Source: Dehalococcoidia bacterium | GTDB lineage: Bacteria > Chloroflexota > Dehalococcoidia > Lucifugimonadales > UBA3495 | NCBI GenBank assembly: GCA_963422765.1 | Contig: OY730490.1 | Span: 1,613,861-1,677,860, forward strand | Length of the DNA stretch: 64,000 bases | Direction of reading: 5' to 3' | Part shown: positions 1 through 64,000 of the stretch, piece after piece | Layout: the number at the start of each line of letters is the position of its first letter | How positions within the stretch are numbered: the first letter of the stretch is position 1 | Position numbers and translations under genes: made by a program | Notes under the pieces: model-generated | Seen by the model: only the letters and a program-made list of their open reading frames with translations | What the model was told of the DNA's origin: nothing | The model's database searches: none

Positions 1-1223
1 CCGCCGGACTGGTGGCCCAGAAGTTCAACGAACTCCAAATTCCCCACGAGAGCGGCCTGGCCTTGACCGGGCTAAAGGGCCGCATCCCCGGCGGCGCCGG
101 TTCCGGCCCGAGCGTGGCCCTCATCGGTGAACTGGACTCGCTGGTAGTAACCGAGCATCCGCACGCCGACCCGAAGACCGGCGCGGCTCACGCCTGTGGG
201 CACCACTGCCAGATCGGCATGATGCTGGGCGCCACCATAGGCCTGCTGAACCCGGAAGTGCTGAAACAGCTCAGCGGAGAGATAATCCCCTTCGCCGTGC
301 CAGCCGAGGAGTTCATCGAGGTGGAGCAGCGTCTGGAACTGCGCTCACAGAAAAAGCTGGAGTTCCTGGGCGGCAAGCAGGAGCTGATTCGCTTGGGCAG
401 GTTCGACGATGTGGATATCGCCATGATGTGCCACACCGCCAGCGATATGGGCGAGCGCAAGTTCGCCATCGGCGGCACCAGCAACGGACACGTTGTCAAG
501 TATGTGCGCTACACAGGCATCGGGGCCCACGCGGGAAGCTCGCCCCACCGGGGCGTCAATGCCCTCAACGCCGCTTCCTTCGCGTTGCAAGCCATCAATG
601 CCAACCGGGAAACTCACCGGGCCGAGGATACCGTGCGAATCCACGGCATAATGACCAAAGGAGGGGAAGCAGTCAGCGCCGTGCCTGCCGACGTCAAACT
701 GGAATGGCGCGTTCGCTCCTCCACCCCTCAAGTAGTAGTCCGGAATTCGGAGATAGTTGACCGTTGTTTCAAGTCCGGCGCCCTGGCCGTCGGCGCACAG
801 GTGGAAATCACCACTATACCCGGCTATCTCCCAATGCGGAATGACACCCGTCTGCAAGACCTATTCCGAAACAACGCCATCAAGGTAATAGGCGATAAGG
901 CGACGATGGTGATGCCTGCCGGACGCAACCGGGGCGGCTCCACCGATATGGGCGACTTGTCTCAACTGATTCCTGCGATACATCCCTATACCGGAGGCGC
1001 CACTGGTCCGGGCCACAGCAAGAGCTACGTCATTACAGACTACGAAATGGCGGTCATCAACCCCGCAAAAATCATGGCAATGGTGGCGATTGACCTGCTG
1101 GCCGACGGCGCAAAGCAAGCCAAAGAGGTCAAGTCGGCTCACAAAGCAGCAATGTCCCATTCAGCCTACCTGAAGTTCCAGCGCGAACGCGCCAAGACAC
1201 TGCGTTTCGACGGTGGCCTGTAA
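1..1223 (+). CDS. M20-family amidohydrolase/peptidase; 5' end lies outside the window
   Basis: The frame is open from nt 3. HACGHH metal-binding motif, and length and layout typical of M20/M20D amidohydrolases. Confidence 0.6.
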   Translation, partial: AGLVAQKFNELQIPHESGLALTGLKGRIPGGAGSGPSVALIGELDSLVVTEHPHADPKTGAAHACGHHCQIGMMLGATIGLLNPEVLKQLSGEIIPFAVPAEEFIEVEQRLELRSQKKLEFLGGKQELIRLGRFDDVDIAMMCHTASDMGERKFAIGGTSNGHVVKYVRYTGIGAHAGSSPHRGVNALNAASFALQAINANRETHRAEDTVRIHGIMTKGGEAVSAVPADVKLEWRVRSSTPQVVVRNSEIVDRCFKSGALAVGAQVEITTIPGYLPMRNDTRLQDLFRNNAIKVIGDKATMVMPAGRNRGGSTDMGDLSQLIPAIHPYTGGATGPGHSKSYVITDYEMAVINPAKIMAMVAIDLLADGAKQAKEVKSAHKAAMSHSAYLKFQRERAKTLRFDGGL

Positions 1224-1295
1224 GTTCCATACCCCAGACGGAGAACCAAGGGAAGAGGGCTGCGGTCAGGGCATTTCTTTCGCATTATCCTTCCG

Positions 1296-1934
1296 CTAAG
1301 CGCCCATCGCCCACATAGCCGTCCCCGCGATAATCGGGATGGTCAGGTTGTCGTCCGGCGGAATGCCTGCCAGTTCCACCAAGGCGGCAATAACGGCCCC
1401 AACCCAAAGCGCCCAGTGATATTCAATGGCTCCGAAGGCCAGCAGCACGCTCGCGGCGGCCGCCCCTGCGACAGCGAAAGCCGCAGCTCCTCCGGGCGAC
1501 TTGCCCATCAATCGCGGCCCCGGCATTCTTCGCCCCACAATCGCCGCCACCGGATCTCCCAGCGACAGGAAAAACATTACCGGAACTCCGACGTCCTTGC
1601 CGTAGAGCCAGAAAATCAGCAACGCAGCTACCAGCATATATGTCGCGCCGGTAATGTGCGATTCCTCGTCGCTCTTGAGCAGCGGGGCCATCCAGCGCAG
1701 GTAAACACGGTTGAGCGGGCCGATGCCGAATCTAGCCAGATCCAACGCCAGCGCTACCGCAGCTAACACTGCCAGCGCCAGGGTCAGGCCGTTTTCCGGT
1801 GCGAATATGCCGGCGATGGGTATGGTGGAGCCGGCGAAAACGTGAAACAGGCGCCGCCACATCTTTGGCTGGGCGGTTGGCCCAATGCGCCGCTCGCCTC
1901 CAAAAATCACCAGTCTAGCGAATCGCTGCAACAA
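1296..1934 (-). CDS. Polytopic membrane protein, phosphatidate cytidylyltransferase/dolichol-kinase-like
   Basis: 212 aa with multiple hydrophobic helices. C-terminal GDPVAAIVGRR-type motif resembles the CTP-transferase 1 superfamily. Confidence 0.4.
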   Translation of the reverse strand: MLQRFARLVIFGGERRIGPTAQPKMWRRLFHVFAGSTIPIAGIFAPENGLTLALAVLAAVALALDLARFGIGPLNRVYLRWMAPLLKSDEESHITGATYMLVAALLIFWLYGKDVGVPVMFFLSLGDPVAAIVGRRMPGPRLMGKSPGGAAAFAVAGAAAASVLLAFGAIEYHWALWVGAVIAALVELAGIPPDDNLTIPIIAGTAMWAMGA

Positions 1935-2030
1935 GGCCTAACCTTCGCGGGAAGTTACGCCGCACCACCCGCCGGTAAATAGAGGCTAAGCCCCTTTACA
2001 GGCTCAGGGAAGAACAGGCGCGGGGAAGCG

Positions 2031-2942
2031 CTAGAAACGGATAGTGATGGAGTCGCCGGCCCTCCAGCGCATATTGCGGAACTCGGTGCCGGCGGGAGCC
2101 TCAAAGACGATGTAACCATCCAGCCCATGTCCCTTCTGCAGCTCAAAGGATCCATGCAGGAACAGCACCGACCGGGCAGCGACATCGGACTCCTGACCGG
2201 GGGACGCCACCTGAATCTCCGCCGGCCACTCGCGGTATTCCGGCCCTCCGCATACGTATGGGTAGTTTCCGGGCTGACCGAATATGTGAGAGGCGGAATC
2301 TCCGGGGCCGAGCTCAGCCCTTCCGTTCAGGCCAAGGGCGATTGACTCATCCTCGAAAGCCACGTATTGCCCGGCCTCGGCCTCGCTCTGCCATTGGACT
2401 GTGGTTCCCGGGTCAATCAGGGCGCGGGATCCATCAAAACATTGTCCGAGGTTTACACGAACCAGAGCCTCGGATTCGCCGCGAAAGTCCTGCCAGACGG
2501 TCTCGGGCACCGGAATGGGCCGGTAGCTGGCATTGGCGAAATCACGCAGTTCGGCGGCGGAGCGGTCAATGTTGATGATGGCGCTGACCGCGGTGTGATT
2601 CTCCACCTTGAGCCGCGCCAGCACCAACTCTGCATCCGGCTCAGAGGGGGATAGACTCCAGTGGCGAATCACCTGGCTAGGGTCAATCGTGGAGTAGCGA
2701 AGCTCGGGTAAACGCTCCAGGCTGACCACGCTGACGTGCAGCGTCCTGCCCTGGAAATACTGTCCGAAGCTGGAAGGATCAGAGGAACAGCCCGCCATTC
2801 CAGTCAGCGCGAGAGCCAGCAGCGCAATTGCGATGGGCAACCCCGGGGCCTTGACAAAGCCTGGGGCGGAACGCAGGAACTGCTCGCCTTCCGCCTCTGA
2901 GAAGGCCGGGTTGCCGCGCTTTTCCTTGTTTGCGAAAATCAA
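2031..2942 (-). CDS. Lipoprotein of unknown function (DUF4352-like beta domain suspected)
   Basis: Signal peptide with lipobox LTGMAGC. The 4-nt overlap with the upstream cysteine desulfurase gene suggests co-transcription. Confidence 0.4.
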
Positions 2943-4171
2943 GGTCGGGCAGTGGTCAGGCTGGGAAGTTTACGCAGACGCTCCACGAGGTCGGGCAGCA
3001 CTTCCAGCAGATAATCAACTTGTTCTGAGGTGTTATCCTTGCCAAGCGTAAGGCGCAGGCTGCCCCGAGCAACCTCCGCCGACTGCCCCAAGGCCAGCAA
3101 GACGTGGGAGGGTTCGAGGGAGCCGGAACTGCACGCGCTCCCGCTGGAGGCAGCGATGCCGGCCATATCCAGCCCCAGTAGTATCGGCTCGCCTTCGATT
3201 CCTGAAAAGGAGAAATTCGCGTTGTTGGGCAGCCGCCGGGTGGCATGGCCGTTGAGCTTGCTGCCAGGCACTCGCTCCAGCACCTGCTCAACGATACGAT
3301 CACGCAGGGCAGCGCATCGGCGGCTATTCTCCTCCCGCTGAATGTTGGCGGTCTCCAGCGCCACGGAAAGGCCGACGATACCTGGAATGTTTTCGGTGCC
3401 TGAGCGCCGCTCCCGCTCCTGGCCGCCTCCCAGTATGAAAGGCAGGAACGCAGTCCCGCGGCGAATGAAGAGGACACCGGTTCCCTTGGGTCCATGGAAC
3501 TTATGGCCCGACAGGCTGAGCAGGTCTACTCCCAGCTTCTGCACGTCAAGGTCCAGGTATCCGGCGGCCTGCACCGCATCGGTATGCAACACGATGGTGC
3601 GGGAAAGCTCAGCAGCCCGTTGCTTCACTACTGCCGAGATCTCCGATATCGGGTTGATTACGCCAATCTCATTGTTCGCGTACATCACGGACACCAGCGT
3701 GGTCTGCCCGGTAATCGCCCGGAATACCGTTTCCGGCTGTACTATACCGTTGGTGTCCACTGGCAGATAGGTGACTTCGTAGCCCTGAGATTCCAGGTGC
3801 TGGCAGGTGTGCAGAACCGCGTGATGCTCCACACCGGAAGTGATGATATGGTTTCCGGTCTCTTGCAGGGCGGTGGCGACGCCCACGATAGCGGCGTTGT
3901 CCGATTCGGTGCCGCCGCCGGTGAACACCACCTCGCGGGGGCGGCAGTTAAGTTCCCGCGCCACCCGCTCCCGGGCTTCATCCAGAGCGTAACGAGCCCC
4001 CTGCCCCACGGTGTGGATACTGGAAGGGTTGCCGAACAGCTCCGTGAAATACGGGGTCATCGCCCGCAACACTTCCGGCGCCAGGGGAGTGGTGCCTGCG
4101 TGGTCCATGTAGACTATGCCGCCAGTGTTCCGGTTCTGCGTCATCCTTGCTGCTTCTGCCGCTTGTCGCAT
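2939..4171 (-). CDS. Cysteine desulfurase, NifS/IscS family (PLP-dependent)
   Basis: [13 protein letters not shown]-lysine motif and SSGSACSSG active-site Cys loop. Confidence 0.85.
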
Positions 4172-4388
4172 ATCTGAGGTTACGCCCCTATTTTAGCACA
4201 GCCGGGCCCAATATATGACATTCTCAACACGTGCGGGCAATGAGAGTTGCCTGATGCTCAGACTGTCATTCCCGCTTTCATCTTCACCCAAACAGCGCGG
4301 TCAAACAGCGCGGTTGTCTGCCATAACCAACGCGCGTTGAGAGCGCCAGGAATACCCTCTCGCCTGAAGGCGCCCCGGGCAACGGCGC

Positions 4389-5138
4389 CTATGTCTTCTG
4401 GGGGTAACTTCTGGTGGCGACGGAGAACAGGAACGCGCCAACCACCACAGCCCAGATGCCGTCCACCAAGTTGACCAGCGCAGCGAACACGGCTCCGCCA
4501 ACTACCATCAGCAACCCCACCCCCTGGCCACAGCGGGCGGCGACTTGCGTCGCTCTAACCAGGCTGCCGGATTCCGCCCATATAATGGCGCGCAGCACCC
4601 GGCCTCCGTCGAGAGGAAAGCCGGGGATCATATTAAACAGGCCAACGCTAAAATTGCCCCAGGCCAGCAGCAGGGCCACCATCTCAACAGGTGAGACAAC
4701 CCTTGCCGACCACGGCCAGTTGCCCGGGTTCAACCCCAGCAGAACTCCGCCGGCCACCACCGCCAGCGCGATGCTGGTCATCGGCCCCACCACCGAAATC
4801 AGGAACTCATCCGACGGCCGATCAGGTTCGCGGGCCAAATGGGAAACGCCGCCGAATATGAACAGCGTGATTCCCAGTACCCGTATCCCGCGGCTGAGGG
4901 CCACCAGGCTGTGAGAAAGCTCGTGGGCCAGCACAGAGAGAAAAAACAGCACCACAGTAATAATGGCAACTGTCCACTGCTGCGCCACCGGCCAGCGCAG
5001 CGACGAGGCATCGAAGCGGTTGACCAACAGGTAGGTCAGCAACAGGAAAACGATGACCCAAGTAATGTTGATTTCGACCGGAATACCGAAGACCCGGCAC
5101 AAGCGAAGGGATTTTCCCATACGCTCTCGCGCTTTCAC
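4389..5138 (-). CDS. Site-2 protease family (M50) membrane metalloprotease
   Basis: HELSHSL (HExxH) in a TM helix, a downstream NMIPGFPLDGG motif, and several TM segments. Confidence 0.75.
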   Translation of the reverse strand: MKARERMGKSLRLCRVFGIPVEINITWVIVFLLLTYLLVNRFDASSLRWPVAQQWTVAIITVVLFFLSVLAHELSHSLVALSRGIRVLGITLFIFGGVSHLAREPDRPSDEFLISVVGPMTSIALAVVAGGVLLGLNPGNWPWSARVVSPVEMVALLLAWGNFSVGLFNMIPGFPLDGGRVLRAIIWAESGSLVRATQVAARCGQGVGLLMVVGGAVFAALVNLVDGIWAVVVGAFLFSVATRSYPQKT

Positions 5139-5183
5139 TCCAAAGACAGGTTTATGCCTTAGAATAGCAGACTGCGCGCAGAA

Positions 5184-6152
5184 TCAGCAGAGGGTCGAGT
5201 AGGCGGAGAGCTTGGCGACCAACCGGGCGGCAGTGTAGGAGCAGGCGACCGGGCCTTCTGCGGGAGACAGTTCGCACACATCGAAACCGACAATTCGCCG
5301 CGATTCGCCAATCCGCCGCAACAGCGACGTTACCTGAATCCAGTTCAGGCCGCCGGGCTCCGGCGTTCCCACCGCAGACATCAGCGAGGGGTCAAACACG
5401 TCCAGGTCAACGCTGACGTATACATCATCGCCCAGCGCAGCCAGTATGTCGCCGGCGGGCAGAGGGCTGCCGTCCGGCGGGCATTGCCAGGCAGAGATGC
5501 TGTTGTCGCGGATGAAGTCGCGCTCTTCGAGACAGAGACTGCGGACGCCGGCCAATACGATAGGGCAGTGTTCAAACACCCGCCGCGCTCCTGACGCGTG
5601 TCCCCAAGGCGTGCCTTGGTATTGGTCTCGAAGGTCGGCGTGGGCGTCCAAGTATAAAACGCTCAGGGAAGGGCAGGCTTCGAAGTGGGCCTGAACGCTG
5701 CCTGCAGTCAGGGAGTGTTCGCCGCCCAAAACGCCAACAGCGCGACCGGGGTTAATACAGGAGGCCACCGCTTCCCGCACCCGCTGCGTCATAGGGCCGG
5801 GGCCGCCCATGTGCGGCTCCAGAGCGGGCGTGGTGTGGATACCCAGCGCGGCCACGTCCAGATCCAGCTCCGGGTCATAGTCTTCCATCTGTCCGGAGGC
5901 GGCTATGATGGCCGCCGGGCCGTCCCGCGCGCCGCCCCGGTACGACGTGGTGCTGTCGTACGGAACAGGAATGAGGACCACCCGGGCGGTTTCCAAGGCA
6001 GACTGCTCTGGGGGCAGGGCGAGAAATCCGGGGTAAATCCACGGAATCCCGGAAGCGCGTTCCCGATCCGTTTCACCCACGGCCAATCTCAGGCCTGTCA
6101 GTGGCAAGAGCGGCCCGTTGCGCCTGGGATTCCGCCAATCCTTGACCCTCAT
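5184..6152 (-). CDS. speB: Agmatinase (ureohydrolase family)
   Basis: GGEHSLT, DAHADLRD and SVDLDVFDPS Mn-binding motifs. The true start may lie downstream, because the ORF overlaps the speH 3' end by 80 nt. Confidence 0.75.
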   Translation of the reverse strand: MRVKDWRNPRRNGPLLPLTGLRLAVGETDRERASGIPWIYPGFLALPPEQSALETARVVLIPVPYDSTTSYRGGARDGPAAIIAASGQMEDYDPELDLDVAALGIHTTPALEPHMGGPGPMTQRVREAVASCINPGRAVGVLGGEHSLTAGSVQAHFEACPSLSVLYLDAHADLRDQYQGTPWGHASGARRVFEHCPIVLAGVRSLCLEERDFIRDNSISAWQCPPDGSPLPAGDILAALGDDVYVSVDLDVFDPSLMSAVGTPEPGGLNWIQVTSLLRRIGESRRIVGFDVCELSPAEGPVACSYTAARLVAKLSAYSTLC

Positions 6153-6504
6153 CCAGCCATTCCAGGCCCCGGTCTAGCAACCATGTCTGGGTGTCGTCGA
6201 GGTCAAACAGCTTCTTGGCGTCTTCGAGGGCACGGTCATGGTCGAAGGGCCGGCAGGAGAAGATGTCTATGTTGACGTAGCTCTTGCGGGGGAAGGTATG
6301 GATGCTGATATGGCTCTCGGCGATGATAACAAAGCCGGAAACGCCGGAATCCTCAGACTTTGGCGCCTCATACGCCAAAACGCGGGGTTCGGTAATTCGG
6401 GTCATTTCCAGGGATTCCGGGTAATCGGTCAAGAATTGACGGACCAGATCTTCGTCCCACATCTTGCTCGTATTTCCACCGAATCCGTCAATCACCAGGT
6501 GCAT
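6073..6504 (-). CDS. speH: S-adenosylmethionine decarboxylase proenzyme (pyruvoyl, class 1)
   Basis: ESHISIHTFP self-processing motif. The ATG at 6504 is preceded by GGAGGTGAA. The longer track ORF (to 6627) has no RBS. Confidence 0.8.
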   Translation of the reverse strand: MHLVIDGFGGNTSKMWDEDLVRQFLTDYPESLEMTRITEPRVLAYEAPKSEDSGVSGFVIIAESHISIHTFPRKSYVNIDIFSCRPFDHDRALEDAKKLFDLDDTQTWLLDRGLEWLDEGQGLAESQAQRAALATDRPEIGRG

Positions 6505-6670
6505 TTCACCTCCAGGCGCCGTCCTGAGAAAGGCAACGGCAATTTGTGATAGTTGGCAAAACCAGTTGTATACAATATCATTTGGCGCGTTCGGGTACAA
6601 ATAGTAACTGATATACTCCCGCCTCAACCCTTTCCCAGAGGGATAGGAAACAGGCGAGACAGGGATAACT

Positions 6671-7618
6671 ATGCAGCCTTCGATGATTCAGGCCAGCGGT
6701 GTTACCCATTATTACGGGCCATATCCGGCCATCCAGGACGTAAGTTTCGACGTAAGAAAGGGCGAAGTCCTCGGGTTTTTGGGGCCTAACGGCGCCGGCA
6801 AGACCACTACCATGCGCATTTTGACCGGCTTCCTGCCGCCATCCCGCGGCTCAGTGAGTCTCGACGGATTCGACGTTGTGGAGAAGTCCCTGGAAGTGCG
6901 AAAGCGGGTAGGCTATCTGCCGGAAACGGTGCCTCTCTACACGGATATGACGGTAACCAGCTATCTAAAATACATGGGAACGCTGCGGGGAATGCCTGCC
7001 TCGCGCCTCCGCGCCCGCTGGGGGGAGGTCATAGAAATTTGTCGCCTGGGGGACTACCGCAAGACCCAGATTGGCAAGCTCTCCAAGGGATTCCGGCAGC
7101 GCGTCGGCATCGCTCAGGCCATCATCCATGAGCCGGAAGTGCTGGTGCTGGACGAGCCGACTATCGGCATAGACCCCATCCAAGTAGTCGAGACCCGCAA
7201 CCTGATCCAAGAACTGGGCCGCGCCCAGACGGTGGTGCTGAGCAGCCACATCCTGCCCGAAGTCAGCATGATCTGCGAGCGCGTGCTTATCATCCATGAG
7301 GGGCGAATCGTCGCGGAAGACACCCCACAGAATCTGGCCGACTCCCTCCAGGGCGTTGAGCGGCTGGAAGTGGAGGTCGCCGGCCCGTCCGCCGAGGTAT
7401 TGCCCGTGTTGCAGAAAATAGACGGGGTTATCACCGTCAGCCACCGCAACCTCCAAGGCCGCCACACCTACATCATCCAGGCGCGGCCGGGCCGCGACCT
7501 TCGGGACGAAATCTCCCGGTCTGTAATCAGCAACGGCTGGAGCCTGCGGGGGATGCAGTTAATGGGCATGAGCCTGGAAGAAATTTTCCTGCGCTTGACC
7601 ACGAAAGAGGACTTGTAG
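6671..7618 (+). CDS. ABC transporter ATP-binding protein (ABC-2/GldA-like)
   Basis: Walker A GPNGAGKTT, signature LSKGFRQR, Walker B VLVLDEPT. Confidence 0.85.
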   Translation: MQPSMIQASGVTHYYGPYPAIQDVSFDVRKGEVLGFLGPNGAGKTTTMRILTGFLPPSRGSVSLDGFDVVEKSLEVRKRVGYLPETVPLYTDMTVTSYLKYMGTLRGMPASRLRARWGEVIEICRLGDYRKTQIGKLSKGFRQRVGIAQAIIHEPEVLVLDEPTIGIDPIQVVETRNLIQELGRAQTVVLSSHILPEVSMICERVLIIHEGRIVAEDTPQNLADSLQGVERLEVEVAGPSAEVLPVLQKIDGVITVSHRNLQGRHTYIIQARPGRDLRDEISRSVISNGWSLRGMQLMGMSLEEIFLRLTTKEDL

Positions 7619-7620
7619 CC

Positions 7621-8334
7621 ATGCGAACTGTCCGGGCAGTGGCCTGGAAGGAAATCCAGATTTTTTTCCTGAGCCCCACGGCATACATCGTCGGCCTGAT
7701 TTTTCTGGCCCTGACCGGATTCTTCTTTACCATAGACTTGGGAGATCCTTTCCCCGAAGCCACCCTCAGCCCCTTCTTTCAGTGGACAGTGGTTATTTTA
7801 ATCCTCCTGGCTCCCACTCTGACCATGCGTCTGATTGCCGAGGAGTCAAAGCTGGGAACCATCGAGTTGCTGCTCACTTCTCCGGTAAGAGACTGGGAGA
7901 TAATACTCGGCAAGTATCTTGCCAGCGTGGTTTTCCTATTGTTCCTGCTGGCTATGACAGGTTTTTACGTCATCCTGCTGTTCGTATTCGCCAGCCCGGA
8001 TTCGGGGCCGGTATATGCCGGATACGTAGGGCTGGCGTTGTATGGAGCGGCGGCTCTTGCGGTCGGAATGCTGACTTCCACTCTAACCAATAATCAGATC
8101 GTAGCCGCAGTTGTGGCAATGGGCATCCTTCTGGTGATGTTCTTCACTTATCAGGCGGCCGACGTTGTTGGCGGAATTCCCGGGGAAATCATAGTTGAGT
8201 TGGGTATGAAGACCCACTTCGACGACTTCGATAGGGGCGTCATAGACACCAAGCATATCATTTACTATCTCAGCGTCATCACCTTCTTCCTCTTTCTGTC
8301 GGTGCGCGCGCTGGAATCGCGGCGGTGGCGATAG
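7621..8334 (+). CDS. ABC-2 type transporter permease (GldF-like)
   Basis: 237 aa with 6 predicted TM helices. It starts 3 nt after the ATPase gene. Confidence 0.7.
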   Translation: MRTVRAVAWKEIQIFFLSPTAYIVGLIFLALTGFFFTIDLGDPFPEATLSPFFQWTVVILILLAPTLTMRLIAEESKLGTIELLLTSPVRDWEIILGKYLASVVFLLFLLAMTGFYVILLFVFASPDSGPVYAGYVGLALYGAAALAVGMLTSTLTNNQIVAAVVAMGILLVMFFTYQAADVVGGIPGEIIVELGMKTHFDDFDRGVIDTKHIIYYLSVITFFLFLSVRALESRRWR

Positions 8335-8335
8335 C

Positions 8336-10255
8336 ATGGCGAGCAGACAGGATGAAGGCCCCCGCGACTGGCGACGCAGGCGACGTAACCGTCCCGCCCA
8401 AGAACGGCCAGCGCAGAGCGAAACCGCCCCAGCCGGGGAACTCGAAGATTCTTCGGCAGTCTCCGGTGAAGAGACGGAGGAACAGGCTTCCCGCACCCTG
8501 ATCAGCTTCCTTGACCCGGCCTTGGATGCCGTCGGCATTTTCGGCGCGCCGCTCCTGATTGCCGGCATCATCGGCTTGGTCACCGGCATCGTAGTCGTCG
8601 CCTTCGTAAGCTCGATGCGGCTGTACGGCTACATTGATATCGCCATCGGAGCGTCTCTCATTGCTCTGGTGGGAGCGGTGTTCATCAGCACCGTAATCGC
8701 CGCTTTCCTGAGCCGCACGGGCCGCTACGGCATCAACACCGTGATTCTGCTGGCGGCGTTCACCGGCACAGTAATCGTGATAAATATAATTTCCTTTCAG
8801 AATACTCAGCGGGTGGACGTTACCGCCACCAACCAGTTCAGCCTTTCGGAGCGCACCAAAGACCTGCTGGGCAGCCTGGAGGATGACATCCGCGCCACCG
8901 CCTTCTACAAGGCGCTGGAAGATACTCCCGACGCCAACGTGGCGGCCCGGCGCAACCGGGTGGCGGACACGCTGGAGGAATTCGACGCCCGTTCCAGCAA
9001 GTTCGCCTACCGGGTCGTGGATCCTGACCTGGAGCCTGGCATCGTGGCCTCCTACTTCGGGGCGCGGCCCACCGGATTCGTCAGCGAGACCGTGGTCATC
9101 GAAAATTTGACTACCGGCGAGTTTGACTCGCTCCAACCCACCGACTTGGCCTTTGGAGAGTTGGAGCAGGATCTAGTCACCAGCATCTACGTCGCCACCG
9201 GGCAGGAGCGGAAGACTATCTATTTCCTCGCCGGACATGGCGAGCGCAACATAGGTAGCGGTAGCGGAGACGGCTACGTTCTTCTGCGACAAGCCCTGGA
9301 ACAGGAAAACTACCAGGCAATGGGGTTGGTCTGGCCGCGAAATGACACCGGGGTGGAAGTGCCCGAAGACGCCGCGTTAGTGGTGGTGGCCGGGCCGACT
9401 TCCGACTTGCCGGACGCCCATGCCCAGGCCCTTGACCTCTACCTGCTGGGGCGAGATGTCGAAGGCCAGCGGCGCCGGGAAAACGGCAGAATGATTTTCC
9501 TGGCTGAACCGGACACCCCGGAATCATGGCGGAGTTTCCTGGTCCAGTGGGGAATCATTCTTTTGCCCGGATACATCCGGGACGTTGAAGCATCGGTGCC
9601 TGGGCTTCCTCAGACGCTGACGCTGAACATGGACTTCAACAACATCGTAAATTTCAATCTGCTGGTCTTGGGGAATAACGAAGCGGCGGCCCAAAACGCC
9701 TTAGAGACGGCCTTTGAAATCATAGCGCCGAAAGGACAGCAGTTGCAGGACGTGTTCATGCCTGACGCCGCCGCGCTCAGCCCTCTTCCCGTTAATGATG
9801 GATCGAGGCTGCCGCTGGCCTTGGCCGTCACCTCGCCCGACAGCTACATTATCGGCGATCCGGCCCGTACCGACCCGATTACCGAGGGCGAGGACGCCGA
9901 CGTGCGAGGCCCCTTCATTCCGGCGATCCTGATGCGATCTGCGGGAAAGGTCGGTATGCCCCTGCCCGAAGAGGGCCCGGCAGATACCGACATCTCGCTG
10001 ATTCTCGCGCTTGGAGACGCCGATTTCGTTGCCAATAACAGCATCGGGCGGGGTAGCAGCCTGGATATGTTCCTCAATTCCACCAACTACCTGCTGGGGG
10101 ACTACTCGCTGGTGTCCATCCGGCCCAAGGCGCTGCCTTGGCGAGAGTTCAATCTGGACCGCAATGAATACGACTTCGTGCGTTTTTCATCATGGTTGTT
10201 TCTGCCGGGCTTGATGGCATTAGCCGCCGGACTGGTCTGGTGGATACGGCGATAG
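8336..10255 (+). CDS. GldG-like ABC-transport auxiliary protein
   Basis: 639 aa with N- and C-terminal TM anchors around a large extracytoplasmic domain. It sits after the ABC-2 ATPase/permease pair, as in gldAFG-type operons. Confidence 0.55.
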   Translation: MASRQDEGPRDWRRRRRNRPAQERPAQSETAPAGELEDSSAVSGEETEEQASRTLISFLDPALDAVGIFGAPLLIAGIIGLVTGIVVVAFVSSMRLYGYIDIAIGASLIALVGAVFISTVIAAFLSRTGRYGINTVILLAAFTGTVIVINIISFQNTQRVDVTATNQFSLSERTKDLLGSLEDDIRATAFYKALEDTPDANVAARRNRVADTLEEFDARSSKFAYRVVDPDLEPGIVASYFGARPTGFVSETVVIENLTTGEFDSLQPTDLAFGELEQDLVTSIYVATGQERKTIYFLAGHGERNIGSGSGDGYVLLRQALEQENYQAMGLVWPRNDTGVEVPEDAALVVVAGPTSDLPDAHAQALDLYLLGRDVEGQRRRENGRMIFLAEPDTPESWRSFLVQWGIILLPGYIRDVEASVPGLPQTLTLNMDFNNIVNFNLLVLGNNEAAAQNALETAFEIIAPKGQQLQDVFMPDAAALSPLPVNDGSRLPLALAVTSPDSYIIGDPARTDPITEGEDADVRGPFIPAILMRSAGKVGMPLPEEGPADTDISLILALGDADFVANNSIGRGSSLDMFLNSTNYLLGDYSLVSIRPKALPWREFNLDRNEYDFVRFSSWLFLPGLMALAAGLVWWIRR

Positions 10256-10310
10256 CGAGGCTATGTACTGCAAGCTCGAGGCGAACGGATTTCGCAGGTC
10301 TGACTGAAGC

Positions 10311-11339
10311 ATGAATGTTAGGCTAACTATTCTGATGGTCGTGATAGTCGCCATTGCCGGGGGCGCCTGGGCCATCATCGAGTTCACCGGCATTGTGACC
10401 CGGGGCGAAGTCAAAGAAGACGAGCCTTGGCTTTACAGCATAGACGAAGGGACCATAGCCCATATCCATGTGACGCACGGCGGAAAGTCGGTAGAGTACG
10501 CCCGCGCTTCGGGAAGCTATCAATGGATGATTCTGGGGGATCCCAACTACCCGGTATTTCAGCAGAAATGGGGCGGAACCCCCCTTCTGCTCAGTGGGCC
10601 AAGGGTCAACCGGGGGCTGAAGGAAACCATCGTGAACCCTGCCGACTACGGACTTGATCCGCCGGAAAGCATCGTTCGCGTGTCTGATTGGTCAGGCAAT
10701 ACTTTCGAATTTCACATGGGCATACCAACGCCCGACGGAGCCAACCAGTACACCAGGCTGGTGGGGGACGATGCCCTTTTCACTCTTCCTTCGGTATGGG
10801 CCGACGTCGTCAATCGTCTGGCTCTGGAACCGCCCTATGGCCGGCTGTTCGACTTGGAATTGGAATTCATCCGGGTGGTGGAGGTCACTGCCGGAGAATC
10901 AACGGCGGTCTACTTCCTGGAAGGCGACCAGTGGCTGGTAACCGAAGGCCCGCCACCGGTGAACCCGGAATCTGCTGCTCCTGTGTCTGAAGCGTGGCCA
11001 AAGTGGCTGGCCGCGCTCGCCGCTCCGCGGATTGACGAGATTGTAGAGCAGCAGGTCAATGACCGAGACACCGAAAAGCTGGCGGAGTATGGGTTTGACG
11101 ACCCCGCAGTGCGTGTGGTCATAGCCCGCCGCGGCCAGGCCGCCATCGAGTTCAACTTGGCCGAAGGACCTCCGGGCAGCGACAGCTACTATGCCAGGAC
11201 GTTAGACTACTCCGATGAAAAGCTATACTTGATGAAGAAGGCGCGGCTGAAAGGCATCGAAGCCCTGGCCTCCAAGCCCCTCGTCTTTCCCGGCTGGCAA
11301 CCGCCCGAAGAACCGGATGAAGATGAGACGCAGAACTGA
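10311..11339 (+). CDS. DUF4340-like exported protein, fourth gene of the GldG-type ABC operon
   Basis: N-terminal TM/signal anchor. The position after the gldG-like gene matches the common DUF4340 association. Confidence 0.45.
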   Translation: MNVRLTILMVVIVAIAGGAWAIIEFTGIVTRGEVKEDEPWLYSIDEGTIAHIHVTHGGKSVEYARASGSYQWMILGDPNYPVFQQKWGGTPLLLSGPRVNRGLKETIVNPADYGLDPPESIVRVSDWSGNTFEFHMGIPTPDGANQYTRLVGDDALFTLPSVWADVVNRLALEPPYGRLFDLELEFIRVVEVTAGESTAVYFLEGDQWLVTEGPPPVNPESAAPVSEAWPKWLAALAAPRIDEIVEQQVNDRDTEKLAEYGFDDPAVRVVIARRGQAAIEFNLAEGPPGSDSYYARTLDYSDEKLYLMKKARLKGIEALASKPLVFPGWQPPEEPDEDETQN

Positions 11340-11432
11340 ACCGGGCGATACGGCAACGCAGGGGCGCACCGCGGTGCGCCCCTACAGGTTTTGTTCGAAA
11401 TTCTTCCCGGCTCGGCAGGTACGGAGAACATA

Positions 11433-12680
11433 ATGAAAGCTGAAATTATGGGCATCGGCACAGAATTGCTGATGGGAGAACTCAACGACACCAACGCCGG
11501 CTGGATAGCAACCCGTTTACCGCCGTTGGGTATCACATTGCAATGGGTAACACTGGTGGGGGATGACCTGGCCCAGTTGACCCATGCCTTCCATAAGGGC
11601 CTCGAACGCTCCGACATCATCTTCACCACCGGCGGGCTCGGCCCAACGCAGGATGACCTGACCCGCGAGGCAGTGGCGGCAACCTTGGGTGAGACGCCCG
11701 CGGTGCAGGAGGATATGGTTGACCAGCTCCGGGGGTATTTCCGCAACCGCGGCCAAGATATGCCTTCGCACAACATCAAACAGGCCTGGCTGATTCCTTC
11801 GGCGCAGTTCATTCCCAACCACAACGGCACGGCACCCGGCTGGTGGGCAGAGCGCGACGGCAAAATCATCATCATCATGCCCGGCCCGCCGGTGGAAATG
11901 CAGGCTATCTTCCGCGAGCAGGTGGAACCGCGCCTGCGGGAACTGGTCACTGAGGAAGTCACCATCACCCGCAATGTCAAGACTATGGGGCTGGGCGAGG
12001 CTGCGGTGGACGAAATTATGTCTGAGTATTTCGGGCGCGAAAACCCCTATCTCGGCATCTACTCCAAGGCGGACGGCATACACCTGCGAGTGATTGCCCG
12101 CGCCGACGACGAGGCCACTGCCCGCCGTATGATCGCGCCAACGGAGCAGGCAATAAAGGACCGGCTGGGTGAATACATCTGGGGATACGACGACGAAACT
12201 CCGGAGCAGGCGGTGGCGCAGGCCCTCCAGTCGCGGGGCAAGACTCTGGCGGTGATGGAATACTGCACCGGCGGGTTCCTGACCAACACCATCACCGAAG
12301 CCAACGACGCCCAGCGCCACTTCCGGGGCGGCATCGTGACCTTCGGCGCAGAGTCGCTGGCGGCGTCCGGCGTCCCGCCGGCGCTGCTGGACAACCACGG
12401 CGCGGTCAGCCAGGAAACGGCCAACGCCATGGCCTCCGCCGCCCTGGCGCAACTGAACGCCGACTACGGCATCGGCGTAACCGGCGCCCCCGGCCCCGCC
12501 GAGCTGGACGGGCGACCCATGGGCCTGGCCTACGTCGCCATCGCCCGCGCCGCCAATGCCAGACCGCAGGTCATCAAAGAGCTTGAACTCCGAGTCCCGC
12601 CCCGCCGAATCACTATCAAGCGCCGAATAAGCAACCAGGCCCTGATAGAGCTGCATAAACTGGTGGAGGCCGGGGAGTAA
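11433..12680 (+). CDS. cinA: CinA family protein (MoCF-like domain plus nicotinamide-nucleotide amidohydrolase PncC domain)
   Basis: The N-terminus [24 protein letters not shown] is typical of CinA. Size is ~415 aa. ATG at 11433 chosen over the longer track ORF. Confidence 0.75.
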
Positions 12681-12715
12681 GAGTGTGGCAGAATAGGAGG
12701 TCTGGGGAGAGGCCA

Positions 12716-14239
12716 ATGAGAATCGTTGCGTTGATTTTCCTGGCCGCCGCATTCGCGCTGGCAGCTTGTACCGGCAGCCAAACTGAACCGCCACCAGACA
12801 TTGACGCCACAGTAGCGGCGGGAGTCCGGGCAACCCAAGAAGCGGAAGCGGCGATAGACGCCACCGTGCAGGCGCGCGTCGCCGCCACGCTCACCACGCC
12901 ATACCCCACGGCAACGCCCTATCCCACCGCTACTCCATATCCCACAGGTACACCCTTTCCCACAGCTACTCCATACCCCACAGCTACGCCCTTTCCCACG
13001 CCGACGCCAAGGCCTACACCAACGCCACGCCCCACTCCGACGCCAAGGCCTACACCGACACCCAAGCCTACTCTAACGCCTCGTCCGGCGCCCACGCCAA
13101 GACCGACTTTGTCGCCAGGCGAGAGGCTGTCGCTGACCCAATATGCGGACAGACACGCTGGCGGGCCCGGCGCCATCTACATTGGCGACGGCAACTGGGA
13201 AGCCCTGGTAGGCCCGGCGGTTACTGAAGGAGCCATTGAGGAATTTGGCGAAGACCTCGCCATTTCTCTGGGCGACGACGAAGGCAACGTTCCACTCGAC
13301 GCTATCGCTGATATCCAGTGGGCCTTCGAGTCGGATTACTACCGCTCGCTACCGGAAAAGGCCAGGCTGACTAATCCCACAGAGCTGGTTAGCCAGGGCG
13401 AAAGCATTACGCTACAGCACGCCTGCATCAACCGGACTCTGCTCTGGTGCAAGCACATGGACGCCTATTTCGTCCCCAACGTGCTGGAGCGCACCAACGG
13501 ACAGGTCAAGATTGAAATTACCTCCTTCCCGGAACTGGGCCTGGCCGGGTTCGATACCATGTCTCTACTGGCTGAAGGAACACTGTCCCTCTCGGAGATT
13601 TACGGCGGTTACGTGGGCGGCGAATTTCCCACCCTGGCCGTGCAGTACCTGTGGGGACTGTGGCCCAACCACCAGACCCACTACGAAGCGCTGACCAACA
13701 TTTTCGATGACATCGATAAGGTGATTAAGGACGAAACCGGCGCCCAGGTGCTGTTCCGCAACTGGATTGCCGGCGACGACCAGTTCTTCTTCAGCAAGTT
13801 CAAGCTGGAAAAACCCGAGGACTTCAAGGGCCTCAAGACCCGCAGCCACAGCACTGAGCTGTCTGACTGGATCAACTACATGGGCGCCAACGCTCAGGCT
13901 ATGGCCTTCGCCGAAGTTTACACCGCCCTGGAGCGCGGCATCCTGGATGCCGGCGTAACCGGAGCCAACCCCGGCCTCTCGCAGCGGTGGTACGAAGTGA
14001 CCGACTATATGAATGGGCGGCTGTACAGCTTCAACTCCACCACCAACGTGGTAAACAAGGACGTGTGGGACGGCATTCCCGCCGACCTGCAACAAATCCT
14101 GCTGGAAGAGGGCGCCAAGCATGAACTTGAAGCCCTTCGCCTGACTGCCATCCACAACGTCACCGGCATCTCCCGGAACGTCGAGGCCGGTCTGGAGCTG
14201 GTGGAGTTCGGCCCCGAAATTCGAACGCAGAGCTTCTGA
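12716..14239 (+). CDS. TRAP-transporter solute-binding lipoprotein (DctP family) with Pro/Thr-rich linker; ends at an in-frame TGA
   Basis: Signal peptide with lipobox LAAC, then a PT repeat linker and a DctP-like body (FRNWIAGDD..., LKTRSHS..., [15 protein letters not shown]). The frame stays open for 65 more codons after the TGA (see findings). Confidence 0.7.
12893..13113 (+). repeat. Coding tandem repeats: (TPYPTA)n followed by (TPRPTP)n
   Basis: The translation reads [72 protein letters not shown]. Confidence 0.9.
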
Positions 14240-14550
14240 GCCGCCCGCGATAGCGTCATCCCCAACTGGCTGAGGCGTCTCGGATACCCAGGGAGGGGAC
14301 AGGACACCGTGGACGTGTTCAACCGCAAAATAGGCCCGCTGGTTGGCCTGCGCATCGAATCGGATGGGCGGGTAGCAACGGTCAGGATAACTGAAGGTCC
14401 TCACGCCGGGCGGACGATGGAGCAGGTGTTGCGGTAATAGACCAGCATTGAGCCTACCGGAAACGGGGGAATTGCGAAAGTCCCGTGATTCGCGCCAATA
14501 ACGTAAGCAGGAAGAGAATTTTGCGATCCTCTCCGAAGACCAACCGCTCT

Positions 14551-14578
14551 TTTACAGCCCCGGCCTGTGCCGTATAAT
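14551..14578 (+). promoter_or_regulatory. Sigma-70-like promoter for the Uma2 gene
   Basis: TTTACA, 16-nt spacer, TATAAT, about 37 nt upstream of the ATG at 14615. Confidence 0.45.
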
Positions 14579-14614
14579 GCCAGCACCTTACCTTCGCGCT
14601 ATGCGAGGCCCGAT

Positions 14615-15400
14615 ATGACTGCCAGACCGCAGGTCGTGGCGCAGCCGGACATCAATCAGCTTCCGCCGCTGCCTGACCCCCCACAGAGAGATATGCAGCA
14701 GCACATGAACTTCGTGCTTCCCGGAGTAGCCAGTTCCCTGGCCCAGCACCTCGGCGCCTTGCTGCCCGGCTCAACCACCCTAGTGGGCGGCGACGGGTAT
14801 CTGTGCCCCAGGCGCTCCGACTATCCAGGCTGTCCCCATCCTGACATGATTGTCGCCTTTGGCGTTGACCCGGCCAGCATCGTCCCCAGCAACGGCTATG
14901 TTATAGAAGAAGTGGGCAAGCCGCCTGACCTGGTGCTGGAGGTGGCCTCCCGCTCCACCGGACGGCGGGACTACATCGCCAAGCGGGGAATTTATGCTGG
15001 CCTCGGCGTACCTGAATACTGGCGCTTCGACCACTCCGGCGGTCGCTATCACGACACAGCCCTAGCCGGAGACAGTCTGTCGGAGGACGGCAAATATCAG
15101 CCTATAACTATAACCACCGAGCCTGACGGCGTGTTGTGGGGCTACAGCAAAAAGCTGGAATTGTCGGTATGCTGGGTAGCGGGCCGCCTGCGCTTCTGGG
15201 ATCGGGCGCAGCAACGCTACCTGCCTAACCAGCCGGAGCTGACCGCAGCGTTGTCGGAAAGCCAGGCCCGCGCCAATGCCGCCGAAACCCGCGCCAATGC
15301 CGCCGAAACCCGCGCCGCCAGCGAACGCCAGGCCCGCACCGACGCCGAAATTCGCATCCGCCTGCTGGAGGAGGAACTCCGCCGCCGACAAAACCCCTAG
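14615..15400 (+). CDS. Uma2-family (DUF820) putative endonuclease with repeat-containing coiled C-terminal tail
   Basis: PDLVLEVAS...RRDY..K...YAGLGVPEYWRFD motifs. The start is set downstream of the promoter. The tail contains the duplicated heptad RANAAET. Confidence 0.7.
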   Translation: MTARPQVVAQPDINQLPPLPDPPQRDMQQHMNFVLPGVASSLAQHLGALLPGSTTLVGGDGYLCPRRSDYPGCPHPDMIVAFGVDPASIVPSNGYVIEEVGKPPDLVLEVASRSTGRRDYIAKRGIYAGLGVPEYWRFDHSGGRYHDTALAGDSLSEDGKYQPITITTEPDGVLWGYSKKLELSVCWVAGRLRFWDRAQQRYLPNQPELTAALSESQARANAAETRANAAETRAASERQARTDAEIRIRLLEEELRRRQNP

Positions 15401-15472
15401 CTGCCATAGAGAAACGCGGCGACTGCCCGCACCGCCCTTGGAGCGGGCAATCATTATGGCGCGCCCCACGTC

Positions 15473-16624
15473 TCAGTTCAGCGTCAGCCCGTCGCCCAGC
15501 TTCGTCAGCGTCTCGCAGCCATCAGCGGTGGTCAACACCGTGTCGCCCACGGACATTGCCAGCTTGCGGTCCCAGTCCAGCAAGATCATGTGCATGAAGA
15601 TGACCATGTTGGGCTGCACCACTACCGGATTGTCGCGGAATATCATCGGCCAGTCCATCCACGTGGGCGGGTAGAGCGCGCCCAGGCTGTAGCCGCAGGC
15701 GTTGAGCTTATGGCCGCCGAACCCGGCCCGGTCGAGAGCGGCGGCATGGGCGTTGAAGATGTCACCAAAAGTAGCACCTGGGCGGCAGGCGTCTTTGCAG
15801 GACTGGAGGGCCTCGGCGCAGGCGGCGTGCATCGCCAGCTGCCTCGAGTTTGGCTGTCCGGTAAGGATTGTCCGCATCAGGCAGGAATGGTAGTGGCGAT
15901 AGGCGCCGCCGAACTCCAGTTGCAGTTGGTCGTTCTCCCCGAGGGTGCGGTATCCGCTGAAGTTGCGCACCATCAGCGCAGTCTCGCCGGAGCCGATGAT
16001 AAAGCGCGTCGCTGCGTAGTCCCCGCCGCCCCGGAAGACGGCCGACTGCATGGCGGCAAGCACGTCCTGCTCCGGCGTTCCGGCGATAGCCGTCCGTTGC
16101 GCCGCCAAGTGCGCCTCGTCGGCCAGCGCCGCTGCGCGCCGCACATATTCAATCTCCGCATCGCTCTTGACCAAGCGCAGGCGGCTGACCATCTCTGATG
16201 CGTCTTCCCATAGGCAGTTGTTTTCCAACGCCGCCCGGACGTATTCCCATCGTTTGCCGGTGAGGCACCATGCTTCCAGCTCGACGCCCACCTTCCGTTC
16301 CCGGCAATCCTGTTCGTCGAGAATCCGCCAGAGGTCATGTCCGGGATTGCTGTCGGCGCCGTCCACCCAGATTCGGATGTCCTCAATCACGGAAGTCAAC
16401 CGAGCCTGGCGCAGGTCTGCTGAGCGGGTCAGCAGGATGAGTTGACCATCAGACCCCAAGTAGAGGCACTGGAATTGGGAATACCCGGTGGTATCGTAGC
16501 CAGTCAGGTAGTACATACTTTCCTGGCGGAAAATCAGCAGCGCGGCCAGTCCGCTCGCCTGCAACTCCGCGGTCACCTTTTCGCGGCGGGAGGCCAGTTC
16601 CTGCTCGGTGAAATGCAAGGCCAT
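15473..16624 (-). CDS. M24-family peptidase (Xaa-Pro aminopeptidase/creatinase-like)
   Basis: Creatinase-like N-domain plus pita-bread C-domain pattern. The ATG at 16624 is preceded by GGAGAGAGGGAAA. Confidence 0.65.
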   Translation of the reverse strand: MALHFTEQELASRREKVTAELQASGLAALLIFRQESMYYLTGYDTTGYSQFQCLYLGSDGQLILLTRSADLRQARLTSVIEDIRIWVDGADSNPGHDLWRILDEQDCRERKVGVELEAWCLTGKRWEYVRAALENNCLWEDASEMVSRLRLVKSDAEIEYVRRAAALADEAHLAAQRTAIAGTPEQDVLAAMQSAVFRGGGDYAATRFIIGSGETALMVRNFSGYRTLGENDQLQLEFGGAYRHYHSCLMRTILTGQPNSRQLAMHAACAEALQSCKDACRPGATFGDIFNAHAAALDRAGFGGHKLNACGYSLGALYPPTWMDWPMIFRDNPVVVQPNMVIFMHMILLDWDRKLAMSVGDTVLTTADGCETLTKLGDGLTLN

Positions 16625-16728
16625 TTTCCCTCTCTCCGTCTGTGAGGCTACCGGACAAGTACACCATATCAGTATAATCTGCGGCAATACTACTACAACC
16701 ACATTAGCAGCGAGGCCGGAGGCGTGTT

Positions 16729-17688
16729 ATGGCAACCGTGAATTCAGTGCTGGGGCCGATAGATTCTGCCGATTTGGGGTTCACCCTGCCCCATGAACAC
16801 CTCATAGACTCATCCGCCGGCATCCGCATCAGCTACGGCGAACTGGAACTGCGCGACCGGGCGCTGGGGATGGCGCTAGAAGACTTCGGCAAGGCGAAAG
16901 CGGGCGGTGTCGACACCGTAGTCGAGGTATCGCCGATGGACTTGGGCCGCGACGTGGCGCTGATGAAGGAGGTTTCCCAAGAGACCGGCGTCAACTTCAT
17001 CTGCTGCACCGGCTGCTGGCTGGACATCCCCCGCAGCTTCTGGTGGCGTGACAAGGAGTTCATCGCAGATCTTTGGGTGCGCGAGATTGAAGAGGGCATA
17101 GACGGGACCAGCATCAAGGCGGGGATAATCAAGGTAGCCACCAGCGACCCAATCACCGAGCACGAGGAGCTGATGCTGCGAGCGTCGGCCCGCACCCACC
17201 TGCGCACCGGCGTTCCCATCACCACGCACACGCCGCCGATGTCGCGCGTCGGGGAGCGGCAGGTGCACATCCTGACTGAGGAAGGCGTGGAGCCGCAGAA
17301 CATCTATGTCGGCCACATCAACCAGACCCTCGACCCGGACTATCACCACGAACTGGCCCGGCTGGGCGTATGGCTGGGCTGGGACATCAACAACCCCTTC
17401 GGCCGCCCCCACCTGCCACCGTGGGAGCAGCGGGCGGAGTACCTGAAAAAGCTGCTGGACGAGGGCCTGGCTACCAGCATGATGCTGTCCCACGACTGGA
17501 ACGTCGTCCTCTCCCGCATCGGCACCTCGGGCTTCCCCACCCGCGACCAGAACCCCGACGCCTACCTTTGGCTCAGCCGCAACTTCATCCCCAAGCTGAT
17601 AGAGCTGGGCGTAACCGAGGCAGTGGTGGAGCAAATGATGGTCGAGAACCCCCGCAGGCACTTCGAGGGATTGCGGGCGGGGGGCTAG
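16729..17688 (+). CDS. Phosphotriesterase-related (PTE/PHP) amidohydrolase-fold protein
   Basis: GFTLPHEHL motif near the N-terminus. Length is 319 aa, typical of the PTE family. Confidence 0.75.
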   Translation: MATVNSVLGPIDSADLGFTLPHEHLIDSSAGIRISYGELELRDRALGMALEDFGKAKAGGVDTVVEVSPMDLGRDVALMKEVSQETGVNFICCTGCWLDIPRSFWWRDKEFIADLWVREIEEGIDGTSIKAGIIKVATSDPITEHEELMLRASARTHLRTGVPITTHTPPMSRVGERQVHILTEEGVEPQNIYVGHINQTLDPDYHHELARLGVWLGWDINNPFGRPHLPPWEQRAEYLKKLLDEGLATSMMLSHDWNVVLSRIGTSGFPTRDQNPDAYLWLSRNFIPKLIELGVTEAVVEQMMVENPRRHFEGLRAGG

Positions 17689-17703
17689 GACAGCATTTGT
17701 CTG

Positions 17704-17771
17704 AATCAGGATTCCCAGGATGAAAAAATGGGCAGGATGCGATAGTTCTGTTCATCCTAGGAATCCTGATT
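17704..17771. repeat. Long inverted repeat (21-bp arms with 1 mismatch, 26-nt loop)
   Basis: AATCAGGATTCCCAGGATGAA ... TTCATCCTAGGAATCCTGATT, directly downstream of the PTE gene stop. Confidence 0.85.
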
Positions 17772-17785
17772 TGTGTTGTGGGGGA

Positions 17786-17905
17786 GAGAAAATTGCGAAA
17801 CTATACTAACCTCTCTCCGTCATTCTTGCTTTCGCAAGAATAACGGGTTGGCGTTTCGGTAAAGCTGCGAGCCTGTTACGGGGCACCCCGTTTCGCAATT
17901 TTCTC
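17786..17905. mobile_element. MITE-like element, short copy (120 nt, perfect 16-bp terminal inverted repeats)
   Basis: GAGAAAATTGCGAAAC at 17786-17801 and its exact reverse complement at 17890-17905. The subterminal sequence is homologous to the ends of the 38115-38545 element. Confidence 0.6.
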
Positions 17906-18061
17906 CTCCGGGAAAACAACTTGACAAGGGCAGGAACGAGGGGCTACGCTTAATGTGGCCCTAGGCCATTGGAAATTTAAGATCCATAAACCTAGGCCGA
18001 GTTTTGTTTTGGAGGTTCGATATGGGCAGATGCTCGCAAAATCCATCTAGAGGAGATAAAA

Positions 18062-18220
18062 ATGGCATTGATCTCCATTGGTCACGTCAGTGTCGTCATC
18101 AATTCCAATAACAACTACGAATCGAACAGGAGAAATTTTATTTTTAGAACCCTTCTTAGTAGTACAGCCTCAATCGTTTTTTTAGCTAACATTTTCATAG
18201 CCATAAAATTCTTGACTTAA
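18062..18220 (+). CDS. Candidate 52-aa peptide with hydrophobic C-terminal helix, in an AT-rich island
   Basis: The ATG is preceded by AGAGGAGATAAAA. Product: MALISIGHVSVVINSNNNYESNRRNFIFRTLLSSTASIVFLANIFIAIKFLT. A strong hairpin follows. A second ORF (18022-18111, 29 aa) overlaps it out of frame and also has a GGAGG RBS. Confidence 0.3.
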   Translation: MALISIGHVSVVINSNNNYESNRRNFIFRTLLSSTASIVFLANIFIAIKFLT

Positions 18221-18227
18221 CCTTGGA

Positions 18228-18255
18228 GGCCCGTCCCGATTCGTCGGGGCGGGCC
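18228..18255. terminator. GC-rich hairpin (11-bp stem) between convergent genes
   Basis: GGCCCGTCCCG-ATTCGT-CGGGGCGGGCC followed by TTTCGTTGCGCTTT on the + strand. It lies 29 nt from the stop of the 1123-aa gene on the - strand. Confidence 0.6.
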
Positions 18256-18283
18256 TTTCGTTGCGCTTTAAGCCGGGAGATTC

Positions 18284-21200
18284 CTACCGTCGCACGAACC
18301 GCCGGGCCGTCAGTTCGCGGTAGAGCATCGGCAGGCGCTCCGGCAGCGACCAGATTTCACCCAGCACCTCGTAGCCCATATCGCCGCACATACTCTTCAG
18401 GTAGTCGTGGCCCGCCTTGTCCACCGTCAGGCAGAAGGGCGTGATGGACTTCTGGCGCGCTTCCACCAAGGCCATGTGGGTATCGTGAACGGCGTACTCC
18501 TTCTCTACTCCCTCACGGCTGTAGCCCCGGTCCTGGGGGCGGCCGTCGCTGACCAGGAACATTATCTTGGTGTGAGCGTCCTGGTTTTCCAGCTTGGTAA
18601 TGGCGTGGCGAATGGCCGCGCCCATGCGGGTAGCGTGGAGCGGCGTTATCTTGTCAATGCGCCGCTTAACCTTGTCGCCAAAGTTTTCGCCAATGTCCTT
18701 GATTACGTAGAACTCGACGTTTTCACGGCCATAGCCGGAGAAGCCATAGATACCGTAGGTGTCGCCGATGGACTCCAGGGCCTGCACCAGCAACGCGGTG
18801 CTTTCCTTTTCCAGGTCTATGATGCGCTTGTAGTTGCGGCGCACCAGCCCCTCGCGGCGGCGGCGCAGCCATACCATATATTCCACCGGGTCGTCGGGCG
18901 CATCGCGATCATCCACCGTCTGGCGGCCTTCATCTATGGCCTCAGCGGTGGAGGCGCTCATATCCAGCAGGAACACCACGGCCACGTCGCGGCGATTGCG
19001 GTTGCGGTGCCAGTAGATTTTGTCGTCCGGCGGAATGTTCATCTTGAGGTCAACCCAGGCCTCGAGCGTGGCGTTGAGATCTAGGTCTTCGCCGTCAACG
19101 AGCCGGTAGGTCTTGCGCATACTCTCCGGCATAATCAGCTCGAACTGACGTCGAATGTGATTGGAGAGCGACTGGTAGTTCTTCAAGGCGTCTTGGTAGA
19201 AGTTTATGTCGCCCTCTTCGACGGTCTTTTCCTTGACGATGCACCAACGGGGCTTGTAGTCATTGGCACGGAAGTCCCATTCGTCGTATAGGAACGTCTG
19301 GGGTTCCCGGGCTTCCAGTTCTCCGCCTTGCTCGTCATCGTTGAGCAGAGGCCCGTAGCCCTGTCCGGGCTGGGAGTTGGGTGGCGGCGCGCCGGCCTCC
19401 TTCATAATGTTCTGGGCGAAAGTGGTCATGGCATCGGTTATGTCGCCCTGCTCTGCGTCCAGCTCCAGTTCGTCGCTGTCCTGGAGGAGCTGCTCCAGCA
19501 TCTCCTGGGTCATCGGCTGGGCCTCGCCCTGCTCTCCGCTGTCGGCTTGGAGCCGGGTGAGGAGCTGCACCATCTCCGGCTTAAAGTCGCCGCGGTAGTC
19601 CACCGGCTCCGGCGACTCGTAAGACTCGTCGCCTTCCTGGCTTTCACTGCGCTGGTCCATATCGGCTTGCAAGCGGTCTATAAGATCCTGGAATTCTTCT
19701 TCGTTGAACTCGCCGGGTTCCTCCAAGTCCTGTTCATCCCACTGATCTTCTTCCTCCTGCTGGTTGGGCAGGCGAGAGATGATTTCGTAGGCTCGCAGGG
19801 TGGCCTCGGCAGTGTCTTCGACGTTGGCCTCGGCAGTGCGAAGTTGGTGTAGGACGCGAGACAGCATCACGGCAACCTCTTCGTACTCCTCGGGAACGGG
19901 CAGGCCGCCAAACTGCTCCAGGCTCATGTGGATGAGCAATTCCACCATTGCCTGCTGCAACGGCATCTGCTCGATTTGCGGGCGGCGCTCCAACGTTTCC
20001 GTCTGCACGCGGGAGGAGGCGCGGCTGATTCCGGGATACTCCACCTTGATGCGGTAATCCAGACGGCAGTCCTCCAGCACGGTGAACAGGTCAAAGGCCA
20101 GCTTGCCGTTTTCGAACAGCGCGAGGAAGCGGCCGATGTCGGTGTAGGCCCGCATAGACCCAGGGCTGTCTGGCATTGGGCCCCCTCCATTCGGCCCCAC
20201 TTCCGTGAAGGTCACTTCGACTTCGGCCTCACCACCGGCCATCTCCCGGGCCAACTCGATCATCGCCTGGCGCGCGGCCTGCTCCTCTGCCCGCTTGGAA
20301 TTGAGTTCCTCCTCCATAGCATGGCGCCGGCCCTCAAATTGGGTTGCGGGTTTGTCAAACAGGAATTCGAAGCTGCCAAATTCCAAGTGGCTGACCTGGT
20401 GAGTAGAAACCACCTTGAACCACGAGAAATTATCCTGCTTGCTGGTGTAATGGTCCACCACGGGAGGCAGGAACACCTTAGAGCCATCGGTGGATGCCGT
20501 GTCTTCGTCCACCCAGCCGATATTGCGGCGCACCAGCTCCTTGGTGTTCATTATCTCGACGCCGGCCCCGGAAAGGGCGCGGCAGTAGAGGCGCAAAATG
20601 CCCTTGACTCGGTCCAGTTCCAGGCTGGAAGACAGGGTTTCCAGCATTGACTCTGAAGTGTTGGACTCTATTTTGAAGAAAGCGATGCCGCTTTCGGGGT
20701 TATCCTGCAACAGACGCATTCCGTGCTGATACCAGGTGTCGAGCTGGCTGACAGTGATGCGGGTAAGCACGCTGTCCAAGCTGCGAAGGAAAGGCGGAAC
20801 GGCCTCCGGCGTCACGGCCACCAACTGGTCGCACAGGTCGAGGATGTAGCCCTGGTTGCCTTGAGGCACGCGCCCCAGAGCCTGGGTGCCGTCGGCGAGA
20901 AACCGGGAGGTGTCGCGCAGGCCCACCTTGGCCAGCCGCTCGCCCAATTTCAGGAATCGGCCGGTCTGGGCTTCGTCTACATGCTGGAGGGCCCGGGGCA
21001 CCAACTCGAGGCAGGTCTTGACTTCCCGCCAACTGGTGTCAATCAGGGCACGGGTCATTGCCAGGAACGGCTCGCGCTCCCGGCCCATGCCCGGCAACAC
21101 GTCTTTGCCCAGGGTCAAGCATTCACTGGCAACGTCATAGGACTTGTAGGACAGCGCCTCAATCAAAGACGCGAACACCTCAACGTCCCAGAAAGGCAGG

Positions 21201-21655
21201 CTTCTCACCAGTTCCGGCGACACCTCAAAGAACTTGGCCGCCAGGGTGCTGGACTTCCAGGTGCCTTTATACAGGCTGCGGCCCAAGCCGGCCCAGCGAG
21301 GGATGTACTGAGGCCGCAGGTTGGGGACTATGGCCACGCTGGACTTGAAAAAAGCCACGGCCAGTGTGGGCGAATCCTGGGCCAGGTAGGTGCCGCAACG
21401 GGCCCACTGCATGAAAGACGGGAAGGAGAGGAAACGGCACACATGGGGGCTGACCTTGTAATACTCGATGGCCGCTTCCCAAGAGCGAATGGTCTGGGAG
21501 CCTATGGAAACTCCCTCTTTGGCCCAGAGGCCAACCTCGTCTGGCCCAAAGGCTCCGCTGACGGGACCAACTGCCTCTTGATAGGCTTCCAGTACCGCAG
21601 GGGGGAGCTTGGCGAGTTCCTGTTCTATTTCCGGTGTCGAAGCGCTACTCGTCAA
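18284..21655 (-). CDS. Large NorD/CbbO-like protein with C-terminal von Willebrand factor A domain
   Basis: 1123 aa. VVFLLDMSASTAE (DxSxS MIDAS) in the C-terminal VWA domain, and a NorD-like STHQVSHLEFGSFEF segment. It also has a long acidic linker and a repeated (A/L)xxFFKxS helical motif in the N-terminal third. The TTG start overlaps the Nudix TGA (TTGA). Confidence 0.7.
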   Translation of the reverse strand: MTSSASTPEIEQELAKLPPAVLEAYQEAVGPVSGAFGPDEVGLWAKEGVSIGSQTIRSWEAAIEYYKVSPHVCRFLSFPSFMQWARCGTYLAQDSPTLAVAFFKSSVAIVPNLRPQYIPRWAGLGRSLYKGTWKSSTLAAKFFEVSPELVRSLPFWDVEVFASLIEALSYKSYDVASECLTLGKDVLPGMGREREPFLAMTRALIDTSWREVKTCLELVPRALQHVDEAQTGRFLKLGERLAKVGLRDTSRFLADGTQALGRVPQGNQGYILDLCDQLVAVTPEAVPPFLRSLDSVLTRITVSQLDTWYQHGMRLLQDNPESGIAFFKIESNTSESMLETLSSSLELDRVKGILRLYCRALSGAGVEIMNTKELVRRNIGWVDEDTASTDGSKVFLPPVVDHYTSKQDNFSWFKVVSTHQVSHLEFGSFEFLFDKPATQFEGRRHAMEEELNSKRAEEQAARQAMIELAREMAGGEAEVEVTFTEVGPNGGGPMPDSPGSMRAYTDIGRFLALFENGKLAFDLFTVLEDCRLDYRIKVEYPGISRASSRVQTETLERRPQIEQMPLQQAMVELLIHMSLEQFGGLPVPEEYEEVAVMLSRVLHQLRTAEANVEDTAEATLRAYEIISRLPNQQEEEDQWDEQDLEEPGEFNEEEFQDLIDRLQADMDQRSESQEGDESYESPEPVDYRGDFKPEMVQLLTRLQADSGEQGEAQPMTQEMLEQLLQDSDELELDAEQGDITDAMTTFAQNIMKEAGAPPPNSQPGQGYGPLLNDDEQGGELEAREPQTFLYDEWDFRANDYKPRWCIVKEKTVEEGDINFYQDALKNYQSLSNHIRRQFELIMPESMRKTYRLVDGEDLDLNATLEAWVDLKMNIPPDDKIYWHRNRNRRDVAVVFLLDMSASTAEAIDEGRQTVDDRDAPDDPVEYMVWLRRRREGLVRRNYKRIIDLEKESTALLVQALESIGDTYGIYGFSGYGRENVEFYVIKDIGENFGDKVKRRIDKITPLHATRMGAAIRHAITKLENQDAHTKIMFLVSDGRPQDRGYSREGVEKEYAVHDTHMALVEARQKSITPFCLTVDKAGHDYLKSMCGDMGYEVLGEIWSLPERLPMLYRELTARRFVRR

Positions 21656-22221
21656 TTCTGACCCTCGCTTTCCAGCCCGTCCTCCAATAGTTGCAGGAAT
21701 TGCTGGAGGATTCTCGCGGTTGCGCCAAAAACCAGGTGCTTGCCGTGGGCATAAGAGTAAACGGTGGAAGGCACGCCTTCCTGCCAGTGCGTTTCAAACC
21801 TTACGCTGGCCGGGCTTCGCAACGCGGCAACCGGGAATTCCACGATTTCCGCGATTTCGCCGGGGCTGGGGTGAAACTCATACGGATGACTGATGCTCCC
21901 AACGAACACCCGGACCCGGAACCGAGACCGGGTTGCTACCTCGTCCATCTCGCCCAGGACGTTTATGTCGTCCCGCTGGATACCCATCTCTTCCTCGGTT
22001 TCCCGAAGAGCGGTATCCAGAGGGTTGTGGTCTTCAGGGTCTGTTGCGCCGCCGGGGAAGGATATCTCCCCCTTGTGGTGCTCGACTTCTTGGGAACGTT
22101 TATTCAGCAGAACGCAGTATTCGCCGTCCTTGGGGTAGAGCAGCACCATGACGGCTGCAGGCATCAGGTCATCCCCGGACACTCTGCCGGTGGGCCGGTG
22201 GGCCAGCGCCCGCTTGATCAA
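21652..22221 (-). CDS. Nudix hydrolase, CoA pyrophosphatase type
   Basis: Nudix box GGATDPEDHNPLDTALRETEEEMGI preceded by the CoAse-type motif LLNKRSQEVEHHKGEISFPGG. Confidence 0.7.
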   Translation of the reverse strand: MIKRALAHRPTGRVSGDDLMPAAVMVLLYPKDGEYCVLLNKRSQEVEHHKGEISFPGGATDPEDHNPLDTALRETEEEMGIQRDDINVLGEMDEVATRSRFRVRVFVGSISHPYEFHPSPGEIAEIVEFPVAALRSPASVRFETHWQEGVPSTVYSYAHGKHLVFGATARILQQFLQLLEDGLESEGQN

Positions 22222-22279
22222 TTCCGGCGGCGTCAGGACTGTTTACGCTCCAACCCCAAGATGCGCTACTCCATGATAT

Positions 22280-23197
22280 CTACTCGAAGATGGAAGAGGC
22301 CACTTCCTCGAGGCTGCGCTGCAACTCCGGTTCGTCGGTCAGCGTCCAGACGATAGCAACCTGGCAGGCGCGGCGGGCGGAAATGCCCTCGGACATCAGC
22401 CGGCCAGCGTAGATGAGCAACCTGGTGCTGGCTCCTTCCTGCAATCCGTGGTCTTCCAGATTGCGAATCTTCTCGCCCAGCTTAGCCAGCGCGTCGGCCT
22501 GCTCGGGGGTGCAACCGGCTTCCTGCTCGATTATCTCCCGCTCGATTTCCCGGGGCGGGTAATAGAACTCGATGGAGATGAAACGCTGTCGCGTGCTGTG
22601 CTTCAGGTCTTTCAAGGCGCTCTGGTAGCCGGGGTTGTAGGAGATGCAGAGCAGGAACCGGTCATCGGCCTCGATGATGGAGCCGGTCTTCTCCACCGGA
22701 AGGATGCGGCGGTGGTCGGTGAGAGGGTGAATCAGCACCGTAGTATCCTTGCGGGCTTCCACCACCTCGTCGAGGTACAGAATGGCCCCGGCCTTGACGG
22801 CGCGGGTCATGGGGCCGTCAATCCAGCGAGTGCCCTCAGCGTCGAGCAGATAGCGGCCAACTAGGTCGCTGGCGGTCAGGTCTTCGTGACAGGCGATGGT
22901 TACCAGCGGAACGCGCACCTCGCCTTCCCGCACTTCCTGTATCTCCCCGCCGCCTTTCTCCTGTTCCTGAATGACGGTCAGGGGGCGGCCCAGCTTCCAG
23001 GCCATGTATTCCACGAACCGGGTCTTTCCGCATCCCGTCGGCCCCTTGAGCAACACCGGAATGTGCTGTTGGTAAGCCGCGGCAAACAGCTCCATTTCAT
23101 CGCCCACGGGACGGTAGTACGGTTCGGCCCGAACCAGAAACTCCTCAATCGCGTACTCGCTGTAGTGTTGTACTTCCTGCTCTGCGGCTTCTACCAT
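22280..23197 (-). CDS. CbbQ/NirQ/NorQ-family AAA+ (MoxR-class) ATPase
   Basis: Walker A GPTGCGKT, Walker B ILYLDEV, and ACHEDLTASDLVGRYLL typical of CbbQ/NorQ. Length is 305 aa. Confidence 0.8.
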   Translation of the reverse strand: MVEAAEQEVQHYSEYAIEEFLVRAEPYYRPVGDEMELFAAAYQQHIPVLLKGPTGCGKTRFVEYMAWKLGRPLTVIQEQEKGGGEIQEVREGEVRVPLVTIACHEDLTASDLVGRYLLDAEGTRWIDGPMTRAVKAGAILYLDEVVEARKDTTVLIHPLTDHRRILPVEKTGSIIEADDRFLLCISYNPGYQSALKDLKHSTRQRFISIEFYYPPREIEREIIEQEAGCTPEQADALAKLGEKIRNLEDHGLQEGASTRLLIYAGRLMSEGISARRACQVAIVWTLTDEPELQRSLEEVASSIFE

Positions 23198-23808
23198 TAT
23201 GTTTGCTCAATCCTTTCTTTGACTCTGGTCGCCCACAACTGATCAATCGCCTTTCGCATAGCGGCGGCGTCTCCCGAGTTGTCAATGACAATATCAGCCC
23301 GGCCCAGCCGGTCATTGCGGCTCATCTGCGAAGCGAGCCGCTTACGGGCTTCCTCCTCGCTCATACCATTGCGCTGCGCGAGACGATGGATCACTGCTTC
23401 TTCTGAAGCATCGGTGACCCATACCTCCTGGACCAGGGAATTCCAGCCGGCTTCATAAAGAAGCGCGGCTTCCACTACCACCACATCCACGCCTTCGGCT
23501 TGCAGTCCTTCGATTTTTTCCTGGACCATACGCGCCATCAGGGGGTGCATAATGCCGTTGAGCCGGGTCAGTTGCTCCGGGTCGGAGAAAACGATGGCCC
23601 CCAAGCTGCGCCGGTCAATTTCCCCGTTGGGCTGAAGGATTCCTTCTCCGAAGGCCTCCACCACCTTGCGCCACGCTTCCGCGTTTGGCTTGTAGGCTTC
23701 ATGCCCCACCACGTCGGCGTCAATCAGGGCAGCCCCCAAAGAAACCATGTGGCGGGCGGCTTCGCTTTTGCCGGTCCCGATTCCGCCGGTCAGCCCGATA
23801 ACTAACAT
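23197..23808 (-). CDS. coaE: Dephospho-CoA kinase
   Basis: MLVIGLTGGIGTGKS P-loop start. 203 aa. The stop overlaps the cbbQ-like ATG by 1 nt. Confidence 0.85.
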   Translation of the reverse strand: MLVIGLTGGIGTGKSEAARHMVSLGAALIDADVVGHEAYKPNAEAWRKVVEAFGEGILQPNGEIDRRSLGAIVFSDPEQLTRLNGIMHPLMARMVQEKIEGLQAEGVDVVVVEAALLYEAGWNSLVQEVWVTDASEEAVIHRLAQRNGMSEEEARKRLASQMSRNDRLGRADIVIDNSGDAAAMRKAIDQLWATRVKERIEQT

Positions 23809-23884
23809 AGATCCCCGGAATTACCCTTTCTGCCGACACAAAAGAAGCTGAGCCCTCAGCCGGAAAAAGGGCGCAACAGGCTTC

Positions 23885-23913
23885 ATTCTAACAACCACCC
23901 CCAATATGGTCAA
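23885..23913 (-). promoter_or_regulatory. Sigma-70-like promoter of the coaE operon
   Basis: On the - strand: TTGACC, 17-nt spacer, TAGAAT, about 77 nt upstream of the coaE ATG. Confidence 0.45.
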
Positions 23914-24068
23914 CTTGAAAGCAAAAAGCAGAAAGAATCGCAAAAGTCTCGTTATTCCCGGTGTCGGGGGAAATGGCAGATGAATGCTGCTGCGGTCAAC
24001 TGGCGGCTCCAACACATTTTGAGGATACTGAATCAGGGACATAGGGACGCGCTCTTGGGTTTCGCCAA

Positions 24069-24824
24069 TTAGCCACGGACGTTTATCGGCCCCCACCGGC
24101 ATTCCCAGGTTTTCTGAAGTTCCCGGAACATTCGCCCATATTCATCCGTGTGGATGGGGGAAGTGGTCATTATCACTGCGTCTTCGCGGTTGTCTGAGTA
24201 ATAGCCCTTGCGGATGCCTACCGACTTGAAACTGTATTTTTCATATAGACGCTGAGCGATGAAGTTGGAAACCCGGGCTTCAAGGGTCATAACTTGGGAG
24301 CCGTATGTCACTGCCTCCCGAAGGGAACCGATGAGCAGCAACTCCCCGATGCCGTTGCCTCGCAACGTCTCACGCACTGCAATTTCCACGATGTGCGCTT
24401 CGTCGCCCTGATACCAAACGCTCACGTAGCCGGCGATGGCGTAGTCTTCCCTCGCATTTTCCGCAGAGTCGTCTCCGCCTAATCCCAATCGCCCGGCCAA
24501 GCGGGACAGCCAAGACCGCGGGGCCTCGGCAGTTTCGTGCGGCGGGGGCGGCTCGAAGTCGCCCGGTTCAATACAGGCTACGAGGTAACAGGCCCGCTTG
24601 TTGTTCAGATCACGCTTGAAAGGCGAACTTACCCACACAGGCGAGAACGCCTCCTGCTCAATTTCAACAACCTCGGTTATGTCTTCTTTCTGTAAACGGC
24701 GCAGATACACTGGGACTTGCTGCGACAAACCGGGCTTTCCCGTATACGTCAGCACGCCGCCCGATACAAGCGGCTTGCTAGGATTGCCTGAATTGTAGCA
24801 TATAGAGACACAGGCCGCTCCCAT
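24069..24824 (-). CDS. rimI: GNAT acetyltransferase, RimI-like (start uncertain)
   Basis: GNAT core ...VEIAVRETLRGNGIGELLL... and ARVSNFIAQRLYEKYSFK. The track ORF extends to 25214, but that extension looks non-coding. The ATG at 24824 is tentative. Confidence 0.6.
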   Translation of the reverse strand: MGAACVSICYNSGNPSKPLVSGGVLTYTGKPGLSQQVPVYLRRLQKEDITEVVEIEQEAFSPVWVSSPFKRDLNNKRACYLVACIEPGDFEPPPPHETAEAPRSWLSRLAGRLGLGGDDSAENAREDYAIAGYVSVWYQGDEAHIVEIAVRETLRGNGIGELLLIGSLREAVTYGSQVMTLEARVSNFIAQRLYEKYSFKSVGIRKGYYSDNREDAVIMTTSPIHTDEYGRMFRELQKTWECRWGPINVRG

Positions 24825-24998
24825 GCTAACGCCGCAACTACAGGACAACCCTGACACAAACAGGCAATTTCGGAACACCGCCGGGACGAAGTTCGTCAGG
24901 AGATGACGACCACGTTGGCTGCTATCGTGAGCAACACGGCAAACCGGGGTCAAGGCTAGAATCAAGGCGAAGTCATACGCGCCCGGAGTCAAATCATA

Positions 24999-25040
24999 GA
25001 AGGCCACTGCATGGAATGGGGAAGGCCACTGCATAGAATG
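24999..25040. repeat. Two 20-nt direct repeats with 22-nt period
   Basis: GAAGGCCACTGCATGGAATG at 24999-25018 and GAAGGCCACTGCATAGAATG at 25021-25040 (19/20 identical), between the endoQ-like and rimI-like genes. Confidence 0.85.
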
Positions 25041-25140
25041 AGCCGCTGCGGAACGGCGCAACAATGGCAGCGGGGGCAATGACTCTTTGTTTATCAGAGT
25101 GCCCATATCCGTCAGGGAACCCATAAATGAAGTCTTCCAG

Positions 25141-26421
25141 TCAAAGCAGCGCCGCCTGCTGCCCGTCACCATCCGCCTCGGACCAGACCCGCACCGCGCC
25201 GTACTGACCGTCAAAGCCCGGCTCGGCCACTACTTTTCCGGTGCGGGCCCTCAGGATAGCTTCAGCCACCTTGTCCCCGGCCACCTGACGCAAATCCGCA
25301 GCATCCGCCCAAGCCAGCGCCGCCAGTTCGTTGCCAAGCTCGGCGCACAGCCTCTGGTAGACTTTTGCCACGGCCTTGCTGCGCCGGCCCACGCCCAGAG
25401 TCTCCGCCAGCAGTTCCTCCAAGGGAACCAGCCGCAGGAAAGGCGGGCGTTCATTTAGCGGACGAATGAATCCGTCCGCGCCAGGCCCCACCGCGTAGCT
25501 TTCTCCTTCGCAGGATCCGGAAGACAGCGAGCGCACCCGGTGCAGCACTCCCAAAGTCAGCGGACGCTCACACACCGGACAGCGTCCGTTGCCCTGCGCG
25601 GCAGTTTCCAGAGGAGACTGCCTCAACCCGCAGTTACGGTGTCCGTTGAAGTGATATTTACCCTCTTCGGGATAAAACTCCACGGTATAGGCTACTGCGT
25701 TACGTTCCACAGCTTCCTTGAGACACCCATACGTAGGCTCGCCTCTGAATACGGTGACTTCCCGCCCCAAGTTGGGCAGCGAATGGGCGTCGGAAAAGGA
25801 GAGGATGGCCCGGTCTTCTAACCCGGGAATTTCCCAATTCATGGCCGGATCGCTGGAAAGCCCGGTTTCCACTGCGCGAATCTGCGGCGTCGACTCCCCG
25901 AAGCATTCTTCCAGGCTATCGAAGCCTGACACCGAACCCAGCAAACCGTACCAGGGCGTCCAGAGATGAGCGGGTATCACCATCGCCCCGGGGTCAACGT
26001 CCAGCGCGAGGAACGCCAGTTCCGCCGCCGAGAGTCCAACCGACGGGCGCCCGTCGCCTTCCAGCTTGACGCCCCGCCGGGAAAGTTCCGCGTTGAACCG
26101 CTTTACCCCTTCCAGCGACGGCATAAACAGCAACAAGTGAAGCCGCCGGGCTTTGCCGCCCTGCCGGTAAACGCAGCTAACCTCCGTGCCTAAAACGAAG
26201 TTGACGCCACCATACTCAAAAGTTCCATCGCCTATCGGAGTGAGGTTTGATTCCAACTCCGCCAACCACGCGGGGTGCGTGAAGTCGCCGGTTGCCAGCA
26301 GCCCGATGCCCTTGGTTTTCGCCGCGGCCGCCAGGTTTGGTAGCGTGAGGTTCCTGCTGCACGCATAGGCGTAGCGGGAATGGATGTGGAGGTCGGCGAC
26401 AAATTCGTGCTGGACGTTCAT
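25141..26421 (-). CDS. PHP-domain protein resembling endonuclease Q (TIGR00375-like)
   Basis: N-terminal DLHIHSRYAYACSR PHP motif, GDFTHPAW, and a CxxC zinc-finger-like element CPVCERPLTLGVLHRV. Length is 426 aa. The assignment is from memory of EndoQ architecture. Confidence 0.55.
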   Translation of the reverse strand: MNVQHEFVADLHIHSRYAYACSRNLTLPNLAAAAKTKGIGLLATGDFTHPAWLAELESNLTPIGDGTFEYGGVNFVLGTEVSCVYRQGGKARRLHLLLFMPSLEGVKRFNAELSRRGVKLEGDGRPSVGLSAAELAFLALDVDPGAMVIPAHLWTPWYGLLGSVSGFDSLEECFGESTPQIRAVETGLSSDPAMNWEIPGLEDRAILSFSDAHSLPNLGREVTVFRGEPTYGCLKEAVERNAVAYTVEFYPEEGKYHFNGHRNCGLRQSPLETAAQGNGRCPVCERPLTLGVLHRVRSLSSGSCEGESYAVGPGADGFIRPLNERPPFLRLVPLEELLAETLGVGRRSKAVAKVYQRLCAELGNELAALAWADAADLRQVAGDKVAEAILRARTGKVVAEPGFDGQYGAVRVWSEADGDGQQAALL

Positions 26422-26571
26422 CTTGGGAGTCTACCACAAGGCAAAACCGCCGGGCTGATCACCACGGCGGCCTTTCCTAGCCGCCGTTCCACTCGCATTA
26501 GGCGGAATGCGGCCACAAAGAACAAAATGATTATTGGCATATCCCGCCTCATGAATGTCTGTCTCCCAAAA

Positions 26572-26612
26572 GCATTGATGGCATCTTCGCTGGATGAAGA
26601 TGCCATCAATGC
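26572..26612 (-). terminator. Rho-independent terminator of the secreted-protein/mini-TM operon
   Basis: Perfect 17-bp stem (GCATTGATGGCATCTTC / GAAGATGCCATCAATGC) with a 7-nt loop, followed by TTTT on the - strand. Confidence 0.7.
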
Positions 26613-26712
26613 GGCGCTTCGAATTTTCGGGGCTTCGGTCTTAGGGCGCCGGGCAATGATTCAGGCCAACGGCAACCGGGCTGTCCTCTATCTGATTAGA
26701 ACAGGTATCTGA

Positions 26713-26904
26713 TTAAAACAGGTTGGTGGACACCGGGACGGAAAACAGTCCCGCCAGCAGATAGAGCGCCCCTAGTCCAATACTCCAGTATCCCAACCAC
26801 CTGAGCAACGGATGCTCCCCCTTAAAGACCAGCAGCATCCCCAAGGACGCAGGTATGGCGGCAGTGATGACTGTTTCCGCGATTCCCACAATTGTGAATG
26901 CCAT
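26713..26904 (-). CDS. 63-aa two-TM mini-protein (paralogue of 28091-28405)
   Basis: RBS GGGAGGTAATAGAG before the ATG. It shares LLRxxGxWSIGLGALxLLxG with the paralogue. Confidence 0.6.
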   Translation of the reverse strand: MAFTIVGIAETVITAAIPASLGMLLVFKGEHPLLRWLGYWSIGLGALYLLAGLFSVPVSTNLF

Positions 26905-26951
26905 CTCTATTACCTCCCGTCTTGGAGTCTAGGCAATTCCCAAGGCGCTGG

Positions 26952-27605
26952 TCAGTGAGTGGCCGACGCAATGTATGTCCCATCACCGTATTGCCGCTTC
27001 GTGATCGACGGATATTTGTGAGTGTGGCAATCGGAGCCGTCGCATATCCTGAAATGGCCTTGGACGTAGTCCCAGTGTTCCCACTGGTTCTTTCCGCCGC
27101 CTGAGCTTTGATTGATATTGCCTACATACTCCCATCCTGGCCAGTGCACCGTCCCGCGAATGCGGATTTCGGGGGCAGAGGTGATTCGGGAGCCATCCCA
27201 ACACCATCTCGTGTCAGAGTGGAACTTGAACATATCCACGTTGACAAAGAAGATGCGTTCTTCCCAAACATAGATTAATTTCTGCGTCGCGCAATTAACG
27301 GCACCGGAATCCGCTTGGCCAAAACCTTCATGTTCACTGGGAAGGAAATTGGTCTCCAATGTTACTTCCAACCTGCCATTACCCCTTTCGGACACAAATT
27401 TCTGAACTGCTTGGCGCTCTGCCGGGCTCAGTTGATTAAGCGCCTCTTCCCGGTCTCCGGCCTGAGCTATCTCTGCTGCAATACCTTCGACCACCTCCGG
27501 GTCGTCAAGGTCGGGTGGGGGTTCCTGAGCCTGCACACCTCCTGCGACGGCGAATAACAGGGCCGCCAGCGCCAGGATAACCGTGAGTTTGATTCTGGCT
27601 GTCAT
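26952..27605 (-). CDS. Secreted Cys-containing protein of unknown family (intact paralogue)
   Basis: Signal peptide [37 protein letters not shown]. Shares the motifs CAT, WCWDG and PGW with the copy at 29341-30143. Confidence 0.65.
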   Translation of the reverse strand: MTARIKLTVILALAALLFAVAGGVQAQEPPPDLDDPEVVEGIAAEIAQAGDREEALNQLSPAERQAVQKFVSERGNGRLEVTLETNFLPSEHEGFGQADSGAVNCATQKLIYVWEERIFFVNVDMFKFHSDTRWCWDGSRITSAPEIRIRGTVHWPGWEYVGNINQSSGGGKNQWEHWDYVQGHFRICDGSDCHTHKYPSITKRQYGDGTYIASATH

Positions 27606-27682
27606 GGTTCACACCCCCTTGCGCTCTGCCTCCATTCGGCGGATTTGGCCTTTCCGCTTTAGCCTGGAGAGCTGATACATCA

Positions 27683-27711
27683 TTTATATCAATAAAAACT
27701 ATCACTGTCAA
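27683..27711 (-). promoter_or_regulatory. Strong sigma-70-like promoter (module copy A)
   Basis: On the - strand: TTGACA, 17-nt spacer, TATAAA. Conserved at 30221-30249. Confidence 0.55.
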
Positions 27712-27714
27712 CGT

Positions 27715-27730
27715 TGTGAAAACAATCACG
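27715..27730. promoter_or_regulatory. CRP/FNR-type palindrome TGTGA-N6-TCACG abutting the -35 (copy A)
   Basis: TGTGAAAACAATCACG. The identical sequence is at 30253-30268. Confidence 0.35.
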
Positions 27731-27843
27731 ATATTATGTATTCATAAATAGATGTTGCAGGCTCCTCCAGTCTTAGGCCCGGAAAACCGGCGCTACGAAC
27801 CGGCGAACCAGCCTATAAAAGCGGATCCCTCAGTTGAGGCATC

Positions 27844-27890
27844 CCGCTGCTTACCCGGCTTGGCCGCTTGGATTAAGTGGCGAGGCATGG
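27844..27890. repeat. 47-nt dispersed repeat R, copy 1
   Basis: CCGCTGCTTACCCGGCTTGGCCGCTTGGATTAAGTGGCGAGGCATGG, 46/47 identical to 28632-28678. Confidence 0.9.
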
Positions 27891-27938
27891 AATCGTAATC
27901 TGTTACGCTAGTAGAATCCCTTGTCCCCGCTGGTCGGA

Positions 27939-28094
27939 TTACCAGACAGGCTTCCGGCTCTTCCAGTAACGGTAGCCGCCATACGCCGCAAACGCCGCAG
28001 CCGCCAAGTTTGGCAGCGTGCGGTTCTTGCTCCAGGCATAGGCGCAGCGGGAATGGATGTGGAGGCCGGCGACAAATTCCTGTTGGGCGTTCAT
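27939..28094 (-). pseudogene. Duplicated 5' fragment of the endonuclease-Q-like gene (51-codon remnant)
   Basis: It encodes MNAQQEFVAGLHIHSRCAYAWSKNRTLPNLAAAA..., compared with MNVQHEFVADLHIHSRYAYACSRNLTLPNLAAAA at 26421. The upstream hairpin region is also duplicated (to about 28145). Confidence 0.8.
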
Positions 28095-28405
28095 CCCGCG
28101 AGTCTGACACAAGGCAAAACCGCCGGGTTTGCAAACCCGGCGGCATAGCGGAAAGCGGGTGAGGAGGCCGGAACGCCCGATAACCCTGTCAGTTTCTCAT
28201 CCTTGAGCCGCCTCGAAGGGCGCAGGCAGTAGCAGCAGCCAACGAGGAATCCCAAGAGCAAGACCAGAGCGCCCAGACCAATACTCCAGAAGCCCATCGA
28301 GCGAAGGAGCGGGGAGTATGCTTTGGCGACTAGCACTCCGCCGGCGGAGGCTGGCGCTACTGCGATGATGATCACTACAGCGAACCAGGTGAACGTCTCT
28401 GCCAT
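28091..28405 (-). CDS. Two-TM mini-protein paralogue with C-terminal extension (104 aa)
   Basis: The ATG at 28405 is preceded by AAGGAGGTGATTAAA. The core is homologous to 26713-26904. The reading frame runs on into duplicated non-homologous sequence and ends in an ATGA overlap with the endoQ fragment. Confidence 0.55.
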   Translation of the reverse strand: MAETFTWFAVVIIIAVAPASAGGVLVAKAYSPLLRSMGFWSIGLGALVLLLGFLVGCCYCLRPSRRLKDEKLTGLSGVPASSPAFRYAAGFANPAVLPCVRLAG

Positions 28406-28491
28406 TTTAATCACCTCCTTGTCTTGAGGTCTGCCGGTTTCTAGGGATTCAATCACGGGGCGCTCTGTCCGTCCTCTGTTGTTCTTGGTCT

Positions 28492-28617
28492 CTACTGGCC
28501 ACTCAAAATCCAACTGGAAGTCCCATCTGCATACTGGTACTTCGTTACCGACGGGTACTTGTGATATGCGCAGGCACTCGTGAATGGCAGGCAGAGCTTG
28601 AAGTGACCTTCGACGGG
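28492..28617 (-). pseudogene. C-terminal remnant of a third secreted-protein paralogue fused to the leader
   Basis: It translates to PVEGHFKLCLPFTSACAYHKYPSVTKYQYADGTSSWILSGQ*, which aligns with VQGHFRICDGSDCHTHKYPSITKRQYGDGTY of 26952-27605. No start codon or signal peptide is present. Confidence 0.7.
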
Positions 28618-28631
28618 CGGACTTGGCCTTT

Positions 28632-28678
28632 CCGCTGCTTACCCGGCTTGGGCGCTTGGATTAAGTGGCGAGGCATGG
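28632..28678. repeat. 47-nt dispersed repeat R, copy 2
   Basis: 46/47 identical to 27844-27890. Confidence 0.9.
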
Positions 28679-28732
28679 GAGAGGCTCTGTTTCTGTTCGG
28701 AATCCTAGCGTAGGAAAGCATCCGCAAACCGG

Positions 28733-29314
28733 CTACCCGGCCAAGGACATCACTGAATACACACCTAGGATGCCTGCGAGGCTGATAAGACCTGTCCCCA
28801 TCCACCATACAGCCGAATTTCGTGGGTCCCGGACCAATATCACTCCCAGCATCGCCGGTATAGCAGCCCAAGCGGCAGACTCAATGAGAAATAGAGTAAC
28901 GTAGACCGCCTGCGAAAGGGTGGGGGCCGTCTCCATGGTTAACAAAGCGCCGGTCAAGCCCTCAATGGAAGCGGAAACCGCATTTATCCCGGAAGCCTCT
29001 AGGATCCATATAACTGGAAGGGCAAGAAGCGCGAAAACCGCCCGGTTTGCAACGCCAGGGTGCCGAGGGCCACGCCATACTGTGCAGACAGCCACCGGAA
29101 AAGCCCCCAGACAGACTAACGGCAACAACCTGAATCCCCAACCCAAAAGAAACGGCCGACCGGAAAGGTCTACGAATCCCGCTACCAGGCTGGCAACACA
29201 GACTACACCCAGGGCCGCTCCTATTGCCTGGGTCGCTCCATTCTGTGCATAACGAGATAATGACTCGCTTGCTAGGGCTACGCAGAGGGCGGCGATTAGA
29301 TATTCCTCATCCAT
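28733..29314 (-). CDS. Polytopic membrane protein, unknown family (193 aa, about 6 TM)
   Basis: Hydrophobic helices run throughout the protein. It lies immediately downstream of the decayed secreted-protein gene. Confidence 0.45.
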   Translation of the reverse strand: MDEEYLIAALCVALASESLSRYAQNGATQAIGAALGVVCVASLVAGFVDLSGRPFLLGWGFRLLPLVCLGAFPVAVCTVWRGPRHPGVANRAVFALLALPVIWILEASGINAVSASIEGLTGALLTMETAPTLSQAVYVTLFLIESAAWAAIPAMLGVILVRDPRNSAVWWMGTGLISLAGILGVYSVMSLAG

Positions 29315-29340
29315 AGGTCACCCACCAACCCCAAATTCCC

Positions 29341-30143
29341 TCAGCCATCTACTGGCACAAAGGCCCGAGACCTGGGTGAACAGTGCATTCGGGGGGTTGC
29401 CGTGCAAGAAGATGTCCCGTCACCGTTATGGCGTTTGGATACCGACCCCATAACTTCACTCCAACACCAGATAAAGCAGTATTGAAATTTGCCTATAGCG
29501 GCGTCTTCGTGAAATAAATCCCCTTGTGTTCCGTAGCTTTGTTTACTTGTGTTCCGTAGCTTTGTTTAATGGTGTGCCTCTGAAATTACCAGCCAGGGCC
29601 GGGGGTATAAGCGTTCACTTGAAAGAGCGGCTCAGACGCAATGCTCACCCCGTCCCAGCACCAATAAGTCGATGACCGGTAGCGCCACTTTGGGTCGCCG
29701 GTTCTGCCGTAGTCTTCAGCAGTTCTTGTGTGCGTAGCGCAGGAGGTGCTTGCCAGCAAGCCGTCAGGGGCATCAAACAGAGCAGACGTATCCAGCACAT
29801 CTCCTTCAGCAGCTTTCAGTTGAGGTTGAATAACCGCCCATTCGGCCGGATTATCGATAGCCCAACGAATGCTATTTTTCGCCCACGCCAGAAGCTCTGC
29901 CGTTTCGCCATCAGACAATTCTGAGGAATAAGTGTGCTTTAAAACGGCTGCCAGTTGTTCATCCGACAGTTTGGATGCTTCCAGAGCCCGGTCATCTGCT
30001 GAGAACACCTTCCCGGCCAGATTTTTGACCACCTCCGGGTCGTCAAGGTTGGGTGGGGGTTCCTGAGCCTGCACACCTCCTGCGACGGCGAATAACAGGG
30101 CCGCCAGCGCCAGGATAACCGTGAGTTTGATTCTGGCTGTCAT
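29341..30143 (-). pseudogene. Secreted-protein paralogue disrupted by a TAA nonsense codon and a 23-bp tandem duplication
   Basis: It has the same signal peptide as 26952-27605. The TAA at 29586-29588 aligns with a Glu (PGW-E-Y) in the intact paralogue. With one duplication copy removed, the downstream frame continues into homologous ...GKFQYC...SKRHNGDGT. Confidence 0.7.
29523..29568. repeat. Perfect 23-bp tandem duplication
   Basis: CTTGTGTTCCGTAGCTTTGTTTA occurs twice in tandem. Confidence 0.95.
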
Positions 30144-30220
30144 GGTTCACACCCCCTTGCGCTCTGCCTCCGACGGGCGGACTTAGACTTCCTTTTTTAG
30201 CCAGGGGATCTAATATATCG

Positions 30221-30249
30221 TTTATATCAATAAAAATTATCACTGTCAA
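30221..30249 (-). promoter_or_regulatory. Strong sigma-70-like promoter (module copy C)
   Basis: On the - strand: TTGACA, 17-nt spacer, TATAAA. Confidence 0.55.
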
Positions 30250-30252
30250 TGT

Positions 30253-30268
30253 TGTGAAAACAATCACG
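30253..30268. promoter_or_regulatory. CRP/FNR-type palindrome TGTGA-N6-TCACG (copy C)
   Basis: TGTGAAAACAATCACG, identical to 27715-27730. Confidence 0.35.
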
Positions 30269-30490
30269 ATATTGTGTATCTGGCATGATGATTTTGCGTC
30301 TTTAGCTTTCAACTTCACGGCTCGAAACCGGCGGAGGTAACCCGCCGACGGCTCGTGGCCTCTGTCCCGCCCTTGACCGGCGGCGAAGGCGGTTTTATTC
30401 TTTATGATATAAATCTTCAACTGTCTTACATTTTGTCCGTCTGTCCGTCTCAATAACCCCGTCTCAATAACCAGGGAGGAAAGGAGAGCA

Positions 30491-32098
30491 ATGCCAGCCA
30501 AGAGCATTATCAGCGACCAAGCCGCGCAGCAGGCCCTGTTGCACGGCATCTCCATGGTGTCCAATGCGGTCGGGCGCACTCTGGGGCCCAAGGGCCGCAA
30601 CGTGGCCGTGGAAAAGAAATGGGGCGCCCCGGTCATCACCAACGACGGCGTCACCATCGCCAAAGAGGTGGAGCTGCCCGAATCCTTCGAGAATATGGGC
30701 GCCCAGCTAATCAAGGAGGCCGCCAGTAAGACCAACGACGTGGCCGGCGACGGCACTACTACCGCCACCGTGCTGGCCCATACCATCGTCCGCGAGGGTA
30801 TGCGGAACGTGGCCGCCGGGGCCGATCCCATGGCCATCAAGCGCGGGCTGGACAAGTGCGTTCAAGCCTTGGTGAAAGAGCTGGCCGGAATCTCGACGCC
30901 GGTGCAGGGCCGCGATCAGATGTCCCAGGTCGCCACAATTTCCGCCAACGACAGCGAGATCGGCAATATGCTGGCCGACGTGCTGGAGCAGGTGGGAGCC
31001 GAGGGCGTGGTCACCATCGAAGAAGGCAAGGGCGTCGAATCCGAGACCGAGTACGTCGAGGGCATGAACTTCGACCGCGGCTACATCAGCCCCTATTTCG
31101 TCACCAACCCAGAGCGGATGGAATCCGTCATTGAGAGTCCACATATTCTGGTGACAGACAAAAAAATCTCCTCGGCCGCCGAGCTGGTGCCAGTCCTGGA
31201 GAGCGCGCTTCAGGTCACCCGCAACCTGGTGGTCATCGCCGAAGACGTGGAGAGCGAGGCGCTGGCGGTTCTGGTGGTCAACAAACTGCGCGGCACCATC
31301 AACTGCCTGGCGGTAAAGGCCCCAGGATTCGGTGACCGCCGCAAGGCCATGCTGGAAGACATAGCCATCCTCACCGGCGCCCAAGTGGTGTCCGAAGAGC
31401 GGGGACGCCGGCTGGACCAAGCCACCGCCGCCGACCTCGGCCAAGCCCGGCGCATCGAAACCACTAAAGACCGCACCACCATCGTCGGCGGCAGCGGCGA
31501 CCCGGTGGATATTAAAGGCCGGGGCGAGCAGATACGGGTACAAATTGAGGAAACCACCTCCGAATACGACAAGGAAAAGCTCCAGGAACGGCTGGCCAAG
31601 CTGTCCGGCGGCGTGGCGGTGGTCAAGGTTGGCGCCCCCACGGAGCCAGAATTGAAAAACCGCAAGGCCCGCGTGGAAGACGCCCTGTCGGCCACCCGCG
31701 CCGCAGTGGAAGAGGGCATCGTCCCCGGCGGCGGCGTGGCCTACATCCGCGCTATGTCTGCGCTGGACGGCGCCAGTCTCACCGGCGACGAGGAAGTGGG
31801 CCGCACCATCCTTAGAAAAGCCTTGGAAGAGCCAGTGCGCATCATCGCCCGCAACTCCGGCGGAGAGCCCGCCGTGGTGGTGGACGAGGTGCGCCGCAAC
31901 AGCGCCCGCAACTTTGGCTACGACGCGGCCCGCGGCGAGTTCGGCGATATGGTGGAGCGGGGCATCATTGACCCGACCAAAGTATCTCGCTCGGCCTTGG
32001 AGAACGCCTCCAGCGTGGCCGGCATGATACTGACCACCTACTCGCTGATTACTCCCGAGGAAGAGGAGAAACAGGACCACCACGGCCATCATCACTAG
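30491..32098 (+). CDS. groEL: Chaperonin GroEL (60 kDa) with His-rich C-terminus
   Basis: Canonical N-terminus ...[50 protein letters not shown]. It ends ...[12 protein letters not shown] instead of a GGM tail. Confidence 0.95.
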
Positions 32099-32169
32099 AA
32101 ACCTTCGCCGCCGGACTTCATTTGGCTGGCGGTAAGAAGGAAGACTAAAAAATCGCTGAGGTGATTTTT

Positions 32170-32283
32170 ATGCTTGCTTCAATGATGGTTTCCATCTGGA
32201 CCTGCGACAAGTGCGGCCACGAGAATGGCCCCATGCGCGACGTGTTCTGCGACAAGTGCGGCCAGCGCCGCCCCGGTTGGTAG
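32170..32283 (+). CDS. 37-aa zinc-ribbon mini-protein (two CxxC pairs)
   Basis: MLASMMVSIWTCDKCGHENGPMRDVFCDKCGQRRPGW. RBS GAGGTGA lies 6 nt upstream, and a 17-bp-stem terminator follows. It is below the 60-aa cutoff of the ORF track. Confidence 0.5.
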   Translation: MLASMMVSIWTCDKCGHENGPMRDVFCDKCGQRRPGW

Positions 32284-32318
32284 AACGGACAAGTCCAGCG
32301 ACGCGCGAGTCGCAGCAA

Positions 32319-32357
32319 AAGGGAAACGGGCCGGAGAAATTCCGGCCCGTTTCCCTT
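32319..32357. terminator. Bidirectional hairpin terminator (17-bp stem, 5-nt loop)
   Basis: AAGGGAAACGGGCCGGA-GAAAT-TCCGGCCCGTTTCCCTT, between the convergent zinc-ribbon and RM genes. Confidence 0.75.
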
Positions 32358-32367
32358 TACGCAAACA

Positions 32368-35300
32368 TCAGCCGCCGCTACTGTAATCCGGCAGTATCAC
32401 TCGCACCGAATCGTCAATGGCGGTCATAATACCCTCTATTTCCCGGTCTCGCAGCACATCGTTGCGCTTGATGCGACGGCGCCCGGCCTGCGCCTCCGTC
32501 ACCAGCGCCGCAACCCGCCGGTGGGCCAGCTCCGACTGCGCCGACAGATTGGAGTGGTGTTCGTTGCCAGCATCAAAGGCCGGGATGGGCAGATTTTCGA
32601 TAGGTCCCATCTGAAAGTGTCGGTCTGACAAGCGACAACATTTCTTAAAGAAATCCGCAAGTGCTGGAGCATTGAAAACAGCAGACAAGTAGTAAAGCTC
32701 ATTACCATCACCCGACGCATACCAATTTAACGTCCCGTCAATAACAATCCCTGGCGGAGCTACGGCAGAAATCAACCAAGAACCAGAGCGCTGATATATT
32801 ACTTTACAGTGCTCTGTGTTACAAAGCTGCGACGATAGTTTTCCTTGATAGTCCACTTGGTCAAGCAAGGTATGGGGCGGGCGAGGGCCGCTCAGACGGC
32901 GCCAATCCCGGTCAGCGTTATCCCAATATACCCGGAAATCCGCCGCGGCCTCCCCTTGCGGCAAACCGGATTCCAGCCTTCGGCCATCTTCGCTAAAAGG
33001 AGCGATGATGTGGGAATAGCCGTTAACGCCAAAGGGCAGCAGCAGCCGGGAAAACAGCGCCGGCCTTACAAACCGCTTTTCAATCCGGCCATCCCGTTCC
33101 TTACCCTTCCAGGCGCCTTTGCCGGTATTCGTTCTGAAATACACTTTACTCAACGCCTTAGACGAAGGCTGCTCAAAAACCACCAGCGGCTGCGGAAAGA
33201 GCGTTGCCCCATTACGGAAAGCATTGGCGTAGGCGGGGCTGGGGGCCGTGGCCCGGTTTTGCCGAGGGGTGAAAGTCAATTTGGGGCGAACTTCATCCCA
33301 CGGCATTTTGGGGTTGACCAGCCCGGCGTTGGCGACTTCCTGAATTCCAGACAGCGGCACGGCTTTGGCCTGCCGCTGCTCATCGGTATTCAATTTCGTT
33401 CCGAAAATCACCGCCGAATTAGCTTGGGGGAAGGGCGGAGCTTTGACTTTTATAAAGTCCCAAGCATCCTTGCTAAGGACGGCGAGATTGGCCCGGTGGC
33501 TGGCGGTTGCGAGCAGGCTCCACTCCCCGGAACGGAAGGGCGCCCACTGGCGGGCGCGCAGGGCGGCATAAGGCAAGACAAAGCCGAACTTGCCGCCGGG
33601 TTTCAGGTAGTAATCCACGCAGGTAGCCACAAAGGTTGCCGCCAGGTCATTCTGAGTCGCCAGATTGCGCCCGGCCCACAGCTTGCGGGCCTGCGCCTGT
33701 TGCCGGAAGGCGTCCTGCCGGTCAGCGGCCATCGCGTTGTAGACTACCCAAGGCGGGTTGCCGATGAGCCGCGAGGCTGGCAGTTGCGCCAAGCGGTAGG
33801 GCTGGGCCAAGTTGGAGATGTACCAGAGCCATACATGGTTGCGCCCTTCTTCAATGTAGCGGCGCACCCGGCGGTAAACCTCAAGCATTGCCTCCTTTTC
33901 GACGCCGGTATTGAGGCCAAGCGCCGCCGCCAAGTCCTCCTCGATACCGGGGTAATCGGAGAGCTCGGCATAGTCAAAGACTTGGTTCAGACAAGGGCGA
34001 AACAGGTCAGAGAGCAGGAGAGTGCGGGGGAGTTTTAGTGGTGCGTCCGGGGCATCGGTGGGAATGCTCACCAGGGCGTCTAACTCAAAGAGCGTCTGGT
34101 TGTGGGTAATATCCCATTGCAGACTGTCGCCGAGATATACCCCAACATCATTTTCAGATTTTGCGTCCTATGCAAAATCTGAAAATGATAAAATTTTTGT
34201 GGTTTTAGCCAATTCAACCGCGACCGGGTGCAGGTCCATCCCGGCAACCAGGCCGTTGACCATTTCAACCTGAGCTTGCGGGCTGTTCGCCAGTTCCGGA
34301 TGCTCGCGGGCGTCTTCCAGAAGCAGTTGGACGGCGTGAAACAGGAATGTGCCGGAGCCGCACGCCGGGTCAAGAACCGCCGGGCCCGGCATCTGGCCGG
34401 CCACGGCCAGCTCGATGACTTCCCTCCGCCACTCCGCATCCATCACTTCTTCACACACCGCGCGGGCCAGCCAGTCGGGGGTGTAGTATTCGCCGAAATC
34501 GTGGCGTATGTCGCGGGGAATGACAACGTGATACAAGTCTTTCAGCGTGTCTCTGCCGTAGGACTGCCAATCGTAGCGGCCCACTTTTGCAATTATGTCA
34601 TCCAGCATATCCTCCCCTGCTTTCCCGGCGGCGTCCAGCAGCCATGCAGCGAAACCCTGAGTCAGATCGGCGTGAAGGCGGTCGCGGTTCAGCGCTTGGG
34701 GCGTCACCGGCAGAATGGTATTGGCCACAGCGCGGGCAATTACCACCAGCATGGTATGGCGGGCAAAGAGGTCTCGCTCGGCGGCGCTGTCGCTGGGCGG
34801 GGTAATGTAGGCTCCTCGCAGCACATCGCGCCACAACTTGCGTTTCACGTCGTAGGCCGGCGATTGGTGGCAGGCGCCGGCCAAGTCAATGTACCGCATA
34901 GCCAAATCTTCCACCCATTTTTCATCATCGGTGGGCGGGGTCAGTTTCGTCGCACGGTCTACAAACTCATATAGATACTCCAAAAGCACATCGTCATCAT
35001 CCGGGGCATACAGGCTGAGTTCCCGCTCCAGTGTCAGACGCTGCGCCGACGGCAAATCCAAGTCAGATCTGTAGCTATAAAAGCTCCATTCCTTGCCATC
35101 GGTAATACAAGAACGCCAGCCCGTATGGCCCAAGTCAAGCAATCTGGGTTTCTGGGACAAGGCGTCCAGGTAGCGGACGGCCTGCTCTTCGGGGGTTTCG
35201 ACGGAGCGATCTGGTTTGGTTCGGGCGTCATCTTTTTTGCCCTGCCGTTTGGTCTCGAAAACCACGTTCCGGCAGTAAACGTCTACCGGCCCATCCCCGG

Positions 35301-35484
35301 ATTGGTACTGCTGGGCTATATCAGGGTATTCCAGAGCAGGGAACAAGTGGCCCAATATGGAATACAAATGTGACTCAACTTGCGCCTCGGGAGCATACCG
35401 GGACAGCATCCGCAATTGGGCTATGCCTTCTCTAGCCAGATCCCAGTAGGGCGTTCCGGTAATGTCGTTTCGCAACAATGTCAA
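32368..35484 (-). pseudogene. MmeI-like (type IIL/IIG) single-chain restriction-modification enzyme interrupted by one in-frame TAG
   Basis: The N-terminal PD-(D/E)xK-like motif is DVYCRNVVFETK. MTase motif I (VLDPACGSGTFLF) is in the upstream ORF. GDSL and motif IV (IGNPPW) are in the downstream ORF. Both ORFs share one frame, separated only by the TAG at 34168-34170. Confidence 0.7.
34147..34189. repeat. Perfect 18-bp AT-rich palindrome with 7-nt loop, inside the RM gene
   Basis: ATCATTTTCAGATTTTGC-GTCCTAT-GCAAAATCTGAAAATGAT. The loop contains the complement of the interrupting TAG. Confidence 0.95.
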
Positions 35485-35523
35485 TACCCCCGCTGGCGAG
35501 ATGGCGAACGCAGGCGGATTCAG

Positions 35524-36285
35524 CTACGCATAGCGCAGCAGGGCTTCAGCCACGGCATCCGGTTTCTGCCACGCCGCCATGTGGCAGGCGTCTATCTCCA
35601 GGGTCTCTTCGCTGTTCAGGCGCTCGGCAGTGCGGCGCTGCGCGGCTGGCGTGACCAACCTGTCTTCTGTCAGAACGATGCAGGTCAAAGGAGCAGGCAA
35701 GCCGGAAGCGGCCTCCGGAGACAACCTGGACCTTAACAAACGGGTGGGCAGAGGGCCAAAGAACCCGAGAATCTGCACGATATCCATAGCTTCCATGGTG
35801 TTGCACAGGAAGCGGTTAATGGCTGGACCAGAGAACCTGAACTCTTGCTGCGAGAGCGCGCTGAGCAGAGAAAATAACTGGAACCATGAGCTAGCCCCAT
35901 TGGCGCAACTGCTAATCAGCGAGCGGCGGCCTCGGGGGACTGCGGGGCCGACCAATGCCAGGCGCTTCGGGGGCGCAGGGAGTTGCTTTGCGGCTTCCAG
36001 CACAATACCTGCCGAAACTCCGTAGCCCACCAGCACCAAGTCCTTCAACCGTTCTTGCTCCACGGCGTGGATGATGGCATTCACGCACTCTTCCAGCCGG
36101 ACAGCGGCGGTGTCGCCTTGCGAGTCCGGCCCATGGCCCGGCAGGTCTACCGGGTGAACGCGGTTGGCGCGGCGCGGCTTATACAGCGTTGGCGGGTGCT
36201 CCACCGGGGCCGTCATCAGTCCCCAGACCTTGCCCCAGACCCAAGAACCTTGCCCAGCGCCATGCACTAGCAGATAGTCGGTCAT
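35524..36285 (-). CDS. Alpha/beta-fold hydrolase
   Basis: N-terminus LLVHGAGQGSWVW and nucleophile elbow GVSAG. Length is 253 aa. Confidence 0.65.
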   Translation of the reverse strand: MTDYLLVHGAGQGSWVWGKVWGLMTAPVEHPPTLYKPRRANRVHPVDLPGHGPDSQGDTAAVRLEECVNAIIHAVEQERLKDLVLVGYGVSAGIVLEAAKQLPAPPKRLALVGPAVPRGRRSLISSCANGASSWFQLFSLLSALSQQEFRFSGPAINRFLCNTMEAMDIVQILGFFGPLPTRLLRSRLSPEAASGLPAPLTCIVLTEDRLVTPAAQRRTAERLNSEETLEIDACHMAAWQKPDAVAEALLRYA

Positions 36286-36332
36286 TGCCCGCTTTGCTCC
36301 CGTATCATTCTTCTTCCGGTTTTCGGAATTAT

Positions 36333-37709
36333 TTACCCGCCCAGCCCTTGCAACGCCGCGAGCAGTTCGCCGTCCTCGCCGGGGGCGACGGTGCGGGGGT
36401 CAAACAGCACTCGCCCATCCTCCACCCTAGCCACAACCGGCGGGCGGCCTTCTCGCAGGCGTCGCATCACGTCCTCAGCGCCGCCGGGACGGGCCGAGGC
36501 GTCCAGGGCGAGCGCCCAAGTGGGAAGCGTCTCACCGGGCAGACTGCCCCCGCCCACGGCGGAGCGCGATTCAACCACGCTGTACAGAGCCGGGCCGGGC
36601 GCCCCAGTCAGTTGCGCTCTCCAGCCGTGAGCGCGTTCCCGTAACGACTCGGCCGGAGCGGAAATCATACGCCAGACCGGAATCTCCCGCTCTGCTTCGC
36701 CCCGCAGATAATGAACCAGCGTAGCGGTAAGGCTGGCCAGGCTCAGCTTGTCTATCCGCACGGCGCGGGCCAGCGGATGACGCGCCAGACGCGCCACCAG
36801 TTCCCGCCGTCCGGCCACGATGCCTGCCTGCGGGCCGCCCAGCAGCTTGTCGCCGGAAAAGAATACCAGCCCTATTCCGGCAGATACGCTTTCTTGGGGC
36901 ATAGGCTCGTGGGCCAGCCCGTATCTCTCGGTGGGCAGCAGGCTGCCGCTGCCGACGTCGTGCAGCACGGATACGCCGAGACGGTCGCCTAGCCCAGCCA
37001 GTTCCTGCGCCCCCACCTCGGAGGTAAACCCTTCGACGCGGAAGTTGCTGGCGTGGACTTTCAGGTATGCGGCGGTGTCCGCGGTGGTGGCGTCTTCGTA
37101 GTCGCTCAGGTAGGTGCGGTTGGTCGTTCCCACATCCACCAGCGCCGCCCCGCTCTGGCGCAGTACGTCAGGAACGCGGAAGCCGCCGCCAATTTCTACT
37201 GCTTCGGCGCGGGACACAATGACCTCGCGCCCGGCGGCCAGCGCCGACAGCCCCAGAAGCAGCGCCGAGGCGTTGTTGTTCACGGCGAAAGCCGCCTCCG
37301 CTCCGGTGATCTGCCGCAGCAGCGACTCCAGCCTGGTCTGCCGGGAACCGCGCCGCCCAGAATCCAGGTCAAACTCTAGGTTCGAATATCCGGCGGCGGC
37401 TTCCTCGGCGGCCCTCATCGCGGCTCGGCTAAGTGGGGCGCGGCCCAGGTTGGTATGGATGACAACGCCAGTGGCGTTGATCACTCGCCGCGGCTCAGCC
37501 CGCCCCGACTCCTCCACCCGGCGACAGACCAGCGCCGCGATTTCCTCGGCGCCGTCGGCCTCTTCGCCCTCCCGAATGCGCTGGCGGGCCGCGTATAACT
37601 CTGACCGAGCCAGTTCCACCACCCACTCGCGGCTGAACGCCGCTGCGGCCGCCGCCACTTCGGGAATGACAAGAACGCTGTCAACACTGGGAAGGTTTCG
37701 AAACTGCAT
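36333..37709 (-). CDS. selA: L-seryl-tRNA(Sec) selenium transferase
   Basis: NATGVVIHTNLGRAPL and FSGDKLLGGPQAG (PLP lysine) motifs. Length is 458 aa. Confidence 0.85.
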   Translation of the reverse strand: MQFRNLPSVDSVLVIPEVAAAAAAFSREWVVELARSELYAARQRIREGEEADGAEEIAALVCRRVEESGRAEPRRVINATGVVIHTNLGRAPLSRAAMRAAEEAAAGYSNLEFDLDSGRRGSRQTRLESLLRQITGAEAAFAVNNNASALLLGLSALAAGREVIVSRAEAVEIGGGFRVPDVLRQSGAALVDVGTTNRTYLSDYEDATTADTAAYLKVHASNFRVEGFTSEVGAQELAGLGDRLGVSVLHDVGSGSLLPTERYGLAHEPMPQESVSAGIGLVFFSGDKLLGGPQAGIVAGRRELVARLARHPLARAVRIDKLSLASLTATLVHYLRGEAEREIPVWRMISAPAESLRERAHGWRAQLTGAPGPALYSVVESRSAVGGGSLPGETLPTWALALDASARPGGAEDVMRRLREGRPPVVARVEDGRVLFDPRTVAPGEDGELLAALQGLGG

Positions 37710-38114
37710 CTTGCTTTAGGGGAATGGGATTTCCTGCTGGCGCGACAATTATTCTAGCACGGGCTTCGCCGCTGGCGTTTACCATAAAGCATTTTCGATT
37801 TCAGGGTATATTATATTGCGCCAGCTTTCTCAATAGTATTGCAGATATTTAATATAGATAAATCAGCGCACGGATTCAATAGCTCGGATGTCTTGAAAAC
37901 CACTAGGAGCAGATAGGCCGTCGCGGAAGGCCTCGAACGAAATGCAAGCAGGCGGCAGGGTCTGGCGCTGATTTGGGGCCGGCCGCAGCAATCAGCCATG
38001 GCGACTGGCCGCATTGCTCATCGCTTTCGGTGGATTGATATTGCTGCTTGACTCGATGCGAGTGGCGCAGTTCCGCCTTAGCGAGCTGTAGGCCAACACT
38101 GCCCGCCACCCATC

Positions 38115-38545
38115 GAGAAAATTGCGAAACGAGGTGGAGGCCCGTCACAGGCTTGCGGCTCTACGGAAATGTCAACCTTTCATTCTTGAAAGTATCCGTC
38201 TTGAAGGTATCCGCTCTGGCGGCCGGGGGTTAGGGCAGGCGGGGCATCCCAGCGCAGTATTTCGAGGCAGGAGCCGGGTTCGGCCCAGGGGAGCAGGGCG
38301 CGGAGGATTTCGCTGAGGGTGCACATTTTTGATTTTCCGGCCATTTCCGGTCATGTTGTCCGTTTGGCCTGGGCGGGCCGGCGGCGCGGTTATGGCGCTA
38401 TGGTGAAATTGGTTCGGTGGTAAAAATGGTAGGGAGGTGTTATCAGGGTTGGCAAGGGGGAGGTGTCAGGGGAGCGGTTTATTTACAGGGATGGACAGGT
38501 TTTTCAGGTGTGAGAGGGAGGCCAGAGTAGTTTCGCAGTTTTCTC
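38115..38545. mobile_element. MITE-like element, long copy (431 nt, 16-bp TIRs with 1 mismatch), no transposase-sized ORF
   Basis: GAGAAAATTGCGAAAC at 38115-38130 and GTTTCGCAGTTTTCTC at 38530-38545. Both subterminal regions are homologous, in inverted orientation, to 17786-17905. Confidence 0.55.
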
Positions 38546-38991
38546 CCCCTCGCTGTTCTATGGCAATTTCAGTCTGCCGCGTTATAGAATTGGAGAATAC
38601 GCGGCCGGCTGAAATTGGAACGGGAATACTTATGAAGGGTGGAATCTGAAGGCCGGAATCGCCGTTATTCCTTAGGTATTGGGCTGTTACCCTTGCCGGG
38701 CCTTTCCGTGGGTTTATAGGTTAGGGAAAACGCAGGGCGCAGCAGCTCCGACAATCCCGTCTCAGCAGACACGGCGCAAGACCGGGGCGATAATGCGGCG
38801 GCTTTCAATTTCGTCTGCTCCTTACGGAGATACAGATACCCTAGATACCGATACTCTTTGATGCTCAATTCGGCTGAGGCGCGGATGAGCCGATGCCTTT
38901 GCCAACTCCGGTTTCCCGGCAACTTTCCGGTCAGCCGAGTTTATTGCCGAGTTCTATTAAGGTCAGCTAAGTTTTATCAGGAGATAACAAG

Positions 38992-40233
38992 ATGATTGCA
39001 GGCGAGGCCGGGCTGCCCCCAGAGCTGGAGGCCCTGAAGCTGACCATCCGGCAGATCGTCAAGGATGAGTGCTACCCGCTGGAGGCCGAGTACCTGGCCA
39101 ACCCAACGCTGGACGGCGCTGAAGACGAGGGCGCTCCCCGTGGCATCGCCGAAGCGCTACAAGGGATTCTGGGAACCCTGGGCAAGGAGAAGTGGGCCCA
39201 ACTGAACCAGATTTCCAAGGATACCGGCATCTACACCTCCTTCGTCCCAGAGGAGTACGGCGGCGGTGGTATGGGCGCTTTAGGCCACGTGGTGTTGGAC
39301 GAAGAGGTGCACAAGAGCATCGTTCAACTGCCCACATCACCGGTGCCGATGATAATGATTGGCAACTGCACGCCGGAGCAGGAACAGGAATATCTGCTGC
39401 CGTCCATCCGGGGCGAATTGCATTACGCCTTCGGCCAGACTGAACCCGACGCCGGTTCCGACCCTGGCGGCATGATGCAGACCCGCGCCGTTATTGACGG
39501 CGACGACTGGGTGCTGAACGGCGCCAAGACATTCATCTCGGGGGCCGCCAGTTCCGACTACATTCTGGTACAGGCCGTTACCGACCCGGAAAAGCGGCAG
39601 CGGGGCGGCATTACGATGTTCATCGTGGACAATCCCAGCCCCGGTCTGTCTTTCGAGCCTATTCGCATCTGGATCAACCCCACCAAGTCACAACAGCACA
39701 CGGTCAACCTGGACAACGTGCGTGTGCCGCAAACCAAAGTGCTGGGCGAGGTGGGGCGCGGCTTCACCCTGGGACAGAAGTGGCTGGTGCATCACGACAG
39801 GCTGTTGCGCGGCTCCATGGCCCTGGGCATTCTCAGCCGGGCTTTGGAAATGGCACTCGAGTGGTCAAAGCAGCGGGTAACCTACGGGCGGCCCATCGCC
39901 GACCGGCAAGCAATCCAGTGGATGCTAACCGACGTATACATAGATATAATGGCCCTACGGGCGGCCACCCGCGAGACGGCAACCCGCGCCGACGCCGACG
40001 AGGACGTGCGCGTCGAGGCGTCTATGATTAAGTATTGCGCCGGAGAGTGGGGCTGGCGCAGCATAGACAAAATAATGCAAGTGTTCGGCGGCACCGGCGA
40101 GACGCTGGACTTGCCCATCGCCCACTGGTATCACCTGTTGCGCCATGCCCGCATCGGCGGCGGCACCTCGGAAATCCACAAGTTTGTTATGGCCCGGGCT
40201 TTGCTGGACGGGCGCGTAAACTTCCAAGGCTGA
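38992..40233 (+). CDS. Acyl-CoA dehydrogenase
   Basis: FGQTEPDAGSDPGG motif and a C-terminal ...GGTSEIHK... segment. RBS AGGAG. Confidence 0.85.
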   Translation: MIAGEAGLPPELEALKLTIRQIVKDECYPLEAEYLANPTLDGAEDEGAPRGIAEALQGILGTLGKEKWAQLNQISKDTGIYTSFVPEEYGGGGMGALGHVVLDEEVHKSIVQLPTSPVPMIMIGNCTPEQEQEYLLPSIRGELHYAFGQTEPDAGSDPGGMMQTRAVIDGDDWVLNGAKTFISGAASSDYILVQAVTDPEKRQRGGITMFIVDNPSPGLSFEPIRIWINPTKSQQHTVNLDNVRVPQTKVLGEVGRGFTLGQKWLVHHDRLLRGSMALGILSRALEMALEWSKQRVTYGRPIADRQAIQWMLTDVYIDIMALRAATRETATRADADEDVRVEASMIKYCAGEWGWRSIDKIMQVFGGTGETLDLPIAHWYHLLRHARIGGGTSEIHKFVMARALLDGRVNFQG

Positions 40234-40282
40234 GCGCTCAACAAAAATCAGGCCATCAAACCCCAGACGCAGGAGATTTCTC

Positions 40283-41155
40283 ATGCCAAAGATAATTGGC
40301 GCCAACAAAACAATGTTCCTGCTGGCGGTTCCAGTCGCGGTCTTGCTACTGGCCGCAGTCTTAGTAGCCAAGACGTCGGCTCAGGAACATAACAATGGCG
40401 CATCCGCAGACGGCTCAGGGGGCGTTGCGTATAACGGCCCTGCCGGAATCAGGGTAAGCGGACAAGGCTCGGCCAGCGGCACGCCAGACATAGCCATAAT
40501 CAGCCTCGGCGTCGAATCGGTAGAGGATACGGCGGCGCTGGCCCGGGCCAATGCCGCAGCCGCCATGGACAAAATAATGGAAGTCTTGGCCGTAGCCAAC
40601 ATCAAGGCTCCGGACATCCAAACTACTTACTTCAACATCAGCCCCCGCTACCAGGGCGTGGAAGTTACCCGCTGCATTACAGAAAAGCCGCAACTAGGCG
40701 AATCCTGCTGGGAAGAATGGAAGCAGATGCTAGTCGGCTATTCGGTCACCAACAATGTGTCGGTGAAGATTCGGACTCCGGGAACCGCCGGAACGATTAT
40801 TGACGAGGTCACCGCCGCCAGCGGAGACCTCGTCAGCATCAATGGCATTAGCTTCGGTATAGAAGACCCGCAGAAGCTACAGAATGCGGCTCTGGCTGAT
40901 GCCGTGGCCGATATGAAACAGAAAGCCAAATTGCTGGCCAATCGTTCCGGCGTAGAGCTGGGCCGGTTGGTTTACTTGTCCGAGGAATCATACTATACGC
41001 CCAATCAGATGTACTGGCGAGCGGAACCGGCGGCGGCCTACGGTTCTTCCTACGCCGGCATGCCCACTCCCACGGCCATTGCCATCGGGGAACTGGAGTT
41101 TACCGCCAGCGTACAAGGCTCGTACCTAATCGCCGGAGCCAAATCCAGCCCATAG
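40283..41155 (+). CDS. SIMPL-domain (DUF541) exported protein
   Basis: N-terminal signal anchor. The pattern ...ISLGVES...TAALARANAAAAMDKIMEVL... is typical of SIMPL / 26-kDa periplasmic immunogenic proteins. Confidence 0.6.
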   Translation: MPKIIGANKTMFLLAVPVAVLLLAAVLVAKTSAQEHNNGASADGSGGVAYNGPAGIRVSGQGSASGTPDIAIISLGVESVEDTAALARANAAAAMDKIMEVLAVANIKAPDIQTTYFNISPRYQGVEVTRCITEKPQLGESCWEEWKQMLVGYSVTNNVSVKIRTPGTAGTIIDEVTAASGDLVSINGISFGIEDPQKLQNAALADAVADMKQKAKLLANRSGVELGRLVYLSEESYYTPNQMYWRAEPAAAYGSSYAGMPTPTAIAIGELEFTASVQGSYLIAGAKSSP

Positions 41156-41171
41156 AGTTTGGAGCAGCAAG

Positions 41172-41200
41172 TTGCGCCGCCGGGCCGTGGTTGCTAGAAT
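41172..41200 (+). promoter_or_regulatory. Sigma-70-like promoter upstream of dcd-ribD
   Basis: TTGCGC, 17-nt spacer, TAGAAT with TGc extended -10. Confidence 0.4.
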
Positions 41201-41278
41201 TTCGCCAACCTCACCAAACCCGACAAACCAAACCCGACAGACGGAAGTGCCGCAAAATTTGATTCCAAGATTTATTTC

Positions 41279-41881
41279 ATGGTGCTAAGCGACCGCACGA
41301 TTAAAGAGGAGCTGGGTAGCGGTCGCATCATAATTTCGCCCCTCGACCCGGCGGACATTCAGCCTGCCAGCGTTGACCTGCGCCTCGACCGTAAGCTCCT
41401 GGTTTTCACTAACTCCCGGCGTCCGCACATAGACATCAAGAAAGGGCTGGACGACCTGACTGAGACCGTCGAAATCAGCGACGACGAGCCTTTCATCCTG
41501 CACCCCGGCGAGTTCGTGCTGGGCAGCACTCTAGAGCATATCGAACTGCCTGGGGATCTGGTGGCGCGGCTGGAGGGGAAGAGCAGTCTGGGGCGCATCG
41601 GGCTGGTGATTCACTCCACGGCGGGCTTCGTGGATCCCGGCTGGAAGGGGCACCTCACCCTGGAACTGAGCAACTTGGCCAGGCTGCCCATCACCCTGTA
41701 CTATGGAATGAAAATCGGCCAGATTTCTTACCTGCGCCTGACCACGTCCGCTGACCGGCTCTACGGCTCCGAGGGACTAGGAAGCAAGTATCAGGGTCAG
41801 ACGGAACCGACGGCCAGCCGGTTTTCCCAAGAGTTTTCCGGCCCCGGCTCGGGCCGGAACCCCACCGGACCAGACAGATGA
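41279..41881 (+). CDS. dcd: dCTP deaminase
   Basis: [12 protein letters not shown] start, the pattern ...[25 protein letters not shown]..., and a length of 200 aa. Confidence 0.85.
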
Positions 41882-42987
41882 CCTTTATGCGCCAGGCCAT
41901 TGACCTAGCACGGCAGGCGCTGGGCTCTACCAGCCCCAACCCCGCCGTCGGCGCGGTCTTGGTGCGGGACGGCGTAATCGTAGGCCGAGGGGCGACCCAG
42001 CCGCCAGGACAGGCCCACGCCGAGGCTGTCGCTCTGGAGGTAGCAGGCCCACAGGCCCAAGGCGCTTCGCTCTACGTTACGCTAGAGCCGTGTTGCCACT
42101 GGGGGCGCACTCCCCCCTGCACTCGCGCTGTCATCCAAGCAGGCATCGCCGAGGTAGTCGTCGCATTTGCTGACCCAAACCCGGTAGTGGCCGGTGGCGG
42201 CATCGCCGAGCTGCGTGACGCTGGAATCAGGGTTACTGTGTTACCGGATGATTCGCCGGAGCGAGAGCAAACGCGCGAACTGTACGAGGGGTTCTCCAAA
42301 CATATCAACACCGGGCTTCCTTTCGCCACCGCCAAGTTCGCCATGAGTCTGGACGGCAAAATAGCCACTCGCACCGGCGATTCCAAGTGGGTAACCGGCC
42401 CCGGCGCCCGCGCCCTGGTGCAACAGATGCGCCGCGAGACTGACGCCGTGATGGTCGGCGCCAACACTGTGCTTGCTGACGATCCGCAACTTACCGCCCG
42501 CGGGGAAGACAACCTTCCCCTGCCGCGCCAGCCCGTGCGGGTGACGCTAGACAGCCAGTGCCGTATGCCCCTTGAGTCGCAGTTGTTGCGTCAACCGGGC
42601 CACGCCTTGGTCTACACCACCTGGGCAGCGCCTTCAGACAACGTCCGGGGACTGGAGAAGGCCGGGGCCGAGGTTGTGCCAGTGGGAGCCACCGCCAACG
42701 GACTGGTCTGCCCGATGGAGGCCCTGGCCGATCTGGGCAAACGCGGCATAGTAAACCTGCTGGTGGAAGGCGGGGGAAAGACACTGGGATCTCTTTTCGA
42801 CGGCGGGTTGGTAGACAAGGTGCAGGCTTTCGTCGCTCCGGTAATCATTGGCGGCAGCGAAGCGGCCTCGCCAGTGGAGGGCGTGGGCGCGGAGCTTATG
42901 GCGCAAGCGGTGCGTCTCGCGAAGACCTCTCTTCGTCAAATAGGATCCGATTGGCTGATTTCGGGCTATCCGCACCCAAGGAGCTAA
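41878..42987 (+). CDS. ribD: Bifunctional riboflavin biosynthesis protein RibD (deaminase/reductase)
   Basis: HAEAVAL and [13 protein letters not shown] deaminase motifs plus a reductase C-domain. It overlaps dcd by 4 nt. Confidence 0.9.
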
Positions 42988-43090
42988 CCCGCAGCCCCAA
43001 ATTTCTTTTCCCTTGCTCTCTTCTCTTTATGTTAAAGAAGGGCAGGGCGAGGGTGAATACTAGCCCTGAGTATATTGGAAGGAGCCATCA

Positions 43091-43666
43091 ATGTTCACCG
43101 GAATCGTCGAAGAAGTCGGCTCCGTGGTCAGCATCAGCAGCAACGGCATGACCGTTCGGGCCGAAAAGGTGATGTCAGACCTGAAGCTGGGAGACAGCGT
43201 CGCGGTCAACGGCGCCTGTGTCACCGCGGTATTGCTATCCGGCTCCGAGTTCTCCGTGGACCTGTCGCCGGAGACCATGCGCCGCACCTCGCTGGGCGGC
43301 TTGGAGGAGGGCGGCGTAGTGAACCTGGAGCGCGCGCTGTCAGCCAGCGCCCGGATGGGCGGCCACATAGTACAGGGCCACGTAGACGATGCAGGCAGTG
43401 TTGAGTCCATCCAAGAAGACGGTGATTCGATCGTCTTCGAGATTACTGCCCCGAAACGGCTGATGCCGTACATAGTAGAGAAGGGCTTCATCGCGGTTGA
43501 CGGGATAAGTTTGACCGTGGTAAAAGTAAACTCTTCCTCGTTCACGCTGGCTGTGATACCATATACCCTCCATAATACTAATCTCGCAACACTATCAGTC
43601 GGCGATAGGGTTAACTTGGAAGCCGACATACTGGCAAAGTACGTGGAAAACCTGCTGAAGCGGTGA
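43091..43666 (+). CDS. ribE: Riboflavin synthase alpha chain
   Basis: MFTGIVEEVG start and internal duplication typical of riboflavin synthase. Confidence 0.9.
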   Translation: MFTGIVEEVGSVVSISSNGMTVRAEKVMSDLKLGDSVAVNGACVTAVLLSGSEFSVDLSPETMRRTSLGGLEEGGVVNLERALSASARMGGHIVQGHVDDAGSVESIQEDGDSIVFEITAPKRLMPYIVEKGFIAVDGISLTVVKVNSSSFTLAVIPYTLHNTNLATLSVGDRVNLEADILAKYVENLLKR

Positions 43667-43702
43667 GGCAAATCGGGTAGCCAAGCCAGCGCAGGAGAAG
43701 GA

Positions 43703-44914
43703 TTGATTATGCCCCTGTGTAGTCTGGAAGAGGCGCTAGACGAGCTTAAAGCGGGCAAACTGCTGATTGTTGTAGACGACGAAGACCGGGAAAACGAGGG
43801 CGACCTCGTGATGCCGGCGCAGACCGTGACCCCGGAAGCTATCAACTTCATTGCGAAGTATGCCAAGGGGCTTCTTTGTATGCCTATAATCGGCGAGCGG
43901 CTGGACGAGCTCCAGATGCCTCTGATGGTAAGCCAGAACGCAGGGCGAAAAGACCAAACGGCCTTCACCGTATCAGTGGACTACAAGATTGGCACTACGA
44001 CCGGCATCTCGGCCTTCGACCGGGCCGCGACAGTCAATGCTATGATAGACCCGGCGGTCAGTCCTGGCGATTTTACCAAGCCGGGCCACCTCTTTCCGCT
44101 CCGCTACCACCCAGGCGGCGTACTTGCCAGGCCAGGACATACCGAAGCGATTGTTGATCTCTGCAACATTGCCGGAATGTACCCCGCCGGCATTGTCTGT
44201 GAAATGATGGACGAAGACGGCTCCATGTCACGCCTTCCTCGGCTGGAAGAGTTCGCCGAGACCCACGGCCTGAAAATCCTCAGCATCGCCCAGATCATTG
44301 CCCACCGCCGCCACAATGAGAATCTCATTGAGCGAGTAGCGGAGACCAGGCTCCCCACCCGTTACGGTGAGTTCAGGGCCATCGGCTATCGCAGTTATTT
44401 TGACCAGGGCGAGCATATTGCCCTTACCATCGGGGATTGGAAGCCCAGCGACCCGGTGATGGTGCGAATTCACAGCGAATGCCTCACTGGCGACGTGTTC
44501 GGCAGCCTGCGTTGCGACTGCGGCGAGCAGGTGGAGCTGGCTCTCAATGCTCTCGCCAAGGAAGGCGTGGGCGTTCTGCTTTATATGCGGCAGGAAGGGA
44601 GGGGCATCGGCCTGCACAACAAAATCAAGGCTTATTCCTTACAAGACGATGGCTTGGACACCATCGAGGCTAACAAGACACTGGGCTTCGACCCCGATAT
44701 GCGCCACTATGAGGCTGGGGCGCAGATACTCTTAGACCTCGGAATCTCCAAAGTTCGCTTGCTCACCAACAACCCAAGTAAGATGGCCGGACTCTCCGGT
44801 TTCGGACTGGAAATCCAGGACCGCATTCCTCTGGAAGCATCGGTGAACGACGAGAACCGCAAATATCTGATTACCAAAAAGCTGCGCATGGGGCATTTGC
44901 TGGGAAACTGTTAG
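43703..44914 (+). CDS. ribBA: Bifunctional 3,4-dihydroxy-2-butanone-4-phosphate synthase / GTP cyclohydrolase II
   Basis: DDEDRENEGDL (DHBPS) and RIHSECLTGDVFGSLRCDCG (GCH II) motifs. The start is either TTG at 43703 or ATG at 43709. Confidence 0.9.
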   Translation: MIMPLCSLEEALDELKAGKLLIVVDDEDRENEGDLVMPAQTVTPEAINFIAKYAKGLLCMPIIGERLDELQMPLMVSQNAGRKDQTAFTVSVDYKIGTTTGISAFDRAATVNAMIDPAVSPGDFTKPGHLFPLRYHPGGVLARPGHTEAIVDLCNIAGMYPAGIVCEMMDEDGSMSRLPRLEEFAETHGLKILSIAQIIAHRRHNENLIERVAETRLPTRYGEFRAIGYRSYFDQGEHIALTIGDWKPSDPVMVRIHSECLTGDVFGSLRCDCGEQVELALNALAKEGVGVLLYMRQEGRGIGLHNKIKAYSLQDDGLDTIEANKTLGFDPDMRHYEAGAQILLDLGISKVRLLTNNPSKMAGLSGFGLEIQDRIPLEASVNDENRKYLITKKLRMGHLLGNC

Positions 44915-45177
44915 CAGCATTACAACGGCGGGTGGCGATGCCCTATAGCGCGTAGTGATCCCGATGAGATGGCAGGAACGCCTGCCTGCGCACAGCAATC
45001 CAGAAAGCGAAGCCGTACGCAAAGCCACTGCCTCCCATCTAATCCATTACCAGCGCTATTATCCGGCACAAAGCAACAATCCCTGCGGCCGACCGGCTCC
45101 CCACTGCTGGGAGCAACCCGGTTCGCGCGGTCAACTTACACTACACTTCCATCAGACGAAATGGCAATTCCTTTTCC

Positions 45178-46276
45178 CTAGCTCACCAGCTTCTGCATCA
45201 GGTACGCTTCAATAAACGGATCTATTGAGCCTCCCAACACGCCGTCTGGGTCAGTGCTTTGCAAGTTGGTTCGGTGGTCCTTAACCGACTTGTAAGGGTG
45301 CAGAACGTAGCTGCGAATCTGGTGTCCCCATTCAGGGTTTGTCCGCTCGCCGCGGATGCGGGCTAATTCTTCGGCCCGCTCGTCATCCTGGCGCTTCAGG
45401 AGGCGGGCGCGCAGTATCCGCATGGCATATTCGCGGTTCTGGTGCTGAGAGCGTTCCGTCTGGCAAGACACCACGATGCCAGTGGGCAGGTGGGTCAGCC
45501 GGACGGCGGACGCCACCTTCTGAACATTCTGACCGCCTGGGCCGCTGGAGCGGAAGGTGTCCATCTTCACGTCCTCCGGGCGGATATCAACATCGGCATC
45601 GCTCTCGACTGCCGGCAGTATCTCCACGTTGGCAAAGGAAGTATGCCGGAGATTATTGGGGTCGTAGGGCGACAGCCGCACCAGCCGGTGGACCCCTTGT
45701 TCGGCGCTGAGATAGCCGAAGGCATGAGTTCCACCCACCTCCAGCGTGCCACTGCGCAGACCTGCTTCATCGCCGTAGGAAAGGTCCATAACTTCCAGCG
45801 GACGTTTCCCCGCGTCGGCCCAGCCTGCATACATCTGTAGCAGCATCTGAGCCCAATCCTGCGAATCGGTGCCGCCGGCTCCGGAGTGAATGGTGACGAT
45901 GGCCGCGCGCTCGTCATAAGGGCCGGAGAGCGTGAGCTTGACTTCCTCGCGGGCAAACTCGCGGCTCAAGTCAGCGGCGTCCCTAGCCAGTTCTTCCTGG
46001 ATAGAAAAATCCTCTTCTTCAATAGCCAGAGCAGTCAGTTCCAAGAGATCCCGGCAGCGCAATTCCAGATTACGCCAGAGAGTCACAGTGTCGCGTAATC
46101 GTCCCATCTGCTGCATCTTGCGCTGGGCCTGCTGATGATCGCTCCAGAAATCCGGGGCGGCGGATTCCAGTTCCAGCTCCCCGATGGCTACTTCTTTGGC
46201 CGGGAGGTCAAAGGCGCTCCACCAGGGGCTCAATTTTTTCCGACAGGTAAGTGAGGTCTTGTCTCAACTGGTCCAT
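45178..46276 (-). CDS. prfB: Peptide chain release factor 2, requires programmed +1 frameshift
   Basis: A short frame-0 ORF, MDQLRQDLTYLSEKIEPLVERL, ends at CTT TGA C. The +1 frame continues DLPAKEVAIGELE... and carries the SPGGQNV (GGQ) motif. Confidence 0.9.
46207..46213 (-). other. prfB: RF2 autoregulatory +1 frameshift site CUU UGA C with upstream SD-like GGUGGAG
   Basis: The - strand reads ...CTGGTGGAGCGCCTTTGACCTCCC.... Confidence 0.85.
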
Positions 46277-46351
46277 AAGTGTGGTTCATCTCCAGAAACA
46301 GTCGCGCGCCCCACAGCCCTGCGAGACGCACGGTAAAGTCGCTTACCTTCC

Positions 46352-46360
46352 ATTATACCA
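46352..46360 (-). promoter_or_regulatory. Extended -10 promoter element upstream of prfB
   Basis: The - strand reads TGGTATAAT, about 80 nt upstream of the ATG. Confidence 0.35.
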
Positions 46361-46375
46361 GCAGACAAGGCAGAT

Positions 46376-47260
46376 CTAGCGCAGCCTCAGCCGTTCCGAC
46401 AGCCAAGCGGCGCGGACTGCGGCGTGTATGTGCCCGCCACCTTCGGCGGCGCCGTCATACAGCCGCAGATCGCAGTCGGGCAGGGTCTGGGCCAGTTCCT
46501 CAGCGAAGGCCAGCGGGCAGGTTCCGCGGTCGAATCGTCCCGCGCTGAGCAGCACCGCCGCAGATACGCTGGCGGCATCGGCCAGAGAATCCAACAGACC
46601 CAGAGTCCTTTCTACTCCCTCGCGGCGGTCCGGGTAAGCGCGCAAATAGTCGCCGATCTCACCCAGCGGGTAGCCCAAGCCGGGTTCCAAAGCCGCCGGA
46701 TGGCCCAGAGGCATTGGAGTGTCAGCGGCCACGCCCTCAATCAATGGACGGCGCGACGCCAATGACAGGGCCAGACTCGCGCCCAATCCCAAGCCCCACA
46801 AGACAACTGGGCCGATTTCCGCGATGCTTTGTCCCAGCAGAACGTCCAACCCCCGTAGCGCGTCGGCGTATGCGCCCAGCATCGCCCAGGATTCGCCATC
46901 CCCTATGCCGTCGGTCAGCAGGCCCGGGTAGCTGGCGCGGTATGAGCCGTCACTGTGCCGCTGCCCCCGGTGCGTGACGTTCATCACCACGGCGCGGTGA
47001 CGCAGACGAGTGTAGATAATGTCATGGACGCTGGCGTAATCCGGCATACGCAGCAACACCGGGTAAGGGCCGTTCCCTTCCTTGGGAACCGAGGGAACCG
47101 ACATCCAGGAGAACAGGCGGTGGCCGCTCGTGGTGTTGTAATTCAGACGGTACACATCCCATTCCGGCTGAGAATAGAAGGCGTCGTGGCTGGCCGATAT
47201 ATCCAGAGGCGTTTCGGCCAGTTGAGCCTCGGCCCTTTGCCAGAAATCGCTTTGTGTCAT
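46376..47260 (-). CDS. Acetyl-xylan-esterase-like (AXE1/CE7) alpha/beta hydrolase paralogue with atypical nucleophile motif
   Basis: Homologous to the upstream gene. The nucleophile region reads GLGASLA rather than GxSQGG. The ATG at 47260 forms an ATGA overlap with the upstream stop. Confidence 0.55.
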   Translation of the reverse strand: MTQSDFWQRAEAQLAETPLDISASHDAFYSQPEWDVYRLNYNTTSGHRLFSWMSVPSVPKEGNGPYPVLLRMPDYASVHDIIYTRLRHRAVVMNVTHRGQRHSDGSYRASYPGLLTDGIGDGESWAMLGAYADALRGLDVLLGQSIAEIGPVVLWGLGLGASLALSLASRRPLIEGVAADTPMPLGHPAALEPGLGYPLGEIGDYLRAYPDRREGVERTLGLLDSLADAASVSAAVLLSAGRFDRGTCPLAFAEELAQTLPDCDLRLYDGAAEGGGHIHAAVRAAWLSERLRLR

Positions 47261-48204
47261 GGCGCAACCGCCTGCGGCTGCGACGCAGCGATGCGCTGCT
47301 CCAGCCAAGCAGTTTCCTGCTTCGGGTAATTGTGAGCGTTGCCATGGCCGGATTCGGGGAAGAGCCACAACTCCCGCTCTCCGCGCAGCCGGTCATAGGC
47401 CGCATAGCTGGTTTCTGGCGGGCAGACCTCGTCCTCCAGCGCGATGCCCACCACCATCGGGCACTTGATGCGAGGCGCGAAATTAACTGCATCGAAATAG
47501 CGCAGCGTTTCCAGCATCTGTCCGGTGCGGTCAGGATAGGCGCGGCTGTAACAGCTAAGCTCGTCGTAGGGATACGAGCGCAGCATCTTCATAGACTCCG
47601 GGAAACAGCACAGGAATGGGTAGCCAGAGACGCCGCCCTTGATTTCGGGGCGCAGCCCGGCGGTTATCAGCGTAAGGCCCCCGCCTTGGCTGCTGCCGCT
47701 GGCGTAAATGCGCTCCGGATCAATTTCCGGCCTAGACAGCAGGAAATCTACACCCCGGGAACAGTCGGAAATCACGCCCTTGTATCCGTAGGTCTCGCGG
47801 TTCTCCAGCCCGTAGGTCAGCAGGCCGGGATAACCGGGGTTGAATCCCGCGCTGCTGGGCAGCTTGCCGCGCACCGCCACCGACAGCACGGCCACCCCCT
47901 TGCGTCCCCAGTCTCGCCGCAGGGCCGGTTCCGACTTGTAGCCGGGCAGTACCAGAATTGCCGGAAACGGCCCATCACCGACGGCAGGCACGCTGTACCA
48001 GCCGAAAATTTCCAGCCCGTCCAGACTGAGGTAGGTAGCCTGATAGACGTTGACATCATCGTTGCTGCGCAGCGGGTCCGGCGTGACCGCCGGTTCCAGC
48101 GGCAGTTCGGTCAGACCGGCCAGTGCCCCGCTCCAGAACTCGTCGAAATCGTCAGGGCAGGTAACCGAAGTTGCAAAAACTTCCAAGTCATTTATGGTTG
48201 CCAT
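47257..48204 (-). CDS. Acetyl xylan esterase / cephalosporin-C deacetylase family (AXE1/CE7)
   Basis: GSSQGGGL nucleophile elbow, C-terminal ...SGHGNAH..., and a length of 315 aa. Confidence 0.7.
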   Translation of the reverse strand: MATINDLEVFATSVTCPDDFDEFWSGALAGLTELPLEPAVTPDPLRSNDDVNVYQATYLSLDGLEIFGWYSVPAVGDGPFPAILVLPGYKSEPALRRDWGRKGVAVLSVAVRGKLPSSAGFNPGYPGLLTYGLENRETYGYKGVISDCSRGVDFLLSRPEIDPERIYASGSSQGGGLTLITAGLRPEIKGGVSGYPFLCCFPESMKMLRSYPYDELSCYSRAYPDRTGQMLETLRYFDAVNFAPRIKCPMVVGIALEDEVCPPETSYAAYDRLRGERELWLFPESGHGNAHNYPKQETAWLEQRIAASQPQAVAP

Positions 48205-48298
48205 AAACCGCTCCCGAAACCAGTTAAAACCGAGTGGGCCTATTATAGACTGTCGTCATAGCGCCCGCACTCCGCCGCTGGATTCGGCAGGAGGGAAA

Positions 48299-48925
48299 TT
48301 GGATACTGCAGTTGGAATCCTGTTGGTTGTTGGCTCTTACTTGTTGGGGGCGGTATCACCGTCGTACCTGCTGGTGCGGCTGGTCAGCGGCGAGGACATT
48401 AGGAAGTTGCGCAGCGGCAACGCCGGCACCCTCAATACCTACCATCGTCTAGGGTTGAAGGGCGGGCTGGCGGTGCTTGTGCTGGACGCTGGCAAGGGAA
48501 CGCTGGCCGTGCTGTCGCCCATGCTGGTTGGCGCCCCGGAGTGGACTGTATTCGCCGCCGCGCCAATGGTGCTGATTGGGCACAACTGGCCGGTATTTTT
48601 GGGATTCCGGGGCGGCAAGGGCGCGGCTGTGCTGCTGGGCGTGTCGCTCGGCCTATTCCCGGTTATAACCGCCATTTGCCTGATTCCTGTCGCCTTGGTG
48701 ATGTTACTGCTGCGTAACGTGGTAGTGGGCGCCACTGTGGGATACGCGCTGATATGCCTAGCGTTAATTTTCTCCGGAACCGAATGGCCTATGATCACCC
48801 TCAGCATTCTCCTGGCCCTGCTGGCCGCCATTACGTACCTGATGGGCTTTCGCCGGGAAATAATTTCCATGGCCCTGGGCGGGCAGTGGCGCAGATTGTT
48901 GCTGTTGCGCTTCCCGGTGGAATAA
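48299..48925 (+). CDS. plsY: Glycerol-3-phosphate acyltransferase PlsY
   Basis: GSYLLGAVSPSYL, SGNAGTLN and HNWPVFLGFRGGKG motifs. The TTG start after GGAGGGAAA is tentative. The 5' extension of the track ORF overlaps the convergent gene. Confidence 0.75.
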   Translation: MDTAVGILLVVGSYLLGAVSPSYLLVRLVSGEDIRKLRSGNAGTLNTYHRLGLKGGLAVLVLDAGKGTLAVLSPMLVGAPEWTVFAAAPMVLIGHNWPVFLGFRGGKGAAVLLGVSLGLFPVITAICLIPVALVMLLLRNVVVGATVGYALICLALIFSGTEWPMITLSILLALLAAITYLMGFRREIISMALGGQWRRLLLLRFPVE

Positions 48926-48974
48926 GCACGCTTTGACAGTCAGCGCCGCGAACAGGAATGCCTACCACTCCTTC

Positions 48975-49002
48975 AGAAAGCATCCGCTAGAAAGCATCCG
49001 CT
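48975..49002. repeat. Perfect 14-nt tandem duplication upstream of thrS
   Basis: AGAAAGCATCCGCT occurs twice in tandem. Confidence 0.9.
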
Positions 49003-49076
49003 CTCAAAAACCGCAAGCAGTCCACGCTGGGCTATAATAGCGTGGACCCTCATTTTCGATCCCGCAGGAATGAATC

Positions 49077-50837
49077 ATGCTCGACCACGGCGCCCTTGAC
49101 AGCGGCAACGTCAGCCTCGCCCACTCGCGCCGCCACGCCATGCGTCACTCAGCGGCCCACGTCATGGCCGACGCAGTTCTGAAGTTGTTCCCCGAAGCCA
49201 AAATGGGTATCGGGCCGCCCACTCAGGATGGGTTTTACTACGACTTCGACGTAGCCCGCCCATTCACGCCCGAAGACCTGGAGCAGATCGAAGCGCTGAT
49301 GCGGGAAACCATCACGGGATCATTCCCTTTCGAGCGAGAAGAGCTTACCCGGCAACAGGCCCAGAACCTGTTCACCGACCAGCCATACAAGCTGGAACTC
49401 ATCGAAGGGCTGGATGCCTCGGCGGTCATTTCCATTTACCGGCACAACGGGTTCGTTGACCTCTGCCAAGGACCCCACGTCGGCAACACCGCCGAGATTC
49501 CTGCGATGAAGCTGCTTAGCGTCGCAGGGGCCTACTGGCGGGGCGACGAGAAACGCCCGATGCTCCAGCGCATCTACGGCACCGCTTTCGAGTCGGAGCA
49601 GGAACTTGCCGACCACCTGGCCCGGCTGGAAGAGGCGGAGCGCCGGGACCATCGCACCTTGGGGAGGCAGTTGGGCCTCTACACCATCCACGACGAAATC
49701 GGCCCCGGCCTGGTGGTCTGGCACCCCAAGGGCGGCCGCGTCCGCTCCCTCATCGAGGACTACTGGAAGGGCATCCACTACCGGCGCGGCTACGACGTGG
49801 TGTATTCGCCCCACATCGGACGGGCCGCACTGTGGCAGACCAGCGGCCATCTCGACTTCTACCGAGAGAGTATGTATTCGGCGGTGGAGGTGGACGAGCA
49901 GGAATACTTCCTAAAGCCGATGAACTGCCCCTTCCACATCACCATCTACCGCTCGGCCCTGCGCAGCTATCGCGAGCTGCCCCTGCGTTTCGCAGAACTG
50001 GGAACGGTCTACCGTTATGAGCGCAGCGGCGTGCTGCACGGGCTGATGCGGGTGCGCGGTTTCACCCAAGACGATGCCCACATATTCTGCCGCCCGGAGC
50101 AGGTAGAGCCCGAAGTAGGCGGCGTGCTGGAGCTTACCTTTGAGTTGCTGGAAGCCTTCGGCTTCTCCGACTACAGCATCGCCCTCTCCACCCGCCCGGA
50201 GAAGTACGTGGGCGACCTGGATATGTGGGAACACGCCACCAATTCGCTGCAAGGCGCCCTGGAGGCGCGGAGCCTGCCCTTTAGCGTGGACGAGGGCGGC
50301 GGCGCCTTCTACGGCCCCAAGATTGACATCAACATCACCGATGCCCTGGGCCGCGCCTGGCAATGCACCACCGTACAGTTCGACTTCAACCTGCCGGAGC
50401 GTTTCGACCTGACCTATCAGGACGACCAGGGAGGCCGCAGCCGCCCTTATATGGTCCACCGCGCCATCCTCGGCTCCATGGAGCGCTTCCTAGGCGTGCT
50501 TATCGAACATTACGGCGGCGCGTTCCCGCTCTGGCTGGCCCCGGTGCAGGCAGTGGTCATACCCATCGCCGACCGGCACGGCGAGTACGCCCAGAGCGTT
50601 CTGTCTTCGCTCGCCGACGCCGGTTTCCGGGCCGAAGTGGACAGCCGAAATGAGCGGATGAACCAGAAAATCCGCACTGCTCAACTGCAAAAAGTCCCCT
50701 ATATGCTGGTAGTCGGCGACCGGGAAGCGGATGCCAACGCCGTGGCCGTCCGCAGCCGCGACTGCGGCGACTTGGGCGCCATGCCGCTGGCGGAGTTCGT
50801 GGAGCTGATGGCCGGGGAGAATAGAAGGGGAGAATAG
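49077..50837 (+). CDS. thrS: Threonine--tRNA ligase (no N-terminal TGS domain)
   Basis: RHSAAHVMADAV editing-domain motif near the N-terminus and class II core motifs (HRAILGSMERF). 586 aa, versus about 640 aa for TGS-containing enzymes. Confidence 0.9.
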   Translation: MLDHGALDSGNVSLAHSRRHAMRHSAAHVMADAVLKLFPEAKMGIGPPTQDGFYYDFDVARPFTPEDLEQIEALMRETITGSFPFEREELTRQQAQNLFTDQPYKLELIEGLDASAVISIYRHNGFVDLCQGPHVGNTAEIPAMKLLSVAGAYWRGDEKRPMLQRIYGTAFESEQELADHLARLEEAERRDHRTLGRQLGLYTIHDEIGPGLVVWHPKGGRVRSLIEDYWKGIHYRRGYDVVYSPHIGRAALWQTSGHLDFYRESMYSAVEVDEQEYFLKPMNCPFHITIYRSALRSYRELPLRFAELGTVYRYERSGVLHGLMRVRGFTQDDAHIFCRPEQVEPEVGGVLELTFELLEAFGFSDYSIALSTRPEKYVGDLDMWEHATNSLQGALEARSLPFSVDEGGGAFYGPKIDINITDALGRAWQCTTVQFDFNLPERFDLTYQDDQGGRSRPYMVHRAILGSMERFLGVLIEHYGGAFPLWLAPVQAVVIPIADRHGEYAQSVLSSLADAGFRAEVDSRNERMNQKIRTAQLQKVPYMLVVGDREADANAVAVRSRDCGDLGAMPLAEFVELMAGENRRGE

Positions 50838-50901
50838 AAAATGAAGACCTACGTTTTGCCGGTCAATGTTGAGCCGGATGAGGGTGGTTAAAGGAGAAAC
50901 G

Positions 50902-51171
50902 ATGCTAGTCAAGAAAACCTACGCCTTCGCAGTAGACTTTGAGGAGGAAGAGGGCGGACGCTGGAGCATTGACATACCAGCAGTTCCGGTCTGCGGGGCA
51001 TGGGGATTTACTAGGGAGGAAGCGCTGGAAAATTTGCAGGACCTAACGCAAGGTTACTTCGAAATGCTGATGCAGTACGGAGATTCTTTGCCTGATGGCA
51101 TTGATTCTTGCGAAATCACCCCCGGCAACGAAACCGCGCTCAACACCGAAATTCACTTCCACCAACCCTAG
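50902..51171 (+). CDS. HicB-like antitoxin-fold protein (UPF0150), no adjacent HicA
   Basis: KKTYAFAVDFEEEEGGRWSIDIPAVPVCGAWGFTREEALENL matches the HicB N-domain pattern. RBS AAAGGAG. Confidence 0.5.
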   Translation: MLVKKTYAFAVDFEEEEGGRWSIDIPAVPVCGAWGFTREEALENLQDLTQGYFEMLMQYGDSLPDGIDSCEITPGNETALNTEIHFHQP

Positions 51172-51228
51172 ATGAGCATAGAGAAATAGCAAAGAAAATT
51201 GTCAACCACTACGAGATAGGAGCCTCTA

Positions 51229-53280
51229 ATGCCCAACCGGCTGATTAACGAGACCAGCCCCTACCTTTTGCAGCACGCCAACAACCCCGTGGACTGGTAT
51301 CCGTGGGGCGAGGAGGCGCTGGGGCGGGCGCGGGATGAGGACAAGCCCATCCTGCTCAGCATCGGCTATTCAGCCTGCCACTGGTGTCACGTGATGGAGC
51401 GGGAGTCCTTCGAGAACGAGGCCATCGCTGGGATAATGAACCAGCACTTCATCAACATTAAGGTAGACCGAGAAGAGCGGCCCGACCTAGACGCCGTCTA
51501 TATGGAAGCGGTGCAAATGCTGACCGGAAGCGGCGGCTGGCCGATGACCGTCTTCCTCACCCCCGACGGAAAGCCCTTCTACGGCGGAACCTACTTCCCG
51601 CCTGTTGACCGCCATAATATGCCCGGATTCCCCCGGCTGCTGGAGACGGTCGCCCAGGCATACCGCAACAGCCGCGCGGAAATCCAGCGGGTCACCGGCC
51701 AGTTGACCGAGCAGATGGGCCGCACCGCCAATATGCCTCGCGGCGCCGGCGCCTTGGACGAGAGTATCCTGCACAACGCCTACAATATGCTGGCCACCAA
51801 CTTCGATTACCAGAACGGCGGCGTTGGCTCCGCGCCCAAGTTTCCGCAGGCCATGACTCTGGAAGTCCTGCTCCGATACCACGCCCACGGTCACAACGCC
51901 CGCGCCCAGTCCATGCTGGATCTGACCCTGGAGAAAATGGCCCGGGGCGGCATATATGACCAAATTGCCGGCGGTTTCCATCGCTACTCGACCGATTCGT
52001 TCTGGCTGGTACCGCACTTCGAGAAGATGCTCTACGACAACGCCCTGCTGGCCCGTCTTTACCTGCACGCATGGCTGGCTACGGGGCGGGCTCTGTACCG
52101 GCGCATCACCGAGGAAACCCTAGATTACGTCCTGCGGGAGATGACCGGCGAGCACGGCGGCTTCTTCTCGGCCACCGACGCCGACAGCGAGGGAGAAGAG
52201 GGGAAATTCTTCGTCTGGTCGCCGGAGGAAATAGAAACAGCGCTTGGCAGCGAAGACGCAACCCTGTTCAGCGCTTTCTTCGGGGTATCTCAACGCGGCA
52301 ACTTCGAGGGCGCAAACATCTTGAACATTCCGGTAAAGGCTGCCGACTTGGCGGAACGCCAGGGCATTCCCCTGGAGAGGTTGGTAGACGTCATCCGGCG
52401 CGGCAAGGAGACGTTGCGGCTGGCAAGAGAAGAACGGGAGCATCCGCTGCTGGACGACAAGACGCTGGCATCATGGAACGGGCTGATGCTCCGCGCCTTC
52501 GCCGAGGCGGGCGCGGCGCTCGAACGCCAGGACTACCTGAACGCGGCAGAGAAAAACGCCGCCTTCCTGATGGAAGTAATGCGCCCCGAAGGAACCACCA
52601 TGCTGCGCTCCTATCGCGAGGGCCAGGCCAAACTGCCCGGTTTTCTGGAAGACTACTCCTTCGTAGCCGACGGGCTGCTGTCGCTGTATGAGGCGACCTT
52701 CAACCGCCGCTGGCTCGATTCAGCGGTGGAGTTGGCTGACGAGATGATTTTCCAGTTCTGGGACGGGGCGCAAGGCTGTTTCTATGACACTGGCCGCGAC
52801 CACGAGGAACTGGTGGTTCGACCCCGCGACGTGTTCGACAACGCCCAGCCTTGCGGCGGCTCTGTGGCGTCCGATATGCTGCTGCGGCTGTCGGTCGTAA
52901 CCGGCAACGAAGACTACGCTGCCAAAGCCGTCGCGCCTCTGCGGTCGCTGGCAGAACTGATGGGACGCGCACCGGCAGGCACGGGCCGCTGGCTGGCCGC
53001 GCTGGACTTCTATCTCTCTACGCCGAAGGAAGTGGCGGTCGTCGGGCCTGCGGATGACCCGGCCACGGCCGCCCTCCTGCGGGAGATTAACGGACGATAC
53101 TTAGCCAACCGGGTACTCGTGGGCGCGGATGGAGAAGAAGGAGCTTCATCATCCGGACTGCCCCTCTTGCAGGGACGCAGCAAGGTGGACGGCAAACCCA
53201 CGGCCTACGTCTGCGAGAACTACGCCTGCCAACTCCCGGTCACGGACGCCGAAGCGCTGGCGGGCCAACTGGCGAGCTGA
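51229..53280 (+). CDS. Thioredoxin-domain protein (DUF255/YyaL-like, with six-hairpin glycosidase-like domain)
   Basis: N-terminus [29 protein letters not shown] and CHWCHVME motif. Length is 683 aa. Confidence 0.8.
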
Positions 53281-53358
53281 ACCGAAAAGGGTTCCTGAGC
53301 ATCCCATCTGAGCATAGCATAGGGACGCACGGGGCCATGCGTCCCTATGCTATTTCGC

Positions 53359-54744
53359 TTAAGCCGCCGAGCCAGAAGCCGTATGGGAAGGAAGCAATCC
53401 TGCCGCCTCGACTGTCTCCCGGTTCACCGTGTCAGGGAGCCGGTAGCGGTGCCACAGCACGATCCCCAGCAGCGCCAATACCCCTGCCAGCACCGGAGCC
53501 AGCCGGATGCCCAGCGGGTTCTCGGTCGTATCTCCCAGCAGCAGCACCAGACTCAACAGCGCGGGAGGCAGCGCGAAGGTGACCTTCTCGAAGAAGTTCT
53601 GAGTAGCGTAAAACAGAGCCTCCCGCCGCTCTCCGGTCAGCATAGCGTCATAGTCGGCGATGTCGGCGGTCAAACCCTTGGGCAGCATGAAAACCGCCGA
53701 CATTGGCAGCCCGGCTATAAAAGTCAGAATCAGTCCCTGCGCCAGCAGCCCGTCATCCGAAAACAGGCCCACCAGCGCGAGCAAAGGGAAGGCTGCGCCG
53801 CTGGCGATAAGACAACCGCCATATACCCGGCGTTTGCTGAAACCGAAACGGCTGAGCAATATCCAGAAAACTATGCCACTGATAACCGCGCCGATGATTA
53901 TCACCGTGGAAATCAAACTGGCTATTCTGCCCTCTTCCTCTGCCTGTAACACCTGAGAGGCGAAAAAGGGCATCCAGCCAAGCAGAATCCCCACGCCCGT
54001 GGTGAACATTACAAAGGTGGGCAGGTAATAGACGAACTGCGGGTTGCGCAGTGTCTCGCGCATTCCACGCCAGAAATCAACCTTCGCCGGAGTGGTGCCC
54101 CGCGGCGCATACTTCCAAACCGCAGACAGCGAGAGGAAGCGAAAAACTACGCCTACTACGGCCAGTATGGCGCCGACCGTCTGGAATCCAAAGGCGTCTA
54201 CCAAGGCGCCGCTGCCAGCGAGACCAAGACCTGCTCCGAACACGGCAAACAGGAATATCAGGCCAACCAAGTTTATCCGGTCTGATGCGCTGCGGGTCAC
54301 TTCCGGCACCAGCGCCTCCAGCGCGCCGCTGGACATCGTGGCGGCGGTGAAGAAAAGCTCCAGCATAATGACGAAGTACAGCGCGTTCCACAGACTGGCG
54401 TCCTCTGTGGGCAGGAACCAAACCATAGCCGCGAACAGGGCATAGAAAGGCGTACTAAAAAGGATAAAGGGGAGCCGCCTTCCCCATTTACTTTGCGTCC
54501 GGTCGCTCCACCAACCGATCAGCGGGTCTGTAACGGCATCTATGAAGCGCCCGGCGAATATCAGGAAGCCGGCAAAAACCCGGGCGTCCAGGTCAAAGCC
54601 CGGAAGCGCAATGTCCGGCACCTTGGCGATTCCTTCCCCCAAAGGAGGCGCCAGAAAGAAGAGGATCCACGATTGCCGGAAGTAGCTGATAGCTTGAAGA
54701 CCAACATGGTCCGAAGCAAACAGCATCTTGTTCAGCAGCGGCAT
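53359..54744 (-). CDS. MFS/GPH-family (glycoside-pentoside-hexuronide-like) cation symporter
   Basis: About 12 TM helices. An alternative GTG start lies at 54777. Confidence 0.55.
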   Translation of the reverse strand: MPLLNKMLFASDHVGLQAISYFRQSWILFFLAPPLGEGIAKVPDIALPGFDLDARVFAGFLIFAGRFIDAVTDPLIGWWSDRTQSKWGRRLPFILFSTPFYALFAAMVWFLPTEDASLWNALYFVIMLELFFTAATMSSGALEALVPEVTRSASDRINLVGLIFLFAVFGAGLGLAGSGALVDAFGFQTVGAILAVVGVVFRFLSLSAVWKYAPRGTTPAKVDFWRGMRETLRNPQFVYYLPTFVMFTTGVGILLGWMPFFASQVLQAEEEGRIASLISTVIIIGAVISGIVFWILLSRFGFSKRRVYGGCLIASGAAFPLLALVGLFSDDGLLAQGLILTFIAGLPMSAVFMLPKGLTADIADYDAMLTGERREALFYATQNFFEKVTFALPPALLSLVLLLGDTTENPLGIRLAPVLAGVLALLGIVLWHRYRLPDTVNRETVEAAGLLPSHTASGSAA

Positions 54745-54968
54745 CCGAGCAACTGCATTTTGCTTTATCTCACTCACTTAAACCGGTCTCCGCCAGCCGG
54801 CTGCGGGTAAGCTCGGTCGCTACATCGTACTTCAGGTCTGCCAGAATTCGTATAGGCTGACCAAGTATGACCTCGATTCCGGTATCCTCCCGGCGCCGCC
54901 TGAGCGAGAGAGCCATTTCCGCCCGCACATTCCCGAGCGCCGCTGCGCTTTCGCTCTTCCCCTACCAT

Positions 54969-55004
54969 ATTGCCATTATTGCCATTATTGCCATTATTGC
55001 CATT
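54969..55004. repeat. Perfect 9-bp tandem repeat, 4 copies
   Basis: ATTGCCATT occurs four times in tandem, in an intergenic region. Confidence 0.95.
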
Positions 55005-55470
55005 CTGTATGTCCACCCTGTATTACGGTATAAGATGAACTCCGGCAACAGTCTATACCGCAAACTTGCTTGCTTCAATTCACTCTGGGAGCGTAACGCC
55101 TCATGAAGCCCCATAAGCCCAGAGGCCGCACACGCCCGCAGGTATCCCCAACGTTGCCGGCAATGCTGGTTACTTCGTCATTCAGACCATCGAGGGAGTC
55201 CATGCAGTTTTGAGGAAACCAAGATGCTATTGGCGGGGAGGCGCCAGTTTCCCGCCTTCCGGGAATAACGGGCAACCAGCAGCGCTGGCGGTATTACCGG
55301 CGCGTGTCAAGAATAGCTGCCTGGGAGCAGGGCTACCACCTTGAGCGCATGGGTTGTATAATTTGCTCAAATTCACGTGATCGTGCGCATCTTTCATGGC
55401 CTGGTCAGTAGCTAAACATTTCTTGGCAACTGGTAGCGGCCAGTGAAACTTGTTTCCCAAGGAGAGGAGA

Positions 55471-57699
55471 ATGCCAGAAGCTGCCAAGATTATTTACACC
55501 AAGATTGATGAGGCGCCGGCCTTGGCCACGCACTCGCTGCTGCCGGTTCTTCAGGCCTTTACCAATGGGGCCGGTATCGAACTGGAGACTTGGGATATTT
55601 CGCTGGCCGGCCGCATTATTGCCAATTTTCCCGACCATCTGACGGATGACCAGAGAATCCCTGACTACCTGACTATCTTGGGCGAGTTGTCCGAGGACCC
55701 GTCTGCGAACATCATCAAGTTGCCCAACATCAGTGCCTCTATTCCCCAGTTGAAGGGGGCAATAAGGGAACTGCAAAGCAAGGGCTATAACATTCCTGAC
55801 TACCCGGACGATCCTGCAACTGACGAAGAGCGCGAAGCCCGGTCTCGCTATTCCAGGGTGATAGGCAGCGCGGTGAACCCCGTTCTGAGGCAAGGCAACT
55901 CAGATCGCCGGTCGTCCAACTCGGTCAAGGAACATGGCAAGCGCAATCCCCACCGGATGATGCAGAACTGGCCGGAAGTGTCCAAGACCCGCGTAAGCCA
56001 CATGAAAAGCGGGGATTTCTACGGCAGCGAGAAGGCGTTAACCATCGGGGCATCCGGGTCGGCAGCGATCGAATTTGTGGCCCTCGACGGGAGTGTGACC
56101 GTGCTCAAGGCCGACATCCCGTTGTTAGCCGACGAAATCGTAGATTGCGCCACGATGAATGTGCGCGAGCTGCGGAATTTTTACACTGAAGAAATGGCAA
56201 ACGCCAAAGCGGACGGCGTGTTGCTCTCGCTGCATCTGAAGTCGACCATGATGCGCGTGTCCGATCCGATTATTTTCGGCCACTGCGTGTCAGTCTACTA
56301 TCAGGACGTGTTGACCAAGCACGCGGCTGAAATGTCTGAGATTGGGGTGAACCCCGACAATGGGGTGGCTGAACTCCTGACCAAGATTCAATCTCTGCCT
56401 GAGAGCAAACGGGCGGAAATCGAGGTGGACATCCAGGCAGTCTATAGCACGCGCCCAGAACTGTCGATGGTGAACTCCAGCCGGGGCATCACCAATCTGC
56501 ATGTGCCGAGCGATGTGATTATTGACGCCAGTATGCCGGTGATTATCCGTGATGGCGGCCGCACATGGGGGCCCGACAACGAGTTGCACGACACCATTGC
56601 GATGATTCCTGACCGCTCTTACTCGACTCTATATCAGGCGGCCATTGAAGACTGCCAAGAGCATGGGGCATTTGACCCGGCCACCATCGGCAGCGTGGCC
56701 AACGTCGGGCTGATGGCTCAGGCAGCCGAAGAGTACGGGTCTCATGACAAGACCTTTACGTCCCCAGGCGACGGGACGATTCGGGTCGTGGACGCATCAG
56801 GAACGACACTGATGGAACAGAGCGTCGAGGAAGGCGACATTTTTCGGATGTGCCAGACCAAAGACGCAGCGATTGAAGACTGGGTCAAGCTGGGGGTCAA
56901 TCGGGCAAGAATCACCGGCACGCCGGCCATCTTCTGGCTGGACCGGAACCGCGCTCACGACGCTGAGCTAATCAAGAAAGTAGACCAATATCTGCCCACG
57001 CATGACACCACCGGGTTAGACATTCGCGTAATGGCTCCCATTGACGCGATAAAGTTCGCTATGGCGCGGAGCAGGGCCGGTCAGGACACCATTTCCGTGA
57101 CTGGCAACGTGTTGCGCGATTATCTGACCGACCTCTTCCCCATTTTGGAACTGGGCACCAGCGCCAAGATGCTTTCGGTCGTTCCTCTGCTCAAAGGCGG
57201 CGGGATGTTTGAAACGGGCGCTGGCGGGTCGGCCCCCAGGCACGTGCAGCAATTCTTGGAGGAAGGTCACTTGCGCTGGGATTCCTTGGGTGAATTCTGT
57301 GCCCTTGTCGCCTCCTTTGAGCACTGCGCCCAAGTGTTCCAGAACGACAGGGCCAAACTCTTGGCTGAGACCTTGGACCAAGCGATTGGGGAACATCTGG
57401 AACAACGCCGGGCTCCATCGCGCCGGGTGAACGAACTGGATACCCGAGGCAGTCATTTCTACCTCGCTCTATACTGGGCGGAAGCGCTGGCGAATCAGAC
57501 TCAAGATCCCGAGCTGCAGACTCGCTTTACCGAGGTGGCCCAGCAGTTGGCCGCCAGCGAAACCAGAATCCTCCAAGAGTTGACCGACGCCCAAGGACAG
57601 CCGGTCGATATCGGGGGCTATTATATGCCCGATGACGCTATGGCCGCCAAAGCCATGCGCCCCAGCGCCACTCTGAATGCGATTGTGGACGCAATCTAG
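55471..57699 (+). CDS. icd: Monomeric NADP-dependent isocitrate dehydrogenase
   Basis: About 742 aa, N-terminus [34 protein letters not shown]. Confidence 0.9.
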
Positions 57700-57859
57700 C
57701 GACACAACGGCTATATGGACGCGGGTCTTCAGCTCGCCGGCTTATAGACGAAGTAAATCAGCCAACAGATCATCCAGAGGGGAGTCGTAGGGATTCCCCT
57801 CTACTAACCACCGGCAGCATCGAATGCGAGCTGCCTCACTTTGGAGGAAAAACCAGCCA

Positions 57860-58801
57860 ATGCGAAGCAAAGTAAGCGTAGTCGGCGCGGGCAACGTAGG
57901 CGCAACCACGGCACAGCGGATACACCAACTGGGTTACGCCGACGTGGTGATAGTCGATATAGTAGAAGATCTGCCTCAGGGCAAGTCTCTGGATATGCTG
58001 GAATCCGGGCCGGTATTAGGCACCGACGCCCTCATCACCGGCAGCAACGGCTATGAAGAGACCGCCGGCTCCGACGTCGTAGTCATTACCGCCGGCATCG
58101 CCCGTCGGCCGGGAATGAGCCGCGACGATTTGCTGCTCACCAACATGCGAATCACCTCAGCCGTCACCGAGCAGGTGGTCAAGCATTCCCCCAACTGCAT
58201 TATCATCCCGGTCACCAACCCGCTGGACGCCATGGTGCAAAACATCTATGAGACCAGCGGGTTCCCTCGCGAGCGCGTTTTCGGCATGGCCGGCGTCCTC
58301 GACACCGCACGCTTCCGCACCTTCATCGCCCAGGAAATGAACGTGTCGGTGGAGGACGTACAGGCCTACGTGCTTGGCGGCCACGGCGACGACATGGTGC
58401 CTCTGGTCCGATACACCACAGTCGGCGGCATCCCCATCAGCGAACTGATGGCCGCGGAAAAGGTGGAACAACTGGTGCGGCGCACCCGGCAGGGCGGCGG
58501 GGAAATCGTCCAACTGCTGAAGGAAGGCAGCGCCTACTATGCCCCATCGGCCGCCATCAGCCAGATGGTAGAGGCAGTGCTGCTGGACAAAAAGCGCATC
58601 CTGCCCGCCTGCGCCTACCTGCAGGGCGAATACGGCATCAACGGCCTCTGCGTCGGCGTTCCAGTCAAGCTCGGCGCCGGGGGGGTGGAACAGGTGCTCG
58701 AAATTCGCCTTACGCCCGAAGAGCAGGCAGCCCTGCAAAGCTCTGCGGACAGCGTCAAGGAGCTGGTCGAGGTGATGAATCAAGCGAAAGCAGGAAAATA
58801 G
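57860..58801 (+). CDS. mdh: Malate dehydrogenase (LDH-like family)
   Basis: [12 protein letters not shown] Rossmann motif and [24 protein letters not shown]. Confidence 0.9.
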
Positions 58802-58811
58802 CAGGGCTGGT

Positions 58812-58850
58812 AATTAAGGGCCGGGTTCATAACTCGCCCGGCCCTTAATT
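58812..58850 (+). terminator. Rho-independent terminator after mdh
   Basis: 14-bp stem (AATTAAGGGCCGGG / CCCGGCCCTTAATT) with an 11-nt loop, then TTGCTTTG. Confidence 0.7.
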
Positions 58851-59339
58851 TTGCTTTGCCGTATAAAGCGTCTGAAAGGTTCGGACTAACGGTTCAGGTT
58901 GGCTATCGCGTGCTTTTCAAGATAAGTTCTTTATATTTTGGGCTCTGACTGGAGTTTTTCTGGCGATTGCAATACCTTTGTCATCTGCTTGCTAGAATTC
59001 TCTTACTAGACGGCGAATAGCTACTGTTGTCTGTGTCAGTCTGGCATCAGCAACACTTGCGATTGCACTGATTGTCTCTTGCCGTGGAATCAAGGGGGTT
59101 TACGCCCAGCGCCGTCGGCCATTCGCTTGGATTGCTGTCAAAATTCTGAGTGCGGCATCAGGTAAACCAGTTTCGTCAGTTTTAGCTCTCGGAATAGTAA
59201 TCATTAACGGGAGTATAGCAGTTAGCTTGCCGCGCCGGGAAAAAGATTTCATAGCACTGTCAATATTGACGACCCGGTAAGCCCAGATAACCCGAGTAAT
59301 CTCATCTCCTGAACCTACCAAGCACGCTGGAGGCCCGCC

Positions 59340-60635
59340 ATGCCCAATCGCACTTCCGCGGAACAACACCTGCTGGAAAAAGCGGGCCGCTACTTGCCCG
59401 GCGGCAACACGGGCAATCTCCATTTCAACCCGGAACAGGATTTCCTGGTCGCCGGCGGCAAGGGGTCCAGGGTTTGGGACGTCAGCGGCAATGAATACGT
59501 GGACTGGCTGATGGGCAGCGGCCCGATGCTGCTGGGCCACGCCCACCCCCATGTCGTAGAGGCAGTCATCAAGACAGTGGAGCAGGGCAGCACCTTCTTC
59601 GCCAATAACGAAAAAGCCGTGATGCTGGCGGAGGCGCTGGTGGAGGCCGTTCCTTGCGCCGACAAGGTTCGCTTCACCACCAGCGGCACCGACGCCTGCT
59701 TCCAGGCCATGCGCATCGCCCGCGCCTTCACCGGAAAGGAAAAGGTGTTGAAGTTCGAGGGAGGCTACCACGGCAGCAGCGACTACGCCCTGATGAGCGT
59801 TACTCCCAGCGCCTCGCTGGAGTTCCCCCAATCCGAGGCCAATAGTGGCGGTATTCCCAAGGCTATCGCCGACCTAATGCTCATCGCCCCATTCAACGAC
59901 TTGGCCACAACTGAGACCATCATCCAAGCCCATCACGAAGAACTGGCGGCGGTCATCGTAGAGCCGTTGCAGCGCATCATCGCGCCCCGTCCGGGGTTCC
60001 TCCAGGGATTACGAGACATCACCGCCCGCTACGGCATCCCCTTGATTTTCGACGAGGTGGTTACGAGCTTTCGCTTGGCCTATGGCGGCGCGCAAGAATT
60101 CTACAGCGTGACGCCCGACCTCTGCTCTGTGGGAAAAATCATGGGCGGCGGGTATCCGCTGGCCGCCGTGCTGGGACGGGCTGACATTATGTCGGTCTAC
60201 GACCGGGGAGAGGTAGGCAGCGATACCTTCGTCAGCCAAGTGGGCACGCTAAACGGCAATCCAGTGGCCTGCGCCGCCGGCCTTGCGACGCTGGAAGCGC
60301 TGCGAGACGACCCCGACGCCTATCGCCGCATCCATGGCGCGGGAGCAGCCCTCCGAAGTGCAATGGCGGAATTGTGCGAAGAGCATGGCATCCCGGTGCA
60401 GAGTTGCGGCGAAGACGCGGTCTTCGACTTCTGCTTCACCAGCCAGGCGGTGCGCAACTACCGCGACACCCTGACGGGCGACGGCGCGGTAATGGCCCGC
60501 CTTAACGCCGGCCTGCTGGAGCAGGGTATCCTCAAGGGCGGCCAGAAGTATTACCCGTCTGCCGTTCATACCGAGGAAGACATCGAACGCACCATCGAAG
60601 CCTACCGCCACGTCGTGCCAACGCTGCAAGGGTAA
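59340..60635 (+). CDS. Class III (GSA-aminomutase-like) PLP aminotransferase
   Basis: FDEVVTSFRLAYGGAQ and SVGKIMGGGYPL (PLP Lys) motifs. The N-terminal region differs from canonical HemL. Confidence 0.75.
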   Translation: MPNRTSAEQHLLEKAGRYLPGGNTGNLHFNPEQDFLVAGGKGSRVWDVSGNEYVDWLMGSGPMLLGHAHPHVVEAVIKTVEQGSTFFANNEKAVMLAEALVEAVPCADKVRFTTSGTDACFQAMRIARAFTGKEKVLKFEGGYHGSSDYALMSVTPSASLEFPQSEANSGGIPKAIADLMLIAPFNDLATTETIIQAHHEELAAVIVEPLQRIIAPRPGFLQGLRDITARYGIPLIFDEVVTSFRLAYGGAQEFYSVTPDLCSVGKIMGGGYPLAAVLGRADIMSVYDRGEVGSDTFVSQVGTLNGNPVACAAGLATLEALRDDPDAYRRIHGAGAALRSAMAELCEEHGIPVQSCGEDAVFDFCFTSQAVRNYRDTLTGDGAVMARLNAGLLEQGILKGGQKYYPSAVHTEEDIERTIEAYRHVVPTLQG

Positions 60636-60733
60636 ATTCCGGTTATGCACAGGAAAATACAAGGGCTGGGATGATCCTCAGCCCCCTTGTATCACCATAT
60701 TGACTGCGCGGCGCGGCTGAAACTCATCCGCTC

Positions 60734-61486
60734 CTAACCCCATGGTTCGTGAATGAGAATCAGTTCGGCGAAGACTGCGTGCTGGCAGCCAAAGGCCTGA
60801 CCGTTTTCGGCGGCGTGGGCGGTGAGAAATTCGAAGGTGCGATTAGTGGATTCGGAGCCGAGGTACTCCAAATACGCTTTGTGCTGGCGGAGGGATTCCA
60901 GCCCCTGTTCCCAGTAGCCGGTCACATCTACGCCATGGGTGTAGCCGGCAGGGCCAAAGGCCGCTACGAAGCGGACGCCGCTCCACGGCTCTAATCCCTC
61001 ATCCAGAAGCTCCGGGAATATCCAGCGGTTGGCGGCATCTCGGGCGGCGTCAAACACCGCAAGGCCCACGTTGCGATGGTCGGCCATATTCAGGTGGCCG
61101 CTAGGGAATTGCATGTGGTGGCTCAGTGTGAGGATAACGTCAGGGCGATACTGGCGCAGGATGCGGCTGATATCGCGTCGCAGCGGCAGCCCGTACTCGA
61201 TAGTGCCGTCCGGGTAGTTCAGAAACTCCACGATGTCCACACCCACGGCTCGGGCTGCTTCAATTTCTTCCTGAGAACGCAACGGCCCCACTTCCTTCGG
61301 GTGCATATCGTTAATGCCCGCTTCCCCTCGCGACACCATCACATAGACAACCCGCTTTCCTTGAGAAATCCACTTGGCGACGCCGCTGGCGGCGCCGTAT
61401 TCCATATCATCAGGGTGGGCCACGATGGCCAGCGCGGTCTGCCAGTCCTCGGGCATTGCGTCGGAGGGGGGGTGTCGTTGCTGCAT
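60734..61486 (-). CDS. PIG-L/LmbE-family deacetylase
   Basis: AHPDDMEYGA motif. The ATG at 61486 is preceded by AAGAGG. Confidence 0.7.
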   Translation of the reverse strand: MQQRHPPSDAMPEDWQTALAIVAHPDDMEYGAASGVAKWISQGKRVVYVMVSRGEAGINDMHPKEVGPLRSQEEIEAARAVGVDIVEFLNYPDGTIEYGLPLRRDISRILRQYRPDVILTLSHHMQFPSGHLNMADHRNVGLAVFDAARDAANRWIFPELLDEGLEPWSGVRFVAAFGPAGYTHGVDVTGYWEQGLESLRQHKAYLEYLGSESTNRTFEFLTAHAAENGQAFGCQHAVFAELILIHEPWG

Positions 61487-61618
61487 AGAGTCGCCTCTTT
61501 CAATAATCCGGTGAAGGTTCAGAGTGAAATTCCCGATTGCCGGTTCCAGCACAAGGGGCCGCCGTCCGTACAGCGGCCCCGGCAGATGTCCAGTTGTGGG
61601 CCGCGTGGCGCCCGTTCT

Positions 61619-62509
61619 CTAGTGAGAGGCCCCCGCGGGAGTCAGTTGGGTCAACAGCGGCCGTGTGTTGACGATGTGCCGGCGCAGGCCCAGTTCCTGC
61701 GGGCTGATACCCATAGCCAAACCAATGGCCTGGGGCATATGCAGGATGGGCAGACCAATCTCCCGCCCGGCCTGAGCTGCCGCCTTGGGCTGGAAGCTGT
61801 CCAGATTCAGGTGGCACAGCGGGCAGGGAGTGATCATGGCGTCGGCGCCCAAGTCTTTGGCTTCGCTGGTATGTTTGCTCACCATCGCCAGCGAGTTGCG
61901 TTCGTTGATGGTCAGAATTGGGAAGCCGCAACAACGGGTCTTGCCTGAGAAATCCACCACAGTTGCACCCAGAATCTCGATCAGGCGCTCCAGCGAATTC
62001 TGCCGCTCCGGGTTGTCGGCGAACTCCAACGCGTCGGTCGGACGCACTAGGTAGCATCCATAGAAAGGAGCGAGCCGGACACCGTGCAGCGGGCGGGTGA
62101 TAAGCTCTTCCAGCCTGTCCAGCCCGTAGTCCTCAATGAGAATCCAGAGCAGATGCTTGGGATCGGCATTACCTTTGTATTCCAGGCCCTCTTCGGCTAA
62201 GTATTCATTGACCCTAGCACGGTAATCAGGGTCGCGCAGGCGGAAATTGGCCTGGCTCATCACGCCCTGGCAGGTGCTACAGATGGTCATTATCGGCAGG
62301 TTCCAGTACTCGGCCATGGCGAAGGTGCGAGCGTTCAGGGTATCGCCCAGCAACTGATTCTTTTCCTGCAACACGCCCGCGCCGGTGCAGGAGGCGCCCT
62401 GCATCTCCCACAGGTCTATGCCTAACCGCTTGCAGATCAGCACGGCTGCCGGATACAACTCAGGGCAGCCGCCCCGCGAAACGCAGCCAGGAAAAAAAGC
62501 GTACCTCAA
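61619..62509 (-). CDS. CCG-domain (HdrB-like) subunit of a type-E succinate dehydrogenase/fumarate reductase
   Basis: MRYAFFPGCV start and CCG motif KTRCCGFP. It follows sdhA-sdhB. Confidence 0.7.
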   Translation of the reverse strand: MRYAFFPGCVSRGGCPELYPAAVLICKRLGIDLWEMQGASCTGAGVLQEKNQLLGDTLNARTFAMAEYWNLPIMTICSTCQGVMSQANFRLRDPDYRARVNEYLAEEGLEYKGNADPKHLLWILIEDYGLDRLEELITRPLHGVRLAPFYGCYLVRPTDALEFADNPERQNSLERLIEILGATVVDFSGKTRCCGFPILTINERNSLAMVSKHTSEAKDLGADAMITPCPLCHLNLDSFQPKAAAQAGREIGLPILHMPQAIGLAMGISPQELGLRRHIVNTRPLLTQLTPAGASH

Positions 62510-62559
62510 CTCTGGTCTCCCTTTAGAAATTATTCTCCAAATGATGGAAGAGGGCTTCC

Positions 62560-63528
62560 CTAGCGTTCCGTTTCGTCTACCTGCTCGAAGATGCGGCGGA
62601 CGTGTTCGATGCCCTCAATTTTCTTGTGCATAATGGGTGGCATCTTGCCTTTCTTCAGTGCTTGCAACGCTACCGGAGCGTAGCCTAGCAGGCCGGAGAC
62701 GTTGGTCATCCCCAAGGACTTGGGGACGAGGCGCAACTCGTCCAGAGTTCCGGTATGCTCCACAGACTCAGAGAAGGCCTCAGTGTGGCGCGCTCCGTTT
62801 GTATTGTGGAAGCCTGCCGCGATAGCTTGGTCGCGCATTGCCATGATGCGCTCCATTGGGGCCACCCCCTTGGGACAGGCCTGGACGCATTCGAGGCAAC
62901 GGGTGCAGTCCCACATTCCAGAAGGCGCGTTCAACTGCTCCAGCCGATCTTTCGATACCCCGGCATCATCGCCGTCCCGGGGATCGGCGGTGAAACGATA
63001 AGCCTTGGCGAGAGCCGCCGGGCCTAGGAAGGAAGGGTCAACTTCCATCACGGTGCAGTCGGACACGCAGGCCCCGCACATTATGCAGGCGGTAACGCCG
63101 GACAGATGAAGCATAGACTCGTTGGAAACGACGTATTCCTGCTCCGGTTCCGGGCCTTGGGGCTGTAAGTAGGGTTCGACCTCCATGATCTTGTCCCAAA
63201 AAAGGTCGAAGTTGACCACCAAGTCCTTGACAACCGGCATATTGCCCGCAGGTTCAACCTCGATTAGGTCGCCTTCCTTGAGAGAGGCGGCGGCCTGAGT
63301 CTTGCACGCGAGGCCGGCATGGCCGTTGATGCGCATAGCGCACGATCCGCAAATGGAACTGCGGCATGAGCAGCGCAGGCTCAGGGTGCCGTCCATGTCC
63401 TCTCTGATTTTGATGAGGGCGTCAAGGACAGTGGCGTTGTCCTCAATCTCCAGCGGGTAGTCCTGCCAGAAAGGGGCGGCGCTCTCCGCTTCCGGGTCTT
63501 GGCGCCGCACCCTGATGGTGACGTTCAT
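62560..63528 (-). CDS. sdhB: Succinate dehydrogenase/fumarate reductase iron-sulfur subunit with C-terminal extension
   Basis: CRSSICGSCAMRING, CIMCGACVSDC and CTRCLECVQACPKG cluster motifs. 322 aa. Confidence 0.85.
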   Translation of the reverse strand: MNVTIRVRRQDPEAESAAPFWQDYPLEIEDNATVLDALIKIREDMDGTLSLRCSCRSSICGSCAMRINGHAGLACKTQAAASLKEGDLIEVEPAGNMPVVKDLVVNFDLFWDKIMEVEPYLQPQGPEPEQEYVVSNESMLHLSGVTACIMCGACVSDCTVMEVDPSFLGPAALAKAYRFTADPRDGDDAGVSKDRLEQLNAPSGMWDCTRCLECVQACPKGVAPMERIMAMRDQAIAAGFHNTNGARHTEAFSESVEHTGTLDELRLVPKSLGMTNVSGLLGYAPVALQALKKGKMPPIMHKKIEGIEHVRRIFEQVDETER

Positions 63529-63618
63529 CGGCTGCTATCCTTTCTTTCAGTGTCTATGTCCTCACCGCCCCGTTCCCCTACCCTCTCAATAATGAAAAGG
63601 AACTCTTGATGAGATTTC

Positions 63619-64000
63619 CTAGTATTTCCGCTCTTCCGGTTCCCACCGGGTGATGCTGACTGGCGAGTAGGAGATTTCGGGGCCGGTTTCACCTTTGGCC
63701 ACCACCAGGTGCTTCATCCAGTTTTCATCGTCGCGGTCGGGATAGTCGGTGCGGGACTGGGCCCCTCGGCTGTCTTTGCGATCTATGGCGCTGACCACAA
63801 TGGGCGGGGCGCAGTCGAGCATAAAGCCCAACTCCAGAGCGAACACCAAGTCGGTGTTGAATACCTTGCCCTTGTTTTCCACCGGCACCGTCTTGAAGCG
63901 TTCCTGGAGCTGCTCCAAGTCATCCAGCGATTCCTCCATGCCTTCCTGGTTACGGAAAACGGCGAGATTGCGGTTCATGGACTCGCCCATGCCCAAACGG
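63619..64000 (-). CDS. sdhA: Succinate dehydrogenase/fumarate reductase flavoprotein subunit, C-terminal part only (gene continues beyond the window)
   Basis: The C-terminal ...RGAQSRTDYPDRDDENWMKH... segment is typical of SdhA/FrdA. Confidence 0.8.
   Translation of the reverse strand, partial: RLGMGESMNRNLAVFRNQEGMEESLDDLEQLQERFKTVPVENKGKVFNTDLVFALELGFMLDCAPPIVVSAIDRKDSRGAQSRTDYPDRDDENWMKHLVVAKGETGPEISYSPVSITRWEPEERKY

Follow-up and report, generated by a model that had tools for sequence, protein, structure and literature searches.

A strain-variable locus of cassettes for an exported beta-domain protein and its membrane hairpin partner in Chloroflexota

Introduction

What is the role of a tiny membrane protein encoded directly after an exported protein, when the pair is repeated at one chromosomal site? 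This arrangement occurs between groEL and an EndoQ-like PHP gene in a 64,000-nucleotide stretch of Dehalococcoidia DNA, hereafter the window. The original prediction proposed an undescribed two-gene module, multiplied and diversifying beside a DNA-repair gene, and compared it with effector/immunity or surface-variation loci. Hence, the question is whether the small protein holds the exported protein at the membrane or guards the cell against it. Below, we describe the locus, its relatives and its variation between strains, and weigh the possible explanations.

Results

Three tandem units, all on the minus strand, are bracketed by groEL and the PHP gene. Every open reading frame named in the original prediction is present where it was placed. 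The first unit consists of a pseudogene for an exported protein (A-type) and a gene for a six-transmembrane (6-TM) protein. The second is a deletion remnant followed by a gene for a small membrane hairpin (mini-A). The third is intact, with a promoter, a 217-residue exported protein (B-type), a 63-residue hairpin (mini-B) and a terminator.

In the intact unit, a pattern match for a promoter (TTGACA and TATAAA, separated by 17 nt) lies at 27683-27711 on the minus strand and probably drives the unit. Copy A is preceded by an identical motif, and five loci from four lineages all have the same -35 hexamer. The B-type protein (26952-27605, minus strand) has a Sec-type signal peptide, a three-helix region and a beta domain of ~115 residues with four cysteines. 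Judged by eye, the signal peptide is likely cleaved between VQA and QE. The gene for mini-B, a hairpin of two transmembrane (TM) helices, lies 47 nt 3' of the exported gene (26713-26904, minus strand); it is an open reading frame that matches a hidden Markov model (HMM) of such minis, with GGGAGG as ribosome-binding site. Downstream is a putative terminator (26568-26612, minus strand), in which a hairpin stem of 17 bp is followed by TTTT; RNAfold gives -30.5 kcal/mol for positions 26560-26625. Given the conserved promoter, the 47-nt spacing, the ribosome-binding sites and the terminator hairpins, the unit looks like one operon.

The A-type pseudogene (29341-30143, minus strand) comprises an open reading frame at 29586-30143 and a tail that extends to about 29341. 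Two lesions are apparent. One is a TAA codon at 29586-29588, where the intact 271-residue orthologue P0044 has Gln. The other is a frame-shifting 23-nt tandem duplication (29523-29568); deleting one copy restores the frame. Strain L001 carries a truncation identical to that of the window (P0006). Next is the gene for the 6-TM protein (193 residues, 28733-29314, minus strand), whose last two TM helices form a C-terminal hairpin homologous to the minis (E values between 1e-6 and 5e-9). We infer that the whole protein is a triple hairpin. Its orthologues are found in L001, L004 and L016.

Directly upstream of mini-A lies a third, B-like exported gene, present only as a remnant (28495-28638, minus strand; HMM 1.4e-12). 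Here, all that remains is a 5'UTR fragment (28607-28636) and, joined to it, the final ~30 codons (..ACAYHKYPSVTKYQYADGTSSW..). The mini-A open reading frame runs for 104 residues from its ATG (28091-28405, minus strand), and the ribosome-binding site is AAGGAGGTGA. Only the first ~60 residues, corresponding to the hairpin, are family-like; the tail results from reading across a terminator hairpin at 28116-28144. Strain L001 has no mini-A unit.

The copies are related far beyond chance, as first supposed. Thus, the family HMM detects the intact exported copy (7e-65), the decayed A-type open reading frame (3e-23) and its out-of-frame tail at 29344-29565 (5e-10). Likewise, mini-A and mini-B match each other (BLASTP E=2e-9), and both match the mini HMM at between 1e-24 and 1e-29. 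The copies are a tandem segmental duplication, with both edges visible. At one edge, a 256-nt segment of unit A (30024-30279, minus strand) is 91% identical to the corresponding segment of unit B (27486-27741, minus strand). We refer to this segment as the 5' handle. It contains the promoter (at 30221-30249 in unit A), the 5'UTR, the signal peptide and 13 codons of the mature protein. At the other edge, the upstream region and first ~37 codons of the PHP gene have been duplicated (27940-28144, minus strand), so that positions 27993-28144 are 84-87% identical to 26320-26471, the 5' end of the downstream PHP gene. In the interior, amino-acid identity falls to ~30%. A 47-nt element (28632-28678, minus strand), with a second, 98% identical copy at 27844-27890, marks the upstream edge of the second and third units. 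Hence, the multiplication originally proposed is real, and includes a third copy, the remnant before mini-A, that had been overlooked. The accompanying idea of diversifying copies is partly illusory. Types A and B are old paralogues, each with an orthologue in another lineage (P0044 and P0005, respectively), and two of the three window copies are dead. Note that Rfam detects no RNA family anywhere in the window.

The exported proteins and their partners could be placed in no described family, in line with the original reading. Scans of all window proteins against Pfam, NCBIfam, PADLOC and PHROGs (no match at E<0.01 in the last) gave no family match for them, and neither did Pfam scans of 83 family members, the fusion proteins described below and several minis. 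Only sub-threshold noise was returned by these libraries (TMEM61, DUF2537, DUF1304 and Trp_oprn_chp). A profile search of PDB sequences found nothing below E=0.5, scans of JGI metagenomes and IMG/VR found no relatives and no copy on viral contigs, and literature searches turned up nothing relevant. The exported family is rare, with 318 clusters among 1.84 billion representatives. Among species-representative genomes, all ten matches are Chloroflexota/Dehalococcoidia metagenome-assembled genomes. An alignment of close relatives matched no GTDB representative contig; hence, the window's own species is not among these representatives. A word-indexed search with the 83-sequence profile returned only eight proteins and added little. 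Motifs of the exported family are S.T.WC[WY][DN]G, WE[FY].G, GG.G, QG.F..C and YP.I.K.QYG.G, together with four Cys residues; the broad alignment (A3) was too diverse for deriving patterns. The hairpins share P..G in TM1, a basic loop and W.G.G in TM2.

The AlphaFold (AF2) model of the B-type protein, built from a 107-sequence alignment, is confident (pLDDT 90.1) and all-beta. Two disulfides likely hold together a beta-meander domain of ~115 residues. Foldseek comparisons of two models with the PDB, and of the better one with BFVD, gave best E values of ~0.01-0.05 and TM scores below 0.4. The top entries (lmo2686, fetuin/latexin, paramyxovirus G and gasdermin/pneumolysin pores) were non-significant and were dropped. 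Across the 107 members, the only residues conserved at 90% or above are the four Cys, Gly, Trp, Pro and Phe/Tyr. Hence, there is no visible catalytic signature. We conclude that the protein families and the fold are new, with no database name, and that precedents exist for the genetic logic only, in which a leader is conserved, the exported part varies, the membrane partner is small and some copies are orphans.

The association of the two genes is conserved. In all ten distant GTDB loci, where the exported proteins are 31-51% identical to the window protein, a 2-TM gene lies directly after the exported gene. The same is true of every syntenic locus, and the order recurs in L002, L004 and L016. 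One genome (OZ253463.1) has at least four dispersed copies, of which three appear intact and one, L015, is broken. The DNA-repair gene noted at the outset is an incidental neighbour. It is missing from the L004 and L016 loci, and the module occurs elsewhere in unrelated contexts; a functional link to the PHP/EndoQ-like gene was rejected on these grounds.

Other lineages encode the beta domain and the hairpin as a single polypeptide, in either order. P0065, P0058 and P0120 have the beta domain first, P0046 has the hairpin first (mini HMM, iE 5e-6), and P0008 and P0012 contain two consecutive blocks of a beta domain with one or more hairpins. P0012 is located on a 3.97-Mb contig. With hhalign, fused and free hairpins align in register (E=8.5e-5). 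HMM matches to hairpins within fusion proteins are individually weak (iE 1e-3 to 2e-2), a point against the membrane-partner reading. Signal peptides are missing from the second beta domain of P0008 and P0012 and from that of P0046. Hence, these domains must be exported by the preceding TM helix. The free hairpins have a matching topology signal. In 15 minis, Lys and Arg residues total 39 in the loop, 1 in the N-terminal tail and 6 in the C-terminal tail. Basic residues are thus concentrated between the TM helices, which places both ends of the mini outside, as the fusions require. Note that the extracellular stretches of the minis are short, at 3-10 residues, which counts against docking.

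Exported types differ between near-identical strains, so the locus is variable as well as multiplied, as originally suggested. At one and the same site, with flanks that are 96-97% identical, L016 carries an A-type gene and L004 a B-type gene. Identity breaks ~120-122 nt, or ~40 codons, into the exported gene, at the same boundary that separates A from B in the window. Residues 1-40 are 95-98% identical between paralogues of one genome, compared with 48-55% between orthologues; beyond residue 40, identity within a genome is ~30%. Concerted evolution at the locus is restricted to the promoter and signal peptide. The 6-TM allele also differs with the exported type: the L004 and L016 versions share 55% amino-acid identity despite the near-identical flanks, and the window version, beside its decayed A copy, is nearer to that of the A-type strain. 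Of two minis, mini58 directly follows A and mini70 directly follows B. Both are retained by L004 and L016, and each is as conserved between the strains as the flanks (93-95%). To keep both minis with a single exported type is the picture expected of orphan immunity genes.

Decay falls mainly on the exported gene. In L001, the B-type gene has three frameshifts, but not one indel occurs across 192 nt of mini-B or across 1281 nt of the PHP gene; assembly error is an unlikely cause, since these neighbours on the same contig are indel-free. In L012, the exported gene has a 5' deletion and the hairpin gene is intact. Neither L001 nor L012 has an intact exported gene at this locus. Intact hairpin genes also accompany dead exported partners in L011, L015 and the first two window units. 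A rough count puts the asymmetry at only weak significance, about p=0.1 once ascertainment is allowed for. Because an anchor with no cargo should decay too, these surviving hairpins weigh against the anchor reading. Orphan remnants, and hairpin genes that outlive their partners, do resemble the effector/immunity or surface-variation loci first invoked. The modules of the window, L011 and L015 are flanked by long direct repeats of neighbouring sequence.

Discussion

We favour, tentatively and at slightly less than an even chance, the view that the pair forms a split, membrane-docked, non-enzymatic surface domain, with an ectodomain cassette swapped by means of the conserved 5' handle. The locus would then be an array of cassettes that varies between strains and encodes an undescribed two-component module of the cell envelope, which is restricted to Chloroflexota as far as sampled. 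Each unit would combine a strong sigma-70-type promoter, a Sec-exported protein of ~200 residues, a hairpin of ~60 residues encoded ~50 nt downstream, and a terminator. The exported protein would have a cleavable signal peptide, a short helical region and the ~115-residue beta-meander domain with its two likely disulfides. The hairpin, with N and C termini outside and its basic loop in the cytoplasm, would act with the related 6-TM protein as the membrane partner to which the beta domain docks, on the outer surface of the cytoplasmic membrane. Together, exported protein and hairpin would represent the split form of a membrane-tethered ectodomain, most likely a binding or recognition surface rather than a catalyst. 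Exchange would concern this ectodomain: A and B types, which are old and divergent, would enter and leave by recombination at the handle of promoter, signal peptide and 13 residues, with frequent loss, and selection may lie behind the variation. The findings of most weight are the fusions, the A/B difference between strains with near-identical flanks, and the frequent decay of exported genes beside intact hairpin genes. Since the fusions recur in both orders, and include the doubled domain-hairpin form, the hairpin is better seen as a cis-acting membrane partner or anchor than as immunity against a diffusible toxin.

The main alternative, which we doubt but regard as a real possibility, is that the exported protein is a secreted antibacterial effector and the membrane protein provides immunity. 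The released beta protein would attack the membrane or envelope of relatives and would be intercepted, in the producer membrane, by the hairpin or the 6-TM protein. Strains would exchange effector cassettes and collect orphan immunity genes. Much of the locus pattern fits. The conserved 5' handle is leader-like and the mature part sharply divergent, A and B replace each other between near-identical, co-sampled strains, and both strains retain both minis although each mini follows its own type. Exported genes decay repeatedly beside intact hairpin genes, and the window has an orphan remnant with mini-A. In addition, the modelled structure includes long beta hairpins, and the non-significant Foldseek entries included pore-forming toxins. 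However, lineages maintain fusions that begin with the hairpin, or are polytopic with two domain-hairpin blocks, from which the domain cannot diffuse. Furthermore, no known toxin, bacteriocin or immunity family was matched, no ABC exporter, processing protease or secretion system is found near any of about 15 loci, and the L004 and L016 minis show no sign of an arms race. Hence, the effector/immunity idea of the original prediction agrees with the locus pattern, conflicts with the fusions, and stands as a live rival rather than the best-supported reading.

It is improbable that this is an ordinary, lineage-specific envelope pair whose genes pass neutrally through rounds of tandem duplication, gene conversion and decay, with cassette behaviour as recombination noise at a site prone to duplication and no variation under selection. 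The death of two in three window units, the strains with no intact exported gene at the locus, and the direct repeats, typical of duplication and loop-out, would all be explained. Against this, both type A and type B are conserved between lineages, where intact orthologues occur, recombination breaks at an identical codon in two lineages, one genome keeps several dispersed and apparently intact copies, and a confident fold from the 107-sequence alignment indicates purifying selection on the family. Least probable by far is an exported enzyme with a small membrane anchor, as in RdhA/RdhB, or a lysis cassette of the holin/endolysin type. In its favour are the gene order (exported protein, then small hydrophobic protein), the genomes of Dehalococcoidia-related organisms that each carry several paralogous pairs, and the Pfam TAT signal detected in 2 of 83 scanned members. 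Yet the family has four conserved Cys only, with no cofactor motif and no invariant polar residue of catalytic type, and Pfam and PHROGs gave no match. We rejected a prophage or lysis cassette given the blank PHROGs result, the lack of copies on viral contigs and the conserved chromosomal synteny beside groEL.

Polymorphic toxin/immunity loci (CdiA-CT/CdiI, Rhs-CT/RhsI and LXG) share several features with this system: a conserved N-terminal region that switches sharply to divergent C-terminal parts, a small downstream partner, tandem orphan 3' fragments with partners, and allelic replacement. Here, the demarcation is at the same boundary in two lineages, the partner lies downstream in 10 of 10 loci, and the remnant with mini-A forms an orphan module; any protective role of the partner is putative, and the fusions to the hairpin speak against it. 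In contrast to those loci, conservation here extends over no more than a promoter, a Sec signal peptide and 13 residues. Neither a delivery domain nor a T5, T6 or T7 secretion system is present, no toxin domain is recognisable in Pfam, NCBIfam, PADLOC, PDB or fold searches, and the partner is a 2-TM hairpin that other lineages fuse covalently to the variable domain. The lactococcin 972 family, and SdpC/SdpI of Bacillus subtilis, are Sec-exported bacteriocins or cannibalism toxins with membrane immunity proteins. They are similar in having an exported precursor of ~100-200 residues, a signal peptide, one or more disulfides and an adjacent gene for a membrane protein. However, Lactococcin_972 (PF09683) was not matched in Pfam-A scans of window proteins (E<=0.1) or of the 83 members (E<=0.01). 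At about 15 loci, the neighbours are housekeeping genes or histidine kinases, with no adjacent ABC transporter, SdpAB-like maturation gene or multi-TM bacteriocin-associated immunity gene, and a toxin that is freely released cannot be reconciled with the fusion architectures.

RdhA/RdhB, from the same phylum, resemble the pair in gene order, with a tiny hydrophobic anchor gene after the exported gene and many paralogous pairs per genome. They also share its logic, in which a soluble exported subunit is held at the membrane by a separate mini-subunit. Unlike RdhA/RdhB, the present proteins are not homologous to that system, lack Fe-S and corrinoid motifs, in most cases carry a Sec signal instead of a TAT signal, and have a beta domain of ~115 residues in place of an enzyme of ~500. 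Variable surface-protein loci with a conserved leader, such as the Vsp/Vlp lipoprotein families of Mycoplasma, have homogenised promoters and signal peptides, divergent mature parts, tandem arrays and frequent inactivated copies. By contrast, most members described here have no lipobox, there is no repeat-based phase variation, and anchoring would be by a separate hairpin protein. Phage holin/endolysin cassettes differ in both context and sequence, since neither phage surroundings nor similarity to holins or lysins is found here.

Chloroflexota, including Dehalococcoidia, are abundant and mainly uncultured, and their cell envelopes are poorly understood. A conserved, highly expressed-looking module, with a confidently predicted yet unmatched fold, would offer a handle on how these cells build or vary their surface, or compete with close relatives. 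The fusion-confirmed partner, and the clear exchange of cassettes between near-identical strains, strengthen the case. It is a real possibility, though less likely than not, that the module is an unrecognised system for surface recognition or antagonism in monoderm Chloroflexota, with a new fold, a new mini-membrane partner and a specificity cassette that co-existing strains exchange by way of the conserved handle of promoter and signal peptide. If so, it would be an independently evolved counterpart of polymorphic toxin and kin-discrimination loci that uses the general Sec pathway.

Organization of the module array

The module array occupies the minus strand of the window, bounded by groEL (30491-32098, plus strand) and a gene for a 426-aa PHP-domain protein (25141-26421, minus strand). 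The latter matches TIGR00375 (E=1e-49, short of the cutoff curated for that model), and its orthologue in L001, a near-identical strain, is recorded with Pfam MJ0043_C. We take a gene with these matches to be of the EndoQ type. Gene order beyond it is a GNAT/rimI-like gene, coaE, and a cbbQ-like gene. On re-examination of the sequence, the coordinates and motifs of the original prediction proved correct. It had overlooked both a gene remnant and the segmental duplication from which the array is built.

There are three tandem units, read 5' to 3' on the minus strand, which carries every element that follows. Unit 1 has a promoter (TTGACA-17-TATAAA; 30221-30249), an exported pseudogene of A-type (ORF 30143-29586, ending at TAA), and a gene for a 193-aa 6-TM protein (29314-28733). 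The pseudogene is frameshifted by a 23-nt tandem duplication (29523-29568); removing one copy restores the reading frame to ~29341. Unit 2 comprises a 47-nt element (28678-28632), the remnant, a gene for a small two-TM hairpin protein (mini-A, 104 aa; 28405-28091), a terminator hairpin (28144-28116), and a copy of the PHP gene's opening ~37 codons. In the remnant (ORF 28638-28495; family HMM 1.4e-12), a 5'UTR fragment runs directly into the final ~30 codons of an exported gene of B-like type. Note that the mini-A ORF crosses the strong terminator-like hairpin and continues in the duplicated sequence from upstream of PHP; the final ~45 residues of its product are probably adventitious read-through. 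Unit 3 contains a second 47-nt element (27890-27844), the same promoter as unit 1 (27711-27683), an intact B-type exported gene (217 aa; 27605-26952), and, after a 47-nt spacer, mini-B (63 aa; 26904-26713). Next is a hairpin (17-bp stem, TTTT tail; 26612-26568), and the unit ends with the complete PHP gene. The 47-nt element (CCATGCCTCGCCACTTAATCCAAGCG...) has exactly two copies in the window, 98% identical, each 5' of a unit. Duplication edges retain 91% identity over 256 nt, and 84-87% over 135-152 nt; in the interiors, amino-acid identity falls to ~30%.

Flanking genes were also inspected. In the window (30280-30490), and in related loci L001, L002 and L012, groEL adjoins the module without groES; groES-groEL are together at the junction in loci L004 and L016. 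A 567-aa ORF (32368-34071, minus strand) is similar to type IIG restriction-modification enzymes in their methyltransferase portion alone (PADLOC REase_MTase_IIG at 1.5e-19, over profile positions 567-692 of 1100; Pfam Eco57I, weak) and may be a truncated or remnant gene of that kind. On this side of groEL, L002 carries an N6_Mtase/Eco57I gene. The GNAT region has a 20-nt tandem repeat (24999-25040) and differs from L001 by 22-nt and 24-nt indels (~25013/25113), upstream of or inside the long GNAT ORF. The 381-aa ORF probably extends too far, given the 251 aa called for this gene in L001.

A rare exported family with an undescribed fold

Among 5.8 billion proteins, a word-indexed search turned up no more than six relatives of the 217-aa protein, all unnamed. 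Exhaustive HMMER searching of 1.84 billion representatives, with a profile built on the last 118 residues, returned 318 clusters at E<=1e-3 (73 at E<=1e-10). The family is real but rare. Members are mostly ~200 aa, with a short helical region usually preceding a beta domain; 94 of the 127 that reach at least 150 aa have an N-terminal hydrophobic segment. Beta-domain motifs are S.T.WC[WY][DN]G, WE[FY].G, GG.G, QG.F..C, and YP.I.K.QYG.G. Conservation of at least 90% across 107 members is limited to four Cys, Gly, Trp, Pro and Phe/Tyr. Because no polar catalytic-type position reaches this level, we infer that the domain is binding or structural, rather than an enzyme.

AlphaFold2, given the 107-sequence alignment, predicts three helices and a long antiparallel beta meander (pLDDT 90.1, pTM 0.71). 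Foldseek comparison of this model with PDB and BFVD gave nothing at E<=1e-3 (best TM <0.4). No component of the module had a significant match in Pfam, NCBIfam, PHROGs, PADLOC or PDB sequence profiles, in line with the original prediction, which could place these proteins in no family. The families and fold are undescribed. A ~204-aa exported protein, encoded between mini and PHP gene in L002 (8445-9059) and L012 (8738-9346), has the family N-terminal signal and helical motif only (HMM E 2e-3 to 3e-5), and no beta domain. This protein may represent a further type of partner or cassette.

The exported protein and mini form a conserved pair

The original prediction proposed surveying related genomes for the pair. 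Scanning one genome per GTDB species, we found the family at ten loci, each from a Chloroflexota or Dehalococcoidia MAG, including four dispersed copies in one 3.63-Mb genome. In 10/10 cases, a two-TM ORF of 62-96 aa lies close behind the exported gene; the two overlap in a few loci, and elsewhere the ORF begins at most ~270 nt downstream. Four of these ten minis score E<0.05 against an HMM made solely from window-clade minis. Syntenic loci of closer relatives have the same arrangement, and we conclude that the pair is a conserved module. In three Dehalococcoidia loci (L009, L010, L014), a PAS histidine kinase gene is upstream, on the opposite strand and divergently transcribed. Those of L009 and L014 also have GAF domains, the L009 kinase, a hybrid, adds receiver and Trans_reg_C domains, and L010 has a DDE transposase downstream as well. 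The kinase may have a regulatory connection to the module, or its presence may only indicate that the three loci are orthologous.

Since K+R residues, over 15 minis, concentrate in the inter-TM loop (39; N tail 1, C tail 6), the loop is predicted to be cytoplasmic with both termini outside. Homology to the minis extends to the 6-TM protein, in its last hairpin (E 1e-6 to 5e-9).

Some family members join both parts in one chain. P0008 (543 aa) and P0012 (594 aa) read [signal-helical-beta domain]-hairpin(s)-[beta domain]-hairpin. In P0058, P0065 and P0120, a beta domain precedes a hairpin, while P0046 has a mini-like hairpin directly before the beta domain (mini HMM iE 5e-6). Free minis and fused hairpins align in register across 48 columns (hhalign, E=8.5e-5). 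The fusions are spread over several clusters that are <50% identical to one another, and in part sit on Mb-scale contigs. Because their internal beta domains lack a signal peptide, these would have to be translocated by the preceding TM helix, which matches the predicted N-out/C-out hairpin. The fusions are the strongest evidence that beta domain and hairpin function as one membrane-associated unit.

Cassette exchange and decay

L016 and L004, from two samples of one study, are 96-97% identical over groEL/groES and the GNAT gene. L016 has an A-type gene (P0044, 271 aa), the intact orthologue of the window pseudogene, and L004 a B-type gene (P0005, 213 aa). Identity stops ~122 nt into the exported gene, and window A and B share this boundary. 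The minis are 93-95% identical but swapped in order, with mini58 after the A-type gene in L016 and mini70 after the B-type gene in L004. The 6-TM alleles are alike over the first ~60 residues, then diverge (55% overall). Because the first 40 residues of exported proteins are more alike within a genome (95-98%) than between orthologues of different lineages (only 48-55%), the conserved 5' handle (promoter, signal peptide and 13 mature codons) appears to be under concerted evolution or recurrent exchange.

Content of the site differs in every genome examined. The window has A-pseudogene, 6TM, remnant and mini-A, PHP' (the duplicated 5' piece of the PHP gene), B, and mini-B; L001 has A-pseudogene, 6TM, PHP', B-pseudogene, and mini-B. 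L002 has B, mini, and the 204-aa protein, and L012, whose GroEL is 94% identical to that of the window, has a 5'-deleted exported gene, a mini, a four-TM (two-hairpin) gene, and a 203-aa protein. The order is B, mini70, mini58, 6TM in L004 and A, mini58, mini70, 6TM in L016. On these comparisons, the site is a hot spot of recombination, and its cassettes can be exchanged. Direct repeats of neighbouring sequence (150-300 nt) flank the module in three independent loci: L011 (5478-5777 / 6822-7121, 98% identity), L015 (5517-5788 / 7064-7335, 87%, the queA 3' end), and the window (26320-26471 / 27993-28144, 84-87%, the PHP 5' end). This arrangement suggests spread or turnover by tandem duplication, or re-integration of a looped-out circle, rather than by a transposase.

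Decay is uneven. L001 is 96-99% identical to the window, and its exported B gene has three frameshifting indels, with zero in the PHP gene (1281 nt) and mini-B. In L011, L012 and L015, the exported gene is broken and the mini intact. Note that the excess of decay in exported genes is only weakly significant after ascertainment (~0.1, a rough value from lesion counts and gene lengths).

Possible roles of the module

Because of the fusions, topology, operon structure and missing catalytic signature, we tentatively read the pair as a split, membrane-docked ectodomain, the exposed part of which would be variable and dispensable; our confidence in this falls a little short of even. Readings as an enzyme plus anchor, or a lysis cassette, are unlikely, and we give them very little credence. 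The original prediction noted a resemblance to effector/immunity or surface-variation loci, and this holds in part. The cassette behaviour of the exported genes, the presence of both minis in strains with one exported type, and the asymmetric decay would all be expected of an effector/immunity system. However, the fusions hold the 'toxin' permanently tethered beside its 'immunity' hairpin, and the module has no toxin, export or processing signature. An effector/immunity system is the main alternative, though less probable than the split ectodomain. Neutral duplication and decay is less probable still, since it leaves unaccounted for both the conservation of A and B types across lineages and the shared recombination boundary.

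The module can also be set beside known systems. In genetic logic, the locus resembles polymorphic toxin/immunity loci and variable surface-protein families with a conserved leader; in subunit logic, the pair resembles RdhA/RdhB. Tests for the defining molecular features of all three failed to place the module among them. We place the locus in a known kind, in which a variable cassette for an exported protein comes with a membrane partner, but its components are new.

Follow-up and report, generated by a model that had tools for sequence, protein, structure and literature searches.

Near-identical promoter and signal-peptide heads of two divergent secreted-protein genes in an uncultured Chloroflexota genome probably evolve in concert

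Two genes for predicted secreted proteins, here called A and B, occur as direct copies 2.5 kb from each other, flanked by groEL on one side and an EndoQ-like gene on the other. Both begin with a nearly identical segment, the head, which runs from the promoter region to codon 39, and their coding sequences (the bodies) diverge abruptly behind it. We consider it likely that the heads of these two anciently diverged genes have been kept alike by recombination between the copies. Concerted evolution of this kind is known; the protein family that shows it here is new and uncharacterised. The window, i.e., the whole stretch of DNA analyzed, is 64,000 nt long. We compared it with a sister genome and with two further lineages; heads and bodies are incongruent in all three lineages, with a common breakpoint.

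The near-identical head and its boundaries

On the minus strand, positions 27489–27633 (gene A) and 30027–30171 (gene B) match at 144 of 145 bases. This block contains the RBS, the ATG, a predicted 26-residue Sec-type signal peptide, and 13 residues of each mature protein. The 28 nt 5' of the ATG, in the RBS region, match completely (28/28), and the coding part (codons 1–39) matches at 116 of 117 nt and 38 of 39 amino acids. The sole mismatch (27511/30049) is C/T on the plus strand, and on the coding strand it gives an Asp codon (GAC) and an Asn codon (AAC), respectively. Past codon 39, identity falls to 142/336 nt (42%) and 33/112 residues (29%). Given this body rate, the binomial probability of the head identity is ~3e-42. 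Upstream of the block, 88 of 108 nt of leader and promoter match, with the mismatches mostly in the leader and a promoter core that is ~94% identical; 5' of the promoter region, identity is at the random level (24/100). The tract of near-identity is therefore sharply bounded by divergence. A repeat search identified a 256-nt direct repeat spanning the entire unit (D1, 27486–27741 vs 30024–30279; 91% identity), and a 93-nt core of the block occurs exactly twice in the window, with 0 occurrences expected from shuffles.

The first-pass annotation of this DNA had described the block with its single C/T difference, the steep 3' divergence, and a drop in the leader followed by recovery at the promoter. 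Our alignments reproduced all of these, and divergence across the two modules is far from uniform. The strand had to be corrected, as both genes read on the minus strand.

See Table 1 for the coordinates of the head elements, genes, and neighbors. As judged from their sequences, both heads appear to hold an operator-like palindrome and a sigma-70-type promoter with a predicted transcription start. The GTGA-N6-TCAC box and the TTGACA-17-TATAAA promoter are kept in the window, in the sister genome (L001), and in L002, L006, and L008, and partly in L004. We located the promoters by eye and by conservation; a promoter consensus scan missed them because their –10 element is TATAAA and the scan demands T at position 6. 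By inspection, the predicted signal peptide would consist of the n-region MTARIK, an h-region of 17 residues, and the c-region VQA/Q, and AlphaFold 2 (AF2) places a helix at residues 3–20. In the AF2 model of A, residues 21–35 are in coil, with helix 1 beginning at residue 36, and the codon-39 boundary falls at the junction of this unstructured post-signal linker and the first helix. We rejected a riboswitch or other structured RNA in this region, as there was no Rfam match at E ≤ 1 and the 5'UTR plus head folds less stably than shuffled sequences (z = +1.3 and +1.6).

Table 1. Features of the locus in the window, from left flank (groEL) to right flank
Feature	Position	Strand	Basis and remarks
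groEL	30491..32098	+	Divergently transcribed; conserved left flank in all relatives; neighborhood comparison
Head of gene B	30024..30279	-	Same elements as head A, shifted +2538
Head B box	30254-30267	-	Same as head A, +2538
Head B -35 / -10	30244-30249 / 30221-30226	-	Same as head A, +2538
Head B RBS / ATG	30150-30158 / 30141-30143	-	Same as head A, +2538
Gene B, B-type, 185 aa	29586..30143	-	ORF; stops at in-frame TAA after GPGW
Gene B C-terminal remnant	29344..29565	-	Out of frame; family HMM positions 151-206
Polytopic membrane protein, 193 aa	28733..29314	-	ORF; downstream of gene B
Module C, remnant of third (A-type) paralogue	28495..28678	-	Repeats; family HMM 170-204
Module C small membrane protein, 104 aa	28091..28405	-	Repeat D5, ORF
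Truncated duplicate of TIGR00375/EndoQ-like gene 5' end (~34 codons) and upstream region	27939..28144	-	Repeat D2
47-nt repeat D4, copy 1	27844..27890	-	Upstream of promoter A; 98% identical to 28632-28678
Head of gene A	27486..27741	-	Direct repeat D1
Head A palindromic box GTGA-N6-TCAC	27716-27729	-	Conserved in all relatives (alignment A4)
Head A -35 TTGACA	27706-27711	-	By sequence; conserved in all relatives
Head A -10 TATAAA	27683-27688	-	17-nt spacer from -35; conserved in all relatives
Head A RBS AAGGGGGTG	27612-27620	-	Sequence
Head A ATG	27603-27605	-	Leader before it ~70 nt
Head A signal-peptide codons 1-26	27605..27528	-	Ends VQA/Q; cleavage site predicted from sequence only
Head A mature residues 27-39	27527..27489	-	Sequence
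Gene A, A-type, 217 aa, intact	26952..27605	-	ORF; family HMM covers positions 1-207
Small two-TM protein, 63 aa	26713..26904	-	Downstream of gene A; kept in relatives (58-70 aa)
TIGR00375 / MJ0043_C (EndoQ-like PHP) gene, full length	25141..26421	-	Domain match; conserved right flank

The genes, their protein family, and the state of the locus

Genes A and B represent two different, old subfamilies within an uncharacterised family of Chloroflexota secreted proteins. They are not a recently drifted pair of paralogues: the closest matches to the mature part of B are P0010 (43% over 230 aa) and P0048 (37%) rather than members of the A clade. A large part of the score of the A–B protein match came from the head, and a shared head of this kind will mislead the protein clustering and phylogeny of such genes. 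An exhaustive HMM search of a library of 1.84 billion returned 443 cluster representatives at E ≤ 0.001 and was needed to reveal the family, as a word-index protein search finds only 6–12 members.

The protein encoded by gene A has a predicted signal peptide, a three-helix N-domain, and a β-rich C-domain (AF2 pLDDT 87.6), the latter with a conserved Cys and the motifs WCxDG and QGHF..C..YPxIxKxQYGDG. Gene A, gene B, and the membrane proteins had no match in Pfam, NCBIfam, PADLOC, or PHROGs. The A-type/B-type family had no match in the PDB by sequence profile or by fold, nor did its fold match any entry in BFVD, and a scan of GTDB species representatives with a family pattern found no relative. 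A scan with GroEL placed the organism near Dehalococcoidia/Chloroflexota MAGs, with at most 67% identity. The family is thus an unrecognised one, without a Pfam model or a structural relative in the PDB or BFVD, yet its model is confident. Its products are probably extracytoplasmic and probably work with the adjacent small membrane proteins.

Several copies are decaying. Gene B ends prematurely compared with its relatives (185 vs 255–271 aa), and the sister genome has the same premature TAA. The C-terminal remnant of gene B is split from the ORF by the TAA and a 23-nt tandem duplication (29523–29568); deleting one 23-nt copy restores the frame, and in L001 the 23-mer occurs only once. Given the truncation of gene B in the window and three indels in gene A of L001, the head/secreted-protein system may be decaying instead of in use. 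Module C has lost more: it is composed of the second 47-nt D4 copy (28632–28678), followed by a leader fragment (28607–28630) fused to the last ~35 codons, and it lacks a promoter, an ATG, and most of the gene. Positions 28086–28688 are entirely missing from L001.

The 104-aa protein of module C and the 63-aa protein encoded after gene A are diverged paralogues. Furthermore, the duplicated 5' end of the EndoQ-like gene (27993–28144 vs 26320–26471, 84% identity), which is also found in L001, marks the end of a duplicated unit made up of head, secreted protein, small TM protein, and 5' endoQ-like fragment. The 193-aa membrane protein downstream of gene B has homologues of 206–215 aa in L004 and L008, and over its C-terminal ~45 residues it is similar to the small TM proteins encoded nearby. 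The context consists of core chromosomal genes (groEL, selA, and coaE), on which ground a mobile element or prophage context was rejected.

Exchange between heads, and the alternatives

In the sister genome, the two genes and their heads are arranged as in the window, at 94–96% identity; therefore, the duplication predates the split of the two genomes. We aligned the four copies (A and B of the window, A and B of L001), with the head from box to codon 39 (~255 nt) at columns 22–275. Outside the head, 53 informative sites group the copies by orthology and 0 by genome. Inside it, 0 sites follow orthology, 4 group the two copies of each genome together, and 3 are crossed, so that the conversion signal in the window lineage comes from these few sites (4 + 3) and a single sister genome. 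Sites that follow the genome within the head and orthology outside it point to gene conversion and thus to concerted evolution. In addition, two derived head changes, GTC to ATG at codon 20 and CCA to CCG, are shared by the two copies of one genome. The conversion tracts differ, comprising the block from RBS to codon 39 in the window lineage and the promoter and leader in the sister lineage.

In a second lineage, the same groES-adjacent locus (groES to rimI) holds an A-type gene in L004 (P0005) and a B-type gene in L089 (P0010), on contigs that are 96–97.5% identical. The two genes share a lineage-specific head (114/117 nt) that differs from the head in the window, and identity between the contigs runs from groEL through codon ~40 and then ends. 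Head identity is 0.97–0.99 within lineages and 0.71–0.72 between them. The bodies cluster by type instead, at 0.39 over 170 aa for A–A and 0.47 over 142 aa for B–B pairs, versus 0.28–0.32, or short local matches only, for A–B pairs. These two strains show a swap or replacement of the body behind a common head. The first-pass annotation had suggested recent gene conversion or a recombination-driven swap of mature domains with the head staying fixed; the sister-genome comparison supports the former and these strains the latter. The difference between L004 and L089 could also have come from inter-strain allelic replacement instead of intragenomic recombination. No recombinant or alternative head–body junction was seen within the window genome, and a JGI metagenome scan with a 27-nt head core gave no match.

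Incongruence of head and body also holds in a third lineage (L092/L094). Two copies on L092 are 92% identical in the upstream region and 94% in the signal-peptide bases, then 37%, and the body of the upstream copy groups with P0062 of another contig (69%). The promoter and signal-peptide module is a recombination breakpoint for mature-domain exchange in at least two lineages.

We propose that homologous recombination between the head copies, presumably of RecA type and non-reciprocal (gene conversion), homogenises the heads and would have done so repeatedly, with different tracts. Conversion would stop at codon 39 because the homology of A and B stops there and the bodies are too unlike to recombine. 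As a consequence, both bodies would be regulated alike and exported by one route. The head could also serve as a portable homology arm, such that recombination within it may delete, replace, or swap the body behind. In this scheme we infer promoter activity, cleavage of the signal peptide, and any adaptive value of body swapping. A wider possibility, which we raise only tentatively, is a modular system throughout Chloroflexota in which a lineage-specific head acts as a recombination and expression adaptor for swapping, stacking, and discarding extracellular bodies. If so, it would be driven by selection of a diversifying or frequency-dependent kind (e.g., on phage receptors, cell–cell recognition, or bacteriocin-like competition), and the system would be an environmental counterpart of the surface-antigen cassettes of pathogens, with a fold that has no solved relative.

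Could the two types instead be idiomorph-like alleles of one locus, swapped at the population level via the conserved flanks? We think this improbable. The head would then be part of the left flank, the tandem pair in the window genome would stem from capture of both alleles, and the heads would be alike through their recent origin in one gene pool. L004 and L089 do hold one type each at the same locus, and the locus structure differs between the window and L001. Additionally, the duplicated endoQ-like fragment is just 84% identical to the resident gene and the C-terminus of module C resembles the L004 A-type, both suggesting import from a diverged relative. However, both types were already in tandem in two genomes that are 4–6% diverged, and the heads have changed together since. 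Exchange between resident copies is therefore still required; allelic replacement complements recombination between the copies and does not exclude it.

Purifying selection without recombination would need every head base to be functionally constrained, whether as promoter, leader, initiation region, or signal-peptide codon, and is very improbable as the whole cause. Between single-copy orthologues, 28 of 33 codons are identical in the head versus 55 of 108 in the body (Fisher p = 0.0005). This excess of synonymous conservation means that selection on the 5' end at the nucleotide level accounts for some of the conservation and adds to conversion. The head peptide is also the part of the protein best conserved among relatives, and the weak folding of the 5'UTR and head relative to shuffles is as expected of selected initiation regions. 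Yet orthologous heads under equal constraint differ by 11–33% and the paralogous heads by 0.7%. The derived changes found in both copies require transfer between them, and the crossed variants in the leader and the incongruence in three lineages also speak against selection alone.

An assembly artefact (a collapsed or chimeric repeat, or one head copied onto the other by polishing) is scarcely credible: both sources are metagenome assemblies, and the homopolymer indels in L001 gene A could be sequencing errors, but the independent L001 assembly has the same architecture with both heads, which argues against a chimera, the P0005 and P0010 forms are each present in two independent assemblies, and the 145–256-nt block is far below long-read length and has unique sequence on both sides. 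Homogenisation of short repeats by polishing is unlikely, as these are read-spanning long-read assemblies.

Comparison with known systems

Polymorphic toxins of the CDI/Rhs type have a constant N-terminal and a variable C-terminal part, promoter-less remnants, and small genes after the body. In the locus described here, module C is likewise a promoter-less remnant, and each body is followed by genes for small membrane proteins. However, its constant part is a signal peptide and linker only, and no toxin domain or demarcating motif was found. The small TM genes (TM58 and TM70) are 93–95% identical behind the A-type body of L004 and the B-type body of L089, and the larger membrane protein, unlike them, diverges. 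The small TM genes thus do not follow the body type as cognate immunity genes would. With no toxin-domain match and no co-variation of these genes with body type, toxin/immunity cassettes are not supported, although the divergence of the larger membrane protein leaves this reading some room.

The vsp genes of Mycoplasma bovis and vlp genes of M. hyorhinis are tandem genes with a near-identical 5' non-coding region and signal peptide and differing mature parts, in which recombination in the 5' region reshuffles the expressed body. Their bodies are repetitive lipoproteins, and a single active promoter is switched by site-specific recombination or slippage of a promoter tract. Here, each copy has a complete promoter, and no recombinase gene is present among the neighbors in the window or L001, so a switch of the vsp/vlp or shufflon type was rejected. 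A diversity-generating retroelement or inverted-repeat switch was also rejected, as the locus has no template/variable repeat pair and no inverted repeats.

In Helicobacter pylori, babA/babB and other OMP paralogues have near-identical ends and divergent central, functional parts, and RecA-dependent conversion produces chimeras. The bab loci are dispersed, whereas the copies here are in tandem; bab identity spans both the 5' and 3' ends, and the function of the bab proteins (adhesins) is known.

The erp genes of Borrelia burgdorferi (OspE/F-related, with an "upstream homology box") share several features with this locus, namely conserved promoter and operator DNA, a conserved leader peptide and first mature residues, an allelic location, and divergent bodies with frequent recombination. 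The relation is an analogy only, with no PHROG or Pfam match. The erp bodies are unrelated sequences, and those here are distant homologues of one family. Unlike the erp lipoproteins, the products here have no lipobox (AGGVQA/QEPPP, with no Cys in the first 100 residues). Furthermore, erp genes are carried on cp32 prophage plasmids of a host-associated pathogen, whereas the present pair is chromosomal, beside groEL and core genes, in a free-living uncultured Chloroflexota. Families that share a head in this way have mostly been described in pathogens, and this locus offers a clean, well-bounded case of concerted evolution in an uncultured, free-living lineage.

The head shared by genes A and B

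Genes A and B, two divergent members of one secreted-protein family, carry one common expression and export head. The first-pass annotation had described a near-identical 145-nt block with RBS, start and signal peptide in front of two divergent genes, and this description is accurate in all details apart from the strand, as both genes lie on the minus strand. Positions 27489-27633 and 30027-30171 are identical at 144/145 nt, made up of 28/28 nt before the ATG and 116/117 nt over codons 1-39. Both proteins start with 31 shared letters followed by [D/N]LDDPEVV. The remaining coding sequence, aligned through the proteins, matches at 142/336 nt and 33/112 amino acids, which agrees with the sharp 3' edge claimed earlier. 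The claimed drop in the leader and recovery at the promoter were also seen: the next 108 nt upstream match at 88 positions, with mismatches mostly in the leader and a promoter core ~94% identical. Further upstream, identity is random (24/100). In a repeat search of the window, the entire unit came out as a direct repeat of 256 nt (91% identity); its 93-nt core has exactly 2 copies in the window, against 0 in 100 shuffles.

Features of the locus and anatomy of the head (positions of head elements are for copy A; add 2538 for copy B)
Feature	Position	Strand	Remarks
groEL	30491-32098	+	
Gene B	30143..29586	minus	185 aa
Membrane protein	29314..28733	minus	193 aa
EndoQ-like gene, truncated 5' copy	28144..27939	minus	84% identical to 26471..26320
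Gene A	27605..26952	minus	217 aa
TM protein	26904..26713	minus	63 aa
TIGR00375 / EndoQ-like gene, full	26421..25141	minus	
Palindromic box	27729..27716	minus	GTGATTGTTTTCAC
-35	27711..27706	minus	TTGACA
-35/-10 spacer			17 nt
-10	27688..27683	minus	TATAAA
Leader			about 70 nt
RBS	27620..27612	minus	AAGGGGGTG
ATG	27605	minus	
Signal peptide	codons 1-26		n-h-c, ending VQA before Q; read by eye
Mature residues	codons 27-39		QEPPPDLDDPEVV
HMM piece 1			gene A, full
HMM piece 2			gene B, up to profile position 147
HMM piece 3	29344-29565		missing C-terminus of B, other frame
HMM piece 4	28495-28638		remnant in module C

The box, -35 and -10 are kept at every related locus recovered (alignment A4), and the window has 4 instances of the box pattern, with 0.67 expected. 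An Rfam search of the leader and head matched 0 families, and their structure is, if anything, below that of shuffles. AlphaFold modelling of A from a 49-sequence alignment (pLDDT 87.6) puts residues 21-35 in coil and the start of helix 1 at residue 36. Therefore, the end of the head coincides with the start of the folded protein. Two homopolymer runs lie in the head: five G in the RBS (27612-27620) and five C within codons 29-31 (27513-27521). Both runs have one extra base in the A copy of the sister-genome contig L001 (near 12040-12140), which could reflect chance, sequencing error or slippage-prone tracts.

Concerted evolution of the head

The contig L001 was reached via the B protein. It is 775 kb long, belongs to an independent ENA assembly, is syntenic with the window at 94-96% identity and keeps both heads and both bodies (the proteins beyond the head) in the same order. 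We aligned the four heads (alignment A2) and classed all variable columns by grouping. From column 22, immediately 5' of the box, through column 275 at codon 39, 4 columns group the copies by genome, 3 are crossed (window A with L001 B, window B with L001 A) and 0 follow orthology; outside this range the counts are 0, 0 and 53. Genome-grouped sites include GCC-GTC-GCA in both window copies versus GCC-ATG-GCA in both L001 copies, as well as CCA versus CCG. In the leader, L001 B resembles the A copies and window B is the outlier. This pattern indicates that the A/B duplication is older than the split of the two genomes, and that at least two transfers of sequence between the copies, in differing tracts, have followed it. 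From the alignments, the transfer is best read as gene conversion. The last event in the window lineage was recent, as the two copies of the block differ at 1 of 145 nt, versus about 6-8 expected at an orthologous divergence of 4-6%. The recent conversion suggested at first reading is thus upheld by the sister genome, and the head undergoes concerted evolution.

Constraint does act on the head. Where single-copy orthologues have the same amino acid, they also have the same codon at a higher rate in the head than in the body (window A versus the relative L002: 28/33 versus 55/108, Fisher p=0.0005), and two other orthologue pairs point the same way more weakly. Therefore, the 5' end is constrained at the nucleotide level too, which helps to keep enough homology for continued conversion. 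Constraint alone, as the source of the 99.3% identity, is rejected because orthologous heads under equal constraint differ by 11-33%.

A second lineage is represented by contigs L089 and L004, which come from two samples, with each form also present in a Logan assembly. Their family proteins, P0010 (B-type) and P0005 (A-type), have one common head unlike that of the window, MNWRLKLTILLLLAVTTSIIFAGGVLAQGDPDLTD[L/P]AVVEAL. The gene site is identical, directly 3' of groES, and is followed by two small TM genes, a ~206-212-aa membrane protein and rimI. By BLASTN, the contigs are 96.1% identical from groEL to CDS base 121 (codon ~40), where the bodies become unalignable; beyond them, the small TM genes match at 93-95% in swapped order and rimI at 97.5%. 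Just past the breakpoint, each body is like its own type in the window lineage. Heads match at 116/117 and 114/117 nt within the lineages and at 0.71-0.72 between them. Bodies match across the lineages at 0.39 over 170 aa (A with A) and 0.47 over 142 aa (B with B), versus 0.28-0.32, or only ~33-aa local matches, for A with B. Heads track lineage and bodies track type. An A- or B-type body at one site behind one head, switching at codon ~40, is the exchange of mature domains behind a fixed head that the first-pass annotation proposed. Either head-to-head recombination in a tandem ancestor dropped one module per strain, or strains swapped cassettes using the head as left homology arm.

In a third lineage, the family representatives P0057, P0062 and P0084 share MKFHKTILTLLA..LAVIGTT..VV.A ahead of bodies 27-40% identical. 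Contig L092 has two copies 4.5 kb apart, P0057 and, upstream of it, a frame-broken one; they agree at 193/209 bases of the upstream region and 79/84 of the signal-peptide sequence, and at 30/82 beyond it. The upstream copy matches P0062, on another contig, at 69/100 in the body and 148/193 in the upstream region. Head and body are again incongruent, so head sharing is recurrent in the family. The 3' edge of the head is a recurrent recombination breakpoint, and exchange would proceed by general homologous recombination limited by homology. The conserved region 5' of each family gene in this lineage is about 200 nt (L092 3304-3441; equivalent before 8001) and has a small RBS-preceded ORF (45 aa called) that the window lineage lacks.

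Layout and decay of the array

The locus is a decayed tandem array. From groEL, the minus-strand order is head and body of B, the 193-aa membrane protein, module C, the truncated EndoQ-like copy, head and body of A, the 63-aa TM protein and the full EndoQ-like gene. Module C, a remnant of a third family member, comprises a 47-nt repeat (D4), 24 nt of a leader joined directly to the last ~35 codons of that member, and a 104-aa small TM gene. The family HMM found four pieces in the six-frame translation (see table). L001 lacks 28086-28688 (module C) and has about 140 unrelated bases there instead; its groEL and promoter B are also further apart by 865 bp (L001 8917-9782), a stretch that includes a 144-aa ORF and is absent from the window.

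Gene B stops at an in-frame TAA (29586-29588) after GPGW, where relatives read on. Just 3' of this stop, a perfect 23-nt tandem duplication in the window genome (29523-29568; CTTGTGTTCCGTAGCTTTGTTTA twice) moves the frame of the C-terminal remnant. If one copy is deleted, the reading frame is restored and can be aligned with B-type relatives as far as their ends. L001 has the TAA (near 10556) and a single 23-mer, with roughly 70 codons 3' of the TAA still in frame. Gene B differs between the genomes by 5 synonymous and 5 non-synonymous codon changes, the latter including W161C inside the conserved WCWDG motif. Gene A of L001 (12056-12720) has three indels (+1 in a C run, -1 and an 11-nt duplication) and looks like a pseudogene; its homopolymer changes could be assembly errors, and the 11-nt insertion is probably not one. 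Copies are quickly gained, lost and broken. At two related loci, L006 3163 and L008 about 560, ATA replaces ATG with the other signal-peptide codons intact, and gene callers begin at an internal Met or split the gene. Either a non-canonical start codon or gene decay could account for this.

In the 193-aa membrane protein, the ~45 residues at the C-terminus are similar to small TM proteins of 58-70 aa, such as that at 26713-26904. Their common motif, AIPA.LG..LV....P.LRWLG....G.G.L.LL, suggests either a fusion or a two-helix module that they have in common. GroEL has a His-rich C-terminal tail (32060-32098). A 37-aa ORF 3' of groEL (32171-32284), also called in L001, has two CxxC pairs (MLASMMVSIWTCDKCGHENGPMRDVFCDKCGQRRPGW) and is a predicted zinc-ribbon-like mini-protein.

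The protein family and known systems

A word-index protein search gave six relatives only; when 1.84 billion cluster representatives were searched exhaustively with an HMM, 443 matched at E<=0.001, of which 158 reached E<=1e-10. Family proteins have a length of about 200 aa. Their signal peptide is followed by a short helical domain (AxDP..AF..L.P.EQ.AV) and then by a beta-rich domain with a conserved Cys, WCxDG, GGxG, QGHF..C and YPxIxKxQYGDG. The few with names are all "hypothetical protein [Chloroflexota bacterium]". Pfam returned 0 matches, PDB nothing by profile or fold, and BFVD nothing. For the gene A model (26955-27605; pLDDT at least 95 over most of the beta domain), Foldseek against PDB and BFVD returned no match at E<=0.001, and its fold may have no solved relative. 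Without its head, B is closest to P0010 (43% over 230 aa, out-of-frame tail included) and P0048 (37%), both 255-271 aa, and the A clade is not among its closest relatives. Head-less A is closest to P0002-P0004, then P0007/P0008. These matches place A and B in old subfamilies of a real, unnamed family. Relatives also have another ~203-aa operon gene (L002 8445-9059, L006 4191-4799, L008 1563-2174), the N-terminal part of which the family HMM matches weakly. Its FDL[DN]DP[EQ]AA, after an N-terminal hydrophobic segment, echoes PDLDDPEVV of the head and may be a common sorting or processing signal.

Identical sigma-70-type promoters would drive both genes, with one regulator on the palindrome, and both proteins would be exported by Sec and cleaved after VQA. 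PADLOC and PHROGs searches returned nothing. That the small TM genes fail to co-vary with body type argues against a simple toxin-immunity pair. We consider the locus of moderate interest, for its unusually clean boundary, the same pattern in three lineages and an unexplored protein family.

Head sharing of this kind is already known, and this instance is new. We take Mycoplasma vsp/vlp loci and H. pylori babA/babB to be further analogues. The nearest described architecture is the Borrelia erp/"upstream homology box" family, in which promoter, operator, leader peptide and the first residues of the mature protein are conserved, the location is allelic, and the bodies are diverse and recombine (PMC10016077). 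The A/B locus works alike and is not a member. Unlike erp, it is chromosomal, and its proteins lack a lipobox and homology to Erp proteins. Furthermore, the A and B bodies are distant homologues, whereas erp bodies are unrelated sequences.
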